Below are positions 1-41,092 of a stretch of DNA of 41,092 bases, one piece after another. Positions within the stretch are counted from its first letter, which is position 1. Every line of letters starts with the position of its first letter. Source of the DNA: a virus; the IMG/VR virus record IMGVR_UViG_3300012322_000001; one strand, written 5' to 3'. Under the pieces are notes generated by a model, which saw nothing but the letters and a program-made list of their open reading frames with translations, was not told the DNA's origin and made no database searches. The translations under genes were made by a program, and so were the position numbers.

Positions 1-127
1 GCCTCGCGAAAGTACGACTGCACCGTAATCTTTGCAGGCTTGCGCGACGTGTTGTGCGCTGCCGTCCAGACTCGGGGATGAATCGGGACGATGCGCGGCT
101 CGCCGTTCTTCGTGTCGTCCAAGTGCC
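1..127. repeat. Terminal overlap copy 1 (identical to 40966-41092)
   Basis: Base-by-base identity of 1-127 with 40966-41092. It lies inside the integrase reading frame and joins it in frame. Confidence 0.95.
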
Positions 128-773
128 ACCGTCCGCCCTCCACTCGTGCGGACAGGATCTCCCCCAGTCTCATGCCAGAGTAGAAGGCGATGCGGATCAC
201 GCGCCTCACCTTGCGGTTTTTGATCTTGCGCGCGATCTTGATCATCTCGCGGCGGTCGATATAGATCCTCCGCTCGTTGCGCACCTGGGGCGTGATCACC
301 CGGGCGCCCGGGTCATTTGTGCCGAACCCGTGGTATTTCCACGCATACCGGCACGCTGCCACTAGATAGCGAATCCGCGCCCGGATCGTGGCCGGGGCCA
401 TGTCCTTGCCGTAGCGCGAGCGGCCAGAGTTCTGCATCACGTCCCTGCAGACCTCCGGGAGGGCGGAAATCCTCTTCCCCTCAAAAGCCCAGTGGATCAG
501 ATCGATTTCCCGTGCGGCGTTCTCTCCCTGCTTGAGCAGTGGCACGCGTTCTGCGACGTAGACGGCAACAGCGTCATCAATTAGCCGGTCCTCGACACCA
601 AGGCCATTGGCGGTCGCGTAGAGCTTCGCTGACTCCTTGCGTTCGAATTCGTCGGCTTGGGCCGCAGTCCAAGCTTTCGGTAGGCGCTTTCGTATGCGGA
701 TACGCCCTCCGTTGATGACGCGGTCAAATTCAAAGACGTACGTACCACGCGATTTATCACGGACGATCGGCAT
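1..773 (-). CDS. int: Tyrosine integrase, 5' portion (continues across the circular junction into 40737-40965; 333 aa in total)
   Basis: ATG at 773-771. Hand translation gives MPIVRDKSRGTYVFEFDRVINGG...RIAFYSGMRLGEIL...DDTKNGEPRIVPIH and runs off the window start. It is in frame with ORF 40737-41087 (773+229 nt = 334 codons). The track omits it because no stop lies in the window. Confidence 0.9.
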   Translation of the reverse strand, partial: MPIVRDKSRGTYVFEFDRVINGGRIRIRKRLPKAWTAAQADEFERKESAKLYATANGLGVEDRLIDDAVAVYVAERVPLLKQGENAAREIDLIHWAFEGKRISALPEVCRDVMQNSGRSRYGKDMAPATIRARIRYLVAACRYAWKYHGFGTNDPGARVITPQVRNERRIYIDRREMIKIARKIKNRKVRRVIRIAFYSGMRLGEILSARVEGGRWHLDDTKNGEPRIVPIHPRVWTAAHNTSRKPAKITVQSYFRE

Positions 774-925
774 TGTTGCTTGTACTCCAGGATGTCTGTT
801 TCATCGAAATTCACGTTGCGGCCGATTCGGTAGCACGGGATTGGACCACCAGGAGCCGCGAGCCCGTACACCTTGCGGGGGCTGACCCCCAGCAGCACGG
901 CGGCTTGTTGAGCTGAAATTTGCAT
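581..925 (-). CDS. xis: Excisionase-type HTH protein (AlpA/Xis-like N-terminal 52 aa; C-terminal 62 aa overlap int in another frame)
   Basis: MQISAQQAAVLLGVSPRKVYGLAA..IPCYRIGRNVNFDETDILEY is an excisionase-style winged HTH. GGAGGA lies upstream of the ATG. It sits immediately upstream of int. Confidence 0.7.
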   Translation of the reverse strand: MQISAQQAAVLLGVSPRKVYGLAAPGGPIPCYRIGRNVNFDETDILEYKQQCRSSVINRVVRTSLNLTASSTEGVSAYESAYRKLGLRPKPTNSNARSQRSSTRPPMALVSRTG

Positions 926-1030
926 TCAGTCCTCCATGAAAGAACCCGCTGGTGCGGGCTCTGGTTGCTGGTCCTGTGGCTCTTGCCACCTGTCGCGCTT
1001 GTCGCCGCGCTCGCGGGCTCGCTTGCTCAT
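926..1030 (-). CDS. Hypothetical 34-aa protein (MSKRARERGDKRDRWQEPQDQQPEPAPAGSFMED)
   Basis: ATGA overlap with the upstream ORF at 1027-1030. Its stop directly abuts the xis ATG. Third-position GC is high. Below the track size cutoff, translated by hand. Confidence 0.35.
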   Translation of the reverse strand: MSKRARERGDKRDRWQEPQDQQPEPAPAGSFMED

Positions 1031-1200
1031 GGCTGCTTCTCCTGGATGCGTGTTTGGAGCTCGGCGGCAAGTCTTTGATGCCACTTCTGCGCAGCCTCGT
1101 CGCCTGCGAAGACGACATGGAAGTTCATGCCCGGCACAACTGCGCCGATGATCATGGCGACGATGAAGCAGGCTCCGATTACGGCGAGGAATTGGGTCAT
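1027..1200 (-). CDS. Small membrane protein, 57 aa (MTQFLAVIGACFIVAMIIGAVVPG...)
   Basis: ATGA overlap with ORF 1197-1616. One N-terminal hydrophobic helix followed by a charged tail. Translated by hand. Confidence 0.5.
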   Translation of the reverse strand: MTQFLAVIGACFIVAMIIGAVVPGMNFHVVFAGDEAAQKWHQRLAAELQTRIQEKQP

Positions 1201-1616
1201 GGCTTGTCCTTCATGGCTCGGATGGCTGCATCAGCGCAGTCCCAAACCTGGTGCCTGGGATCCACGTCTTCGAGCGCGTGGTCGCACCGGTCCTCATGCT
1301 CGCGCATGACATCCCAGATCGCGCGGGCGACATCGGAGCGCAGCCTCAGGCGGTCGTCATCGCTCAGCGGCAGCGGCTTGCGCGCCTCCAGCTCTGCCCG
1401 GCGCTCATCTCCCGCTGTGCATCGCTGGACGCTGCTGCAGTACCTGGGGGTGTCGCACTGCAGGAGCTGCTGCAGGCGCTCGTTCTCGGCCTGCAGGCGG
1501 CGCAGCTCGGCAGCGGCCTGCTTGATCGGGTTGCCGTGGTCGCCGACGAGCCAGCAGCCCGTCTCCAGCTTCTCAGCAAGGCGCTCCGCTTCGGAGGGTG
1601 TTGGTGCTGTGGTCAC
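1197..1616 (-). CDS. Hypothetical protein, 139 aa (GTG start)
   Basis: Track ORF 1197-1787 trimmed to the GTG at 1616, which overlaps the upstream stop (GTGA). AAGGA lies 8 nt upstream. The product has a coiled-coil-like segment AAAELRRLQAENERLQQLL. Confidence 0.6.
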   Translation of the reverse strand: MTTAPTPSEAERLAEKLETGCWLVGDHGNPIKQAAAELRRLQAENERLQQLLQCDTPRYCSSVQRCTAGDERRAELEARKPLPLSDDDRLRLRSDVARAIWDVMREHEDRCDHALEDVDPRHQVWDCADAAIRAMKDKP

Positions 1617-2203
1617 GGGGTCTGTCCTTTCTCGGCTGCCGGCGCGATCTGCTTCAGAGCCTCGCGCACGGCATTGCATATGCGCTCCAGGTGGCCGTAC
1701 TCCGGGTTCGTCTCCGTGGCCTGCACAGCCATCATGGTGCCGTCCGGCCCGAAGATTTCCTCCAACAGCTCGGCCTTGGACCAGCACTGGCTTTCGGTTT
1801 CGCAGTTGGCAAGCTCATCGACGCGCCCCATCAGCTCCTCGGCCTGGGCCTTGGTCAATGGGTCGTACTCGAACCGGCACGCGGCTGTGCCCTTGCGGCG
1901 CCCCCTGATGGTCTTCCGCGCCAGGGAAACCAGCGCATCGGCGCTGTAGCGGATGGCGTGCAGGTCCGGAGCGAGGTTGCTGATCAGGTAGTGGTTGTCG
2001 CAGCTGGCGAAAAATTGCGCGATGCCCCGTTCGCCCATGGCGCCCCAGTACGAGGCCCAGGCCCGTCCGTAGCACTCAACGGTGATGCGGCCGCGCCCCG
2101 GCTCGATGTCGTCCAGGGTGACGCGGATCGGGTCCAGCCGGTGGGATTGCATGATGTCGCTGATCGTGATGTGCACGACCGCGTTTGAGCGCTCAACTTT
2201 CAT
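1613..2203 (-). CDS. Hypothetical protein, 196 aa
   Basis: Track ORF 1613-2263 trimmed to MKVERSNAVV, with AAAGGA upstream. Normal protein-like composition. Confidence 0.7.
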   Translation of the reverse strand: MKVERSNAVVHITISDIMQSHRLDPIRVTLDDIEPGRGRITVECYGRAWASYWGAMGERGIAQFFASCDNHYLISNLAPDLHAIRYSADALVSLARKTIRGRRKGTAACRFEYDPLTKAQAEELMGRVDELANCETESQCWSKAELLEEIFGPDGTMMAVQATETNPEYGHLERICNAVREALKQIAPAAEKGQTP

Positions 2204-2549
2204 GTGGTCCTTTCTGCTGCGCCTGGGCGCGCAACGGCGATTTGCGCTCGTAGAGCACGGCATGGCGATAGGCTGCGTACTCGGCAGTCTTGCCTTCCGC
2301 GTCGTCCGGTGAGGCGAACCAGCGTTCTGGCTTCAGCCACTGCTCCACATTGATCGGCCTGTAGTTGCCGTCGCGCCAGCCGTTGTAGCCAGCGAGCACC
2401 ACGCCGCTGGTGATGTCGCCGTTCTTGAGGCGCACGACCTGCCAGACGCCGGTGAGTGACCAAATCTTCTGGGCGAACCATTGATCCTGGGGGACCCACC
2501 AGCCGCGTTCGGTCTCGTTGCGCACTGTGATTTCGATGGGTTCTTGCAT
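2193..2549 (-). CDS. Hypothetical protein, 118 aa (Trp-rich)
   Basis: Track ORF. Part of the coupled leftward gene chain. Confidence 0.7.
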   Translation of the reverse strand: MQEPIEITVRNETERGWWVPQDQWFAQKIWSLTGVWQVVRLKNGDITSGVVLAGYNGWRDGNYRPINVEQWLKPERWFASPDDAEGKTAEYAAYRHAVLYERKSPLRAQAQQKGPHES

Positions 2550-2587
2550 GTCAGCTCTCCTTGTGCCCAGTGGGGCGCGGTGATTCG

Positions 2588-3001
2588 TTACCAGACACGG
2601 AAGCCTCCAGACTTCTCGGCCCAGTCAGCAAATGCGCGCGTTTCCTCAACGAAGTCGCGGCGCACGGGCAGGGTGTAAAGGCGGGTGCGGTCGTCACGCA
2701 TGCGCTGCTGTTCGCTGGCCGGCATCTTTTCCCACTCGGCATACAGGCTGTCCTGTAGGTCGGCCACCCAGCGAGCGATCTGCGCCATCTGCTTCGCTTC
2801 AGAGGCCGAGACCCGGGCGCCATCGTTTTTGGAAACGCACAGTCCATCCTTGCGATTCCGCGCGACGTACTGTCCAGGCACGAAGGCCTTGCCATAGCCC
2901 AGGGGCAGGCCAACGCCGGCATCCAACATCCACGGCCACGAGAATCCGCCGGCGTCGAAGTCGCCTGCCGCCTTGTTTCGCGGGTTCAGGGTGTATCCCA
3001 T
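2588..3001 (-). CDS. Hypothetical protein, 137 aa
   Basis: Track ORF 2588-3130 trimmed to MGYTLNPRNKAAGDF, starting 2 nt after the upstream stop. Confidence 0.7.
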   Translation of the reverse strand: MGYTLNPRNKAAGDFDAGGFSWPWMLDAGVGLPLGYGKAFVPGQYVARNRKDGLCVSKNDGARVSASEAKQMAQIARWVADLQDSLYAEWEKMPASEQQRMRDDRTRLYTLPVRRDFVEETRAFADWAEKSGGFRVW

Positions 3002-3003
3002 GC

Positions 3004-4044
3004 TCACGCCCCCTTGGCTGCTGCCTGGGCTGCGCGATAGAGCGGGTAGCAGCCGGGCGGCAGCGTGCACGGTGGCACAGTCTCGTAGTCGAGGCCTCCC
3101 CCGCTGTCCACTTCGAGCGTGGCCACCCATTCGCCCAGAGCAGACGTGGTATTGGCCTCCTCCAACATGTTGAGCAGGTCCACCACGATTTCGCTGGGGC
3201 AGTCCATCGGACCGAGCCAGCCGACCGCCTTTAGCGCGTCGGAGTTGCGTTCGATGGCTTGCATGAAAGCCTCCCCAACGTCGCGCAGGCCCAGTGGGTC
3301 CGCATCCACTGCAGGCGCAGCAGGTGCTGCCGCAGCGCTGAAGTGATGCGCGACAGACTGCAGCCGGGCCAGCGCTGCTTTGGCCCGCTTCGATGCCTTC
3401 CCGATGCTGTCCATGGGCTGGAAAGCGCCGTCCGCTAGTTCCTCACGGTTCGCAATGGCAGCCAGTGCATGTTCGACATACTGCAGGGCGCAGTACGCGG
3501 CATCGGGGATGGCCGCTGCCACGGGCGCAGCAGGTGCCTGGGGCGCTGCTGCCAGTGCGGCCCGAGCCATGTCGCAGAAGCTGGCCCAGTAGCTCATGGG
3601 GTGCCGCGTCACGCTGTGCTCTGGCTCGGCCTTCGCCCAGGCGTCGAAAAGCAGTTGAGCAAGCTCGTTCACATCGAAGCGCGAAGGGGCTGCAGGCGCT
3701 TCCAGGGCGGGGGCTGCCGGCGCGTGGCTCAGGATGTTGGCGATCATTTGGGCGCAGTCCACATCAAAGTAGCCGTCATCAGCCACGGCTGCGATCCAGT
3801 CGCGCGTTGGCGTAGCCGGAACGAGACGCCAGCCTGCGCGGGCTACCCCAGCCGCAGCGGCAGGAGCTGCCCCGGCGAGATCAGCGCGCACGTAGGGGAT
3901 GCCAGTGCCGTCCACGTCGTCGCGGCACCATGTCACTTCGCTCAGGGCGCTGAAATCGATGTTCTCGGGGAGCTGCGGCCCGCCCTGCAGGTAGATGCAC
4001 TTGGGAGCGGTGGCCTGCACGGGCCTGGTCTTGTTTGCTGTCAT
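3004..4044 (-). CDS. Hypothetical multidomain protein, 346 aa, with Ala/Pro-rich linkers
   Basis: Track ORF 3004-4170 trimmed to MTANKTRPVQ, with AAGGAAG upstream. Repeated AAPAAPA-type linkers separate globular segments. Confidence 0.7.
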   Translation of the reverse strand: MTANKTRPVQATAPKCIYLQGGPQLPENIDFSALSEVTWCRDDVDGTGIPYVRADLAGAAPAAAAGVARAGWRLVPATPTRDWIAAVADDGYFDVDCAQMIANILSHAPAAPALEAPAAPSRFDVNELAQLLFDAWAKAEPEHSVTRHPMSYWASFCDMARAALAAAPQAPAAPVAAAIPDAAYCALQYVEHALAAIANREELADGAFQPMDSIGKASKRAKAALARLQSVAHHFSAAAAPAAPAVDADPLGLRDVGEAFMQAIERNSDALKAVGWLGPMDCPSEIVVDLLNMLEEANTTSALGEWVATLEVDSGGGLDYETVPPCTLPPGCYPLYRAAQAAAKGA

Positions 4045-4160
4045 GAGGCTTCCTTGTTGAGCAGCTGCCAATGCGCGGCGGTGGTGTTGATGACGTGGCC
4101 TGCGCGCTGCAGCAGCAGCGGGCACGCGGCCTGGGGTGGGGTCGGGGTCATGGGGTGCAG

Positions 4161-4189
4161 AAAAAAGCAAACCCGCCGAAGTGGGTTGG
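4161..4189 (-). terminator. Possible intrinsic terminator (minus strand; weaker)
   Basis: Minus-strand AACCCAC-UUCG-GCGGGUU hairpin with one mismatch, followed by UGC-U6. It lies between the PAPS-reductase-like gene and the next gene. Confidence 0.4.
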
Positions 4190-5002
4190 TCAGGGAAGGT
4201 GACACTCGCAGGGGAGGGATTCCTGCATGACGTTGATGCGGATGATCTTGTTGGCCTGGGCCCAAAACCGTTGGTGCGGGATGTGCTCAGTTGCAGGAAT
4301 ACCGTTCGCCTTCATCGCCGCAAACTTCGGCTCCATGTCTTCGAGGTACACCGGCTTGTCGCCGTCCCAGTGGATTGCGTGGCCTATCTCGTCCTCTGCC
4401 CACTTGGCCTTGAGCCAGATATCAGGGCGGATGCAATAGACGATGTACCAGTGCTGCCATCCGGCTTTGAGGCAGCCGATACAGTTGCCGTGCTTGAAGA
4501 CGCCGTAGGTGCATGGGCGCGGGATGCCAAGGGCCTCCGTGCTGTCGTGCTTGCGGTCGGCCCAAAGGCGCGGATAGTCGGTCTGCCAGCCCAGGGTGCC
4601 CATGATCCCGGTGCGGCGTTGGATGCGTGCCGGTTCCGTGGCGTCGAAGCCGTAGTAGATGACGCTCTCATCTTGGCTCGCATTTGCTGCAAGCCACTCC
4701 ATGAACGGCTCGGTCTTGAGGCGTGCAGTGCAGATCTCCTGCCCATTGTTGACTTTGAATGCATTGGATTCCACTGTCACGTCGAACTGGTCTTGCGTGG
4801 CGTTACGCCGGTTGGCGAATGTCAACGGCACGTCCAGGTGCTCGGCCACGTCGCGCTTGAAGCGCTTGATGTCCGCATGCTCGACGCTGAAGTGCATGTC
4901 GTGGTTGAGCAGCACCAGGTTCTTTGTGCCAAAGCGGTGGGCCACGTCCAGCGCGACCAGGGCCGAGCTGTGCCCGCCCGAGTAGCAGACGATGTGCTGC
5001 AT
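4190..5002 (-). CDS. PAPS reductase-like / PP-loop ATP pyrophosphatase family protein, 270 aa
   Basis: The N-terminal IVCYSGGHSSA resembles the SGGxDS PP-loop. Size and layout fit phage PAPS-reductase-like proteins. There is a C-terminal CIGC motif. Confidence 0.7.
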   Translation of the reverse strand: MQHIVCYSGGHSSALVALDVAHRFGTKNLVLLNHDMHFSVEHADIKRFKRDVAEHLDVPLTFANRRNATQDQFDVTVESNAFKVNNGQEICTARLKTEPFMEWLAANASQDESVIYYGFDATEPARIQRRTGIMGTLGWQTDYPRLWADRKHDSTEALGIPRPCTYGVFKHGNCIGCLKAGWQHWYIVYCIRPDIWLKAKWAEDEIGHAIHWDGDKPVYLEDMEPKFAAMKANGIPATEHIPHQRFWAQANKIIRINVMQESLPCECHLP

Positions 5003-5044
5003 GTGTTGCCTTTCGGGGAAGGGCCGAACGCCAAGCGCTGGGCC

Positions 5045-5075
5045 AAAAAAAGCCCTCGCGGCATACCGGGAGGGC
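5045..5075 (-). terminator. Intrinsic terminator (minus strand)
   Basis: Minus-strand GCCCTC...GAGGGC hairpin with an inner CGG/CCG extension, followed by U7. It lies in the 91-nt gap between genes 5094-5585 and 4190-5002. Confidence 0.6.
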
Positions 5076-5093
5076 TTCGGGGGGAGGTGGATG

Positions 5094-5585
5094 TCAGGCG
5101 CTGGCGTCGAGCCGATCTTTGATTGCAGTCACCTTGCGGTGGTACTCATTGGCCGCGTACACGCGCTCCAGGGCGTCACGCAGTTCACGCCGCGTGCACT
5201 GCTGCTGCATCTCATTGCAGATGCGCAGGGCCTCGTAGATTGCGTCGTACTCTGGCTTTGACGCGCCCCATGTCTGTGTGCGGTCGTGGCGTGCGCTGAT
5301 GGAGCGCATGGCGTCCTGCGCGTCCACCATCGCAGACTCGGCGTCCGGGAAGTGGTCGCTCGCGAGGAATCGTCCCCAGTTGATCCTCAGCGTCAGCGTG
5401 TGCCACGTCGTCTCATCGGCAGTGCCTTCGATCAGCGTTGTTGCAAGGCCGATCGGGACAAGCTGCAGCTGCGTCTCGTCAGCCGCGTTGAACCGGATGT
5501 TGATGGGCAACTGGATGTTCCCAGCACCCAGCACAGGGCGCCGCTGTTTCTTTGCCGCGCGGCGCTGGGCTCTGTTGAGTTCCAT
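5094..5585 (-). CDS. Hypothetical protein, 163 aa (basic N-terminus)
   Basis: Track ORF. It starts 2 nt after the upstream stop. Confidence 0.7.
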   Translation of the reverse strand: MELNRAQRRAAKKQRRPVLGAGNIQLPINIRFNAADETQLQLVPIGLATTLIEGTADETTWHTLTLRINWGRFLASDHFPDAESAMVDAQDAMRSISARHDRTQTWGASKPEYDAIYEALRICNEMQQQCTRRELRDALERVYAANEYHRKVTAIKDRLDASA

Positions 5586-5587
5586 GG

Positions 5588-5842
5588 TCAGAATGGAGGG
5601 TCAGTTGCGTCCTGGTACTCGTTCCGGCTTTGGCGAGCAGGCGGACTTTGCTGGCTATCGCGCGGCTTCGGCTCGTTGAGGTATGCCCAGCCATCCCAAC
5701 CGACCGGCACGGCTTCGAGCTTTAGCATCAGTCCATTGCGGCCCTCGATAACGGCGCCGATAGTGAGGTAGCGGTTCTTTTCCTGGCCGTTGTTGTCTGT
5801 GTATTTGCCGGTGACGGCGGTGACTTCGTACTTGCGTGCCAT
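5588..5842 (-). CDS. Hypothetical protein, 84 aa; possible small ssDNA-binding protein
   Basis: It lies directly downstream of erf. The compact beta-rich N-terminal part is followed by a disordered tail ending in the acidic DATDPPF, which resembles the SSB C-terminal tip (D-I-P-F). Confidence 0.5.
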   Translation of the reverse strand: MARKYEVTAVTGKYTDNNGQEKNRYLTIGAVIEGRNGLMLKLEAVPVGWDGWAYLNEPKPRDSQQSPPARQSRNEYQDATDPPF

Positions 5843-5851
5843 GGTGCTCTT

Positions 5852-6460
5852 TCAGTTTTTGATGGATTGGGCGTGGGCCTTGAGGCTGCTGCGTGTCTTA
5901 GAGTCCAGCTTGGGCCAGAGGTATGTCTTCTCTTCTGGATCGGTGATGCCTACCAACTCGCCGTAGGCGCCATGCACGTCGTTGGCATCCATGCGCTCAT
6001 TAATGGCCCGGACAACGCTGTCACATACAGCCATGCGCTCTACAGACACCAAAGCGCCATCAGTTGGCTTGTGACGCGGCGCTGGCTTCTTGGATGCAGC
6101 GTTGCCGTCATCGTCTTCCGGCGCTATACCGCATGCCGCCATAAGCCCGTACCGGCGCGCGTAGGTCAGTGCCGAGCCGTAGCCTTGGGGGTCCTGCTTG
6201 GACGCCGGGACATGCAGCTTCCCAGCGCTAATTTGCTCGCCAGATTCGTGGATGAACAGCGTCTCCACGGTCACTCCGCTCGGGTCTTCATGGCACGGCT
6301 GCATCAGCATGATCCCGTTGTTGTTGAGGCCGTCGATCACGGCTTCAACGCACGCACTCAGGTCCGCGTACTTGCTGCGGAAATGGGGGTTTTGGCTGGT
6401 CTTGAGCGCAGGGCCGAACTCCTTCTGGGCCTTGACCAGCGCTGCCGAAATTGCTTGCAT
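5852..6460 (-). CDS. erf: ERF-family single-strand annealing (recombination) protein, 202 aa
   Basis: ALVKAQKEF...NPHFRSKYADL...HESGE...DPQGYGSALTYARRYGLMAACGIAPEDDDGN matches the conserved ERF pattern. AGGAGA lies upstream of the ATG at 6460. Confidence 0.8.
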   Translation of the reverse strand: MQAISAALVKAQKEFGPALKTSQNPHFRSKYADLSACVEAVIDGLNNNGIMLMQPCHEDPSGVTVETLFIHESGEQISAGKLHVPASKQDPQGYGSALTYARRYGLMAACGIAPEDDDGNAASKKPAPRHKPTDGALVSVERMAVCDSVVRAINERMDANDVHGAYGELVGITDPEEKTYLWPKLDSKTRSSLKAHAQSIKN

Positions 6461-6468
6461 GATTTCTC

Positions 6469-6585
6469 CTAGAAGGCGGCTTCCTCGTCGCCATATGTGT
6501 CCACGTACCATTCCGCTGTCTGTCGCAAAACGCCGTATTCGGTGATCCATTGCTGGATGGCTTGTTCACGTTGTTCGTCGCTCAT
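6469..6585 (-). CDS. Hypothetical acidic 38-aa protein (MSDEQREQAIQQWITEYGVLRQTAEWYVDTYGDEEAAF)
   Basis: Hand-translated ORF that fills the gap upstream of erf. The SD is weak. Confidence 0.35.
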   Translation of the reverse strand: MSDEQREQAIQQWITEYGVLRQTAEWYVDTYGDEEAAF

Positions 6586-6601
6586 GGTGATCTCGGTTGC
6601 G

Positions 6602-6688
6602 CTAGAAGGCGCCTGAGTTGAAAGCGGCCACGGCCAGCGTCAGCGCACTGATGCCGGACCACAGGAATGCGTAGAAGAGGTGTTTCAT
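6602..6688 (-). CDS. Hydrophobic 28-aa peptide (MKHLFYAFLWSGISALTLAVAAFNSGAF)
   Basis: ATGA overlap with the upstream gene at 6685-6688. Third-position GC is about 80 percent. A single TM-like helix. Translated by hand. Confidence 0.4.
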   Translation of the reverse strand: MKHLFYAFLWSGISALTLAVAAFNSGAF

Positions 6689-7029
6689 GGCATGGCCTTT
6701 CCGATCTCTGCCGCGACGTGAACAATGGCGCGGCGCATCTGCTCGCGCTTGTCGTCGCGGAAAGTGGTGCAGCCAGGGATGCCCTGGCGTTGCGACTCAA
6801 CCGTGCAGCCATCGCCCTTGTGCTTTCCGGGCAAAACCTTGAGCCTGAGTTCCGCAGCCAGCCGAAAGGCTTGGCCATCGTCGGTTAGAGGATTCCACCC
6901 GAACCAAACTCCCTCGCTAGGCAGCACCAGGATTTCAGAACGCATCTCGCCGTGGTGGTACGAATCGCTCCACCTGTGTTGATGGCCCATAGCCTTTGCG
7001 GCCAGCGGCAGCAATTCCTTGTCGCTCAT
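6685..7029 (-). CDS. Hypothetical protein, 114 aa (NinX/DUF2591-like pattern WNPLTDDGQAFRLAAELRL)
   Basis: Track ORF. ATGA overlap with the upstream gene. Confidence 0.7.
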   Translation of the reverse strand: MSDKELLPLAAKAMGHQHRWSDSYHHGEMRSEILVLPSEGVWFGWNPLTDDGQAFRLAAELRLKVLPGKHKGDGCTVESQRQGIPGCTTFRDDKREQMRRAIVHVAAEIGKAMP

Positions 7030-7220
7030 GGCTTCTCCTTCTGACCCAGCGCGGCCCGGTAGCCGTTCGCAGTGGCGATGCCCGTGCCTTCTGTGAGAAA
7101 GTCCCAGGTGTGCCGGTACTGCTCGGCCTTGTTGATGACCGGCAAGTACCGGAGCATCTCGCTGCGCAGCTGGGCGATCTCTTCCTGCAGCTCTGCGTAT
7201 GTGGGCATGTCTGCGCTCAT
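7026..7220 (-). CDS. Hypothetical protein, 64 aa
   Basis: Track ORF 7026-7475 trimmed to MSADMPTYAELQ. ATGA overlap with the upstream stop, with AAAGGAG 7 nt upstream. Confidence 0.6.
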   Translation of the reverse strand: MSADMPTYAELQEEIAQLRSEMLRYLPVINKAEQYRHTWDFLTEGTGIATANGYRAALGQKEKP

Positions 7221-7618
7221 GGGGTTGCTCCTTTCACCAGAGCCAGGGCCGCGCGGGCCTGCTCCACATCGCGCCTCCAGTCCTCTGGATTTGCATATCC
7301 GTTCGGAACGATCTCTTTCTGGCAATTGACAGCGATGCTCGCGAATTTTTCCAACGCCTCCGCCAGCGCATCCCGCTGCTCCACCAGCTGGCGCGGCGTC
7401 AGGCCGGTTTCGTGGAACACGTTGCCAGCCTCTGCGATCAGAGCAGCGTTGGCTTGCATGTCTTGGTGCTTGCAAGCTACGAATGGCAGGCTCTGGCCAC
7501 CACCCGCCTCAACTCCCCAAACCTCGCACCAGCCTGCTTCATCGATCCCGCCGCCGAGGTTTTTTAGCCAATTGCCGTGTATCCATGGCCCAGGCGTCGG
7601 CTTTCTTGCTTCGCTCAT
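7217..7618 (-). CDS. Hypothetical protein, 133 aa
   Basis: Track ORF 7217-7708 trimmed to MSEARKPTPGPW. ATGA overlap at 7615-7618. Confidence 0.7.
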   Translation of the reverse strand: MSEARKPTPGPWIHGNWLKNLGGGIDEAGWCEVWGVEAGGGQSLPFVACKHQDMQANAALIAEAGNVFHETGLTPRQLVEQRDALAEALEKFASIAVNCQKEIVPNGYANPEDWRRDVEQARAALALVKGATP

Positions 7619-8031
7619 GACGACTCCTTCTCGCGGGCGTGCAGCATGGCGTCGGCCCATGCCAGAGGCCACTGGACATACAGCTGCTTGACCTGCTCCC
7701 TGCGCCATGCCGCCGCGGCCTTCTCATGCGCGATTTTGGCCATCGCGTATTCGCGGATCCTTGGCTGGACGCAGTCCTGGGCATCCAAAAATTCGCCGAG
7801 CGCCTCCCACTCGCTCCGTTCCTCTTGGGTGAGCCTGGGAGGAACTTCGGGGGCATCCGGCTGAGCGGACACAACTGGCTGGAACCAGGGCTGAGGCTCG
7901 GCCGGCGCGTGCGCGATGAAGTAGTCGCGCAACAGCATGCCGCCGCTGGGCGCAATCTCGTAGCGCTCCTCGCCGTCGCTGCTGAGTCCGGTGAACTGGG
8001 CGTTGAGGCCGGGGGATGCGTATTCGGGCAT
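7615..8031 (-). CDS. Hypothetical protein, 138 aa
   Basis: Track ORF 7615-8052 trimmed to MPEYASPG, with AGGAGA 8 nt upstream. An alternative ATG at 8037 overlaps the upstream stop. Confidence 0.7.
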   Translation of the reverse strand: MPEYASPGLNAQFTGLSSDGEERYEIAPSGGMLLRDYFIAHAPAEPQPWFQPVVSAQPDAPEVPPRLTQEERSEWEALGEFLDAQDCVQPRIREYAMAKIAHEKAAAAWRREQVKQLYVQWPLAWADAMLHAREKESS

Positions 8032-8033
8032 GG

Positions 8034-8291
8034 TCATTTCTCCTGTGCACATGTATGGAATCCGTCTTGCCAGACAGGGGTGAGGCCCTCGCAGGCCCGG
8101 GCCGCGGCGCGCGCAATGCGCTGCTCCTGCGCCGTGGGCTGGGTCTCCTGTGCGCCGGCCTGGCTGCAGCCGCTCAGGGCCAGCAGAAGCAGCACGACAA
8201 GAGCGGCGAGGCCCAGAAGCAGCGAAGCCCGCTTTTTGAGGGCGGGCTTCTTGCGGCGGGGCAGGCGTTGGATGCGGATGGAAGGTCTCAT
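8034..8291 (-). CDS. Lipoprotein, 85 aa (very basic n-region, lipobox LALSGC)
   Basis: MRPSIRIQRLPRRKKPALKKRASLLLGLAALVVLLLLALSG|C is a signal peptidase II-type signal. ATGA overlap with the upstream gene. Confidence 0.65.
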   Translation of the reverse strand: MRPSIRIQRLPRRKKPALKKRASLLLGLAALVVLLLLALSGCSQAGAQETQPTAQEQRIARAAARACEGLTPVWQDGFHTCAQEK

Positions 8292-8602
8292 GGGGACTCC
8301 TGTGGAGCTAGCGCGGCTGCAATCTCCATTGACGCCTGTAAGCCTTCATTCGAGATCTGCTCACACGCTTCGAGCATCATTTGCTCATCGCCTTGAGCCC
8401 CGTTTTCTGCCTCTGCCTTCATGCTGTTGATCGCGCGCCCTGCATCATCCAAAGCGCTCTGGAGGGCCATGATCTTCGCGTCCTGGAGGCGGAGAGCAGA
8501 GACCGCATCAGCGGCCCACAGGTGCAGCACATCGGCCGGCATAGAGGCGCGGTACTCGCGCGCCAAGCTTCCGGGGGATGCGTGTTTCTTTGCTTGCTTC
8601 AT
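8288..8602 (-). CDS. Hypothetical protein, 104 aa
   Basis: Track ORF 8288-8686 trimmed to MKQAKKHASPG, with GAGGA upstream. Confidence 0.65.
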   Translation of the reverse strand: MKQAKKHASPGSLAREYRASMPADVLHLWAADAVSALRLQDAKIMALQSALDDAGRAINSMKAEAENGAQGDEQMMLEACEQISNEGLQASMEIAAALAPQESP

Positions 8603-8609
8603 GTCGTCC

Positions 8610-8843
8610 TCAAATGGCGTCAGCGCTGAACTCCAGCGCCTGGATTTTCTGTATTGCGTTCTTGGCATGCTTCTGCACCCAATCAACGTTGACCCACACG
8701 CCAGAGCAGGCCAGTTCTATCTGGCCTAGCGCCTGGACAAGGGTTTGCTGTGTTACTTTCAGCTTTGCAATCTCTTCCTGCTGCTGCAGGATCAGCGCCT
8801 CGGCAATTGCGGGGTGCGCGGCGGCTTTTGCTGCGTCAAGCAT
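8610..8843 (-). CDS. Hypothetical coiled-coil protein, 77 aa
   Basis: Track ORF. It overlaps the upstream gene by 8 nt. Confidence 0.6.
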   Translation of the reverse strand: MLDAAKAAAHPAIAEALILQQQEEIAKLKVTQQTLVQALGQIELACSGVWVNVDWVQKHAKNAIQKIQALEFSADAI

Positions 8844-9129
8844 TACGGGCCTCCGCGATGTTTCGGCGCGCGCACTGGTATGCGTACTTGCTCAGCCACT
8901 TCTCAATGGCCTCGCCCTGGGCCGTGTAGTCCTTCAGTTCGGCGATGACCTTTGCCAGCGCGAAGGGGATCTCCTTCATCGCTTCGATCACGAACTCAGG
9001 CGCGTAATCAGGCCCGTAGTGGATCTGCACGTATGCTTCCAAGAACGAGTCCTCGGCGTCGTACTCGCCCTGCTGCTGGGCCAGAGCATCAGCGTCTCGG
9101 CTGGCGAGGCATGGGGGGCGGGCGTTCAT
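8836..9129 (-). CDS. Hypothetical acidic protein, 97 aa
   Basis: Track ORF 8836-9159 trimmed to MNARPPCLAS. ATGA overlap at 9126-9129. Confidence 0.65.
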   Translation of the reverse strand: MNARPPCLASRDADALAQQQGEYDAEDSFLEAYVQIHYGPDYAPEFVIEAMKEIPFALAKVIAELKDYTAQGEAIEKWLSKYAYQCARRNIAEARNA

Positions 9130-9407
9130 GCTGGCTCCTTCGCGGGTTTGTCTGCCCACGAGAACGTCTCGTCTTGCCCATCCGAATCACGCAGGGGAAT
9201 TAGGTTGAAGTCCGGGAGCGCAATCCGCTGCTGTCGCTTTGTGGGTGTCAGCCACATCGGACTGCCTTTCGATTCGATCAGCCAGCACTGTCCCAGGTAC
9301 TCCCAGCCTCCGCTGTTGTCGTATGGGCTAATGACTTCCACGATCATTCCGTTGTCCACTGGCAGACCGTTGGTGATCGCCAAATCTCCAGGCTTGCAGT
9401 TCGCCAT
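9126..9407 (-). CDS. Hypothetical protein, 93 aa
   Basis: Track ORF 9126-9860 trimmed to MANCKPGDLAI, which is preceded by a strong AAGGAGG. The upstream in-frame part is Arg-rich, has background third-position GC, and contains a terminator hairpin. Confidence 0.7.
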   Translation of the reverse strand: MANCKPGDLAITNGLPVDNGMIVEVISPYDNSGGWEYLGQCWLIESKGSPMWLTPTKRQQRIALPDFNLIPLRDSDGQDETFSWADKPAKEPA

Positions 9408-9437
9408 GAGAAGCCTCCTTGCGGCCCGCAGGCCATG

Positions 9438-9462
9438 AAAAAAGGCCCTGCATTGCAGAGCC
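9438..9462 (-). terminator. Intrinsic terminator (minus strand)
   Basis: Minus-strand GGCUCUGC-AAU-GCAGGGCC (8 bp including one G-U pair) followed by U6. It lies about 20 nt upstream of the AAGGAGG of gene 9407. Confidence 0.65.
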
Positions 9463-9688
9463 TGGGTTTGAAGAGCCGCGTGGTGCGCGCCACGTCGCTT
9501 GCGATCAATCCGACGCGCGCGGCTGAAAAGAGAGCCGTGTTCGCGCTTCAATCCCAGCATCCGACTTGCTGGGCGGTGGGAAGCGCGCGGCTGGAAAACC
9601 ATCACAACTGCAACCGGCAGAGCTGCAGCACTATCCCGAGGGACCCAGTTGCAGATGTGATGGGCCCTGGGCTTGCCAGGGCGGGGGA

Positions 9689-10042
9689 TCAGGGGTTCGT
9701 GGAGAACGATGTTGGGCTGTCCATGCTGTTCCTCATGGTCAGCGTTGCGCGATTCACGGAGACCGTCGCGTTGCGCCAGACGCCTTCGATAATTCGGCGC
9801 ACGGCATCGGGAGACAGCTTCCACATGTAGTAGTCGTCGCTGCTCGCCAAAACAGTCCACCAGCCGCTGTTCGTTCTGCTGTTCGTGAAACCAGCAGCTC
9901 GCTCATCGGTTTTCTCGAAACCGACGTACTTGAAGCCCACAGGCCAGCCTCCGTTGTCATCGATGTGCTGGAAGAACTTTCCGTCGTCGCGGGCCCACGC
10001 AAAGCTATGCATGAGGCCTTTCACCATCTTCCTATCGTTCAT
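9689..10042 (-). CDS. Hypothetical protein, 117 aa
   Basis: Track ORF. AAGGAG lies 7 nt upstream of the ATG. Confidence 0.65.
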   Translation of the reverse strand: MNDRKMVKGLMHSFAWARDDGKFFQHIDDNGGWPVGFKYVGFEKTDERAAGFTNSRTNSGWWTVLASSDDYYMWKLSPDAVRRIIEGVWRNATVSVNRATLTMRNSMDSPTSFSTNP

Positions 10043-10087
10043 CTCTCATCTCCTTGGTGTGCCCCGGCTACGAGCCGGGGGAGGGGG

Positions 10088-10324
10088 TCAAGCTTGCTCG
10101 GGGTACTGAGCGAGCAAGTCTTCGAGCGTTGGAGCCTTCTCTCCCGGGTCGTAGCAACCTTGCAGTCCGCGCCAGATGCGCACCAGCAGCTCTTCATCGA
10201 CCTCGGCGCACTGGAACGCATCAAGGCCCTTCATTACGAACTCAACGAACGTCGAGTGATCCAGCTGCGTCATTTCCTCTGCCAGCTGCTCGGCATCGAA
10301 GCCGATGTTCAACCTCAGTTCCAT
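10088..10324 (-). CDS. Highly acidic early protein, 78 aa (first gene of the leftward operon)
   Basis: Track ORF 10088-10354 trimmed to MELRLNIGFDAEQ, with AGGAGA upstream. By hand count it has 17 Asp/Glu against 5 Arg/Lys. Confidence 0.7.
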   Translation of the reverse strand: MELRLNIGFDAEQLAEEMTQLDHSTFVEFVMKGLDAFQCAEVDEELLVRIWRGLQGCYDPGEKAPTLEDLLAQYPEQA

Positions 10325-10338
10325 GCTTCTCTCCTGTG

Positions 10339-10371
10339 AAAAAACAAAGCGCACTCGGCGAATGCGCTTTG
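10339..10371 (-). terminator. Intrinsic terminator (minus strand; the hairpin is also flanked by a T-run on the plus strand)
   Basis: 9-bp stem CAAAGCGCA/TGCGCTTTG with a 9-nt loop and U6 on the minus strand. It ends about 4 nt before the SD of gene 10324. Confidence 0.75.
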
Positions 10372-10549
10372 TTTTGCCCAGATGTCGCTCTGGGCCGCGC
10401 CGGTTTCCCGGTCATGCTGTGGCTTCACTGATTGCGTTAGGGGTTCGCCACTCCCGAAGTACCCCGTGCGCGCTCTGTGCGCTGCCTTTGCCCGGGTAAC
10501 TCGCCTGTCGGCAACAGGCCGCGAGACTGCGCGGCCAGGTGGTGGCCTA

Positions 10550-10870
10550 CTACATCGGCCTGACGTCGTGCTTCATGTTCTCTCCTTCGCAGCGCGGGGC
10601 TGCCTGGTTGTCACCGGGAACCCGTCCCGGCGGCGACTGCGCTTTTAGCTCTCGCTGGGTGCAGTACCCAGCGCGCATGCATTTCTGCAATCCGTGACTC
10701 AAGCTGTTTGAAGGCTTGTGCGGCCTTACCGAGTTGCTCCATCGTCCGTGCCCATGCACGCGATCCCCGGACTCGTATCCGCTCCACACCGGCTCACCCG
10801 GCACCTGCGCTGATCGATAGCCCTTGGAACAGTCAGCGCCCGGCCGATCCCGTGACACCCGCCGCCGCAA
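10550..10870 (-). CDS. Questionable ORF: candidate N-like Arg-rich antiterminator (106 codons, TTG start)
   Basis: It is the first ORF after the putative PL. GGAG lies 5 nt before the TTG. The N-terminus is MRRRVSRDR and the composition is disordered (G/P/S/R-rich). Third-position GC is about 70 percent, only slightly above background. It could equally be non-coding. Confidence 0.25.
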   Translation of the reverse strand: MRRRVSRDRPGADCSKGYRSAQVPGEPVWSGYESGDRVHGHGRWSNSVRPHKPSNSLSHGLQKCMRAGYCTQRELKAQSPPGRVPGDNQAAPRCEGENMKHDVRPM

Positions 10871-10972
10871 CCCCGCTCCAGGGCACTGCCCCTAACCCCG
10901 CCTCTGCATCGTTCAGCTACGGCCCGTATCGCTTGGCCTGGGGTGTTTCGCGTTTGTTGCTGCGATGGGTGT

Positions 10973-11031
10973 ATTGAACTATAGTTTTCGCATGCCGTCA
11001 ACTATAGTTTCTTGAAGAGTGAACAAAAGTT
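10973..11031 (-). promoter_or_regulatory. Leftward early promoter with operator set OL (three AACTATAGTT-type sites)
   Basis: Perfect 10-bp palindrome AACTATAGTT at 10977-10986 and 11000-11009, plus an 8/10 copy at 11022-11031. Spacing is 23 and 22 bp. On the minus strand, TTGACG (10996-11001), 17 nt, TTCAAT (10973-10978) overlap the sites. Confidence 0.65.
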
Positions 11032-11043
11032 ATCGCAGGGACG

Positions 11044-11067
11044 AAAAAAAGCCCGCTCAAGGCGGGC
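11044..11067 (-). terminator. Intrinsic terminator ending the cI operon (minus strand)
   Basis: Minus-strand GCCCGC-CUUGA-GCGGGC followed by U7, preceded by a second hairpin GGCTG..CAGCC at about 11082-11105. The same 22-nt hairpin plus T-run recurs at 37945-37966 on the plus strand. Confidence 0.75.
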
Positions 11068-11107
11068 AGGGGATTTGTGGAGGCTGAGCGCTGCGGCTAG
11101 CAGCCTT

Positions 11108-11410
11108 TCAATGATCTTCGAAGCTGATCAGCTTGGCGCCAAGAACTGAGCCGATGAGAGCGCTAGTGAAGCCGAAGTTGAAGAATTCAAGAACTTCATG
11201 AAGTCCAAACCACGACTCTGGGTACTTGGCCCATCTCCATGAGAGTAGGTCGCCTAGAGATGACATCGTTCCAGACGGAATCCAAATTCCATCTTTCAAA
11301 TATGTGAAAAGCTGCCATCCGAGCAGAAGTACACAAACAACCCAAGAGACGCAGAGGACCAAAACACCAACTCCCCTGACGCCTCTAGCTACGAAGTCAT
11401 CAGAACGCAT
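11108..11410 (-). CDS. Membrane protein, 100 aa, low-GC gene co-transcribed with cI
   Basis: Track ORF. Hydrophobic segments VGVLVLCVSWVVCVLLLGW and FGFTSALIGSVLGA. The gene is visibly AT-richer (about 45-47 percent GC by eye) than the genome. Confidence 0.7.
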   Translation of the reverse strand: MRSDDFVARGVRGVGVLVLCVSWVVCVLLLGWQLFTYLKDGIWIPSGTMSSLGDLLSWRWAKYPESWFGLHEVLEFFNFGFTSALIGSVLGAKLISFEDH

Positions 11411-11412
11411 CC

Positions 11413-11811
11413 TTACATCCTAATCTGTAGGTCGTAAGTAGCGCCTGCATCGTCCTGGCACTCACCGAATCCTTGGCTGTTCGTCGTGGAGAACTGGAAC
11501 TGACAGCGCAGCCCCGATCCATCGGCCGCGCGTGCGATCAAGTTGCCGCCGCCAACGCCAGAGCTAGAGCCGAAGCCAGCAAAGCTCTTGCCCTTGCCAG
11601 CTGTGCCGAACATGGAGCCAACAGAGTCTCCAGAGGCAAATACATACTGCCCTCGGTAGAGCTTGTCGCCCAAGGTGATCTCTACCGAGCTGTCGTTCTC
11701 ATGGGCTACACCCTTACCCGTGACAGGCCCTCCGCGCTGCTGGAGATTCAGTTGGTACGAGCAGCCGGCCAACGCCAGGCAGGCGACAGCTCCAATCACT
11801 ATTTTCCTCAT
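11413..11811 (-). CDS. Lipoprotein, 132 aa, directly downstream of cI
   Basis: Track ORF 11413-11844 trimmed to MRKIVIGAVACLALAG|C (lipobox LAGC). GGAGGAG lies between the cI stop and this ATG. Confidence 0.75.
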   Translation of the reverse strand: MRKIVIGAVACLALAGCSYQLNLQQRGGPVTGKGVAHENDSSVEITLGDKLYRGQYVFASGDSVGSMFGTAGKGKSFAGFGSSSGVGGGNLIARAADGSGLRCQFQFSTTNSQGFGECQDDAGATYDLQIRM

Positions 11812-11822
11812 CGCACTCCTCC

Positions 11823-12527
11823 TTAAAGCTTCTGGCCATTCCAAGCCCAGAGCACACGCCCCAGGACGTTCAATTCCTCGCGCCCATCAAGCACATCCAC
11901 AGTCTTGATGGACGGGTTATCGCTGCTGATCTCAAAGCTCCCGTCGTACTTCTGTCGCACGCGCTTGATGAAAACCCGCCCGTGCCCCTCAAGCACATAT
12001 ACGCCATCAATCGTTGGGTCTTTGATCCCCGTGTCCACCAGGAGCACATCCCCATCGTTGTAGGTTCCTTTCATGGAGTCGCCGTAGCCATGAATGAACC
12101 TCAGCGCCCGCAAGCTGGACGGCCGGATGCGCTGCTGAAGCCAGGAGCGCGAGATTGGCAGGTCGCCTGTGAAGACCTCGCCATCAAGGCCGTCATCGCC
12201 CTGGCCCATAGAGCCTGAGTTCGCCAGCAAAGGAACCATCAGCGTGTCCTCTTCGTTTTGCCGGGATGGCGCAAGCGCTGGCACCTCGATCACCTGGACG
12301 CGGCCCATTGGCCCCTCCCCAAGGGCAAGCCAGTCAGAAGCCACATTCAGTTCACGCGCCGCCACGGCGTTGTTCTCGGCGCTGAAAGTCTTGCTCAGAC
12401 CCTCAACCACCTTTCGCGCTGCTTGATAGGACACGCCAAGACGCTTCGCAAGCTCCTTGGTGTCCATCTTTGCAGCGGTCATTGCCTCGTTCAGGCGCTC
12501 TCTGTAATCAACCATGGTTGTGATCAT
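11823..12527 (-). CDS. cI: cI-type repressor (N-terminal HTH plus C-terminal S24/LexA-like autopeptidase)
   Basis: The HTH is TKELAKRLGVSYQAARKVVEG. The S24 motifs are GDSM (Ser) and FIKRV (Lys). It is divergent from a cro-like gene across operator repeats. The start is ambiguous (ATG at 12527 or 12515) and no SD is visible, so the leader may be short or absent. Confidence 0.85.
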   Translation of the reverse strand: MITTMVDYRERLNEAMTAAKMDTKELAKRLGVSYQAARKVVEGLSKTFSAENNAVAARELNVASDWLALGEGPMGRVQVIEVPALAPSRQNEEDTLMVPLLANSGSMGQGDDGLDGEVFTGDLPISRSWLQQRIRPSSLRALRFIHGYGDSMKGTYNDGDVLLVDTGIKDPTIDGVYVLEGHGRVFIKRVRQKYDGSFEISSDNPSIKTVDVLDGREELNVLGRVLWAWNGQKL

Positions 12528-12542
12528 TGGTTGTTTCAAGAA

Positions 12543-12575
12543 AACTATAGTTTCCTTTGTGCGTGAACTATGGTT
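12543..12575. promoter_or_regulatory. Operator set OR in the cI/cro divergent region
   Basis: AACTATAGTT at 12543-12552 and AACTATGGTT at 12566-12575, 23 bp apart. Both lie between the cI start (12527) and the cro start (12586). Confidence 0.7.
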
Positions 12576-12585
12576 AAATGAACGC

Positions 12586-12801
12586 ATGACGATCCAGAAA
12601 ACCGATGCCATAGCTGTGCTGGGCGGCTCGAAGCGCGATGCTGCTTCGGCCCTCGGCGTGTCCTACCAGGCCATTGACAAGTGGCCGGAGACCTTGAGCA
12701 ACAAGGTCGCTGATCGCGTGCTCGCTGCGTGGGCGCGGAGGAACGTGAAGAACCTCCCTGGGCCGTTCCGCACAGCCAAGCAAAAAACCACCTCCCGCTA
12801 A
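12586..12801 (+). CDS. cro: Cro-like small HTH regulator, 71 aa
   Basis: Track ORF 12514-12801 trimmed to MTIQKTDAIAVLGGSKRDAASALGVSYQAIDKW, an HTH. It is divergent from cI. Confidence 0.75.
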   Translation: MTIQKTDAIAVLGGSKRDAASALGVSYQAIDKWPETLSNKVADRVLAAWARRNVKNLPGPFRTAKQKTTSR

Positions 12802-12828
12802 CCCAACAACAAAGTTCCCGAGCCTCCT

Positions 12829-13080
12829 ATGTCGTACCAAAACCGTGACCTCATCCGCAAACCCCTGTGCCTGCTGCGCGCCAGCAAGGAAGAGCGCGAG
12901 AAGCTGATTGCCTGGGCTGAGATGAAGTCCAACGGTGGTGCTGTGGCCCCGACCTTGCTGGATGCACTCCTGGCCTTGGCAGACAAGGAGCTGATGGAAG
13001 AAGAGCGTCGTCATGCCGCCAATGCTAGGCAGCGCCACGGGCTTGACAGGAACGCTTTTGGCGCCCTGCTGAACGCCTAG
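12829..13080 (+). CDS. Hypothetical protein, 83 aa (possible ribbon-helix-helix)
   Basis: Track ORF. The RASKEEREKLIAWAE...LLDALLALA pattern looks RHH/MobC-like. Its position corresponds to cII in lambdoid phages. Confidence 0.6.
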   Translation: MSYQNRDLIRKPLCLLRASKEEREKLIAWAEMKSNGGAVAPTLLDALLALADKELMEEERRHAANARQRHGLDRNAFGALLNA

Positions 13081-13097
13081 AACACAGGAGACATCCC

Positions 13098-13316
13098 ATG
13101 CAGGACTTGTCTGATCCCCACGATGAACCAATGGCGCTGGACTTCTCCGGCGTTGACCAGAAGCGCATGCGTGCTCTTCAAAAGCTAGCAGACAGGTCCG
13201 GCAAGTCCTTCGAGGACTTCGCCCTGCAGACCCTCCTGGCTGCTGCTGACCACGATGAAAAAAGGTCCAAGCCGAGCACCTTCGCGCGGCTCTTCGGTTT
13301 CCGCGCTGCTCGCTAG
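13098..13316 (+). CDS. Hypothetical protein, 72 aa (possible ribbon-helix-helix)
   Basis: Track ORF. AGGAGA lies upstream of the ATG. Confidence 0.6.
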   Translation: MQDLSDPHDEPMALDFSGVDQKRMRALQKLADRSGKSFEDFALQTLLAAADHDEKRSKPSTFARLFGFRAAR

Positions 13317-13355
13317 TACGGAACTTCGCAGTAACTCAAAACATACGGAGCCGAA

Positions 13356-14108
13356 ATGCGAGATTACGGGAAGGTCCACAGCACGTTCTGGTCGAGCCCC
13401 ACGACCAGCAGCATGACGGACGACGGAAAGGTTCTGGCCCTGTACCTGCTGACGTGTTCTCACAGCACCATCGCAGGGGTTTTCAGGCTACCTGATGGGT
13501 ACGTTTCGGAAGACTTGGGATGGCCTTTGGAAAGGGTTGCCCAAGGGTTCGAGGAACTGTTCGCCAATGGTTTCGCTAACCGTTGCGCAACCACTAAATG
13601 GGTCTGGATTTCCAAGCATTTGGAGTGGAACAAGCCGGAGAACCCAAACCAGCGCAAGTCAGCCGCCAAGATCGCTCTCAGCGTGCCAGACGAATGTGGC
13701 TGGAAGCTAGATTTCATGCGGGTTTGCGGTCCATTGCTTGAGATCGAAGCGCCACAAATTTCTAACCCTTCCGAAACCGTTAGCCAACCCTTTCTTAACC
13801 AGGAACAGAAACAGGAACAGAAGAGTATTGATGCTCCTTCTGCGAAGTCGCCACGTGGCACCGCCTTGGCGGCGGACTGGACCCTTCCTGATGACTGGAA
13901 AACCTGGGCAGAGAAGGAACGCCCGGATCTGGACATGGGAAAGGTTGGGGATTCATTTCGCGATTTCTGGATTGCCAAGCCGGGTAAGGACGGGCGCAAA
14001 GCGGACTGGCACGCGACGTGGCGCAACTGGGTGCGGAACCAACGCCAGGGCTACCAGCACACCCAGGTCAGCGGACGGGCAGACACCGCCCCGAGGAACT
14101 TCGTGTGA
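13356..14108 (+). CDS. Replication initiation protein (O-like N-terminal domain, DnaT-like C-terminal domain)
   Basis: N-terminal FWSSP..MTDDGKVLALYLLTCSHSTIAGVFRLPDGYV and C-terminal FRDFWIAKPGKDGRKADWHATWRNWV are typical of phage replication or primosome-recruiting proteins. An internal lower-GC repeat region is present (see findings). Confidence 0.65.
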   Translation: MRDYGKVHSTFWSSPTTSSMTDDGKVLALYLLTCSHSTIAGVFRLPDGYVSEDLGWPLERVAQGFEELFANGFANRCATTKWVWISKHLEWNKPENPNQRKSAAKIALSVPDECGWKLDFMRVCGPLLEIEAPQISNPSETVSQPFLNQEQKQEQKSIDAPSAKSPRGTALAADWTLPDDWKTWAEKERPDLDMGKVGDSFRDFWIAKPGKDGRKADWHATWRNWVRNQRQGYQHTQVSGRADTAPRNFV

Positions 14109-14479
14109 TCGGCCATACCCCCCTGCTGAGGATGCGCCGCGACGGCGTGCTGCCCTACGACGTGGTCCACGTCATCGACGGTGACAGCGAGTTCGCAATC
14201 GAGCTTGCCCAGCAATGGCACCGCATCCCGAGCTCGGCAAGCGGCCTGCTCACACCACATGTGGTCGTCGGGCAGGAAGACAGCCCTGAACGCCTGGACG
14301 TGCGGTTCTGCCGTCAGCTGGGCGTGGTACTGGAAGCCAACCGAGGGCAAGAGCGCGCACAGCGTTTGTTCAAAGCAATCCGGGCAGTTGAGCCAGCCAT
14401 TCTGTGCTGCGCCATGCCCGACGAAATCTGGTTTTACACGAAGGAGCAAGGCGGCAATGGCAAACGTATTCACGCCTGA
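14105..14479 (+). CDS. Hypothetical protein, about 124 aa (GTG start overlapping the upstream stop)
   Basis: Track ORF 14018-14479. The first 29 codons overlap the preceding gene. GTGA coupling at 14105-14108. It lies between the initiator and the helicase. Confidence 0.5.
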   Translation: MIGHTPLLRMRRDGVLPYDVVHVIDGDSEFAIELAQQWHRIPSSASGLLTPHVVVGQEDSPERLDVRFCRQLGVVLEANRGQERAQRLFKAIRAVEPAILCCAMPDEIWFYTKEQGGNGKRIHA

Positions 14480-15428
14480 CGACATCGATTTCGCTGCCTA
14501 CGAGCACGAGACCGATGCGCAGCAGAAGGTGCTCCCGGCATCGTCCTGGGTGCAGGAGCTGATCGACCGGATTCGCAACCCGATCCGCGCAAAGCAGGCT
14601 TTCATGCCGTGGCGCAAGACGGCCCAGTTGGTGCAGTTTCGCCCGGGTGAGGTGACGCTGTGGGGCGGGGCAAACGGCAATGGCAAGTCGCTGGTGACGG
14701 GGCAAGTCGCGCTGTCGCTGTGCGGCCAGGGCGAGCGCGTGGCAATCGCCAGCTTCGAGATGAAGCCCATCAAGACGCTGGAGCGCATGGGCCGCCAGTG
14801 GTCTGGCACAAACCCAGCGCACCCAGCCTATGCAGGGAACGACGACGGCCAGCGCATCCTGATCGACACCTACGAGCAGTTCCGCGACTGGACCGACAAC
14901 AAGCTGTGGCTGTACGACCAGCAGGGCACCGTGACGGCCTCCAAAGTCTGCGCCGTGGTCCGCTACGCCGCGGTTGAGCTCAAGGTCACTCACTTCGTCG
15001 TGGACAGCCTGATGAAGTGCGTGCAGGGCGAGGACGACTACAACGGCCAGAAGCTTTTCGTTGACGAGCTCACCGCCATTGCCCGCGACCACGGCATTCA
15101 CATCCATCTGATCCACCACATCAAGAAACCCGCGAGCGAGGACCACAAGCCCAACAAGTACGACATGAAGGGCTCGGGAGCCATCACCGACCAGGTGGAC
15201 AACGTGATCGCCGTGTGGCGCAACAAGCCCAAGGAGCGCAAGCGCGATGAGGGCCTGCTGACCGAGGAAGCCGACGTGAAAGAGCCCGACTGCCTGCTCA
15301 TCTGCGACAAGCAGCGCAATGGCGAGTGGGAAGGCTCAATTGGCCTCTGGTTCGAGCGCGACAGCCAGCAGTTCGTCGCATCCCATGGCGAAGAGCCTCT
15401 TGTGCTCTACACGCCCGACATGCAGTAA
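14457..15428 (+). CDS. DnaB-C / RecA-fold replicative helicase-type ATPase, 323 aa
   Basis: Track ORF 14181-15428 trimmed to MANVFTPDD, with AAGGAG 10 nt upstream. Walker A is GGANGNGKS, Walker B is HFVVDSLM, and there is an IHLIHHIKK segment. Confidence 0.8.
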   Translation: MANVFTPDDIDFAAYEHETDAQQKVLPASSWVQELIDRIRNPIRAKQAFMPWRKTAQLVQFRPGEVTLWGGANGNGKSLVTGQVALSLCGQGERVAIASFEMKPIKTLERMGRQWSGTNPAHPAYAGNDDGQRILIDTYEQFRDWTDNKLWLYDQQGTVTASKVCAVVRYAAVELKVTHFVVDSLMKCVQGEDDYNGQKLFVDELTAIARDHGIHIHLIHHIKKPASEDHKPNKYDMKGSGAITDQVDNVIAVWRNKPKERKRDEGLLTEEADVKEPDCLLICDKQRNGEWEGSIGLWFERDSQQFVASHGEEPLVLYTPDMQ

Positions 15429-15456
15429 CTCAACCGATCAACAAAGGAGTGGGGCA

Positions 15457-15705
15457 ATGAGCAAGACAGAGACACAGAGCGAGTCGCTGAGGCTGGCGGA
15501 GATGCTGGAGAAGGGGCCGCGCCGCCAAGGGGATGTGCGGATCGCCGCCGTGCTGCGCGGCCTGGACGCAGAGAACAAGGCCCTGCGCTCTGCCATCGGT
15601 GACGCGTGCGAGGGATGGAATATGCACCCGGATTTGAGGAAGCTCCTTGAGGCGGCGCTTTGGGCCAAGCCTGAGGCAGCAGCCAAGATCGGAGGCGCAG
15701 CATGA
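15457..15705 (+). CDS. Hypothetical protein, 82 aa
   Basis: Track ORF 15319-15705 trimmed to MSKTETQSE, with AAGGAG upstream. Confidence 0.6.
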   Translation: MSKTETQSESLRLAEMLEKGPRRQGDVRIAAVLRGLDAENKALRSAIGDACEGWNMHPDLRKLLEAALWAKPEAAAKIGGAA

Positions 15706-15881
15706 GCATCACCATCTCTTGGTGGCATATCCCAGCCTGCATCACCGTCACATGGCTGGTAGTTCTGTTTTGGCCCCAGCGGAGCGCATGGGACACGATC
15801 GCACATGGCTTTGTTGTAGTGGTTGCGCTGATCCCGGTTTTGCTCGTTTGGATCGCTTCACTGCTGTGGAGGCTGGCATGA
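15702..15881 (+). CDS. Small two-helix membrane protein, 59 aa (MSITISWWHIPACITVTWLVVLFW...)
   Basis: Hand-translated. ATGA overlaps at both ends (15702-15705 and 15878-15881). Below the track cutoff. Confidence 0.5.
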   Translation: MSITISWWHIPACITVTWLVVLFWPQRSAWDTIAHGFVVVVALIPVLLVWIASLLWRLA

Positions 15882-16246
15882 GCACCGAACGCGAAATGCT
15901 GGAGGCGGCGGCACGGGCCATTGGCATCACGATCACCTGGGACCACGGCCAGGAATTCCCCGAGCGAGTGGAGCTGTTCCGTGGGCACTTTGAAAACTAC
16001 GAGCCCTGGAGCCCCAGGCTCTACAGCTCTGACGCATTCGAGCTTGCCGCCGCGCTGCGCATCAGCGTGGAGCACAACCACGCCGAAGAAACACGTCCTT
16101 GGGTCTGCGCGACGATTGACGGAGGACCACTGAGGATGAAAAAGGCCTTTGTCGAAGACGTGCCCGACGAATCCCAGCGCGCAGACCGCATGCGGCTCGC
16201 CATCCTGCGCTGTGCCGCTGCTCAGGCGCCGAAGGAGCAAGCATGA
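15878..16246 (+). CDS. Hypothetical protein, 122 aa (NinX/DUF2591-like pattern)
   Basis: Track ORF 15647-16246 trimmed to MSTEREMLEAAARAIGI...EPWSPRLYSSDAFELAAALRISV. Confidence 0.65.
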   Translation: MSTEREMLEAAARAIGITITWDHGQEFPERVELFRGHFENYEPWSPRLYSSDAFELAAALRISVEHNHAEETRPWVCATIDGGPLRMKKAFVEDVPDESQRADRMRLAILRCAAAQAPKEQA

Positions 16247-16491
16247 CCCCGACCGGAACCGAAGCCCAGGTCTGCGAAGACATCGCGCGACGCCAGCAGT
16301 TCGGCCTGCACAAGTACGGCACTACGGTGGCCCAGAACCCGCTGGAGCTGCGCCAGTGGCTCAAGCATGCATACGAAGAGGCCCTGGGCCAAGCTATCTA
16401 CCTGCGCCGCGCCATGGCCGAAATCGACACCATCCTGGCGCGCGACGAGCTGGCCGACATGGTGCGGGCGGGGAAGGGGGCTCAGGCATGA
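16243..16491 (+). CDS. Hypothetical protein, 82 aa
   Basis: Track ORF. ATGA coupling at both ends. Confidence 0.65.
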   Translation: MTPTGTEAQVCEDIARRQQFGLHKYGTTVAQNPLELRQWLKHAYEEALGQAIYLRRAMAEIDTILARDELADMVRAGKGAQA

Positions 16492-16763
16492 GCGCACCTA
16501 TCGAAACAGTGACCCTGGTCGAAATCCTGCCCACCAAGATCTGGGTGGAGAGCGACATTTTCGGTTCGCGCCATGTGATGGTCCAGCACCAGGGCATGAA
16601 GGCCTTCAGGTACGCCAGCTTCTTCTATGGCTACGGCTACACCAGCAATGGCGGGACTTTGGCCGCTGCCGAGGCCGTTGCGCTATCTCTGGGGGCAACG
16701 CAGCCCATCGACCACCGCCAGGTGCTCGCGCCTTCTTTCGCCAAGGAGGATCGCAATGACTGA
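16488..16763 (+). CDS. Hypothetical protein, 91 aa
   Basis: Track ORF 16149-16763 trimmed to MSAPIETVTL. ATGA overlap at 16488-16491. Confidence 0.6.
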   Translation: MSAPIETVTLVEILPTKIWVESDIFGSRHVMVQHQGMKAFRYASFFYGYGYTSNGGTLAAAEAVALSLGATQPIDHRQVLAPSFAKEDRND

Positions 16764-17175
16764 CCGTCTCGAACTGGAGCTGCACAACCGCGCCCAGGCC
16801 TGGAGCCTGATCCAGTCGCAGCTGTACCCGTTCCTGCGGGATGCGCTGCAGGGCGGCGGCCGGTGGGTGCTGACCATTGGCCGCCGCAAGCGCACGAAGG
16901 CGCAGAACCGCCGTTACTGGGGCGGTGGAGTCCTGGCCCAGATCGCGCAGCAGGCCACCACAGCAGATGGCCGGATGCACAGCGCCGAGAACTGGCATGA
17001 AGCATTCAAGCAAATGTTCATCGGGGTCGAGGAGCTGCCCAACGGCAACGTGATCGGCAAAAGCAGCGCCGACCTGAGCACGGCCGAGTTCTCCGAGTTC
17101 TGCACCCGGGTGGAGGCCTACGCAGCGTCCGAGCTGGGGGTGACGTTCTATGACCTGTGGGAGGAAAAGCGATGA
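16756..17175 (+). CDS. ninB: NinB/Orf-family recombination mediator, 139 aa
   Basis: RTKAQNRRYWGG...AENWHEAFKQMF...GKSSADLSTAEFSEFCTRVEAYAASELGV parallels lambda NinB (RSLDQNRKLWA...ESWK..F...GQSTSRMRVGEFAELLELIQAFGTERGV). Confidence 0.75.
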   Translation: MTDRLELELHNRAQAWSLIQSQLYPFLRDALQGGGRWVLTIGRRKRTKAQNRRYWGGGVLAQIAQQATTADGRMHSAENWHEAFKQMFIGVEELPNGNVIGKSSADLSTAEFSEFCTRVEAYAASELGVTFYDLWEEKR

Positions 17176-17408
17176 GCGACTATCTGGAACCCATCACAAG
17201 CCTGGTTGAGCTGAATGATGATGAATGCCTGGCTGGCTATCACGCTGGCCTCGGGTTCATTGAAGTTGACCACACGCAGAAGAGCCGCAGCTACTGGCAC
17301 GGCTACAGCAACGGCCGAGCAGATCGCCGGCTGGAGCCCATCAGCCCCGCTGCGCATGCGATCGCGCGCCAGATGGTGGCTGAACGCCGGGCGAAAGGGA
17401 TGCATTGA
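17172..17408 (+). CDS. Hypothetical protein, 78 aa
   Basis: Track ORF 17157-17408 trimmed to MSDYLEP. ATGA overlap with the ninB stop. Confidence 0.6.
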   Translation: MSDYLEPITSLVELNDDECLAGYHAGLGFIEVDHTQKSRSYWHGYSNGRADRRLEPISPAAHAIARQMVAERRAKGMH

Positions 17409-17992
17409 TGACCTTCCGTCGCACACGCTGTGCCCACTGTCGCACCAAGCTCACGCCCGAGCGCCCCAGCCAGATCGTCCATGCCGAATGCGCAGAGCCA
17501 TACGCCATCGCCAAGCGCGAGAAGGAGGAGCGAGCCCAGGCCAAGGCAGCGCGCATGGCCGCCCGGGTAGCGAAGGCTGAGATTCGCCGGCGCAAGGAGG
17601 CCGCCAAGCCACGCGCCAAGTGGCTTTCCGAGTGCCAGGACATCATCAACAAGATCGTCCGTCTGCGCGACAAGCACTTGGGCTGCTGCTCATGTGACCG
17701 CGGCCCCGAATGGGATGGCCAGTGGCACGCATCGCACCTGCGTTCCGTGGGCGCCGCGTCAGCAGTCCGGTTCCATCTCTGGAACATCCACAAGGGCTGC
17801 TCCATATGCAACAAGCACCTGAGCGGCAACCTGGCTGAGTACCTGCCGCGCATCCGCGCCCGCATCGGCGATGACAAGGTGGACTGGCTCTACACCCAGA
17901 ACCAGCTCGTCAAGCACGACGTCGAGTACCTCAAGAAATTCAAGCGAGTGATGGGCAAACGCCTGCGCCGCATCGAAAAACGCTGCAACTGA
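17408..17992 (+). CDS. ninG: NinG/Rap-family recombination endonuclease, 194 aa
   Basis: CAHC...C, then KWLSECQDIINKIVRLRD...CCSC....QWHASH..S.G....RF.LWN.HKGCSICNKHLSGN..EY is the NinG pattern. The ATG at 17408 overlaps the upstream TGA. Confidence 0.8.
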   Translation: MTFRRTRCAHCRTKLTPERPSQIVHAECAEPYAIAKREKEERAQAKAARMAARVAKAEIRRRKEAAKPRAKWLSECQDIINKIVRLRDKHLGCCSCDRGPEWDGQWHASHLRSVGAASAVRFHLWNIHKGCSICNKHLSGNLAEYLPRIRARIGDDKVDWLYTQNQLVKHDVEYLKKFKRVMGKRLRRIEKRCN

Positions 17993-18005
17993 AGAAGGAG
18001 CCCAC

Positions 18006-18398
18006 ATGCTGATGAAAGCATACGTTGACTACAACCTCATCAAAGCCGAGCACGAAGAGATCCACGTCAGGCTCCAGAACTGGGCGCGGTGGGTCCGCGG
18101 AGGCAATACCGCCCTATCGCACCCCATGTGGCGCTTCTTCAAAGAGAAGGAGGCCAGTGAGTCCGTCCCGCTGGATCACATCCCAATCAACAGCCTGGAT
18201 GCCCACGCGCTAGAAAAGCTCGTCGTTGATCTCCCAGAGAAGCAGCGCCACGCAGTCCGCTGGTGGTACGTCTACGCCAACAACCCCAGGAAAGCGGCCA
18301 AGCTTTTGGGCGTCACGATGGACGCGCTGAACGAACTGGTGCATGACGCCAGAACGATGCTGAAAAACCGCGCAAAGCCAGTTGCAATTCGCAAATGA
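18006..18398 (+). CDS. Q-like late-gene regulator (putative antiterminator), 130 aa
   Basis: LQNWARWVRGG...DAHALEKLVVDLPEKQRHAVRWWYVYANNPRKAAKLLGV resembles the phage antitermination-Q layout (LERWGAW...DDDA...YY). It is the last gene of the early-right operon. Confidence 0.55.
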   Translation: MLMKAYVDYNLIKAEHEEIHVRLQNWARWVRGGNTALSHPMWRFFKEKEASESVPLDHIPINSLDAHALEKLVVDLPEKQRHAVRWWYVYANNPRKAAKLLGVTMDALNELVHDARTMLKNRAKPVAIRK

Positions 18399-18475
18399 TT
18401 CTGGTAACGTGGCAGCCATCGTTAGCAACAGCACTAGAACGTCCCGGTTTGCGCCGGGATAGGTGCGAGCAACAC

Positions 18476-18507
18476 AAAGCCCTGACCAGAAATGGCCGGG
18501 GCTTTTT
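18476..18507. terminator. Hairpin terminator between the convergent Q-like gene and the reverse cassette (T5 on the plus strand; weaker T-rich tail on the minus strand)
   Basis: AAAGCCC-TGACCA-GAAA-TGGCCG-GGGCTTT followed by TTTTT on the plus strand. On the minus strand it is followed by GTGTT. Confidence 0.7.
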
Positions 18508-18571
18508 CATTTCCGCAGGGCGGCACTAACCCCTCAAGCCCTCCTCCTCCGAGTGCTTAGCCCTGCACCCA

Positions 18572-18751
18572 TCAAGCAACAGCAAGCCCAGCATCAATAG
18601 CTGCGCATGCCAGAGCAAGCCACCGGGGCAAGACCTCGGCGGACGAGAGATAGCGCGCGTAGGTCGCTCGGCTCATGCCAAGCGCCTCCGCTGCAGTGTT
18701 GTATGTGTAGCTATGGCGAGATTGCCAGGCGCGTAGGTCAGTAGTGTTCAT
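18572..18751 (-). CDS. Mini-HTH regulator, 59 aa (Aca-like or antitoxin-like), third gene of the reverse cassette
   Basis: Hand translation: MNTTDLRAWQSRHSYTYNTAAEALGMSRATYARYLSSAEVLPRWLALACAAIDAGLAVA. ATGA overlap with the upstream gene at 18748-18751. Below the track cutoff. Confidence 0.6.
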   Translation of the reverse strand: MNTTDLRAWQSRHSYTYNTAAEALGMSRATYARYLSSAEVLPRWLALACAAIDAGLAVA

Positions 18752-19104
18752 CGTGGTTTTGCTCTTGGGGCTGACATGAATGCTCCGCGACGTTTCCAGT
18801 CGCCCGCATTGTGTGTTGTTGGAAGCCCTTGCCGCACAACCCAGTCGTGGAAGGACTCGGCTATTTCAGCAACACGGTTTCGTTCAGAAGCTCTGATGTA
18901 ATCGCCAGACTTGAGCTTCTCTGCAACGACCAGGCAGAAGTCCTGCTCATGTGCTGGAGGAGCGCGCACTGTAACAACCTGCTGGATGGGCTGCTCCAGC
19001 CGCGTCTGAGGTTGAGAGAGGCGCATCTCAAGTTCTGCAGCGACATCGCGCATGAGCTTGAGTAGGCCCGGCGTGGAGATTTCGGGGAGTTTGATGATCT
19101 GCAT
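18748..19104 (-). CDS. Hypothetical protein, 118 aa, second gene of the reverse cassette
   Basis: Track ORF 18748-19398 trimmed to MQIIKLPEIS, starting 1 nt after the upstream stop. No recognisable motif. Confidence 0.65.
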   Translation of the reverse strand: MQIIKLPEISTPGLLKLMRDVAAELEMRLSQPQTRLEQPIQQVVTVRAPPAHEQDFCLVVAEKLKSGDYIRASERNRVAEIAESFHDWVVRQGLPTTHNAGDWKRRGAFMSAPRAKPR

Positions 19105-19105
19105 G

Positions 19106-19402
19106 TCAGTCGTACTTGTAGACATCTTCATCTTCGGGTGTAGTCGAGGGCAGATCGCTCGAATGGTGCAGCTTGCCATCTGAGTCCAGATAGAACTTGC
19201 CGTCGTACCAGCCTGTGTAATCGTCAGCATCCCATTTCTTGCGTTGCTCTTCGAGCGTGCTGGAGTATTCAACGATCTTGGCATCTGGATGAACCAGAGC
19301 AAGCCAGGAGCGATTCCTCTCGAACTCTGCTTCAGCGTCTGCACGGGTGTAGAGGTATCCGCTGAACACGACGCCATTGCCACGGACAAAGATTGCAAAC
19401 AT
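19106..19402 (-). CDS. Hypothetical protein, 98 aa (acidic C-terminal tail), first gene of the reverse cassette
   Basis: Track ORF 19106-19429 trimmed to MFAIFVRGNG, with AAGGGG 6 nt upstream. No recognisable motif. The gene is lower in GC than the flanks. Confidence 0.65.
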   Translation of the reverse strand: MFAIFVRGNGVVFSGYLYTRADAEAEFERNRSWLALVHPDAKIVEYSSTLEEQRKKWDADDYTGWYDGKFYLDSDGKLHHSSDLPSTTPEDEDVYKYD

Positions 19403-19446
19403 TTCGATCCCCTTGGTTGTGGCGTTCAACGTGTCGCCATGGGTTT

Positions 19447-19475
19447 AATGTAGTCTCAATATGAGACTGCGTCAA
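19447..19475 (-). promoter_or_regulatory. Putative promoter of the reverse cassette with an embedded palindromic operator
   Basis: On the minus strand, TTGACG (19470-19475), 17 nt, TACATT (19447-19452). The spacer holds the inverted repeat AGTCTCA-ATA-TGAGACT (19452-19468). Confidence 0.55.
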
Positions 19476-19497
19476 CAGGTTGAAGAGAAATATTTCT

Positions 19498-19824
19498 ATG
19501 AGCGACGAACCGAAAAATACGGGACGGTTCGCCAAAGGAAACCCCGGGAAGCCAAAGGGCGCGACGAACAAGGTGACGCGCGAATTCAAGGCCACTGTGC
19601 AGAAGCTTCTTGAGGACAACGAGGCGAATGTCGGGAAGTGGCTGAGACAAGTTGCCGAGGGTGAAGGCGATGTGAAGCCGGACCCTGCAAAGGCCCTTGA
19701 CCTTCTTGCCAAGCTCGCCGAGTACGCAGCTCCAAAGCTGAACCGCACAGAGCACGCTGGCGACGGTGGCGGCCCAGTGAAGTTCCAACAGGTCCGCCGG
19801 ACCATCGTAGACCCAACCAAATGA
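19498..19824 (+). CDS. terS: Terminase small subunit (putative), 108 aa
   Basis: Track ORF 19480-19824 trimmed to the ATG at 19498 (MSDEPKNTGRFAKGNPGKPKG). A small basic protein directly upstream of, and overlapping, the large terminase. Confidence 0.6.
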   Translation: MSDEPKNTGRFAKGNPGKPKGATNKVTREFKATVQKLLEDNEANVGKWLRQVAEGEGDVKPDPAKALDLLAKLAEYAAPKLNRTEHAGDGGGPVKFQQVRRTIVDPTK

Positions 19825-21116
19825 GCACACTGGACTTGCAGACGGCGCGCGTGTTCGTGCCGCTGCTTGAGCCTGCGCGCGACAAAGCTGCATGGGGTGG
19901 GCGAGGCAGTGGCAAGAGCCATTTCTTCGCTGAGTTGCTCATTGAGGACAGTCTTGCAGAGCCAGGCGAGTCTGGTGAAGGTTTGCGCTCTGTATGCATC
20001 CGAGAGGTGCAGAAGGATCTGGCTCAGTCCTCGAAGCTGCTGATCGAAACGAAGCTCAACCGCTTGGGACTGAGTGAAGCAGACGGCTTCAAGGTGTTCA
20101 AGGACGTGATCCAGACGCCTGGCGACGGTCTGATCATCTTCAAGGGCATGAACGACTACACGGCCGACAGCATCAAGTCGCTGGAAGGCTTCAAGCGTTC
20201 ATGGTGGGAAGAGGCGCACGGCGCAACGAAGACGAGCATCAATCTGCTGCGACCAACGATGCGCGCGACAGGCTCGCAGATGTGGTGGTCATGGAACCCG
20301 CGCCGCAAGTCCGATGCTGTGGACGTGATGTTCCGTGGTGGCGAGAAGCCTGCCAAGGCCATCGTGGTCAAGGCCAATTGGCGCGACAACCCATGGCTGA
20401 CACAAGAGCTTGAAGACGAGCGCATTGACTGCCTGCGCATGCAACCGGAGCAGTACGACCACATCTGGGAAGGTGGATACGCGACGTTGAATGAAGGCGC
20501 GTACTTCGCAAAACACATCGCAGAGGCAAGGCAGCAGAACCGCATCGGGCGTGTGGCTGCTGATCCGCTGATGACGTTGCGTGCATTCGTGGACATTGGC
20601 GGCACAGGCGCCAGGGCTGATGCCTTTGCCATGTGGATCGCTCAGTTCGTTGGCAAAGAGATTCGAGTGCTCGACTACTACGAGCAAGTGGGCCAGCCGC
20701 TCTCATCGCACTTGAACTGGATGCGAGAGCACAGCTACGACAAGGCCCAGATCTGGCTGCCACACGATGGCGCCACTCAAGACAAAGTGCACGACGTTTC
20801 CTATGAGTCCGCGCTCAGGCAAGCGGGCTACACGGTCACGGTCGTGCCGAACCAGGGTAAGGGCGCTGCCAAGGCTCGCATTGAAGCAGGCCGGCGCCTG
20901 TTCGGATCGATGTGGTTCAACGAGGCCACGACTCAGCCCGGGCTTGAGGCGCTGGGCTGGTATCACGAGAAGCGAGACGAGCAGCGCGGCATCGGCCTAG
21001 GCCCAGAACACGACTGGTCGAGCCACGGTGCTGATGCATTTGGCTTGATGGCAGTCGCATACGAAGAGCCTGTGACCCGCAAGAAGCTGGTCTACAAAAA
21101 CATGGGATACGCATAA
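19821..21116 (+). CDS. terL: Terminase large subunit, 431 aa
   Basis: Walker A-like WGGRGSGKSH, followed by a nuclease-type C-terminal half (FVDIGGTG...D..A). Size and position are typical. Confidence 0.9.
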   Translation: MSTLDLQTARVFVPLLEPARDKAAWGGRGSGKSHFFAELLIEDSLAEPGESGEGLRSVCIREVQKDLAQSSKLLIETKLNRLGLSEADGFKVFKDVIQTPGDGLIIFKGMNDYTADSIKSLEGFKRSWWEEAHGATKTSINLLRPTMRATGSQMWWSWNPRRKSDAVDVMFRGGEKPAKAIVVKANWRDNPWLTQELEDERIDCLRMQPEQYDHIWEGGYATLNEGAYFAKHIAEARQQNRIGRVAADPLMTLRAFVDIGGTGARADAFAMWIAQFVGKEIRVLDYYEQVGQPLSSHLNWMREHSYDKAQIWLPHDGATQDKVHDVSYESALRQAGYTVTVVPNQGKGAAKARIEAGRRLFGSMWFNEATTQPGLEALGWYHEKRDEQRGIGLGPEHDWSSHGADAFGLMAVAYEEPVTRKKLVYKNMGYA

Positions 21117-21317
21117 ATGGATGAAGCAGTAGCCGCCCACGTCTACGTTGGCAACTTCGGCACCTACGCAATCCCCTCTGGCGTGTATGCAGAGGCTGTG
21201 GCCCTGAGTGGCGCGCAGCTGAGCGACCAGCGGACCAAAGGTGCGCGCCTGCTCAAGCAGTGGGGCCGAGATCGTGATGCGCAAGAAGGCCGTCTGCACA
21301 AGACTGGAAGCCAATAA
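21117..21317 (+). CDS. Hypothetical protein, 66 aa, between terL and portal
   Basis: Track ORF that exactly fills the space between the terL stop and the portal ATG. Confidence 0.45.
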   Translation: MDEAVAAHVYVGNFGTYAIPSGVYAEAVALSGAQLSDQRTKGARLLKQWGRDRDAQEGRLHKTGSQ

Positions 21318-23360
21318 ATGGATGATCGTGAACTCTGTGTGCTGATCGACCGCCAGTCTCGGCAAGCCATTGGCGCCGATGACCTGACGGACGTGCAGCG
21401 CGACGACGCCTACGCGTACTACTACGGCGAGGCGAAGGGCCGCCTTGCTGCGTCCGAGATCGATGGCCGCTCGCGCGTGGTGTCCAAGGACCTGATGGAT
21501 ACCGTGGAATGGGCCATGCCCGCGCTGATGGACACGTTCGCGTCTGCTGATGACATCGTGCGTTTCGAGCCTGACTCTCCCGAGGATGAGCAGGCGTGCA
21601 TGGACGCCACGAACTACATTGGCTTCCTGATCCACCGCAAGAACGAAGACGGCTTCACTACCATCCATGACGCGGTGAAGTCGTCGCTGATCGCCCGCAC
21701 TGGTTGGGGCAAGTGCTACGTCGAAGAGGCGCAGGACTATCGCCAGGAGCGCTATTCCGGTCTGACGCAACAGGAAGTGCAGATTCTGGAGGGTGACCCA
21801 GAGATCGAGATCGTTGAGCAGTACGAGACGGGCATGGTTCCTGCCCCCGTGCCGCCGCAACCCGGTCAGCCGCCTCAGCTTGTGCCGCTGTTCGATGTGG
21901 TGTGCCGGCGCGCTGAGAACGTCACGCAGTTCCGCAATGAAGGCGTGCCACCGGAAGAGATCCGCGTCAGCAAGGAAACGCGCGTCCTGAGCGATTGCCA
22001 CTTCATCGAGCACCGCCGCGAGGTGACACTGAGCTATCTGCGGGAACAGGGCTACGAGGAAAGCCAGATCGCCCAATTGGCATCCGACCAGATGAGCCGC
22101 TACAGCGACAACGAAGCGGCGCGCATGGACTACGACGACACCGATCCGCTGCGCAATGAGCCGATTGACGAGAGCCAGCGCAAGGTCTGGTTGTCGGAAA
22201 GCTACCTGCGTGTGGACTTCGATGGCGATGGCAAGACCGAGTATCGCCGCGTGGTCAAGGTGCTGAGCGTCATCTTCGAGAACGATGTAGTGGATGACCA
22301 TCCGTTTTGGCTGATGTCGCCAATCCTCATGCCCTACAAAATCCAGGGCCTGAGCATGTATGACTTGGTGGAGGATTTGCAGCAGATCAAGACCTCGCTC
22401 ACCCGTGAGGTGCTGAACAACGCCTACCTAGCCAACAACCCCATGAAGGAGGTTGTTGAGAACGGCATCATTGACATGGATGAGCTGCTGACCCCGCGTG
22501 TCGGCGGCATCGTTCGTGTCAAGGCCGCTGGAACCATCCGCGAGATCATGACGCCATCGATCGCAGCTCAGGGCCTGGAGCTGATGAACCGATTCGATGA
22601 GATCCGTGACACCCGCACTGGCGTGACTGAGATGAACTCGGCGATGAACACCGAGAGCCTGTCTCAAACGAATGTGGGCTCGCAAGGTGTGCAGGCGTTG
22701 ATGAACGCTGGCGTGCAGCGCATCCGCCTGATCGCTCGTGTGCTGGCAGAGACAGGCTTCAAGCGCATGTACTACCTGATGCTGAAGAACGTCACGCAGC
22801 ATCAGGACAAGTCGCAACAGGTCAAGATCAACGGCCGGTGGCTGACCATCGATCCGCGCGAGTGGAAGAACCGCTACAACATGACTGTCTCTGTTGGCGT
22901 CGGCACATTCGGCCGTCAGCAGCAGGTGCAGAACATGCAGATGGTCATGGGGATGCAACAGCAGCTCCTGCAACTGGGTATGGTGCAGCCACAGAACGTG
23001 TTCAACGCAGCGAAACGGCTGGTGGAGGCCATGGGCTACCGCGATGCGGACCAGTTCATCACGCTCCCGCAGTCAGGACAACAGCAGGGCCAGCAGAAGG
23101 ATCCTGTTGCTCAGGCGGCAGAGGCTCAAGCCCAGGCGCTGATCCAAGCCGAGCAGGTCAAAGCTCAGGCCAGCTTGCAGAAGGCGCAGATGGACAACCA
23201 AACCCGCTTGGTGGTGGAGCGCGAGAAGATCCAGAGCACTGAGCGTGTGGCGATGTTTGAGGCTGAGAACAAGCAGCGCCTTGAAGAGCAAAAGATGCTG
23301 GCCCAAGCAGCCCAGGCGAACGCCCGCGCCATGCAGCCACGCCAAGGACCGCAGCAATGA
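21318..23360 (+). CDS. Portal protein, 680 aa
   Basis: Large ORF immediately after the terminase. It has a long Gln/Ala-rich helical C-terminal tail (QAQALIQAEQVKAQASLQKAQ...), as seen in portals with a C-terminal barrel. Confidence 0.8.
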   Translation: MDDRELCVLIDRQSRQAIGADDLTDVQRDDAYAYYYGEAKGRLAASEIDGRSRVVSKDLMDTVEWAMPALMDTFASADDIVRFEPDSPEDEQACMDATNYIGFLIHRKNEDGFTTIHDAVKSSLIARTGWGKCYVEEAQDYRQERYSGLTQQEVQILEGDPEIEIVEQYETGMVPAPVPPQPGQPPQLVPLFDVVCRRAENVTQFRNEGVPPEEIRVSKETRVLSDCHFIEHRREVTLSYLREQGYEESQIAQLASDQMSRYSDNEAARMDYDDTDPLRNEPIDESQRKVWLSESYLRVDFDGDGKTEYRRVVKVLSVIFENDVVDDHPFWLMSPILMPYKIQGLSMYDLVEDLQQIKTSLTREVLNNAYLANNPMKEVVENGIIDMDELLTPRVGGIVRVKAAGTIREIMTPSIAAQGLELMNRFDEIRDTRTGVTEMNSAMNTESLSQTNVGSQGVQALMNAGVQRIRLIARVLAETGFKRMYYLMLKNVTQHQDKSQQVKINGRWLTIDPREWKNRYNMTVSVGVGTFGRQQQVQNMQMVMGMQQQLLQLGMVQPQNVFNAAKRLVEAMGYRDADQFITLPQSGQQQGQQKDPVAQAAEAQAQALIQAEQVKAQASLQKAQMDNQTRLVVEREKIQSTERVAMFEAENKQRLEEQKMLAQAAQANARAMQPRQGPQQ

Positions 23361-23632
23361 ACCCAGAGCAGCAGATTGCCCGGGCCGAAGAGGCCAAGAG
23401 GCTGCTTGAGAGTGAGCTCTTTCAAGAGGCTTTTGAAACCCTGGAACAGGAATGGACCGCAAAATGGATGAACAGCCAAGCCAACGACGAGGCCGGCCGC
23501 GAAAAGTGCTGGCTGGCGATCAAGATGCTCCACAAGCTGAAGGGCGATCTGAGGGCGGTGATGGAAACCAGCAAGATCGCCCGAGCCGAACTCAACAGGG
23601 CGCGCAACCTGGCTCATGGTCAGACGTTGTGA
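23357..23632 (+). CDS. Hypothetical helical protein, 91 aa
   Basis: Track ORF. ATGA overlap with the portal stop. Confidence 0.65.
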   Translation: MNPEQQIARAEEAKRLLESELFQEAFETLEQEWTAKWMNSQANDEAGREKCWLAIKMLHKLKGDLRAVMETSKIARAELNRARNLAHGQTL

Positions 23633-23796
23633 AGGTGCTGGAGCGCATTGAAGGCTTGATCACTATGGTGGCCGTGCCATTCGACACATTCCCGCCCGTC
23701 TATGTGACTGGCAGCTACGGCGCACGCGTTATTCGAGGCGACGAGTTCTCGGTGCGCTTCGACTCTGGCGAGATGATCTACCCGGAGGTGGCATGA
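23629..23796 (+). CDS. Possible small ORF, 55 aa (GTG start)
   Basis: GTGA overlap at 23629-23632. It fills the gap to the next gene and is part of track ORF 23452-23796. Confidence 0.35.
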   Translation: MKVLERIEGLITMVAVPFDTFPPVYVTGSYGARVIRGDEFSVRFDSGEMIYPEVA

Positions 23797-24236
23797 CATC
23801 TCCTGCCATGGTGCTGATCGTGCACAAGGACGCAACAGACTTGATGCCGAATGGCCGTGTGTTCCTTCAGAACGAGGACGGCTCGCCCGCATTGGCCCAG
23901 TACACCACGCTGGATCAGGTATCAGCCATGTTCGCACCCTATGTGCAGCAGGCCACTCCTGCCAGCGCATCAATGGTGCACGTGGACACTGAGCACCGCG
24001 TCATCACCCTGATCGTCAACGGTTCAGGCGCACTGGCATCTCTGCAAATCGCGCTGCCCAACGGAGCCGCAGACCGGTCGGGGACGATTGTTCGCGTGCT
24101 GTTCCGCGTGGGCGTGAATGCGCTGTCTTTCCCTGGTGCACTGATGGAGTCCGAGCCGCCGTCTACGGTCTATGCCGGCGACGGCCTGGCGCTGCAGTGT
24201 GTTGGCATGAACGAATGGATCAAGCTCCCCTCATGA
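23793..24236 (+). CDS. Hypothetical protein, 147 aa
   Basis: Track ORF. ATGA overlaps at both ends. Confidence 0.65.
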   Translation: MTSPAMVLIVHKDATDLMPNGRVFLQNEDGSPALAQYTTLDQVSAMFAPYVQQATPASASMVHVDTEHRVITLIVNGSGALASLQIALPNGAADRSGTIVRVLFRVGVNALSFPGALMESEPPSTVYAGDGLALQCVGMNEWIKLPS

Positions 24237-25264
24237 AAAAGCTCTTCGCCCTGCTTCTGCTTGCCGCATCGTCGGCTTTTGCTGCGCCCTACGACATCGG
24301 GGTGGATCAGCGAAGTCCAACCGACATGTCATGGCAACGCCGTCTCATGGACAGCCCGTCAACAGACGGGCTTTTTATTTACAACGTCACGACCAAGCTA
24401 CCGGAGTGGGTGACTCTGGGTGCGAACGTGGCGATCACGAGCGGAGTGCTCAACTCGGCGCTTGTGCAGCCTGATTGGGCTGCAACGAGTGGCTATGCGG
24501 CCATCCTGAACAAGCCAGTTGCCTTTCCGCCTGCTGCACACACGCACGACGCTGCAGATGTGGTGTCCGGGGTGCTTGCTGATGCGCGCATCCCATCATT
24601 GGCGATCAGCAAGACCACAGGCCTGCAGGCGGCTCTGGATGGCAAGTTCCCGAATCCATCCGGCACTACGGCTCAGTACCTGCGTGGCAATGGGTCGTTG
24701 GCAACCTTCCCGACAGCGGTCTCCGCTTTCACAAACGATGCCGCCTATGTGACCAGTCCAGGCCTGACGACCACGCTTGCAGGCTATGCGACGACATCCG
24801 CACTGACCAGTGGCCTGGCAAGCAAGTTCAACACGCCAGCAGGTACGACAGCGCAGTATGTCCGCGGCGATGGCTCCCTTGCCACGCTGCCGACCACGCC
24901 AGCGGCCTCCCAAGCCTCCGCATCGCGCACGCTGAACACGGCATTCCAGGTGTCCACGACCCGCAGCGCCCTGGTCATGTACTCGGTGCAGATCACAGCC
25001 ACTGCATCCATTGCTGGCGGCCAGAACGGTGACGTGATCCTTGAGATTGCGTCGGACAGCGGTTTCACGGCCAACGTGCAGACAGTCGCTATCGCTGGGC
25101 TGGGCCAGACCTACACCCTGGCAGTCGCTATCCAAGGCGTCCAGCCGCAAACCTCAGTCGTGTCGGGTTTCGTGCCGGCCGGCTACTACACACGTCTGCG
25201 CACCGTGAACAACACGGGAACGCCGACTTTCACATACCGCGCAGGCCAGGAAGTCCTGCTCTAA
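24233..25264 (+). CDS. Tail-fibre-like repeat protein with N-terminal Sec-type signal peptide, 343 aa
   Basis: Track ORF 24197-25264 trimmed to MKKLFALLLLAASSAFA|AP. Repeats GTTAQYLRGNGSLATFP and GTTAQYVRGDGSLATLP. The C-terminal domain is beta-rich. Confidence 0.75.
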   Translation: MKKLFALLLLAASSAFAAPYDIGVDQRSPTDMSWQRRLMDSPSTDGLFIYNVTTKLPEWVTLGANVAITSGVLNSALVQPDWAATSGYAAILNKPVAFPPAAHTHDAADVVSGVLADARIPSLAISKTTGLQAALDGKFPNPSGTTAQYLRGNGSLATFPTAVSAFTNDAAYVTSPGLTTTLAGYATTSALTSGLASKFNTPAGTTAQYVRGDGSLATLPTTPAASQASASRTLNTAFQVSTTRSALVMYSVQITATASIAGGQNGDVILEIASDSGFTANVQTVAIAGLGQTYTLAVAIQGVQPQTSVVSGFVPAGYYTRLRTVNNTGTPTFTYRAGQEVLL

Positions 25265-25274
25265 GGAGATCAAG

Positions 25275-26192
25275 ATGGATGAAGAACTGCAAGGCGGCGA
25301 AGGCGCCGAACTGGACTTGGCTGGGGCCTTTGGCGATGAAGGAGAGGGCAGTCCTGATGATGGTGGCCAGGAGCAAGACCTTGGCTCGTTGATTCCCGAA
25401 GACGAAGGCGCCCAGGCGCAACAGCAGCAACAGGACGACGACCCAGAAGACGAATGGGAAGCTGGCGGCGAGAAGTACAAGCTCAAGCGGTCTGAGCTGC
25501 GCGCCGGCTACATGAAGGACGCGGACTACCGGCAAAAGACGGCCAAGGTAGCAGAACGTGAGCGCGCTGCAGAGCAGTTCGCCCAACGCCTCAATATGGA
25601 GCGCCAACAAAGCGCCAACCAACTTGAGGTGCTGATGGGCACTCTGCAGCAGTCTCTCGTTGGCAGCCAGCCATCTACGGAGTTGCTCAACAGCGACCCG
25701 ACAGAGTACCTGCGTCAACAAGCTGCGCATAACGAGCGTGTGCAGCAGTTCAACCAAGCCTACCAGCATCGACAGCTACTCCAGCAGCAAATGCAAGCTG
25801 CCCAGTACGCTCAGTTCGAGCAGCGTGTCAGGCAGGAGCAATCAGCGCTCCTTGAACGGATCCCGGAATGGCGCAGCGAGAAAACGCGTGCTGCGGAGCA
25901 AAAGGGGATCGCAGAAATGCTCAGTCAGGTTGGCTACCAGCCCGACGAAATCAACTCGCTCAACGACTCCCGCGCAGTCGCATTGGCCCGCGATGCATGG
26001 AAGTGGCGTCAACAGCAGCAGCTGAGGACGGAGCGCCAAGAACCCCCTCGTGTGCCCAAGCCGATCCGCCCAGGTACGGCGAATGCACAGAAGCAAACCA
26101 ATTCACTGGTCTCGCGCGCCAATGAGCGCCTGCGCCGCAACCCGAACGACTCGGATGCACTGGCAGGCCTGCTGGCGGGCAGTGGCCTGTAA
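25275..26192 (+). CDS. Scaffolding protein (putative), 305 aa
   Basis: Very acidic N-terminus followed by a long Gln-rich helical region. It lies immediately upstream of the major capsid gene. Confidence 0.6.
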   Translation: MDEELQGGEGAELDLAGAFGDEGEGSPDDGGQEQDLGSLIPEDEGAQAQQQQQDDDPEDEWEAGGEKYKLKRSELRAGYMKDADYRQKTAKVAERERAAEQFAQRLNMERQQSANQLEVLMGTLQQSLVGSQPSTELLNSDPTEYLRQQAAHNERVQQFNQAYQHRQLLQQQMQAAQYAQFEQRVRQEQSALLERIPEWRSEKTRAAEQKGIAEMLSQVGYQPDEINSLNDSRAVALARDAWKWRQQQQLRTERQEPPRVPKPIRPGTANAQKQTNSLVSRANERLRRNPNDSDALAGLLAGSGL

Positions 26193-26209
26193 CCCAATCG
26201 GAGAACGCA

Positions 26210-27190
26210 ATGCCTGCAAATACCCTGCTGACTACCACTCCCATCGTGCGCCTGGCCGAGGACGTGGAAGACAAGATCTACAACTTTCGCCCCACGGACA
26301 CGCCTCTGGCGTCCTCGATCAGCTCGACCAAGGTCGAAGCCAATCTGCACGAGTGGACTGCCGACGAATACCGCACGCCCAATGCGGACAACGCGGCCAT
26401 CGAAGGCGCTGACGCCACGTTCGTGATCCCGACCCAGCCGAAGGTCTACAGCAACCGCAACCAGATCTTCCAGGACACGGTATCGGTATCTGGCACTGCT
26501 GAGGCAGTCAAGAAGTACGGCCGCGCAAGCGAAATCGCGCGCCTGAAGACCAAGAAGCTGATCGAGCTGAAGAAGGACATGGAAGCGGCGTTCATCTCGA
26601 ACCCCGTGGCCGTGACTGGCACGGGCGCAGTGGCATCCAAGCTGCGCGGCCTGTATGGCTGGATCGCAACCAACAACTCGCTCGGCGCCACGGGCGTTGC
26701 GCCCGACCCGACGACCAACACCGGCCCCACGGCTGGCACACTGCGTCCGTTCATCGAGGACTACCTCAAGACGGTGATCCGAGCTGTGTACGAGAACGGC
26801 GGCGACGCTTCGGTGCTGATGGTCAGCCCGCAACACAAGCAGCGCGTCTCGACCTTCACCGGCAACGTGCAGCGCACTAACGAAGTGGCTAACAAGAGCC
26901 GCAACGAAGTGGTTCTGCGCACGTCCTTCACGATCTACGGCCACGACTTCGGCGAAACCAAGGTCGTGCCCAACCGCGTGATGACGGGCAGCCGCGCCGG
27001 CCTGGTGAACACGTCCTACGTGATCGACTACGACAAGATCAAGCGCGGTTCTCTGCGTGGCATGCAGTCGCAGAAGCTGGCAAACGTGGGCGACAGCGAG
27101 CAATGGCAGATGCTGACCGAAGTTTCCCTGGTTGTCGGCCAGGAAAGCACGCTTGGCGCGATCCGCGACCTGACCGTGACCGGCGCGTAA
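26210..27190 (+). CDS. Major capsid protein, 326 aa
   Basis: Position after the scaffold, size, strong codon bias, and a strong terminator immediately downstream. The composition is typical of HK97-fold capsid proteins. Confidence 0.8.
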   Translation: MPANTLLTTTPIVRLAEDVEDKIYNFRPTDTPLASSISSTKVEANLHEWTADEYRTPNADNAAIEGADATFVIPTQPKVYSNRNQIFQDTVSVSGTAEAVKKYGRASEIARLKTKKLIELKKDMEAAFISNPVAVTGTGAVASKLRGLYGWIATNNSLGATGVAPDPTTNTGPTAGTLRPFIEDYLKTVIRAVYENGGDASVLMVSPQHKQRVSTFTGNVQRTNEVANKSRNEVVLRTSFTIYGHDFGETKVVPNRVMTGSRAGLVNTSYVIDYDKIKRGSLRGMQSQKLANVGDSEQWQMLTEVSLVVGQESTLGAIRDLTVTGA

Positions 27191-27213
27191 GCACCAAGCG
27201 AGTCAGAAACCGA

Positions 27214-27247
27214 GGGGGCTGGAGAAATCCAGCTCCCTTTTTCTTTG
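27214..27247 (+). terminator. Intrinsic terminator or attenuator after the capsid gene
   Basis: GGGGGCTGGA-GAAA-TCCAGCTCCC (10 bp with one G-T pair, GNRA loop) followed by TTTTTCTTT. Confidence 0.7.
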
Positions 27248-27257
27248 GGGGAAAGAA

Positions 27258-27545
27258 ATGCGTCGTGAGATCGTTTATGAAGCCGGCCAGATGCACGATG
27301 CCTTGTTCGTGGACATGGACCAGCTCAAGGCCCATGCGGATTGGTGCCAGGCCCGGCAGAAAGAAGGCCTGACTGAGGTCCATGGCATGCGCATCCTGGG
27401 TGAAATTCCCGGCGAGTTCGTTGAGGCGTATTGCAACAAGAATGGTGTGACGTTCCAGGAGTGGATGCAGAACCCTGAGCACGCCCGCATCATGCTGCGC
27501 GACCCGGCCTTGGCGCACTTCCGCATTCACCCGGGCAAGATATGA
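27258..27545 (+). CDS. Hypothetical protein, 95 aa
   Basis: Track ORF. Confidence 0.65.
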   Translation: MRREIVYEAGQMHDALFVDMDQLKAHADWCQARQKEGLTEVHGMRILGEIPGEFVEAYCNKNGVTFQEWMQNPEHARIMLRDPALAHFRIHPGKI

Positions 27546-28120
27546 ACTACGGCCAGCTGAAGGCGGCTATGACCGCTTACACGCACCGATCAGATGCTGC
27601 GGCGATGGCTGATGTGTTCATGCCCATCGCCGAGCAGCGCATCTATTTCGGTGAGAGCAACTCTCCTGCCGTTCGCTTGTCATCGATGCTGTCCACCGTG
27701 ACTTTGGCAACCGGAACGAGGCCAGCTGGTTTCGTTGAAGCCAAGAAGGTTTTTGAACTGAGCCGCCCAGAGTGCCCGCTTGAATTCCGCCCGATGGAGT
27801 TCATGGACCGGGAGTGCCGCAAGTTCTCTTGGGATGGCGAAACGCTGGTCCTTTCTCGCGACATGTCGTTCCCCATGCAGATGACCTACTACGGCCAGCT
27901 CGCAACTCCGGTGGCGGACGCTGACACGAATCCGATTCTGACCAAATTCCCCAACGTCTACCTGACCTCGATCCTCGTTGAGTTCGCCCGTTGGGCGCGT
28001 GATGACGAGATGCTTGTGCGGGAGGCTGGCAACTATGCGAGCGCTGTTTCCTCGGCGCAATCTGCAGACCAACGAGCCCAGCACTCGGGCTCCATGCTTG
28101 TGATGAGGACACGGCCATGA
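27542..28120 (+). CDS. Hypothetical virion protein, 192 aa (possible head-tail adaptor)
   Basis: Track ORF. ATGA overlaps at both ends. It lies between the capsid and tail-fibre genes. Confidence 0.6.
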   Translation: MNYGQLKAAMTAYTHRSDAAAMADVFMPIAEQRIYFGESNSPAVRLSSMLSTVTLATGTRPAGFVEAKKVFELSRPECPLEFRPMEFMDRECRKFSWDGETLVLSRDMSFPMQMTYYGQLATPVADADTNPILTKFPNVYLTSILVEFARWARDDEMLVREAGNYASAVSSAQSADQRAQHSGSMLVMRTRP

Positions 28121-29202
28121 CTGTCGAAACTGCCCTCTACCCTTCCCAGTTGAATCCTGCATTGCCTTTCGCCTCTGACATGGTGTCAGAGGGTGATGAC
28201 CACATCCGTCTGCTGAAGACGGTCGACAAGACCACGTGGGGCAACGTTGCAGGCGCCGTTTCCGCCTCCCACATCGAGCTGAATTACATCGTTGGCGTCA
28301 CGTCCCCGCTGCAAGGGCAGATCAACGGAAAAGGCGCGATCACAGGTCAAACATGGACCGGCGCACACGTCTTCAATGGCTCAATCGCCGTCCCAACGCT
28401 CGCTCAGGCCACCAGCACCACAGGCGCCGCATCCACAGCATTCGTGCAGAACGAGTGGGTCACACGCCTGCCGAACTACACGGGTCCAATCACGGCGTCT
28501 ACGGCTGAGCTGAACCGCATGGTCGGCGTGACATCTGGCGTTCAGGCCCAGATCAACGCCAAGGCGACGAGGGCCGGCGACACATACACCGGCACGCACG
28601 ATTTCTCTGGCGCAACGAGCATCACCGCCCCAACGCGCACAACTGGCGATGCCACCACGAATGTGGCCACTACCGCTTTTGTGGCTGCTGCAGCACTGTC
28701 CACGGCCTTGCCCGGCCAGGCAGGCAACGCAGGCAAAGTCATCACAACTGATGGCACGAACGCATCATGGACAAGCGTTCTCACTGGGCCGCTGTCGGTG
28801 CCAGCCGGGGCCAGTGGGGCACAAGCCCCCCGCGCAAGTGAGGTCCCGGTACTCGCCCGCACAACGATGCTGCACGAATATTCCAATTCTTCAATGAATG
28901 GGGTAGCGCTTGATGCATGGAAGCAGTATTCGATTGACGCAGGCGCTGTTTATGCTCGGCCTCTTGGGACTTCCGCGACTAATGGAGACAGGTTATCTCT
29001 GATAAACCACGGGAACACCTGGGTTACTGGGAATTTCACAGTGACCATCCCGAGTGGAAGCCTGCTTTTTGTCGCCGGGAATCAGTTGATATCCGGTCCC
29101 AACACGCTTGTTCTTGACTCTGACAAAGTTGAGAAGATTGAGTTCACATGCATTTCCACAAATGGCCCCGGTCTCCCTGTTTGGGTTATGTCGATTTCCT
29201 GA
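28117..29202 (+). CDS. Tail fibre protein, 361 aa
   Basis: Two repeat units of about 60 aa (ELNYIVGVTSPLQGQINGK... and ELNRMVGVTSGVQAQINAK...) with ATTAFV-type motifs. The C-terminal 110 aa are encoded by markedly lower-GC DNA. Confidence 0.75.
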   Translation: MTVETALYPSQLNPALPFASDMVSEGDDHIRLLKTVDKTTWGNVAGAVSASHIELNYIVGVTSPLQGQINGKGAITGQTWTGAHVFNGSIAVPTLAQATSTTGAASTAFVQNEWVTRLPNYTGPITASTAELNRMVGVTSGVQAQINAKATRAGDTYTGTHDFSGATSITAPTRTTGDATTNVATTAFVAAAALSTALPGQAGNAGKVITTDGTNASWTSVLTGPLSVPAGASGAQAPRASEVPVLARTTMLHEYSNSSMNGVALDAWKQYSIDAGAVYARPLGTSATNGDRLSLINHGNTWVTGNFTVTIPSGSLLFVAGNQLISGPNTLVLDSDKVEKIEFTCISTNGPGLPVWVMSIS

Positions 29203-29211
29203 AAGTCTATT

Positions 29212-30030
29212 ATGAATCTCTCTGAAATAGTCAATGGGAGCGGCGGCTTTTATGACCAGTTTTTGTTTGCATCGTCTGGCTCATTCACAGCGCCATCTAC
29301 AGGATTGGTGAGGATCAGCGCGGTTGGAGGCGGAGCGGCCGGGACTTCTGGCGGTCGTGGCGGATGCGCTGGAGGATTTTCCACAATTGTTGTGAAGCTA
29401 ACTAAATCGTCAGTCGTTAGTTTCACGGTTGGTGCTGGTGGGGCGACAAGTGGGCAATCTGGCGGCAACACAACGGTGACAGCAACAGGCGTTTCCCTGG
29501 CTGCTAATGGCGGCTCTGCGACAGCTGGCGGCACGGCATCGGGTGGAGAGGTAAATGTCACGGGCGGTGTATCTGGGAATGTCGCTGGCTCCGGTGGCGG
29601 TGCAGTTGGTGTGTATGGAGTGACGCCAGGTGCATCCGGGGCTCTTGCTGGTTCTGGTGGATCTGGCGTAGGCGGTGGTAGCGCGGCTGCGAATGCGAGT
29701 CCTGGGGGGGGCAGTTTCGGCGCTGGGACTACAGCAGCTCCTGGACTGGGAGGCATGGGATTCGGCGGTGGTCGCATCCTGATGCCTGTTGGCCGCGGTG
29801 GCTATTCCATGTCGCTGATGGGTGAGGCAGGGGGCGGCGGTTGTGGCGCAAATTCTGCGATCCGCGCGGGCGATGGCGGGGTGTTTGCTGGCGGTGGCGG
29901 TGCAACAAACTTTGGCGGCGCGACTGCTGGAAATGGGAATCTTGGCGGCGGCGGCGGCGGGTCGGTTGCGGCTGGAACGCAGGGCGTTGGTGGCCAAGGC
30001 TGCGTGATCATTGAATACTTCAGGAACTAG
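29212..30030 (+). CDS. Glycine-rich repeat protein, 272 aa (fibre or host-range associated)
   Basis: Track ORF. Gly/Ala/Ser-rich beta-helix-like repeats ending in GCVIIEYF. It is adjacent to the tail fibre. Confidence 0.7.
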   Translation: MNLSEIVNGSGGFYDQFLFASSGSFTAPSTGLVRISAVGGGAAGTSGGRGGCAGGFSTIVVKLTKSSVVSFTVGAGGATSGQSGGNTTVTATGVSLAANGGSATAGGTASGGEVNVTGGVSGNVAGSGGGAVGVYGVTPGASGALAGSGGSGVGGGSAAANASPGGGSFGAGTTAAPGLGGMGFGGGRILMPVGRGGYSMSLMGEAGGGGCGANSAIRAGDGGVFAGGGGATNFGGATAGNGNLGGGGGGSVAAGTQGVGGQGCVIIEYFRN

Positions 30031-30032
30031 AA

Positions 30033-30404
30033 ATGAAGCGCATTGAAATCTTGCATTTGGATGGATCGGTCGCAAACATCATCCTATGCGATGAAGATTG
30101 GGCTGAGCAGTATCACCCCGGCTGCTGGAGGATAGCTCCTGAGACAGAGTTGCCAGCATCTACTGCGCCGCGCCACATTAGCGTTGGCGCGTTCTATGAC
30201 CGTTTCGGCGCTGCCAAGTGGGGAATTCTTGCAGATGAGAGCGCTGCAGTTCGTGCTGTCGTGCGCGATGCCAGCATTCGCCAGTACATCGATCTGGACA
30301 ACAGCCAGTTGTCTGCTGGCCTGGCGAAGCTCGTTGATGCCGGGCATCAGATTGATCCGGCAGCGATCATCAGCGCGCCGGTCCAACTGCACGAGTTGCC
30401 ATGA
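30033..30404 (+). CDS. Hypothetical protein, 123 aa
   Basis: Track ORF in the fibre region. Confidence 0.6.
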   Translation: MKRIEILHLDGSVANIILCDEDWAEQYHPGCWRIAPETELPASTAPRHISVGAFYDRFGAAKWGILADESAAVRAVVRDASIRQYIDLDNSQLSAGLAKLVDAGHQIDPAAIISAPVQLHELP

Positions 30405-31939
30405 CTGTCCAGACTCTCGCGGATCTGGGAAAGGTCGGCATCGTCAAGGATGTCCAGCCCCAGGAGCTCCCTATCAATGCCTGGTCTGATGGGGCCAACA
30501 TCCGCTTTCGTGACGGCGGGGTGGAGCGCATGAAGGGTGAGCTGCAGGTGTTCACCACTCCATCAGTTGTGCCGTACTGGCTGCAGCCCTACTACCAGGG
30601 TGGAAAGCGCTATTGGGTGCATGCCGGGTTGAGCGCAGTGTATACAGATGACGGCACCACGCGCACGAACATTACGCCTTCTACCGCTCCAACTGGCGGG
30701 ATCGACAACCGTTGGACTGGCGGCGTTCTCAATGGCGTCCTGGTGGCGAACAACGGTGTAGATGCGCCGTGGTATTGGGGTGGGACAGGCCTGATGCTCG
30801 CGCTCCCAGGTTGGACGGCCGGCATGAAGGCCGCAAGCCTGCGCCCGTTCAAAAACGTACTTGTCGCACTGGATGTGACGAAAAGCTCCACACGCTATGC
30901 AAACATGGTGAAGTGGAGCGACATCGCCGCGCCTGGAGCGGTTCCGCAAAGCTGGGACCAAAACGACAAGACGAAAAACGCTGGTGAACTAGACCTTGCG
31001 GAAGAACCGAGCCTGATGGTGGATCAGTTGCCCATGGGTGACGTGAACATCATCTACAAAGAGAACAGCATGTACGCCATGCGGGCGACTGGCGGCACTG
31101 ATGTGTTCTCGTTCCAGCGTCTTCCTGGCGCTGTTGGCGCACTCGGGAAGGGCTGCATCGCGCAGACGCCATTCGGCCATGTTGTGCTCACTCATGGCGA
31201 CGTGATCCTGCACTCTGGACAAGGCCCGAAGTCGATCATCAACGGGCGCATGCGGCAATGGCTGTTCAAGCAGATCGATTCTGTGAACCGTGGCCGCTCG
31301 CTGGTCTTCTCAAATCCTCCAGTCAAAGAGGTTTGGGTGTGCTTCCCGGAGCTAGGTAAGAACTACTGCACGCTGGCATGCGTCTGGAATTGGGAAGAGG
31401 ACACGTGGTCAATCCGGCGCCTGAACAACATCACTTGTGGTGGCGTGGGCCAACTGGACAGCGGCACTACGAACACCTGGGCATCTCAAAACTACGCCTG
31501 GGCTGATGCAGCTCAGGCATGGAACGAAGACCCGCTGTCGTCTGCGCAAGAGCGGCTGCTGATCGGCAATGCATCGCCAATCATCAATGCAGTAGAGATC
31601 ACGGGGACGATCAACGGAGCTGCGTACAGCAGTGTGGCAGAACGTACTGGCATTGCCCTGGGCGCGCCGGATGTTGTCAAGACAGTGCGGGGCCTGAGGT
31701 TCCGGGCGCTAGGCGCTGTCGGCACGCAGATCCAGATCGAGGTAGGTGGTCAGATGAGCATGGAAATGCCGATCAGCTGGTCAGCTCCTGTGACCCACAT
31801 CATCGGCGGTAGCGCATACGGGCAGATTGACACATTCGCGAATGGCCGATTCCTTGGGGTGCGCATCACATCCTTGGACAACCAGCCCTGGCGTTTTCAG
31901 TCCTATGACGCCGATTTCATCGTGACTGGGAGGTACTGA
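30401..31939 (+). CDS. Large virion or tail structural protein, 512 aa
   Basis: Track ORF. ATGA overlap upstream. Beta-rich composition. Confidence 0.7.
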   Translation: MTVQTLADLGKVGIVKDVQPQELPINAWSDGANIRFRDGGVERMKGELQVFTTPSVVPYWLQPYYQGGKRYWVHAGLSAVYTDDGTTRTNITPSTAPTGGIDNRWTGGVLNGVLVANNGVDAPWYWGGTGLMLALPGWTAGMKAASLRPFKNVLVALDVTKSSTRYANMVKWSDIAAPGAVPQSWDQNDKTKNAGELDLAEEPSLMVDQLPMGDVNIIYKENSMYAMRATGGTDVFSFQRLPGAVGALGKGCIAQTPFGHVVLTHGDVILHSGQGPKSIINGRMRQWLFKQIDSVNRGRSLVFSNPPVKEVWVCFPELGKNYCTLACVWNWEEDTWSIRRLNNITCGGVGQLDSGTTNTWASQNYAWADAAQAWNEDPLSSAQERLLIGNASPIINAVEITGTINGAAYSSVAERTGIALGAPDVVKTVRGLRFRALGAVGTQIQIEVGGQMSMEMPISWSAPVTHIIGGSAYGQIDTFANGRFLGVRITSLDNQPWRFQSYDADFIVTGRY

Positions 31940-32184
31940 TGTACGTGCCAACGAACGTCCCGCCGAATGCTGCGGAACTCCCTGGGTGGCTCATGCAAGA
32001 GCACCTGAACCTACAGAAGGCCCTCAACGGGCCTTCTTCTTTTTTGACGCTGCAAGAACTGCACAAAGAGCCCGCAAAGATCATTGTGGGCATGGTGGTT
32101 CTTGCTGATGGCACGGACTGGAACCCGGGCAGTGGCTCCGGTTTCTACGGCTACCGCGCGGGAGCGTGGCGATTCCTCGGATAG
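31939..32184 (+). CDS. Hypothetical protein, 81 aa
   Basis: Track ORF. TGATG overlap with the upstream gene. Confidence 0.6.
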   Translation: MYVPTNVPPNAAELPGWLMQEHLNLQKALNGPSSFLTLQELHKEPAKIIVGMVVLADGTDWNPGSGSGFYGYRAGAWRFLG

Positions 32185-32192
32185 GAGAAAAC

Positions 32193-33248
32193 ATGGCACT
32201 CTATCAATACCCCGACGGCACCCAAGGCTCCACGCCCTACCAAATGGGCGCGGATGGCCAATACGCGCGCCAGGGCTCCGGCCTGATCGAAGGATCGATG
32301 GTGTATGGTCAGCCCGGATCAGGCTATGCCGCTGGAACTGAACTTTCGGCAATGGGCCAAGGCCCGGCCACGAATCAATGGGCCACATCTGGCTTCGGCC
32401 AGCCGCAGGGCGGCAGTGGTGGCGCCGTCTTCGGCGGGTCGAATCCGTCTGGTGGCGGCATGACGTTCCATGGCGGACCATCGCCCGCCCCAATGCAGAA
32501 CGCTGGCGGTGCTGGCGGCAGCTACATGGATCAGACGAACCCCTATTTGCAGAAGCAAATGGACGCGGTTACGAAGACCATGACCGACAACTTCAACACC
32601 CGGGTGCAGCCGCAGATCGCGTCCAACGCGATGGCCGCTGGTGGCTACGGCGGTTCGCGGCAGGGCGTGCTTGAAGCCAATGCCATGAACGACCTGCAGT
32701 CGAACATCGGGAGCGCACTGGCTGGGCTCGGTGGAAATGCATTCGGCCAGCAGCTGCAGTACGACCTGGGCCGGCGCGCAGACAACCTCGGACAGGGCAA
32801 CCTGGGGCTTGGCTACTACAACGCAGCGAACAACTACAACTTGGGCCTTGGCAATCAGAACCTGGGCTACGCAAATCTGGACCGTCAGATCAACAACGAC
32901 AACAACAGCTGGGCGCTGCAAGGTGCGCAACTTGGCAACAACACCTGGAACCAGTTGAACAACAACAACCTGACGGGGTTGAACGCTGGAAACACGATCC
33001 AGAACACACCTCTGAACTACTGGCAGCAGTTCATGAATGGTGCAAATGGGATGGGTAACGGCTTTGGCACATCGACGGGTACGACAAACGTGCAGGGCAA
33101 CCCGCTGCTCGGTGCATTGGGCGGCGCCCAGCTGGCAGGACAGATCGGCAACCTTTGGGGTGGTGGTTCGTCCGGTGGCGCAAGCAGCGGAGGATCTGGC
33201 TTAGGCCTGCAACCGCCAACAACTGGTTTCTGGGGGACAACGTCATGA
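32193..33248 (+). CDS. Gly/Asn/Gln-rich low-complexity virion protein, 351 aa (internal or ejection protein candidate)
   Basis: Track ORF 32166-33248 trimmed to MALYQYPDG, with GGAGA upstream. Confidence 0.65.
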   Translation: MALYQYPDGTQGSTPYQMGADGQYARQGSGLIEGSMVYGQPGSGYAAGTELSAMGQGPATNQWATSGFGQPQGGSGGAVFGGSNPSGGGMTFHGGPSPAPMQNAGGAGGSYMDQTNPYLQKQMDAVTKTMTDNFNTRVQPQIASNAMAAGGYGGSRQGVLEANAMNDLQSNIGSALAGLGGNAFGQQLQYDLGRRADNLGQGNLGLGYYNAANNYNLGLGNQNLGYANLDRQINNDNNSWALQGAQLGNNTWNQLNNNNLTGLNAGNTIQNTPLNYWQQFMNGANGMGNGFGTSTGTTNVQGNPLLGALGGAQLAGQIGNLWGGGSSGGASSGGSGLGLQPPTTGFWGTTS

Positions 33249-33607
33249 GATACGAAGCGGAGAATCTCCCCAATGATGCGGTGCAGGCGATCCGCCCGGC
33301 ATTCGAGAAATCTCTTGCTGATCAGTCCGATTTCTGGGTTGAACAGTGCCGGTCTGGCAACGCTCAATACTGGCGTAGTGACGATGGCGCGTACTCGGCA
33401 ATCACAGAGGTGCGCGACACGGAAAAGGGCCGTGTATTCCACATGGTTGCATCTGCGGGCTCCTATCGCCCATCTCTTCTTGAAGAGGGCGAGAACTGGG
33501 GTCGAGAGATGGGCTGCGCACTTGCCATGACAGAAGGCCGGCCAGGCTGGGCCAAATTGCTCGACGGATACAAGGCCGTGTCCGTCCAATATATGAAGGA
33601 ACTCTGA
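33245..33607 (+). CDS. Hypothetical protein, 120 aa
   Basis: Track ORF 33155-33607 trimmed to MRYEAENLP. ATGA overlap at 33245-33248. Confidence 0.6.
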   Translation: MRYEAENLPNDAVQAIRPAFEKSLADQSDFWVEQCRSGNAQYWRSDDGAYSAITEVRDTEKGRVFHMVASAGSYRPSLLEEGENWGREMGCALAMTEGRPGWAKLLDGYKAVSVQYMKEL

Positions 33608-34431
33608 TGCCAGCAGCACTTGTACCAATTGCCGGAGCCGTCGCCGGATCTGTGGTTTCCGGGGCTTTGAACAAAGGCGGTGGTGGTGGATCGTCCCAGA
33701 CCACTACGAACGAGCCTTGGAGCGCAGTCCAGCCGTGGATGAAGGAGAACATCGAAAAGGGCCAGAAGCTCCAGGGCTACTACGAACAGAACCCGTTCAA
33801 CTCGCTGCAGCAGAACAGCTACCAGAACCTGTATGGTGATCTGGACAACTATCGGCAGAACATGGCGCCGAGCATGATGGCCCTGTCCAACAGGCTCATG
33901 AACAGCAACTACCAGCGCGCGCCTGCAGGCTCGGAGATGGGTGGATACCTGAGGCCTGAGCGCAGCATGGGCGCTGGCACGTACACCTATGGCGCTGGTG
34001 CTGCGCCTGGCGGTGCGGGCCAGGCTGGAGCTCTTGCAGGACTGCTCGGCCAAGCTGGGCAAGGCCAGACTCCACTTATGCAGGGTGGCGGCCTGTTGGG
34101 CGGGGGCGGCATCTCTGGCGCGCTCGGTGGCCTGATGAGCAGCCAAGGCCAGGACATGACGCAAGGTGCTGGCCAGGGCATGCAGTCGGGCGGGATTCGC
34201 CCAAGCCCTCTGATCCCCACCATGATGGCGAATCCAGGTACGGCCTACGGTCAGATCGATTTCGACGCGCTCAACCCCTACAAGGGCGCGCTCAAGCCAG
34301 AGGAAAAGTCTGCCGACACAGCCAACACAACTGGCTTGAATGATGACGAGTTGGAGTACCTGCGCCGCCAATACGCTCAGGACAAGTTCAGGCGCGATCA
34401 ATATGGTGATTTCGGTGGTGGAGGTGCGTGA
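33607..34431 (+). CDS. Gly-rich virion protein, 274 aa (internal or ejection protein candidate)
   Basis: Track ORF. N-terminal hydrophobic segment followed by low-complexity Gly/Gln/Ala regions. Confidence 0.65.
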   Translation: MPAALVPIAGAVAGSVVSGALNKGGGGGSSQTTTNEPWSAVQPWMKENIEKGQKLQGYYEQNPFNSLQQNSYQNLYGDLDNYRQNMAPSMMALSNRLMNSNYQRAPAGSEMGGYLRPERSMGAGTYTYGAGAAPGGAGQAGALAGLLGQAGQGQTPLMQGGGLLGGGGISGALGGLMSSQGQDMTQGAGQGMQSGGIRPSPLIPTMMANPGTAYGQIDFDALNPYKGALKPEEKSADTANTTGLNDDELEYLRRQYAQDKFRRDQYGDFGGGGA

Positions 34432-35714
34432 TGGCTGGACTACTCGATTTCCTGAACAGCCCTGATTCTCAGCTTGGGCTGAATCTGCTTGCTGCTGCTG
34501 GCAGCGGTCAACGCTTTGGGCCTGGTCTGTTGGGCGCCATGCAAGGTGTGCGCGCCCAGCAGATGGAAGAGATGAAGCGCGGCCTGTTGCAGTCTCAAGT
34601 CGATGAAAACAAGGCGCAGGCTGCACAACGACAAATGGCGGTGGATATGGCGCGCAGAGAAGGTGAATTGGCGCAGAAGTTCTACCAGCCAGGCCAATCG
34701 GCTATGCCAGCCCTGATGGGGGATGCCGCCTCTGGAATCATGCCAAGCCAGGGCCGTGCGGCCACGCCTGGCAACTTCGACATGCAGGGATATGCCAACG
34801 CGATGATGGGAGTGAACCCGAAACGGGGTATGGAGCTTCTGGCCGCGATGCAGAAGGAAATCCCTGTGGACAAGATCGACCCGACCAAGTTCACGCCGGC
34901 CTCTTTGGCGAAGTTCGCGCAGAGCCGTAACTACGGGGATCTGATGCCACGTGACAAACTGGAGTTCATTGAGGGTGTGGGCGTCAATCCGTTTGACCCT
35001 TCAAACGCAAATCGTTCCATCCCGAATCCCAACAAGCCCTTTCAGATGGACGCTCAGGGCAACATCATCCCCAATAAAGCGTACCAAAGTTACGAGATCA
35101 GCAAAGCAGCAGCCGGAGCGGCGAGAAACAGCACCAATGTCAGCGTCAATACTGAGAAGTCATTCTTGAACAAGGTGGCGGAAGGCGTTGGCAGCCAGAT
35201 AGATTCCTCGCTTGCCGGCGCAAGAGGTGGCCAATCCACGATCAGCACGCTGAACAATCTGGACGCCGCGTTGAACAGCGGAAAGGTGATGGCCGGGCCA
35301 CTCACTGCGCCTGCTCAGGTGATGATGCAGATCGGCACGCAGCTTGGCCTTGGTGGGAAAAGTTCCAAGGAGACCCTGGAAAACACGCGTTCTGCCATGC
35401 AAGCAATGGCACAACTGGAACTGGATGCCGCTAGCCAGATGAAGGGCCAAGGCCAGATCACGGAAAGCGAGCGTGCGATCCTGAGGAAAGCAGCCTCTGG
35501 CGACATCAGTATGTCAATTGGCGAGATCAAGACGCTCTCCAAGGTGGCCCGCAAGACCGCAGAGAACCGCATCCGCCAGCACAACCAGAACGTGCAGCCG
35601 CTGCTGAGCAACCCCAATGCAGGAGCCTTGGCGCCGTTCCTGACCGTCCCACAGCCCGAGGCCGCGCAAGCGCCTGCAGGCGGTGGTGTCGTAGACTTTT
35701 CGAGCCTCAAATAA
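34431..35714 (+). CDS. Internal virion or ejection protein candidate, 427 aa (N-terminus MAGLLDFL)
   Basis: Track ORF 34428-35714. The ATG at 34431 overlaps the upstream TGA. Confidence 0.7.
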   Translation: MAGLLDFLNSPDSQLGLNLLAAAGSGQRFGPGLLGAMQGVRAQQMEEMKRGLLQSQVDENKAQAAQRQMAVDMARREGELAQKFYQPGQSAMPALMGDAASGIMPSQGRAATPGNFDMQGYANAMMGVNPKRGMELLAAMQKEIPVDKIDPTKFTPASLAKFAQSRNYGDLMPRDKLEFIEGVGVNPFDPSNANRSIPNPNKPFQMDAQGNIIPNKAYQSYEISKAAAGAARNSTNVSVNTEKSFLNKVAEGVGSQIDSSLAGARGGQSTISTLNNLDAALNSGKVMAGPLTAPAQVMMQIGTQLGLGGKSSKETLENTRSAMQAMAQLELDAASQMKGQGQITESERAILRKAASGDISMSIGEIKTLSKVARKTAENRIRQHNQNVQPLLSNPNAGALAPFLTVPQPEAAQAPAGGGVVDFSSLK

Positions 35715-37831
35715 TGGATGTACGTCTGCCGGATGGCACCATCATCAGCAATGTCCCGGACGGCACGACAAAGGCCGACCTGGTCACGAAACTGCAGAAG
35801 AACGGTATGGCTGTGCCTGCAGATTGGCTGCAGCAGAGCGCGCCCGCCGCTCCTGCAAATCCTGTGCAGGACGCAGGACGCGCGGTCAACCGCGGCATCT
35901 CCGACCTGCCGCGCCAAGTCGGATTGGCCGGGCGCTATGGCCTGGAGGGCCTGGCAAACGCCGCCCAGGTGTTCACAGAGCCCGTTGCCGGGCTCATGCG
36001 CATGGCTGGCATCAACACAGCTCCTTTGGGGCAAGTAGCCACAAGCGCGGCTGATGCCATTGGCTTGCCTAAGCCGCGCGACGAGCTAGAGCGTGTGGTG
36101 GGCGACGCCACACGCCTTGTCGCGGGCGCTGGTGGCACTCTTGGTGGCGCCCAGCAACTGGCAAAGCTGCCCGGCATGATCGGCTCCATTGGCGGAGCTC
36201 TATCGACTGCGCCCATGGCTCAACTGTCGTCTGCTGCGGGCGGTGGCGGCTTGTCTGGTCTGTCGCGCGAAGGTGGTGGAGATGAACTGCAGCAGGCCGC
36301 GGCCGGTCTGATCGGTGGTGTGGCTGGCGGCTTTGCTCCTGGTCTGGTGCAGGGCGCCACGGCGGGCGTGAAGCGTGCCATGACGCCGAAGATGACGCCC
36401 CAGCAACTGGACGCGCAGATCAATGTGATCTTCGAGCGTTCGGGCGGCGACTACTCGCAGATCCCGGAGCGTGCACGCCAGGCGCTGCGCACTGAACTGC
36501 GCAGTGCGCTGCAGTCCGGCAAGGAAGTGAATGCTGATGCTGTGCGCCGACTGGCAGACTTCCAGGCCCTAGGGGTCACGCCCACGCGCGGCATGGTCAC
36601 GCAAGATCCTGTGCAGATCACGCGCGAGATGAACCTGGCAAAGATGGGAGCCAACTCCGCGGACGATCAACTGCAGGGCATGGCGCGTATCCAGAACCAG
36701 AACAACACGCGGCTGATCGGTAACCTGAACGAGGCCGGTGCGAGCCGTGGCGACCAGTTCCGTGCAGGCGAGTCGGCGATTGGCGGAATTTTGGGCAGGG
36801 ATGCCCAGAAGGCCGCGAACGTGACCACGCTTTACGACCAGGCGCGCGACACCACGGGGCGTAGCGCGCAACTGAACGGCCGCGCCTTTGCTGACAAGGT
36901 GAGCGAGGTGCTGGATCAGAACTTGCTCGGTGGCGCATTGCCGCCCCAGGTGGAGCAGCACATCAACCGGATCTCTGCCGGCCAAGTGCCATTCGATGTG
37001 AACTATGCCGAGCAGCTAAAGACGTTGATGGGCAACCTGCAGCGGAACACCAATGACGGTCAGACGCGCATGGCGCTGGGCATGGTGCGCCGTGCTCTGG
37101 ATGACACGCCGCTGATGCAGCAGGCTGCCCAGACAGCGCCTGGCGGCATCCCGATGCTCGGCGGGAGCGGCGGGACCAACCTCGGTCAAGAGTCCATCGA
37201 TGCGTTCAACGCCGCGCGCCAAGCTGCCCGCGAGCGTTTCGCTTGGCAAGAGAGCGGCCGGCCTGTTGCCCAGGCAATTGGCGGTGCTCAGCCTGATGAC
37301 TTCTTCCAGAAGTACGTGATCAAGGGGACTGTCGCCGATGCCCGCAACTTGGCAAACAATGTCCCGGTGGGCGAGACGCGTGATGCCATCGTCAACCACC
37401 TCAAAGACAAGGCCCTTGGCGGCGCTGCGGATGAAGTGGGCAAGTTCAGCCAGTCGGCCTACAACAAGGCCCTGAGCCAGATTGGCGACAAGAAGCTGAC
37501 CCTGTTCTTCCAGCCGGAAGAGATCGAAAACCTGAAGCGGGTTGGTCGTGTTGCAAGCTACACCCAGGTGCAGCCCGTGGGCTCCGCCGTGAACAACAGC
37601 AACTCCGGCGCGTTGCTGCTCGGGCGCGGCCTGGACATGATGCGCAACATTCCCGTTGTCGGCCCTATGGTCAGTCCGGCTGTGCAGAACGTGCGTGCGA
37701 CGCTTCAGCAGCGCGCCGCCGAGAACGTGGCGCCCGGCCTACTCGGCCCGGTTCAGCGAGATCCCGTGATGCGCGGCCTGCTCAACCCAGCCCTGGCATA
37801 CACCGGCGGCCTACTTGCGCCCCCTCCATGA
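35714..37831 (+). CDS. Large internal virion or ejection protein candidate, 705 aa
   Basis: Track ORF. TAATG overlap upstream. Ala/Gly-rich segments. It is the largest protein of the late operon after the portal. Confidence 0.7.
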   Translation: MDVRLPDGTIISNVPDGTTKADLVTKLQKNGMAVPADWLQQSAPAAPANPVQDAGRAVNRGISDLPRQVGLAGRYGLEGLANAAQVFTEPVAGLMRMAGINTAPLGQVATSAADAIGLPKPRDELERVVGDATRLVAGAGGTLGGAQQLAKLPGMIGSIGGALSTAPMAQLSSAAGGGGLSGLSREGGGDELQQAAAGLIGGVAGGFAPGLVQGATAGVKRAMTPKMTPQQLDAQINVIFERSGGDYSQIPERARQALRTELRSALQSGKEVNADAVRRLADFQALGVTPTRGMVTQDPVQITREMNLAKMGANSADDQLQGMARIQNQNNTRLIGNLNEAGASRGDQFRAGESAIGGILGRDAQKAANVTTLYDQARDTTGRSAQLNGRAFADKVSEVLDQNLLGGALPPQVEQHINRISAGQVPFDVNYAEQLKTLMGNLQRNTNDGQTRMALGMVRRALDDTPLMQQAAQTAPGGIPMLGGSGGTNLGQESIDAFNAARQAARERFAWQESGRPVAQAIGGAQPDDFFQKYVIKGTVADARNLANNVPVGETRDAIVNHLKDKALGGAADEVGKFSQSAYNKALSQIGDKKLTLFFQPEEIENLKRVGRVASYTQVQPVGSAVNNSNSGALLLGRGLDMMRNIPVVGPMVSPAVQNVRATLQQRAAENVAPGLLGPVQRDPVMRGLLNPALAYTGGLLAPPP

Positions 37832-37936
37832 GTCGTAGATAGCAAGCACGATCAGCGCGCCAATCCACCCGATAAAACCCGGGCTGAAATTGCTGTTCCT
37901 GATCATCTGATTAATGGTCTCACGCAAATTTTCCAT
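37811..37936 (-). CDS. Questionable antisense small membrane ORF, 41 aa (MENLRETINQMIRNSNFSPGFIGWIGALIVLAIYDSWRGRK)
   Basis: It lies in a 146-nt lower-GC spacer whose plus-strand frames are closed. One TM helix and a basic C-terminus. The SD is poor (AGGA only 2 nt from the ATG). Confidence 0.25.
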   Translation of the reverse strand: MENLRETINQMIRNSNFSPGFIGWIGALIVLAIYDSWRGRK

Positions 37937-37944
37937 AGTCCTAT

Positions 37945-37966
37945 GCCCGCCTTGAGCGGGCTTTTT
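37945..37966 (+). terminator. Intrinsic terminator inside the late operon
   Basis: GCCCGC-CTTGA-GCGGGC followed by TTTTT. The 22 nt are identical to the minus-strand terminator at 11044-11067. Confidence 0.65.
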
Positions 37967-37977
37967 GTTGAGAAAAC

Positions 37978-38400
37978 ATGGCTGGTGAATACGACCCAAC
38001 AAGCAGCATGAACCCGCTCGAATTGCTCCTGGCTGGCATCGGCCAGGGCATGAACAACACCAAGTCTGGGATACAGCAGTCGCTGGGTCAACTGTCGAAG
38101 CAGGACATTCGCGATCTGCGCGATCTCGACTCGCCACTGCTGTCTACCGGCATGGGGCGCGCGGGCTCAGTCCTGGGCAGCACGCTGAGCATGGTCCCGG
38201 CTGCTTTCGTCCCTGGAGCAAACACATTGGCCGGAGCAGGCCTCTTGGGCGCCGGGATGGGTCTCCTGCAGCCCAGTGAGTCCACTGATGAGACGCTGCG
38301 CAACGCGGCGATGTTTGGGCTGCTTGGACCGGCTAGCCAACTCTCTGGGCGCGCGCTTGGCGGCCTTCTTTCGATGCCTAGCAAAGCCGCCGCTTACTAG
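37978..38400 (+). CDS. Hypothetical Gly-rich, partly hydrophobic protein, 140 aa
   Basis: Track ORF. Confidence 0.6.
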   Translation: MAGEYDPTSSMNPLELLLAGIGQGMNNTKSGIQQSLGQLSKQDIRDLRDLDSPLLSTGMGRAGSVLGSTLSMVPAAFVPGANTLAGAGLLGAGMGLLQPSESTDETLRNAAMFGLLGPASQLSGRALGGLLSMPSKAAAY

Positions 38401-38432
38401 CTTGGCGACCAGCAAAAGCGCCAGGGCCACGA

Positions 38433-38783
38433 ATGGCACGAGGAAATAAGACAGATAGGACCACACAGATGAGAACCTCCATAGAGCCATCCGGCCCAGC
38501 GCAGCGAATCATTGAGCTGAAGCTTCCGCTTCCATACCTGCTATCAATCCTTGGTGGTATTGCAGCAATGATCGTTTCGATGCACTTCAAGGGCGAGAAA
38601 GCGGCCGAGGAAATCATTGCGCTGCGCGGCGACATCCGCGAGCTACGCGCAGAACTCAAGGTGAAGGACAACACGACGAGCAGCCTGTCAGGCGCTCTCA
38701 CGTTGCTGCAGTTCCGCATCGACACAGCAGAGTCCGACATCCGCGTGCTGAAGCAAGCAGAGCCACCGAGGAAGACCAAATGA
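38433..38783 (+). CDS. Membrane-anchored coiled-coil protein, 116 aa (or 104 aa from the ATG at 38469); holin, antiholin or i-spanin-like
   Basis: TM segment LPLPYLLSILGGIAAMIVSM followed by the coiled coil AEEIIALRGDIRELRAELKV. ATGA overlap with the endolysin gene. Confidence 0.6.
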   Translation: MARGNKTDRTTQMRTSIEPSGPAQRIIELKLPLPYLLSILGGIAAMIVSMHFKGEKAAEEIIALRGDIRELRAELKVKDNTTSSLSGALTLLQFRIDTAESDIRVLKQAEPPRKTK

Positions 38784-39856
38784 GCGATCCCATCGTACTC
38801 ATCGATGCGCTGTCGAACAGCAACGTCCAAGCCTTCCTGAGCATGCTCCGCTATGGCGAGGGCACATCGTCGGATGACGGATATCGGGTGATGTTTGGTG
38901 GAGAGCGGTTCGAGGATTTCTCGGATCACCCGCGCAGGGCGATCACGAAGCGCCTGGGCGGAAGCCCGATCACCAGTACAGCGGCCGGCGCTTACCAGTT
39001 CCTGTCCCGTACCTGGGACGGACTCGTCAAGCAATACGGATTCAAGGACTTCAGCCCGAAGAATCAGGACCTGGGCGCTGTCGCCTTGATCCTGGGCCGC
39101 AAGGCGCTGGATGACGTCATGGCGGGCAGGTTTGAGGCTGCCATTGCCAAGTGCAACCGCGAGTGGGCCAGCCTGCCCGGCAGTCCATACGGCCAGCCCG
39201 TGGTGACCATGGAGAAGGCCAAGCAGCTGTATGAAGAATATGGCGGCACCTACGCCCCGGCAATCGAGCCTCAGGCCTTCGTCTCACAGATCCCAGAAAC
39301 ACCAAAGGAGTCCAGCATGACCCCATTCGTAGCCGCCGTCCTTCCATCGCTGATCGACCTTGTGCCGAAGCTTGGGAAGCTGTTTTCCTCAGGCTCAGAG
39401 ACTGCAGAGCGCAATATCAAGGCCGCAGAGATCGTCGTGTCCGCAGCAAAGGAAGCCATCGGCGCGCGAAACGAGCAGGAGCTGATGGAGATCATCAAGA
39501 CCGATCCTTCAGCAGCCGCGTCTGTCAAAGCAGCGATTGAGGCCAAGTGGTTCAGCCTGGAGGAAGTGGGCGGCGGCATCCAAGCTGCGCGCGAGGCGAA
39601 TTCGATGTACCTGGAGCCTGGCGCCCCTGGCTTCTGGATGAACCCCGCGTTCTGGGTTTCCATGGCCTTCCTGCTGATGCCGCTCATGATCCTTGTGGAC
39701 ATGCTGTTCGTGCACCCAGGCAGCTACGATGACACGCTGCGCATCCAGATCGTGACCGCGATTTTGGCTCTGCTGGGCATCGTTGGCGCCTACTGGCTGG
39801 GCACAAGTTTCTCGTCTCAGCGCAAGTCTGAGCCGAAGACGCCAGGTGTGGTGTAG
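38780..39856 (+). CDS. Lambda R-type lytic transglycosylase (GH104-like endolysin) fused to a C-terminal membrane domain, 358 aa
   Basis: N-terminal 165 aa parallel lambda R (AFLSMLRYGEGT; GGERFEDFSDHPR; STAAGAYQFLSRTWD; FKDFSPKNQD; EWASLPGSPYGQ). The C-terminal part has TM helices AFWVSMAFLLMPLMILVDMLFV and IVTAILALLGIVGAYWLG. Confidence 0.85.
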   Translation: MSDPIVLIDALSNSNVQAFLSMLRYGEGTSSDDGYRVMFGGERFEDFSDHPRRAITKRLGGSPITSTAAGAYQFLSRTWDGLVKQYGFKDFSPKNQDLGAVALILGRKALDDVMAGRFEAAIAKCNREWASLPGSPYGQPVVTMEKAKQLYEEYGGTYAPAIEPQAFVSQIPETPKESSMTPFVAAVLPSLIDLVPKLGKLFSSGSETAERNIKAAEIVVSAAKEAIGARNEQELMEIIKTDPSAAASVKAAIEAKWFSLEEVGGGIQAAREANSMYLEPGAPGFWMNPAFWVSMAFLLMPLMILVDMLFVHPGSYDDTLRIQIVTAILALLGIVGAYWLGTSFSSQRKSEPKTPGVV

Positions 39857-39864
39857 GAGGAAAT

Positions 39865-40524
39865 ATGGCAGGACTACTCGGAGAGATCTTCAGCCAAGGG
39901 GACCGCGCGAAGCGATTCATTGGCGGCCTGCTGGGTGATCCCATCGGGACCATGGCTCAGACTGCCGGGTTGCTCGGCGACTTCCGCCGTGATGACCAGG
40001 CGCTGAACGCTCGAGCTTTTGCAGATCCTGCAAATCCCCTTCGGGTCACTGACCCATCCGCGATGCATCAGCTTGGTGATCGTATGCTTGCAGGTCCACT
40101 ATCCATGGCGCCTGTTGGCATGATCGGAGCCACATTCCCGCAGCAAGTCGATGAGCTGTTGCAGCAGATCACTTCCCTCCCCAAGGGTCAGCGGGCTGGC
40201 GTCCGTTTGCTTCCTGACGATGTGCCTACTCCGAACATCGGGGATGTGTTGTCGCCATCTTTCAAGTGGGCGGACGGCGTGCGTCAAGAACGTACTTTGC
40301 CAGGCACATCTGCGATGGATGTAAGCGGCAGAACACGCGGAGAAGTTGAGGCCGCTGTTCGGCGCCTTGGCTTGTTCAACACGCCAGGACAAGGCTACTA
40401 TCCTGGCAACAAGCTCGCCGTGATCTCTGGCGCGTCCAAGCGCAAGGGCGAAGATGTTGGAGAGACGATGATCAAAGACGCCATCGTCCGCTACCTCACA
40501 GATCCACCACTCGGGCCGCGCTAA
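39865..40524 (+). CDS. Hypothetical protein, 219 aa (N-terminus MAGLLGEIF), last late gene before attP
   Basis: Track ORF. AGGAGG lies upstream of the ATG. Confidence 0.65.
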   Translation: MAGLLGEIFSQGDRAKRFIGGLLGDPIGTMAQTAGLLGDFRRDDQALNARAFADPANPLRVTDPSAMHQLGDRMLAGPLSMAPVGMIGATFPQQVDELLQQITSLPKGQRAGVRLLPDDVPTPNIGDVLSPSFKWADGVRQERTLPGTSAMDVSGRTRGEVEAAVRRLGLFNTPGQGYYPGNKLAVISGASKRKGEDVGETMIKDAIVRYLTDPPLGPR

Positions 40525-40526
40525 TT

Positions 40527-40542
40527 GGTGGGGGGATTTTTG
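40527..40542 (+). repeat. Direct repeat GGTGGGGGGATTTTTG (candidate integrase arm-type site, copy 1)
   Basis: A near-identical copy lies at 40761-40775. The two copies flank the tRNA-derived core. Confidence 0.4.
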
Positions 40543-40641
40543 ACACAGACCCCGCACAGGCTTCACAGAATGCGGCTTCCGCACTCGCCCAAGCCCATGT
40601 AGATCAACAACTTGCGGCATCTGCACTGTCTGCGTACAAAA

Positions 40642-40699
<58 letters not shown>

Positions 40700-40705
40700 A
40701 GATGC

Positions 40706-40751
40706 AAGCCGCTTGAGTGCTATCAAATAGATAGTCTCAAGCGGCTTTTTT
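40706..40751 (+). terminator. Long hairpin followed by a T-run after the tRNA fragment; it overlaps the integrase stop codon
   Basis: AAGCCGCTTGAG ... CTCAAGCGGCTT (12 bp, with inner CTATC/GATAG pairing) followed by TTTT. The int stop (40737-40739) lies in the 3' arm. Confidence 0.6.
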
Positions 40752-41092
40752 GCGCTCTGCGGTGGGGGATTTTTGCCCTATCTTTTTGATCGCAAGATCG
40801 AGGGATCTTGTTGCCAGGTGGGAGTACCTAGCTGTACTCCGCTGATCACGATGTCCGAGCACGGCCCCCACGGTGTAGAGGTCGATGTCGTTGTTGATCA
40901 TCTCCGACGCCGCCGAGTGCCGCAGATCGTGGAAGTGCAGATCCTTGTGCCCTAGCGCCCTGGCCGCCTCGCGAAAGTACGACTGCACCGTAATCTTTGC
41001 AGGCTTGCGCGACGTGTTGTGCGCTGCCGTCCAGACTCGGGGATGAATCGGGACGATGCGCGGCTCGCCGTTCTTCGTGTCGTCCAAGTGCC
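40737..41092 (-). CDS. int: Tyrosine integrase, 3' portion (catalytic C-terminus)
   Basis: HDLRHSAAS, LGH and ARYSH (the H-x-x-R, H and Y of the tyrosine recombinase catalytic set). It is in frame with 1-773 through the 127-nt overlap. Confidence 0.9.
   Translation of the reverse strand, partial: HLDDTKNGEPRIVPIHPRVWTAAHNTSRKPAKITVQSYFREAARALGHKDLHFHDLRHSAASEMINNDIDLYTVGAVLGHRDQRSTARYSHLATRSLDLAIKKIGQKSPTAERKKAA
40761..40775 (+). repeat. Direct repeat GGTGGGGGATTTTTG (candidate arm-type site, copy 2; inside the int 3' end)
   Basis: Matches 40527-40542 except for one extra G in copy 1. Confidence 0.4.
40966..41092. repeat. Terminal overlap copy 2 (identical to 1-127)
   Basis: See 1-127. Confidence 0.95.

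Follow-up and report, generated by a model that had tools for sequence, protein, structure and literature searches.

A modular, structurally conserved leader RNA ahead of the early-left operon of a lambdoid phage, with a possible role in terminator read-through

Lambdoid phages are the textbook system for the study of transcription antitermination. In phage HK022 the put RNA brings about terminator read-through without any protein factor, acting via the zinc-binding domain of the RNA polymerase beta-prime subunit and, to our knowledge, there are two well-known RNA-only processive antiterminators, namely put and EAR. In the PL transcript of HK022, folding of putL starts at nucleotide 3 (PMC9378689). 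Like putL and putR, the leader described here is an RNA that directly follows an early promoter in a lambdoid phage without N (PMC9378689). It also resembles put in that folding involves the first nucleotides of the transcript (as judged from a predicted +1) and that a terminator-studded operon lies downstream (PMC9378689). The phage is complete (40,965 bp) and was analysed within a stretch of 41,092 nucleotides, henceforth referred to as the window.

The leader lies on the minus strand and extends over ~628 nt from the predicted PL start (A10966) to the end of a terminator at 10339, preceding the first early-left gene (gene 10324) of a ~10-kb operon which reaches an integrase-like gene at its left end. 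A preliminary description of this DNA had proposed a gene-free PL leader of ~620 nt with a start near 10965; our values (~628 nt, predicted start A10966) are close to both, and we found every feature it described where it had been placed. The PL-type promoter with its two operators occupies 10973..11009 (minus strand) and comprises a -35 element TTGACG (11001-10996), a 17-nt spacer and a -10 element TTCAAT (10978-10973), and is overlapped twice by the palindrome AACTATAGTT (11000-11009 and 10977-10986). The predicted +1, the A of CCCAUCGC, was derived as the -10 TTCAAT plus 7. The same layout (TTGACA-N17-xAxxxT) was found in ~30 related loci, where the operator repeats are locus-specific. The 628 nt from ~10966 to 10339 form the untranslated leader of the leftward early (PL) transcript, which is under repressor control. 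This leader is more than a product of chance, because other phages conserve it through compensatory base changes and because it folds more stably than shuffled sequence (z = -2.8; 20 shuffles). Judged by comparison with homologous sequences, it is a chain of separable, conserved RNA structures with no conserved protein: a 5' domain, a module MX, a hairpin-SD-mini-ORF unit (M5), a module M6, a GNRA hairpin (M7b) and a hairpin followed by a bidirectional terminator (M8). From MX onwards, each of these recurs independently of the others. One suggestion of the preliminary description, a structured RNA, therefore holds as regards its RNA nature, given the strong covariation, with the qualification that it is an array of separable modules and not one element.

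Two further suggestions had been a hidden N-like protein encoded by a 106-codon TTG ORF (10870-10550) and a protein encoded by a 43-codon ATG ORF (10742-10611), the latter lying inside a 58-codon GTG ORF. Both ORFs exist in the window, but comparison refutes both suggestions. The frame of the first is interrupted by a TAG in the related locus L134 and by a frameshift in L113/L135, and its TTG start and GGAG sit within the conserved P1/J3 of the 5' domain. In L113/L135, codon 9 of the second is a stop, and in L134 its frame changes where the RNA hairpin alone is kept. More generally, ORF starts in the leader lack a usable SD or fall inside conserved helices, none of the leader ORFs has a Pfam match or belongs to a recognised family, and the gap runs in the alignment of the window with L113 (1,1,2,2,1,13,24,2,1,3,1,2) include indels whose lengths are not divisible by three. 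One frame does remain open over MX in both the window and L135 (63% identity over 35 aa), but this identity is confined to a stretch which is 85–90% identical as DNA and in which hairpin changes are compensatory; beyond it, L135 has a 1-nt shift of the frame and L134 a TAG. Comparing codon-type with covariation-type conservation across homologous leaders, as had been proposed, gave broken reading frames on the one hand and compensatory pair changes on the other. We rejected the protein readings because both frames are interrupted in four homologous leaders, through stop codons, frameshifts and indels of lengths other than multiples of three, and we regard a real small protein product (whether the 106-aa Arg-rich, the 43/58-aa or another frame) as highly improbable.

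The 5' domain (10855..10969, minus strand; 115 nt) was recognised by its match to model R1 and by pair covariation. Its helix P1 is formed by 10969-10956 pairing with 10871-10855 and starts at the predicted +1 or within 3 nt of it (P1 from 10969-10966); the junction reads GCGAAAC. The three-way junction consists of P2 (ACCCC/GGGGU), P2a (loop AAGCGAUACG) and P2b, and P3 is the hairpin at 10892-10880. When the window was searched with R1 (filters off), the sole strong match was at 10892-10955 (79.5 bits), with a weak second match to the M8 hairpin (18.9 bits) and no second, putR-like copy on the PR side. One R1 copy per phage was also found elsewhere, including in four complete or near-complete genomes. 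In the alignment of the domain 94% of cells were paired, compared with 31–57% in slid controls. Changes on both sides of a pair affected 16/32 pairs in a manual alignment, which leans towards structure, and 12/13 core pairs in the model-based alignment A6, which agrees with it for the core; RNAalifold run on plain MAFFT alignments lost P1 and P3 through misalignment. The domain lies ~7 nt behind repressor-controlled promoters in phages and prophages (~30, heteroimmune) from a single Burkholderiales family. A CsrA-type GGA loop in P2b occurs in some members (ACAGGAUGCA) and was rejected as a general feature, being absent from the window and from Acidovorax phage AP1. A hammerhead-like reading of GCGAAAC was likewise rejected (CUGAUGA is absent), and crossing (pseudoknot) alternatives to P1 in L072 and L103 were explained by untranscribed promoter bases and homology to L095.

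What might such a domain do? Its unpaired junction and loop nucleotides are highly conserved while its stems covary, an aptamer-like pattern that could indicate a riboswitch or a thermosensor tuning early-left translation or stability to the state of the host. The domain is present with or without downstream terminators. In short-leader relatives it is joined directly to the SD-ATG, and in 5/8 of these the first gene has an SD that overlaps with the 3' strand of P1 (CGAUGGAG). We nevertheless consider a sensor leader quite unlikely, since known riboswitch classes were unmatched, an expression platform is not evident in the window (where 500 nt of other modules follow the domain) and the genes downstream are functionally unrelated and hence suggest no ligand. 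The 5' domain cannot be an antiterminator by itself, because up to 9 kb is free of terminators in those relatives whose first gene directly follows the domain. Instead, or in addition, it may control 5'-end stability or translation of the first gene.

Within the window, a degenerate M2-like hairpin (10835..10859, minus strand; loop ..GGGAUCGGCC..) occupies the position of the M2 hairpin of relatives. The relatives have GGUGC-CAAGUGAUCGAGCCA-GCACC at this site, followed by an rrn-like boxA (e.g., GGCUCCUUAAAA in L116, GGGUCUUUAAAAAG in L041 and GAUCCUUAAAAAUCC in L163, all long leaders with boxA behind the hairpin), in agreement with the host rrn leader, in which a hairpin is followed by GGAUCCUUAAAAAUA. 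An exact search for GNTCTTTAACAA in host G036 found nothing because the host boxA reads GGATCCTTAAAAATA. The window leader contains no boxA at ≤3 mismatches and reads GCUAUCGAUCAGCG at the boxA position of the relatives; its subfamily has MX (10694..10805, minus strand) in that place. This module, common to L134, L135/L113 and L136, is the best-conserved part of the window leader. It is made up of a hairpin, CCGG-GUGAG-CCGG, and a compound stem, GAGU..[AUCG CGUGC-AUGG-GCACG GA CGAU]..ACUC, with compensatory changes from CGUGC/GCACG to CGCAC/GUGCG and from C-G to U-A. Further downstream lies the hairpin CGCUGGGU-ACUGC-ACCCAGCG (10653..10673, minus strand; CGCTGGGT-ACTGC-ACCCAGCG as DNA), which is kept in L134 with another loop length and has CGCG...CGCG in its place in L135. 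As the hairpin is kept with a changed loop or sequence, conservation here is at the level of RNA and not of a reading frame.

Module M5 (10550..10603, minus strand) combines a hairpin, GCAGC-CCCGC-GCUGC (10603-10589), an SD, GAAGGAGAG (10588-10580), and a mini-ORF, MKHDVRPM* (10576-10550). It recurs in relatives as a hairpin-SD-ATG with 3–8 unrelated codons: L135 (MRDTQAG), L136 (MRHT), L048 (MTPD), AP1 (MNTA), L115/L170 and L162. Considered as a leader-peptide attenuator, the unit has a conserved SD-mini-ORF whose stop adjoins or enters the next hairpin, but ~175 nt separate its end from the terminator, with which no alternative pairing was found. The next module, M6 (10421..10505, minus strand; one copy in the window), has the layout ..UUGCC GACAGGCGAGUUACCCGG GGCAA.. 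GCGC hairpin .. GGGGUACUU..UGGCGAACCCC UAACGCA ..AAGCC. Its stem S1 covaries (UUGCC/GGCAA, UUGUC/GACAA, CUGUC/GACAG); outside S1 and a second stem, S2, bias from the search pattern left the sequences too uniform, and a proposed UACCC/GGGUA pseudoknot had no covariation support. Thirteen more IMG/VR contigs carry M6 without the 5' core. In L160 and L166 it is found in the late-operon leader after a Q-like gene and downstream of the late-operon terminator, a position more in keeping with a role at the mRNA level (in processing, stability or translation) than with antitermination. M7b is the GNRA hairpin CCGG-GAAA-CCGG (10400..10411, minus strand), replaced at the same position in relatives by CCGA-GCAA-UCGG, CCGA-GUAA-UCGG, CCGA-GAAA-UCGG or CCGG-AUUGAGUAA-CCGG. 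This hairpin, the one with the ACUGC loop and the mini-ORF had all been pointed out previously; all are present, and two of them, the GAAA hairpin and the mini-ORF, prove to be conserved modules.

The leader ends with M8 (10339..10396, minus strand), i.e., a GC hairpin, GGCCCAGAGCGACAUCUGGGC (10396-10376; loop GCGACA), and an intrinsic terminator with A-tract and U-tract, AAAACAAAGCGCA-UUCGCCGAG-UGCGCUUUGUUUUUU (10375-10339). Our own scan found this terminator on both strands, making it bidirectional; a first scan had missed it solely on account of its 9-nt loop. The U-run is followed by 4 nt and then by AGGAGAG and the ATG of gene 10324, bearing out the strong terminator that had been placed ~4 nt before the SD of this gene. 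M8-type units with fully covarying stems were found in all long-leader relatives, and in L033, L022 and L041 they are repeated between genes.

The hairpins of the leader could also be read as a nut-like landing pad, to which a protein of the phage (e.g., one encoded in the PR operon) or of the host would bind before being loaded onto RNA polymerase, making early-left expression delayed-early. A candidate GCGAnAC motif occurs in junction J, the P2a loop and the pre-terminator hairpin, alongside the GNRA hairpin; GCGA(A/G)AC, AGCGAUACG and GAGCGACAUC are found repeatedly in loops or single-stranded parts; the M8 hairpin is the site of the 18.9-bit R1 match; and M8 loops of relatives read GCGAGAC, GCGACAU or GCGAAAU. 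Furthermore, the conserved GNRA hairpin recalls the fold of boxB, and the position is that of lambda nutL. However, several M8 hairpins (L135, L048, L115) lack the GCGAnAC loop, no Arg-rich N-like protein was found in the early-left or early-right operon, a PL-encoded factor is precluded by the first terminator lying ahead of all PL genes, and flanking genes are not conserved across the RNA-bearing loci. We therefore hold this reading to be unlikely.

Besides the terminator of M8 (10371), the scan found intrinsic terminators in the early-left operon at 9463-9435, 5076-5043 and 4187-4161, giving four on the minus strand in all (10371, 9463, 5076, 4187). None was found in the early-right operon (12500-18400), the first plus-strand terminator coming after the Q-like gene. 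There is no space for a promoter after the M8 terminator, and hence the early-left genes need read-through of M8 and of three more terminators. Among relatives, downstream sense terminators (2–7) were present in all 8 long-leader relatives and in none of the 5 short-leader relatives (Fisher p ~0.001). At least three long leaders with terminators (L115, L116, L134) lack the 5' core.

Considering this, the most likely role of the leader, though we put it forward tentatively, is that of a cis-acting element licensing terminator read-through in the manner of put or of rrn boxA. We favour it by analogy and because there are four early-left terminators, none on the early-right side and no N-like gene. 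The leader would occupy the site of lambda nutL and N and perform their job in cis, with one or more of its modules making the elongation complex initiated at PL resistant to termination. Read-through might be achieved by the leader alone (as with the HK022 put RNA) or together with host Nus factors (as with the rrn boxA leader), while transcription entering from elsewhere would be stopped by the bidirectional terminators. Leaky termination by itself could also provide enough read-through. A more far-reaching version, which we see as possible but rather doubtful, is that the 5' domain, MX, M6 and others are exchangeable RNA cassettes, each an undescribed class shuffled between early and late leaders; at least one of them would be a new put-like, protein-independent processive antiterminator for betaproteobacterial RNA polymerase, with the 5' domain as a separate element for sensing or stability. 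Speaking against an antiterminator role are the terminator-bearing long leaders that lack the 5' core, the late-leader position of M6, the absence from the window of the boxA of its relatives, the lack of a copy on the PR side and the lack of likeness to HK022 put.

Alternatively, the leader may be the product in its own right: one or more stand-alone, structured early ncRNAs of ~0.63 kb, abundant because most PL transcripts would end at 10339, and acting whole or processed, with a role in trans (a decoy, an anti-defence RNA or a regulator) and with the genes expressed through a leaky fraction of transcripts. A strong bidirectional terminator directly ahead of the first SD would suit such an RNA, as would modules that behave as exchangeable cassettes across different leaders, the occurrence of M6 in both early and late leaders, and the long stem with variable cargo in leaders of relatives, which in L022 includes a tRNA-Ala-like element. 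On the other hand, the leader RNA always lies upstream of genes that depend on read-through, its 5' domain is fused to the SD-ATG in short-leader relatives (which argues for a cis role of that module), and neither target complementarity nor a known sRNA family was found; on this evidence, we find a trans-acting RNA somewhat improbable.

Database searches placed the leader outside described families. In Rfam 15 nothing exceeded the gathering threshold, whether for the window leader or for those of 8 relatives, and a permissive scan (9500-12000 and the loci of the 8 relatives) gave as best hits chance terminator matches to Trp_leader and Xoo2 (E 0.25–0.7). Against GenBank phages, blastn returned a sole match of 80 nt, in AP1, and a search of plasmid sequences returned none. 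At the order level 0/400 genomes matched, as opposed to 6 true matches in 300 genomes at the family level. Genes up- and downstream are not conserved across the RNA-carrying loci. An excess of G over C as a signature of Rho evasion (G/C of 1.24 in the window versus 1.03 in coding sequence) was dropped as inconsistent in relatives.

At this locus, 630 nt of conserved, covarying RNA replace the N gene in a lambda-like phage from another class of bacteria, and this leader fronts an operon that is not expressible without terminator read-through. Natural combinations of modules, which include or lack the core, have either boxA or MX and occur in leaders of early as well as late operons, amount to a ready-made deletion series for assigning functions to the individual RNAs. 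The analysis also provides at least three RNA motifs that Rfam does not contain and with which prophage immunity regions of Comamonadaceae-type genomes can be annotated. With the phage and leader RNAs that Rfam does contain (C4 antisense, IsrK, Trp leader) they share the character of short structured RNAs in prophage regulatory regions.

Set against HK022, the differences are considerable: put spans ~70 nt with two stems and is present in both early operons (putL, putR), whereas the window has a single copy, on the left side, of a 115-nt domain with P1, a three-way junction and P3, followed by 500 nt of modules; the hosts here are Betaproteobacteria, and the activity is putative. Searching the HK022 genome with R1 gave no match to put (best 10 bits, elsewhere). 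With lambda nutL-N the leader shares a conserved GNRA-type hairpin and its slot, which follows cI, accessory genes, a terminator and OL/PL and precedes a recombination/int operon with tL terminators. It differs in having no N gene, in placing the first terminator ahead of all genes and in lacking boxA, so that the GNRA hairpin (10411-10400) is without the partner of a lambda boxA-boxB arrangement. The rrn leader (boxB-boxA-boxC, NusB/E/SuhB) is resembled by leaders of the relatives, which likewise have a hairpin and then a host-like boxA, followed by a long stem around variable RNA, once tRNA-like; the window subfamily lost or never had boxA and has MX. Phage leaders end at an intrinsic terminator and feed protein genes, unlike the rrn leader, but both are long untranslated RNAs that need to escape termination.

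The first 127 bases of the window are identical to its last 127 (positions 40966-41092), so the record represents a circularly closed genome of 40,965 bp. The phage is lambdoid: on the minus strand, genes for a lipoprotein and a membrane protein and then a terminator (11067-11043) come after a Peptidase_S24 repressor gene (11823-12611), while rightward of the repressor gene lie a cro-like gene, genes for a DnaD-like loader, a DnaB-like helicase, NinB and NinG, a weak Q-like gene (18006-18398) and the large terminase gene. The features listed in the preliminary description were all present on re-check. The palindrome AACTATAGTT overlaps the PL-type promoter (11001-10973; TTGACG, 17 nt, TTCAAT) in two copies and has a third on the PR side, and the predicted +1 is A10966, counted 7 nt from the -10 element. 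The leader, about 628 nt on the minus strand, ends in a GC hairpin (10396-10376) and an A-tract/U-tract terminator (10375-10339) that scores on both strands; the SD of the first early-left gene (gene 10324) begins 4 nt past the U-run, with no space for a promoter in between.

We found a full-length homologue of this leader in a prophage of host genome G036 (L113/L114, identical to IMG/VR contig L135) and partial homologues in L134 and L136. The window and L113 leaders align over 561 nt at 70% identity, and the alignment gaps are 1, 1, 2, 2, 1, 13, 24, 2, 1, 3, 1 and 2 nt long. The N-like 106-codon TTG ORF proposed earlier (10870-10550) is frameshifted in L135 and interrupted by TAG in L134, its start sitting within helix P1 of the conserved 5' domain, and the 43-codon ATG ORF (10742-10611) meets a stop at codon 9 in L135. 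One leader frame has 63% identity across 35 residues; at the DNA level this stretch is 85-90% identical, and where it differs the hairpins show compensatory changes (CGUGC/GCACG to CGCAC/GUGCG; C-G to U-A). Pfam gave no family match to the ORFs of 106, 58/43 and 91 codons in the leader. Given the broken frames, the compensatory changes and the TTG within P1, we rejected the protein readings, and a protein hidden in the leader is very improbable.

The 5' domain (10969-10855) was found by blastn as an 80-nt match directly behind the equivalent promoter in Acidovorax phage AP1, which is arranged in the same way (Xre repressor, two small genes, terminator, promoter and about 830 unannotated nt finishing in a hairpin, terminator and SD-ATG). 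About 30 distinct members emerged when IMG/VR, GTDB genomes and metagenomes were scanned first by pattern and then with a covariance model, the named hosts being Comamonas, Paenacidovorax and one Comamonadaceae MAG. Each phage has exactly one copy. Of 301 genomes sampled within the family, 7 contained the domain (6 being new true hits), and a further 400 from across the order had none; no Rfam family matched it. In every member the domain starts about 7 nt past the -10 of a TTGACA-N17 promoter. The operator repeats flanking these promoters vary between loci, meaning that the phages differ in immunity yet have the transcribed sequence in common.

The domain consists of P1, which closes it from the first nucleotides, a junction (..GCGARAC), a three-way junction of P2 (ACCCC/GGGGU), P2a (loop AGCGAUACG) and P2b, then UUA and hairpin P3. 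In a manual alignment (n=19), 94.4% of cells pair, vs. 79.7% when shuffled and 35-51% when partners were slid; both sides changed in 16 of 32 pairs, and in 12 of 13 core pairs of a model-made alignment of 26 matches, both alignments being biased towards structure. Double-changed pairs include P2, which reads GACC/GGUC or GAGC/GCUC in distant members. Pairing by chance is made unlikely by the results with slid partners and by the large number of independent pair types. One Comamonas prophage (L064, 7230-7420) carries an extra hairpin of about 190 nt, flanked by perfectly complementary sequences, inserted between junction J3 and the P1 3' strand. That the leader serves as a landing pad for some protein we consider improbable; GCGAnAC loops do recur, and the covariance model of the domain core (R1) weakly matches the terminator-proximal hairpin.

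Downstream of the 5' domain the leader is modular. In most relatives the domain is followed by a hairpin with loop ..AGUGAUCGAGC.. and a boxA-like word (GGCUCCUUAAAA, GGGUCUUUAAAAAG or GAUCCUUAAAAAUCC), as in many related PL leaders (L116, L041, L163, L159, L165). The rrn leader of host G036 (L140) likewise has a hairpin and then the near-identical GGAUCCUUAAAAAUA / GGATCCTTAAAAATA, and this match indicates that the relatives carry an rrn-type boxA. Beyond it lies a long covarying stem around variable RNA; within that of L022, ARAGORN calls a tRNA-Ala(UGC)-like element (1658-1739) that the Rfam tRNA model does not match, and a second, Rfam-recognised tRNA lies further along the same early-left operon (2747-2855). 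In the window subfamily (window, L136, L135, L134) boxA is absent and module MX (10805-10694; compared across three independent sequences) stands in its place. The following unit (10603-10550), conserved in at least 7 leaders, comprises a hairpin, GAAGGAGA and a mini-ORF of 3-8 unrelated codons. The CCGG-GAAA-CCGG hairpin (10411-10400) is one version of a conserved GNRA-loop hairpin, and the terminal hairpin and terminator (10396-10339) are universal among long leaders and recur further downstream, between genes, in L033, L022 and L041. In L115, L116 and L134 the P2-P3 core is missing, and all that the leader retains at its 5' end is a hairpin resembling P1. On the minus strand, the window, L134 and L135 share three conserved GATC words, one in the M2 hairpin loop (10849), one where relatives have boxA (10822) and one in MX (10765), which may reflect either contacts of the RNA or sites of DNA methylation.

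Module M6 (10505-10421) recurs in 13 further viral contigs without the 5' core, a set gathered with a strict pattern that overstates its conservation. In L160 and L166 it lies, together with an M7-type hairpin, about 140 nt downstream of a Q-like gene, between a tR'-like terminator, which it follows directly, and the HNH and terminase genes, i.e., in a late-operon leader, so that the same RNA cassette is used in early and late leaders. This position after a late terminator points to a role at the mRNA level. Elsewhere, L160 carries a C4 antisense RNA (8665-8754; Rfam RF01695, 49.9 bits, above threshold).

The early-left operon has intrinsic terminators at 10371, 9463 and 5076 and a weaker one at 4187, hence all genes left of 10339 need read-through for expression. 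The first precedes any PL-encoded protein, none of which can be made before 10339 is read through, nor was an N-like protein evident in any part of the genome. That the leader yields a terminated RNA acting in trans seems rather unlikely. Intrinsic terminators are absent from the early-right operon (12500-18400), whose Q-like gene is directly followed by a bidirectional terminator (18471-18512); the late region has five (24353, 27212, 32015, 37945, 40761), as expected under Q control. All eight long-leader members have 2-7 downstream sense terminators, and all five short-leader members, with the 5' domain fused to the first gene, have none. Our best reading, tentative and at somewhat less than even chance, is that the long leader acts in cis to give PL-initiated transcription resistance to terminators. 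In relatives this resistance would arise via the rrn-like boxA, and in the window subfamily via another module, with MX the prime suspect. Our observations show that the 5' domain is insufficient to explain an antitermination role and is not tied to terminators. Since the P1 3' strand overlaps the SD in 5 of 8 short-leader members, a role for the domain in translation, stability or sensing is a live alternative; a riboswitch-like sensor as the function of the leader is a long shot. A literature search on these leaders found nothing.

Among known systems, the HK022 genome gave no match to the 5' domain. The hairpin and boxA of the rrn leader are common to the relatives' leaders, whereas the window leader lacks boxA; the relatives thus seem to borrow rrn-type boxA antitermination and the window does not. 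In gene layout, the leader occupies the genomic place that nutL and N hold in lambda.

Follow-up and report, generated by a model that had tools for sequence, protein, structure and literature searches.

The closest described counterpart of the locus analysed here is the acrIF1-aca1 operon of Pseudomonas phage JBD30, whose experimentally validated promoter reads TTGCGA-AT-TAGGCACAATGTGCCTA-ATCTAA and is followed by CATG and a hairpin. The palindrome in this promoter is IR2, which is bound by Aca1 and mediates repression (PMC8633003), and the hairpin after the transcription start is an RNA motif that is also bound by Aca1 (PMC13551039). The other Aca families (Aca2-Aca14) are alike as far as they have been described: a small repressor is encoded last, the promoter contains an inverted repeat, the small genes upstream vary, and the loci lie on mobile elements (PMC9410906, PMC13551039); a 'Burkholderiaceae Aca1 cluster' has been defined as well (PMC13551039). 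Reverse-order type II toxin-antitoxin (TA) systems (HigBA, MqsRA) also resemble the present cassette, with overlapping genes and a downstream HTH protein that represses its own operon. Likewise, the IncP kilC operon (klcA-klcB-korC) has an anti-restriction gene in its cargo and a small HTH repressor last; its palindromic operator occurs in its own and in other promoters, and it gives a burst of expression on entering a new cell. The kilC operon is plasmid-borne, unlike the locus in the window, and its likeness to the cassette is offered as a lead.

The window (the whole stretch of viral DNA analysed, 41,092 nucleotides, IMG/VR record IMGVR_UViG_3300012322_000001) is a 41 kb lambdoid phage which encodes a CI-like repressor and is temperate; for phage AP1, the AP1 paper does not state whether it is lytic or temperate. 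Compared with known phages, the DNA of the region under study matched terminase genes only. Three minus-strand ORFs are located between the Q-like gene and the terminase: ORF1 (19402-19106, 98 aa counted from the ATG; a TTG-extended form begins at 19429), which is the first-position cargo gene, ORF2 (19104-18748, 118 aa) and a gene for an XRE-type HTH protein of 59 aa (18751-18572), the predicted autorepressor. A preliminary description had reported these ORFs, and all the features that it described were found where it had placed them. Its statement that this is the only reverse-oriented unit of the right arm is correct for the interval from the Q-like gene to the terminase; at 39.9-41 kb there may be further minus-strand ORFs. 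The ORFs are tightly joined as it had claimed, by a stop, 1 nt and an ATG between ORF1 and ORF2 (GAC TGA C ATG) and by an ATGA overlap at the ORF2/HTH junction (CGATGAAC), where the HTH start lies over the ORF2 stop. A Shine-Dalgarno-like AAGGGGA precedes the ORF1 ATG by 5 nt and none was found before ORF2 or the HTH gene, which fits translational coupling. The lower GC content that had been noted was also recovered, at 0.50-0.55 for the cassette against ~0.56-0.62 for its flanks (~0.56-0.58 toward the Q-like gene and 0.58-0.62 toward the terminase, reaching 0.68 further upstream of the cassette). ORF2 and the HTH gene have dN/dS values of 0.05-0.08 and are real genes under purifying selection, which is strong in the case of ORF2. 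An antisense ORF inside ORF2 (18811-19065, plus strand), picked by a GC3-based gene caller, was rejected as an artefact; it is ORF2 that is conserved. Downstream, the cassette ends, as previously proposed, at a hairpin common to the convergent Q-like gene (18476-18505, between the HTH stop at 18572 and the Q-like gene stop at 18398). This bidirectional terminator-like structure folds on both strands, with -18.2 kcal/mol on the plus strand, followed by UUUUUCAUUU, and -20.1 kcal/mol on the minus strand, followed by UUUGUGUUG; its z is ~ -2.1 and a U-rich tract follows the hairpin on each strand.

The control region of the cassette is compact. A promoter scan located a sigma-70-like promoter on the minus strand (19475..19447), with a -35 box TTGACG (19475-19470), a 17-nt spacer and a -10 box TACATT (19452-19447). 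As the earlier reading had it, the spacer is filled by an inverted repeat, AGTCTCA-ATA-TGAGACT (19452-19468), a perfect 17-bp palindrome which is present in a single copy within the window and whose final base doubles as the initial T of the -10 box; it is the putative target of the HTH protein. On its own, TTGACG-17-TACATT is not significant (1 found for 0.6 expected). The composite pattern, made up of TTGNNN, 0-2 nt, a 17-bp palindrome and a -10 box that overlaps it, greatly exceeds chance: there is exactly one match in the window, and the related loci (659 kb) contain 48 where shuffles yield 2.45. The matches lie upstream of cassettes or of adjacent operons, in the expected orientation, and in the first 22 loci the pattern matches nowhere else on either strand. 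The JBD30 promoter fits the same strict pattern. A role of the 17-bp palindrome in RNA was rejected because the site is upstream of the transcription start. The transcript is predicted to carry a 5' leader hairpin (UGGCGACACGUUGAACGCCA, 19439-19420, minus strand), which directly follows a conserved CA(U) where transcription is expected to begin, at about 19440, and ends 17 nt ahead of the ORF1 ATG. By itself this hairpin is thermodynamically unremarkable (z -0.09). A leader hairpin is, however, predicted in 24 of 25 cassettes, JBD30 among them, and when per-sequence folding energies were tested against shuffles, the summed energy was -185.9 kcal/mol vs -102 +/- 10.6 (z ~ -7.9). The hairpin does not vary with operator specificity. 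Loop lengths differ among cassettes. An Rfam search of leader and terminator returned no family match.

This layout recurs well beyond the window. The control arrangement is the same in each of ~25 distinct related cassettes where it was found, while about half of the more distant loci fail the strict layout pattern: a palindrome in the promoter spacer, a hairpin at the start of the transcript, tight gene coupling and an HTH gene that is usually last. The -35 and -10 boxes keep their position across these ~25 cassettes and the acrIF1-aca1 promoter of JBD30. The preliminary description had suggested a survey of related phages for a conserved HTH with variable upstream genes, and this is what was observed: across ~48 related cassettes from phages, prophages and viral contigs, the 137 cargo proteins encoded upstream of the HTH (median 103 aa) fall into 96 families. 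They are almost wholly unannotated, and the first-position genes are mostly acidic. The few annotated ones include orphan DNA methyltransferases, tyrosine-integrase-like genes, RHH-like proteins and one ROS/MucR regulator; given the last three, the control module alone does not define function. Tandem operons with the same operator, a trait of Aca regulons (PMC13551039), are present in four loci (L007, L008, L027, L021). In other phages the same cassette is located after the lysis genes and is the sole part in common with the window. A Delftia prophage carries a reversed 75-aa gene and a 90%-identical HTH gene at the same site as in the window, between the Q-like gene and the terminase. The cassette is a real, mobile accessory operon.

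The final ORF had been described as a minimal HTH protein, and it indeed matches Pfam HTH_31 just above the curated cut-off (E 4.5e-6, 27.3 bits vs 27.0). Its relatives, which match Pfam HTH_3 and HTH_31, form a family of at least 127 protein clusters with members of 55-88 aa; a search against plasmids returned no match for the HTH. A weak PADLOC match was to mad1 (E 0.0078). The closest solved relative (E 5.5e-6) is the C-terminal HTH domain of NE0471 from Nitrosomonas europaea (PDB 2AUW), which has in common with the family the segment TAAEALGxSRxxxxxY...PRxxxLAC but is, unlike the 59-aa protein, a 170-aa structural-genomics protein with an extra N-terminal domain. Across related cassettes the operator palindrome and the recognition helix of the HTH vary jointly. 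The helix SRATYARYL goes with the half-site AGTCTCA in the window and likewise in L018, L021 and L023, SSATYARML with ACTCTCA, SRATYANYL with AGTCTAA, GRTTFAEYL with AGTACGG, GRRTYADYL with AGTGCGG, and S[WL]ATYKR[YW]L with T[AG]GCTCA. The HTH protein thus presumably binds the operator, and it very probably represses its own promoter through the palindrome. ORF2 was also considered as an obligatory co-regulator of the HTH and was rejected because most cassettes lack ORF2.

In comparison with JBD30, the likeness of the window and its family extends from the promoter to the gene order. A TTGNNN -35 box is separated by 1-2 nt from a 17-bp palindrome that runs into the -10 box. The predicted start has a conserved CATG, a ~20-nt hairpin follows directly and leaves ~20 nt to the start codon, the small cargo precedes a small HTH gene that overlaps its upstream neighbour, and neighbouring operons have the same operator. 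The window has both an IR2-like operator over the -10 box and a ~20-nt hairpin directly after the predicted start, and its family has the conserved HTH, variable small upstream genes and mobile elements expected from guilt by association. There are also differences. The second upstream repeat of JBD30 (IR1) is absent from the window, whose cargo is similar neither to AcrIF1 nor to any solved Acr; the hosts belong to the Comamonadaceae instead of Pseudomonas, and the N-terminal extension of Aca1 is missing from the 59-aa protein. The two repressors are only distantly similar: BLASTP gives E 0.003 over 32 aa, hhalign of the HTH family with Aca1 gives a probability of 59% (E 9e-5 over 49 columns), and the family HMM scores Aca1 at 10.5 bits vs 2-6 bits for three control HTH sequences. 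At E <= 1 the family profile found neither the Aca1 chains in the PDB nor any other Aca among solved structures, a comparison outside which lie the Aca3-9 and Aca11-14 sequences. The strictly conserved DNA-contact residues of Aca1 are Arg47 and Arg59 (PMC8633003); hhalign pairs Arg47 with Ala32, a position that is almost always Ala in the HTH family, and places Arg59 in a gap. As judged by sequence, the 59-aa protein is not a demonstrable member of Aca1. In position and form the leader hairpin corresponds to the RNA motif bound by Aca1, and binding of the HTH protein to RNA is putative. By comparison with related cassettes and JBD30, acr-aca1-like control of the cassette is a well-supported reading.

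Of the two upstream proteins, ORF1 is acidic (pI 4.6), with the C-terminal tail EDEDVYKYD that had already been pointed out. Only near-identical relatives were found, including an intact copy in a second phage (L003) with 96% identity (94/98 aa). Between the window and L003, dS is 0.03 for ORF1 and 1.46 for the adjacent ORF2, indicating that ORF1 has been exchanged recently; ORF1 has too few substitutions for dN/dS. The first genes of L007 and L008 differ from ORF1 in the body of the protein but have the same tail. ORF1 has no match in Pfam, PHROGs, PADLOC, NCBIfam or the PDB, nor do the alternative L007 ORF1 and the Delftia 75-aa cargo in the PDB, and the AlphaFold2 model of ORF1 folded alone is unusable (pLDDT 46). 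ORF2 is basic (pI 9.6) and, in its AlphaFold2 model (pLDDT 84), all-helical. The mobile-element protein family to which it belongs is rare and uncharacterised, shows the motif RQGLPTTHNAGDWKR and is represented by 91 clusters among 1.84 billion representative proteins; 35 homologues were collected. No match to ORF2 was found in Pfam, PHROGs, PADLOC or NCBIfam, among PDB sequences searched with its profile, in the PDB or BFVD searched with its model by Foldseek (best E 2.6 and 0.8), or in 50,697 sequenced phage genomes, and a scan of genome contigs returned the Comamonas locus only. A Pfam scan of 45 family members gave scattered single matches only. The preliminary description had recognised no motif in the two upstream proteins, and this stands; for ORF2 it does not amount to orphan status, since the family comprises ~90 clusters. 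Only L14, R28, P49, W88 and P95 are conserved in the wider family, with no catalytic signature, and ORF2 has more the look of a binding protein than of an enzyme.

Homologues of ORF2 are also present on 28 Burkholderia plasmids. On conjugative plasmids of this genus they are found in two-gene, operator-controlled operons. ORF2 directly abuts an HTH gene in two kinds of operon, one with ORF2 followed by the short HTH gene (type A) and one with a gene for a 226-293-aa HTH protein followed by ORF2 (type B); in L010, L011 and L002 the ORF2 and HTH genes are not adjacent. The plasmid neighbours of ORF2 include a ParB-N-domain gene, an orphan methyltransferase, DUF932, DUF3560 and LPD29, the last of which is treated as an anti-defence candidate (PMC13551039). 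A pair of HEPN and AAA ATPase genes adjoins a plasmid ORF2 operon. On a Burkholderia plasmid the ORF2 operon is oriented opposite to most of its neighbours.

Altogether, we propose that the cassette is a mobile accessory operon with acr-aca1-like control and anti-defence cargo, an explanation which, taken whole, we hold tentatively, at slightly less than even chances. Once the DNA enters a repressor-free cell, the strong sigma-70 promoter would fire, and one translationally coupled mRNA would yield ORF1, ORF2 and the 59-aa HTH protein, a dimer of which would bind the 17-bp spacer palindrome and shut the operon down. The 5' hairpin of the mRNA may provide a second layer of control, by repressor binding or through mRNA stability. 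Late, Q-antiterminated transcription would cross the cassette in antisense toward the terminase genes and should thereby silence it. The burst followed by repression, the role at the RNA level and the antisense silencing are what we infer. The cargo, an exchangeable acidic ORF1 and a conserved basic, helical ORF2, would most likely act early against host immunity. This anti-defence function is the leading reading of the cargo, though again one that we regard as somewhat short of an even bet. The cargo of these cassettes looks the part, being hypervariable, small and largely unannotated, with mostly acidic first genes. On the other side, the integrase-like, RHH-like and ROS/MucR cargo is not obviously anti-defence, and several cassettes occupy prophage moron positions. 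The weak similarity of the HTH to Aca1, the lack of variation of the leader hairpin with operator specificity, the opposite orientation of the plasmid ORF2 operon and the absence of ORF2 from the sequenced phage genomes count on that side as well. The profile searches, structure prediction and Foldseek comparison that had been suggested matched ORF1 and ORF2 to no Acr, anti-defence, defence or toxin family and to no solved or predicted viral structure, and the cargo of the related cassettes also has no known Acr or anti-defence match in Pfam, PHROGs, PDB sequences or Foldseek. The earlier label 'acr-aca-type' therefore describes the control of the operon: it is borne out for layout and regulation, and for the cargo it names the most likely class.

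Two other readings of the cargo are, in our estimation, unlikely, and about equally so. The first, already raised in the preliminary description, is that of a prophage moron for defence or superinfection exclusion, whose self-repressed promoter holds ORF1 and ORF2 low and steady in lysogens, blocking other phages. The phage is indeed temperate with its CI-like repressor, the cassette is equipped with a promoter and a terminator of its own and is lower in GC, and the plasmid ORF2 operon adjoins the HEPN and AAA ATPase pair. Several related cassettes are located at usual moron positions, such as the gap between the tail fibre and sheath genes in the P2-like Alfacinha1; in P2, such spots hold defence genes. 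However, ORF1 and ORF2 are without a PADLOC match, the proteins are small and by eye have no obvious membrane span or lipoprotein signal, ORF2 lacks enzyme-like conserved residues, and a small HTH gene in last position, combined with a spacer operator and a hairpin at the transcript start, is how anti-defence operons are laid out and known defence systems are not. The moron reading is thus weakened by the missing PADLOC match and the anti-defence-type layout. The antisense late transcription argues for an early or lysogenic role of the cassette and does not separate a moron from the anti-defence operon that we favour. The second is an early accessory operon with a non-anti-defence role, in host takeover, in help with establishment or recombination, or with ORF2 as a transcription modulator, which would share only the burst-then-shut-off logic. 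Its improbability is of the same order. The tyrosine-integrase-like, RHH-like and ROS/MucR genes of related cassettes would fit such a role, as would the basic and helical nature of ORF2, and a survey has found numerous Aca-controlled genes whose function is unknown or other than Acr (PMC13551039). Nevertheless, Foldseek assigns ORF2 no DNA-binding or other known fold, and the extreme turnover of small acidic first genes is more typical of arms-race genes. Finally, a reverse-order type II TA or abortive-infection module, with ORF2 as toxin and the 59-aa HTH as antitoxin and autorepressor in the manner of HigBA or MqsRA, is very improbable in spite of the toxin-first, HTH-second order, the ATGA overlap, the promoter operator, weak matches between the HTH and models of Xre-like antitoxins (Pfam Xre-like-HTH, E 0.0014; NCBIfam Xre_ParS, E 0.12), the constant placement of ORF2 directly beside an HTH gene in type A and type B operons and the structural resemblance of Aca1 to HigA2 and MqsA (PMC8633003): the HTH family has partners from 96 cargo families that are unrelated to one another, integrases and methyltransferases included, its members of 55-88 aa leave little room for a toxin-neutralising domain, ORF2 has neither catalytic-type residues nor a match to a toxin family or fold, and ORF2 is apart from the HTH in the three loci named above.

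If the cargo of the favoured anti-defence operon is what we suppose, the two proteins would add new inhibitors of bacterial immune systems, and ORF2 would be one that is used by phages and conjugative plasmids alike. A more far-reaching proposal, which we judge doubtful as a conjunction of three claims, is that the HTH founds an Aca family, so far without a name, whose members occur in phages that infect Comamonadaceae and related Burkholderiales, that ORF2 is a new family of anti-defence effectors common to phages and conjugative plasmids, and that the acidic tail, kept by ORF1 proteins which otherwise have nothing in common, serves as a docking peptide for ORF2 or the host target. The HTH family offers ~50 cassettes and ~96 uncharacterised cargo families for screening by association, and it extends the recently described acr-aca1 layout, with its DNA operator and 5' RNA hairpin, to a family that is not placed in Aca1 by sequence searches. 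Irrespective of cargo function, the series of helices and operators may provide a natural specificity code for a repressor of very small size: at least five helix-operator pairs differ by 1-4 bases per half-site and might give non-interfering repressors. Between the window and L003, whose operator is AGTACGG...CCGTACT, the -35 box, the -10 box and the leader are kept and only the inner bases of the palindrome and the recognition helix differ. A scan of the sequence collection for the exact operator of the window returned one additional contig.

The three reversed genes of this phage probably form an Aca-type self-regulated accessory operon with uncharacterised cargo, whose predicted repressor probably belongs to a new, Aca-like HTH family. 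ORF1 (19402-19106, 98 aa), ORF2 (19104-18748, 118 aa) and the HTH gene (18751-18572, 59 aa) lie on the minus strand and meet at TGA-C-ATG and ATGA junctions, as the preliminary description had it; a Shine-Dalgarno-like AAGGGGA stands 5 nt before ORF1 and nothing like it before ORF2 or the HTH gene, which thus probably depend on translational coupling. The last product is indeed a small XRE-type HTH (Pfam HTH_31, E 4.5e-6). The GC dip was found again: the cassette has 0.50-0.55, the flank towards the Q gene ~0.56-0.58 and the flank towards the terminase 0.58-0.62, with values up to 0.68 farther upstream. The terminator-like hairpin common to the cassette end and the convergent Q-like gene (18476-18505) folds on either strand (-18 to -20 kcal/mol, U-rich tails). 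The minus-strand promoter-like site TTGACG-17-TACATT (19475..19447) and the perfect repeat AGTCTCA-ATA-TGAGACT (19452-19468), which occurs once in the window, are also where they had been placed; the promoter match taken alone is not above chance, and the weight of evidence lies in comparison.

Proteins of the HTH family are 55-88 aa long, form at least 127 clusters and come from Comamonadaceae and the phages of these hosts. In the strict pattern that was scanned for, TTGNNN and 0-2 nt are followed by a 17-bp palindrome whose end overlaps a -10-like hexamer. It hit 48 sites across 659 kb of loci with related cassettes, versus 2.45 in shuffles; these sites are upstream of cassettes, in the expected orientation, and the window has exactly one. 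Among the more distant HTH loci, about half have no match to the pattern; in at least one of these, L010, the palindrome at the same place is imperfect. As a unit, the regulatory module is both conserved and mobile. Recognition helix and operator vary jointly, SRATYARYL being found with half-site AGTCTCA, SSATYARML with ACTCTCA, SRATYANYL with AGTCTAA, GRTTFAEYL with AGTACGG, GRRTYADYL with AGTGCGG and S[WL]ATYKR[YW]L with T[AG]GCTCA, which is strong indirect evidence, drawn from sequence, that the HTH protein binds the palindrome. The clearest case is the comparison of the window with locus L003: these two differ in the recognition helix and in the four inner bases of each half-site, but hardly at all in promoter boxes (-35 and -10), leader or ORF1. 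With the promoter spacer taken up by the palindrome, a bound HTH would be expected to repress transcription from this promoter. Four loci have a second scan site upstream of an adjacent operon, and a single HTH probably controls the tandem operons there. These second copies of promoter, operator and leader hairpin stand directly after or before the HTH operon (L007:5546, L008:5546, L027:5193 and L021:1014); those in L007 and L008 drive two genes, of 77 aa and 365 aa, the latter in the uncharacterised phrog_6160.

A leader hairpin right after a conserved CATG is predicted in 24 of 25 cassettes, with that of Pseudomonas phage JBD30 counted in, and the summed folding energy is -185.9 kcal/mol versus -102 +/- 10.6 kcal/mol for shuffles. 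The window copy occupies 19439-19420, so that 17 nt separate it from the ATG. Stems vary by cassette (GGCG/CGCC, GGCAGC/GCUGCC, UGCAC/GUGCA, GGUGAUC/GAUUGCC) independently of operator specificity: L003 has the hairpin of the window with another operator, L021 the operator of the window with another hairpin. Both the window hairpin (19420-19439) and that of JBD30 (L074:305-325) contain a CACA motif, in the 5' half or the loop. Several cassettes (L019, L023, L029, L033 and L050; L016, L017 and L021 at 1014) carry a second conserved GC-rich hairpin, placed between the first one and the start codon, CCGCCCCGGCGGnnCCGGG or GGCGCCTCCC…GAGGGG, which the window lacks.

The JBD30 acrIF1-aca1 promoter was also caught by the strict scan (TTGCGA-AT-TAGGCACAATGTGCCTA-ATCTAA), and its palindrome is IR2, the repeat crystallised with Aca1 and through which repression acts (PMC8633003). 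In acr-aca1 operons a ~20-nt inverted repeat directly follows the transcription start and ends ~20 nt before the start codon, this leader repeat forms a hairpin bound by Aca1, and adjacent operons are often under Aca control (PMC13551039, 2026). The cassette HTH is nevertheless only marginally similar to Aca1 (BLASTP E 0.003, hhalign probability 59%, HMM 10.5 bits); Arg47, strictly conserved in Aca1, aligns with an alanine, and the closest solved relative is the NE0471 C-terminal domain (PDB 2AUW). Given a shared control layout and a marginal likeness in sequence, we describe the HTH as probably working like Aca1 and do not file it as a member of Aca1. It is highly probable that the control circuit is that of a self-repressed operon organised like acr-aca1 operons, which should fire when the DNA enters a cell and then shut itself off through its own repressor. 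The regulatory half of the proposed acr-aca-type identity is thus supported by the control layout and by the covariation; the half concerning cargo function is unproven and a matter of association.

The HTH is conserved and the upstream genes are variable: ~48 cassettes yield 137 cargo proteins (median 103 aa) of 96 families, 74 of which have a single member. The set takes in some neighbouring phage genes (e.g. NinB, NinG, lysis genes) at loci without a detected promoter, where cargo was set by gene chaining. The majority of first-position genes are acidic. All but a few of the 58 family representatives scanned are unannotated, the exceptions including orphan DNA methyltransferases, tyrosine-integrase-like genes (two cassettes) and a ROS/MucR regulator. 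Integration or excision functions may thus also be under this control module. The commonest cargo family beside the HTH is an RHH-like protein (…PIHLRVPAELKALWVRESRA..KLTDWI…) with 11 members in 10 loci (e.g. L019:2846-4014, L029:3801-5014, L033:4473-4919), which in L019 and L029 comes after the tyrosine-integrase-like gene within the cassette.

ORF1 (pI 4.6) has near-identical relatives only. Its dS in the window-L003 comparison is 0.03, against 1.46 for the adjacent ORF2, which indicates a recent recombination joint. In L007 and L008 the ORF1 body is swapped for an unrelated 100-aa protein and the last 30 nt, encoding EDDEDDVYKYD, are retained; as homology between the window (19106-19135) and L007 (4967-4999) or L008 begins 30 nt inside the ORF1 3' end, the acidic tail (E/D)DEDDVYKYD has been kept on two unrelated bodies. 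The distant relative in L009, too, has DDEGDVYDDFVMED at its end.

ORF2 (pI 9.6) does have relatives: 35 close homologues, and a family that is rare, counting 91 clusters among 1.84 billion representatives. The protein is under strong purifying selection (dN/dS 0.05-0.08). The structure prediction and fold search that had been proposed gave a confident all-helical model (pLDDT 84) with nothing similar in PDB or BFVD. In the wider family only L14, R28, P49, W88 and P95 are conserved, so few residues as to suggest a binding protein, not an enzyme. The gene is found in three kinds of operon: a variable gene, ORF2 and a short HTH (window, L003, L007, L008); a variable gene or none, a 226-293-aa protein with a C-terminal HTH, and ORF2 (a Comamonas P2-like prophage, L009, L012-15); and a 48-aa gene, ORF2, a 148-aa gene and the HTH (L010, L011). 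A homologue is also carried by 28 plasmids of Burkholderia glumae or gladioli, most of them conjugative, in a two-gene operon (232 aa and 128 aa) preceded by the operator TAGCTCG-ATT-CGAGCTA, ~20 kb beyond the MobF relaxase operon and beside a ParB-N-domain gene, an orphan methyltransferase, DUF932, LPD29 and DUF3560. In its gene content, this neighbourhood resembles a plasmid leading region. Immediately downstream of the plasmid operon in B. glumae pBIN_1 (L072:7655-9294) are HEPN-domain and AAA ATPase genes, a defence-like pair, then an H-NS-family gene.

An anti-defence role for ORF1 and ORF2, to which we give slightly less than even weight, is suggested by association: the control layout, the extreme turnover of small acidic cargo, the orphan methyltransferases and the plasmid neighbourhoods. 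Against it, the cargo matched no known inhibitor, several insertion sites are usual spots of prophage accessory genes, and the integrases and RHH-like and MucR-type regulators indicate that the module can drive other early functions. A toxin-antitoxin reading of the cassette, also raised earlier, is unlikely, the HTH being very small with many unrelated partners and ORF2 having no toxin-like features. The Aca-type operon proposed here offers a concrete candidate set and a natural series of operator specificities, rather than a new principle.

With ~41 kb, the window covers the whole genome of a temperate lambdoid phage that has been assembled in many metagenomes. In this genome an Erf-like recombinase, a CI-like repressor (11823-12611, minus), DnaD-/DnaB-like replication genes, NinB, NinG, the Q-like gene (18006-18398), the reversed cassette, a small ORF, the large terminase (19821-21116) and the portal follow from left to right. 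The small ORF (19498-19824), in the small-terminase position, matches only DUF5681 and unannotated PHROGs among families; its start is only 23 nt from the cassette -35 box, so late transcription from the Q-like gene would have to cross the cassette antisense. A strong hairpin lies within ~80 nt after the Q-like gene, and no late promoter was identified near it (18399-18510). A late promoter and terminator at this place, the lambda arrangement, would mean that late transcripts reach the terminase genes only by traversing the entire cassette antisense. The cassette may not be the only reversed unit of the right arm, as a GC3-based gene call gives possible minus-strand ORFs of 64, 175 and 83 aa at the far right end (39874-40988). 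The early-left arm holds a PAPS-reductase-like gene (4190-5002, minus; phrog_424, E 5e-22), of a class (DndC/SspD-like) that is a candidate for evading restriction-modification and phosphorothioate-based defence (PMC13551039). The phage looks abundant and actively replicating. The window is the whole of contig JGI 3300011487 Ga0118590_100002 (41,092 bp), the same phage occurs in ENA ERZ1032092 as a 41,020-bp contig at 294x coverage, and 670 indexed blocks of the collection contain the exact ORF1 sequence.
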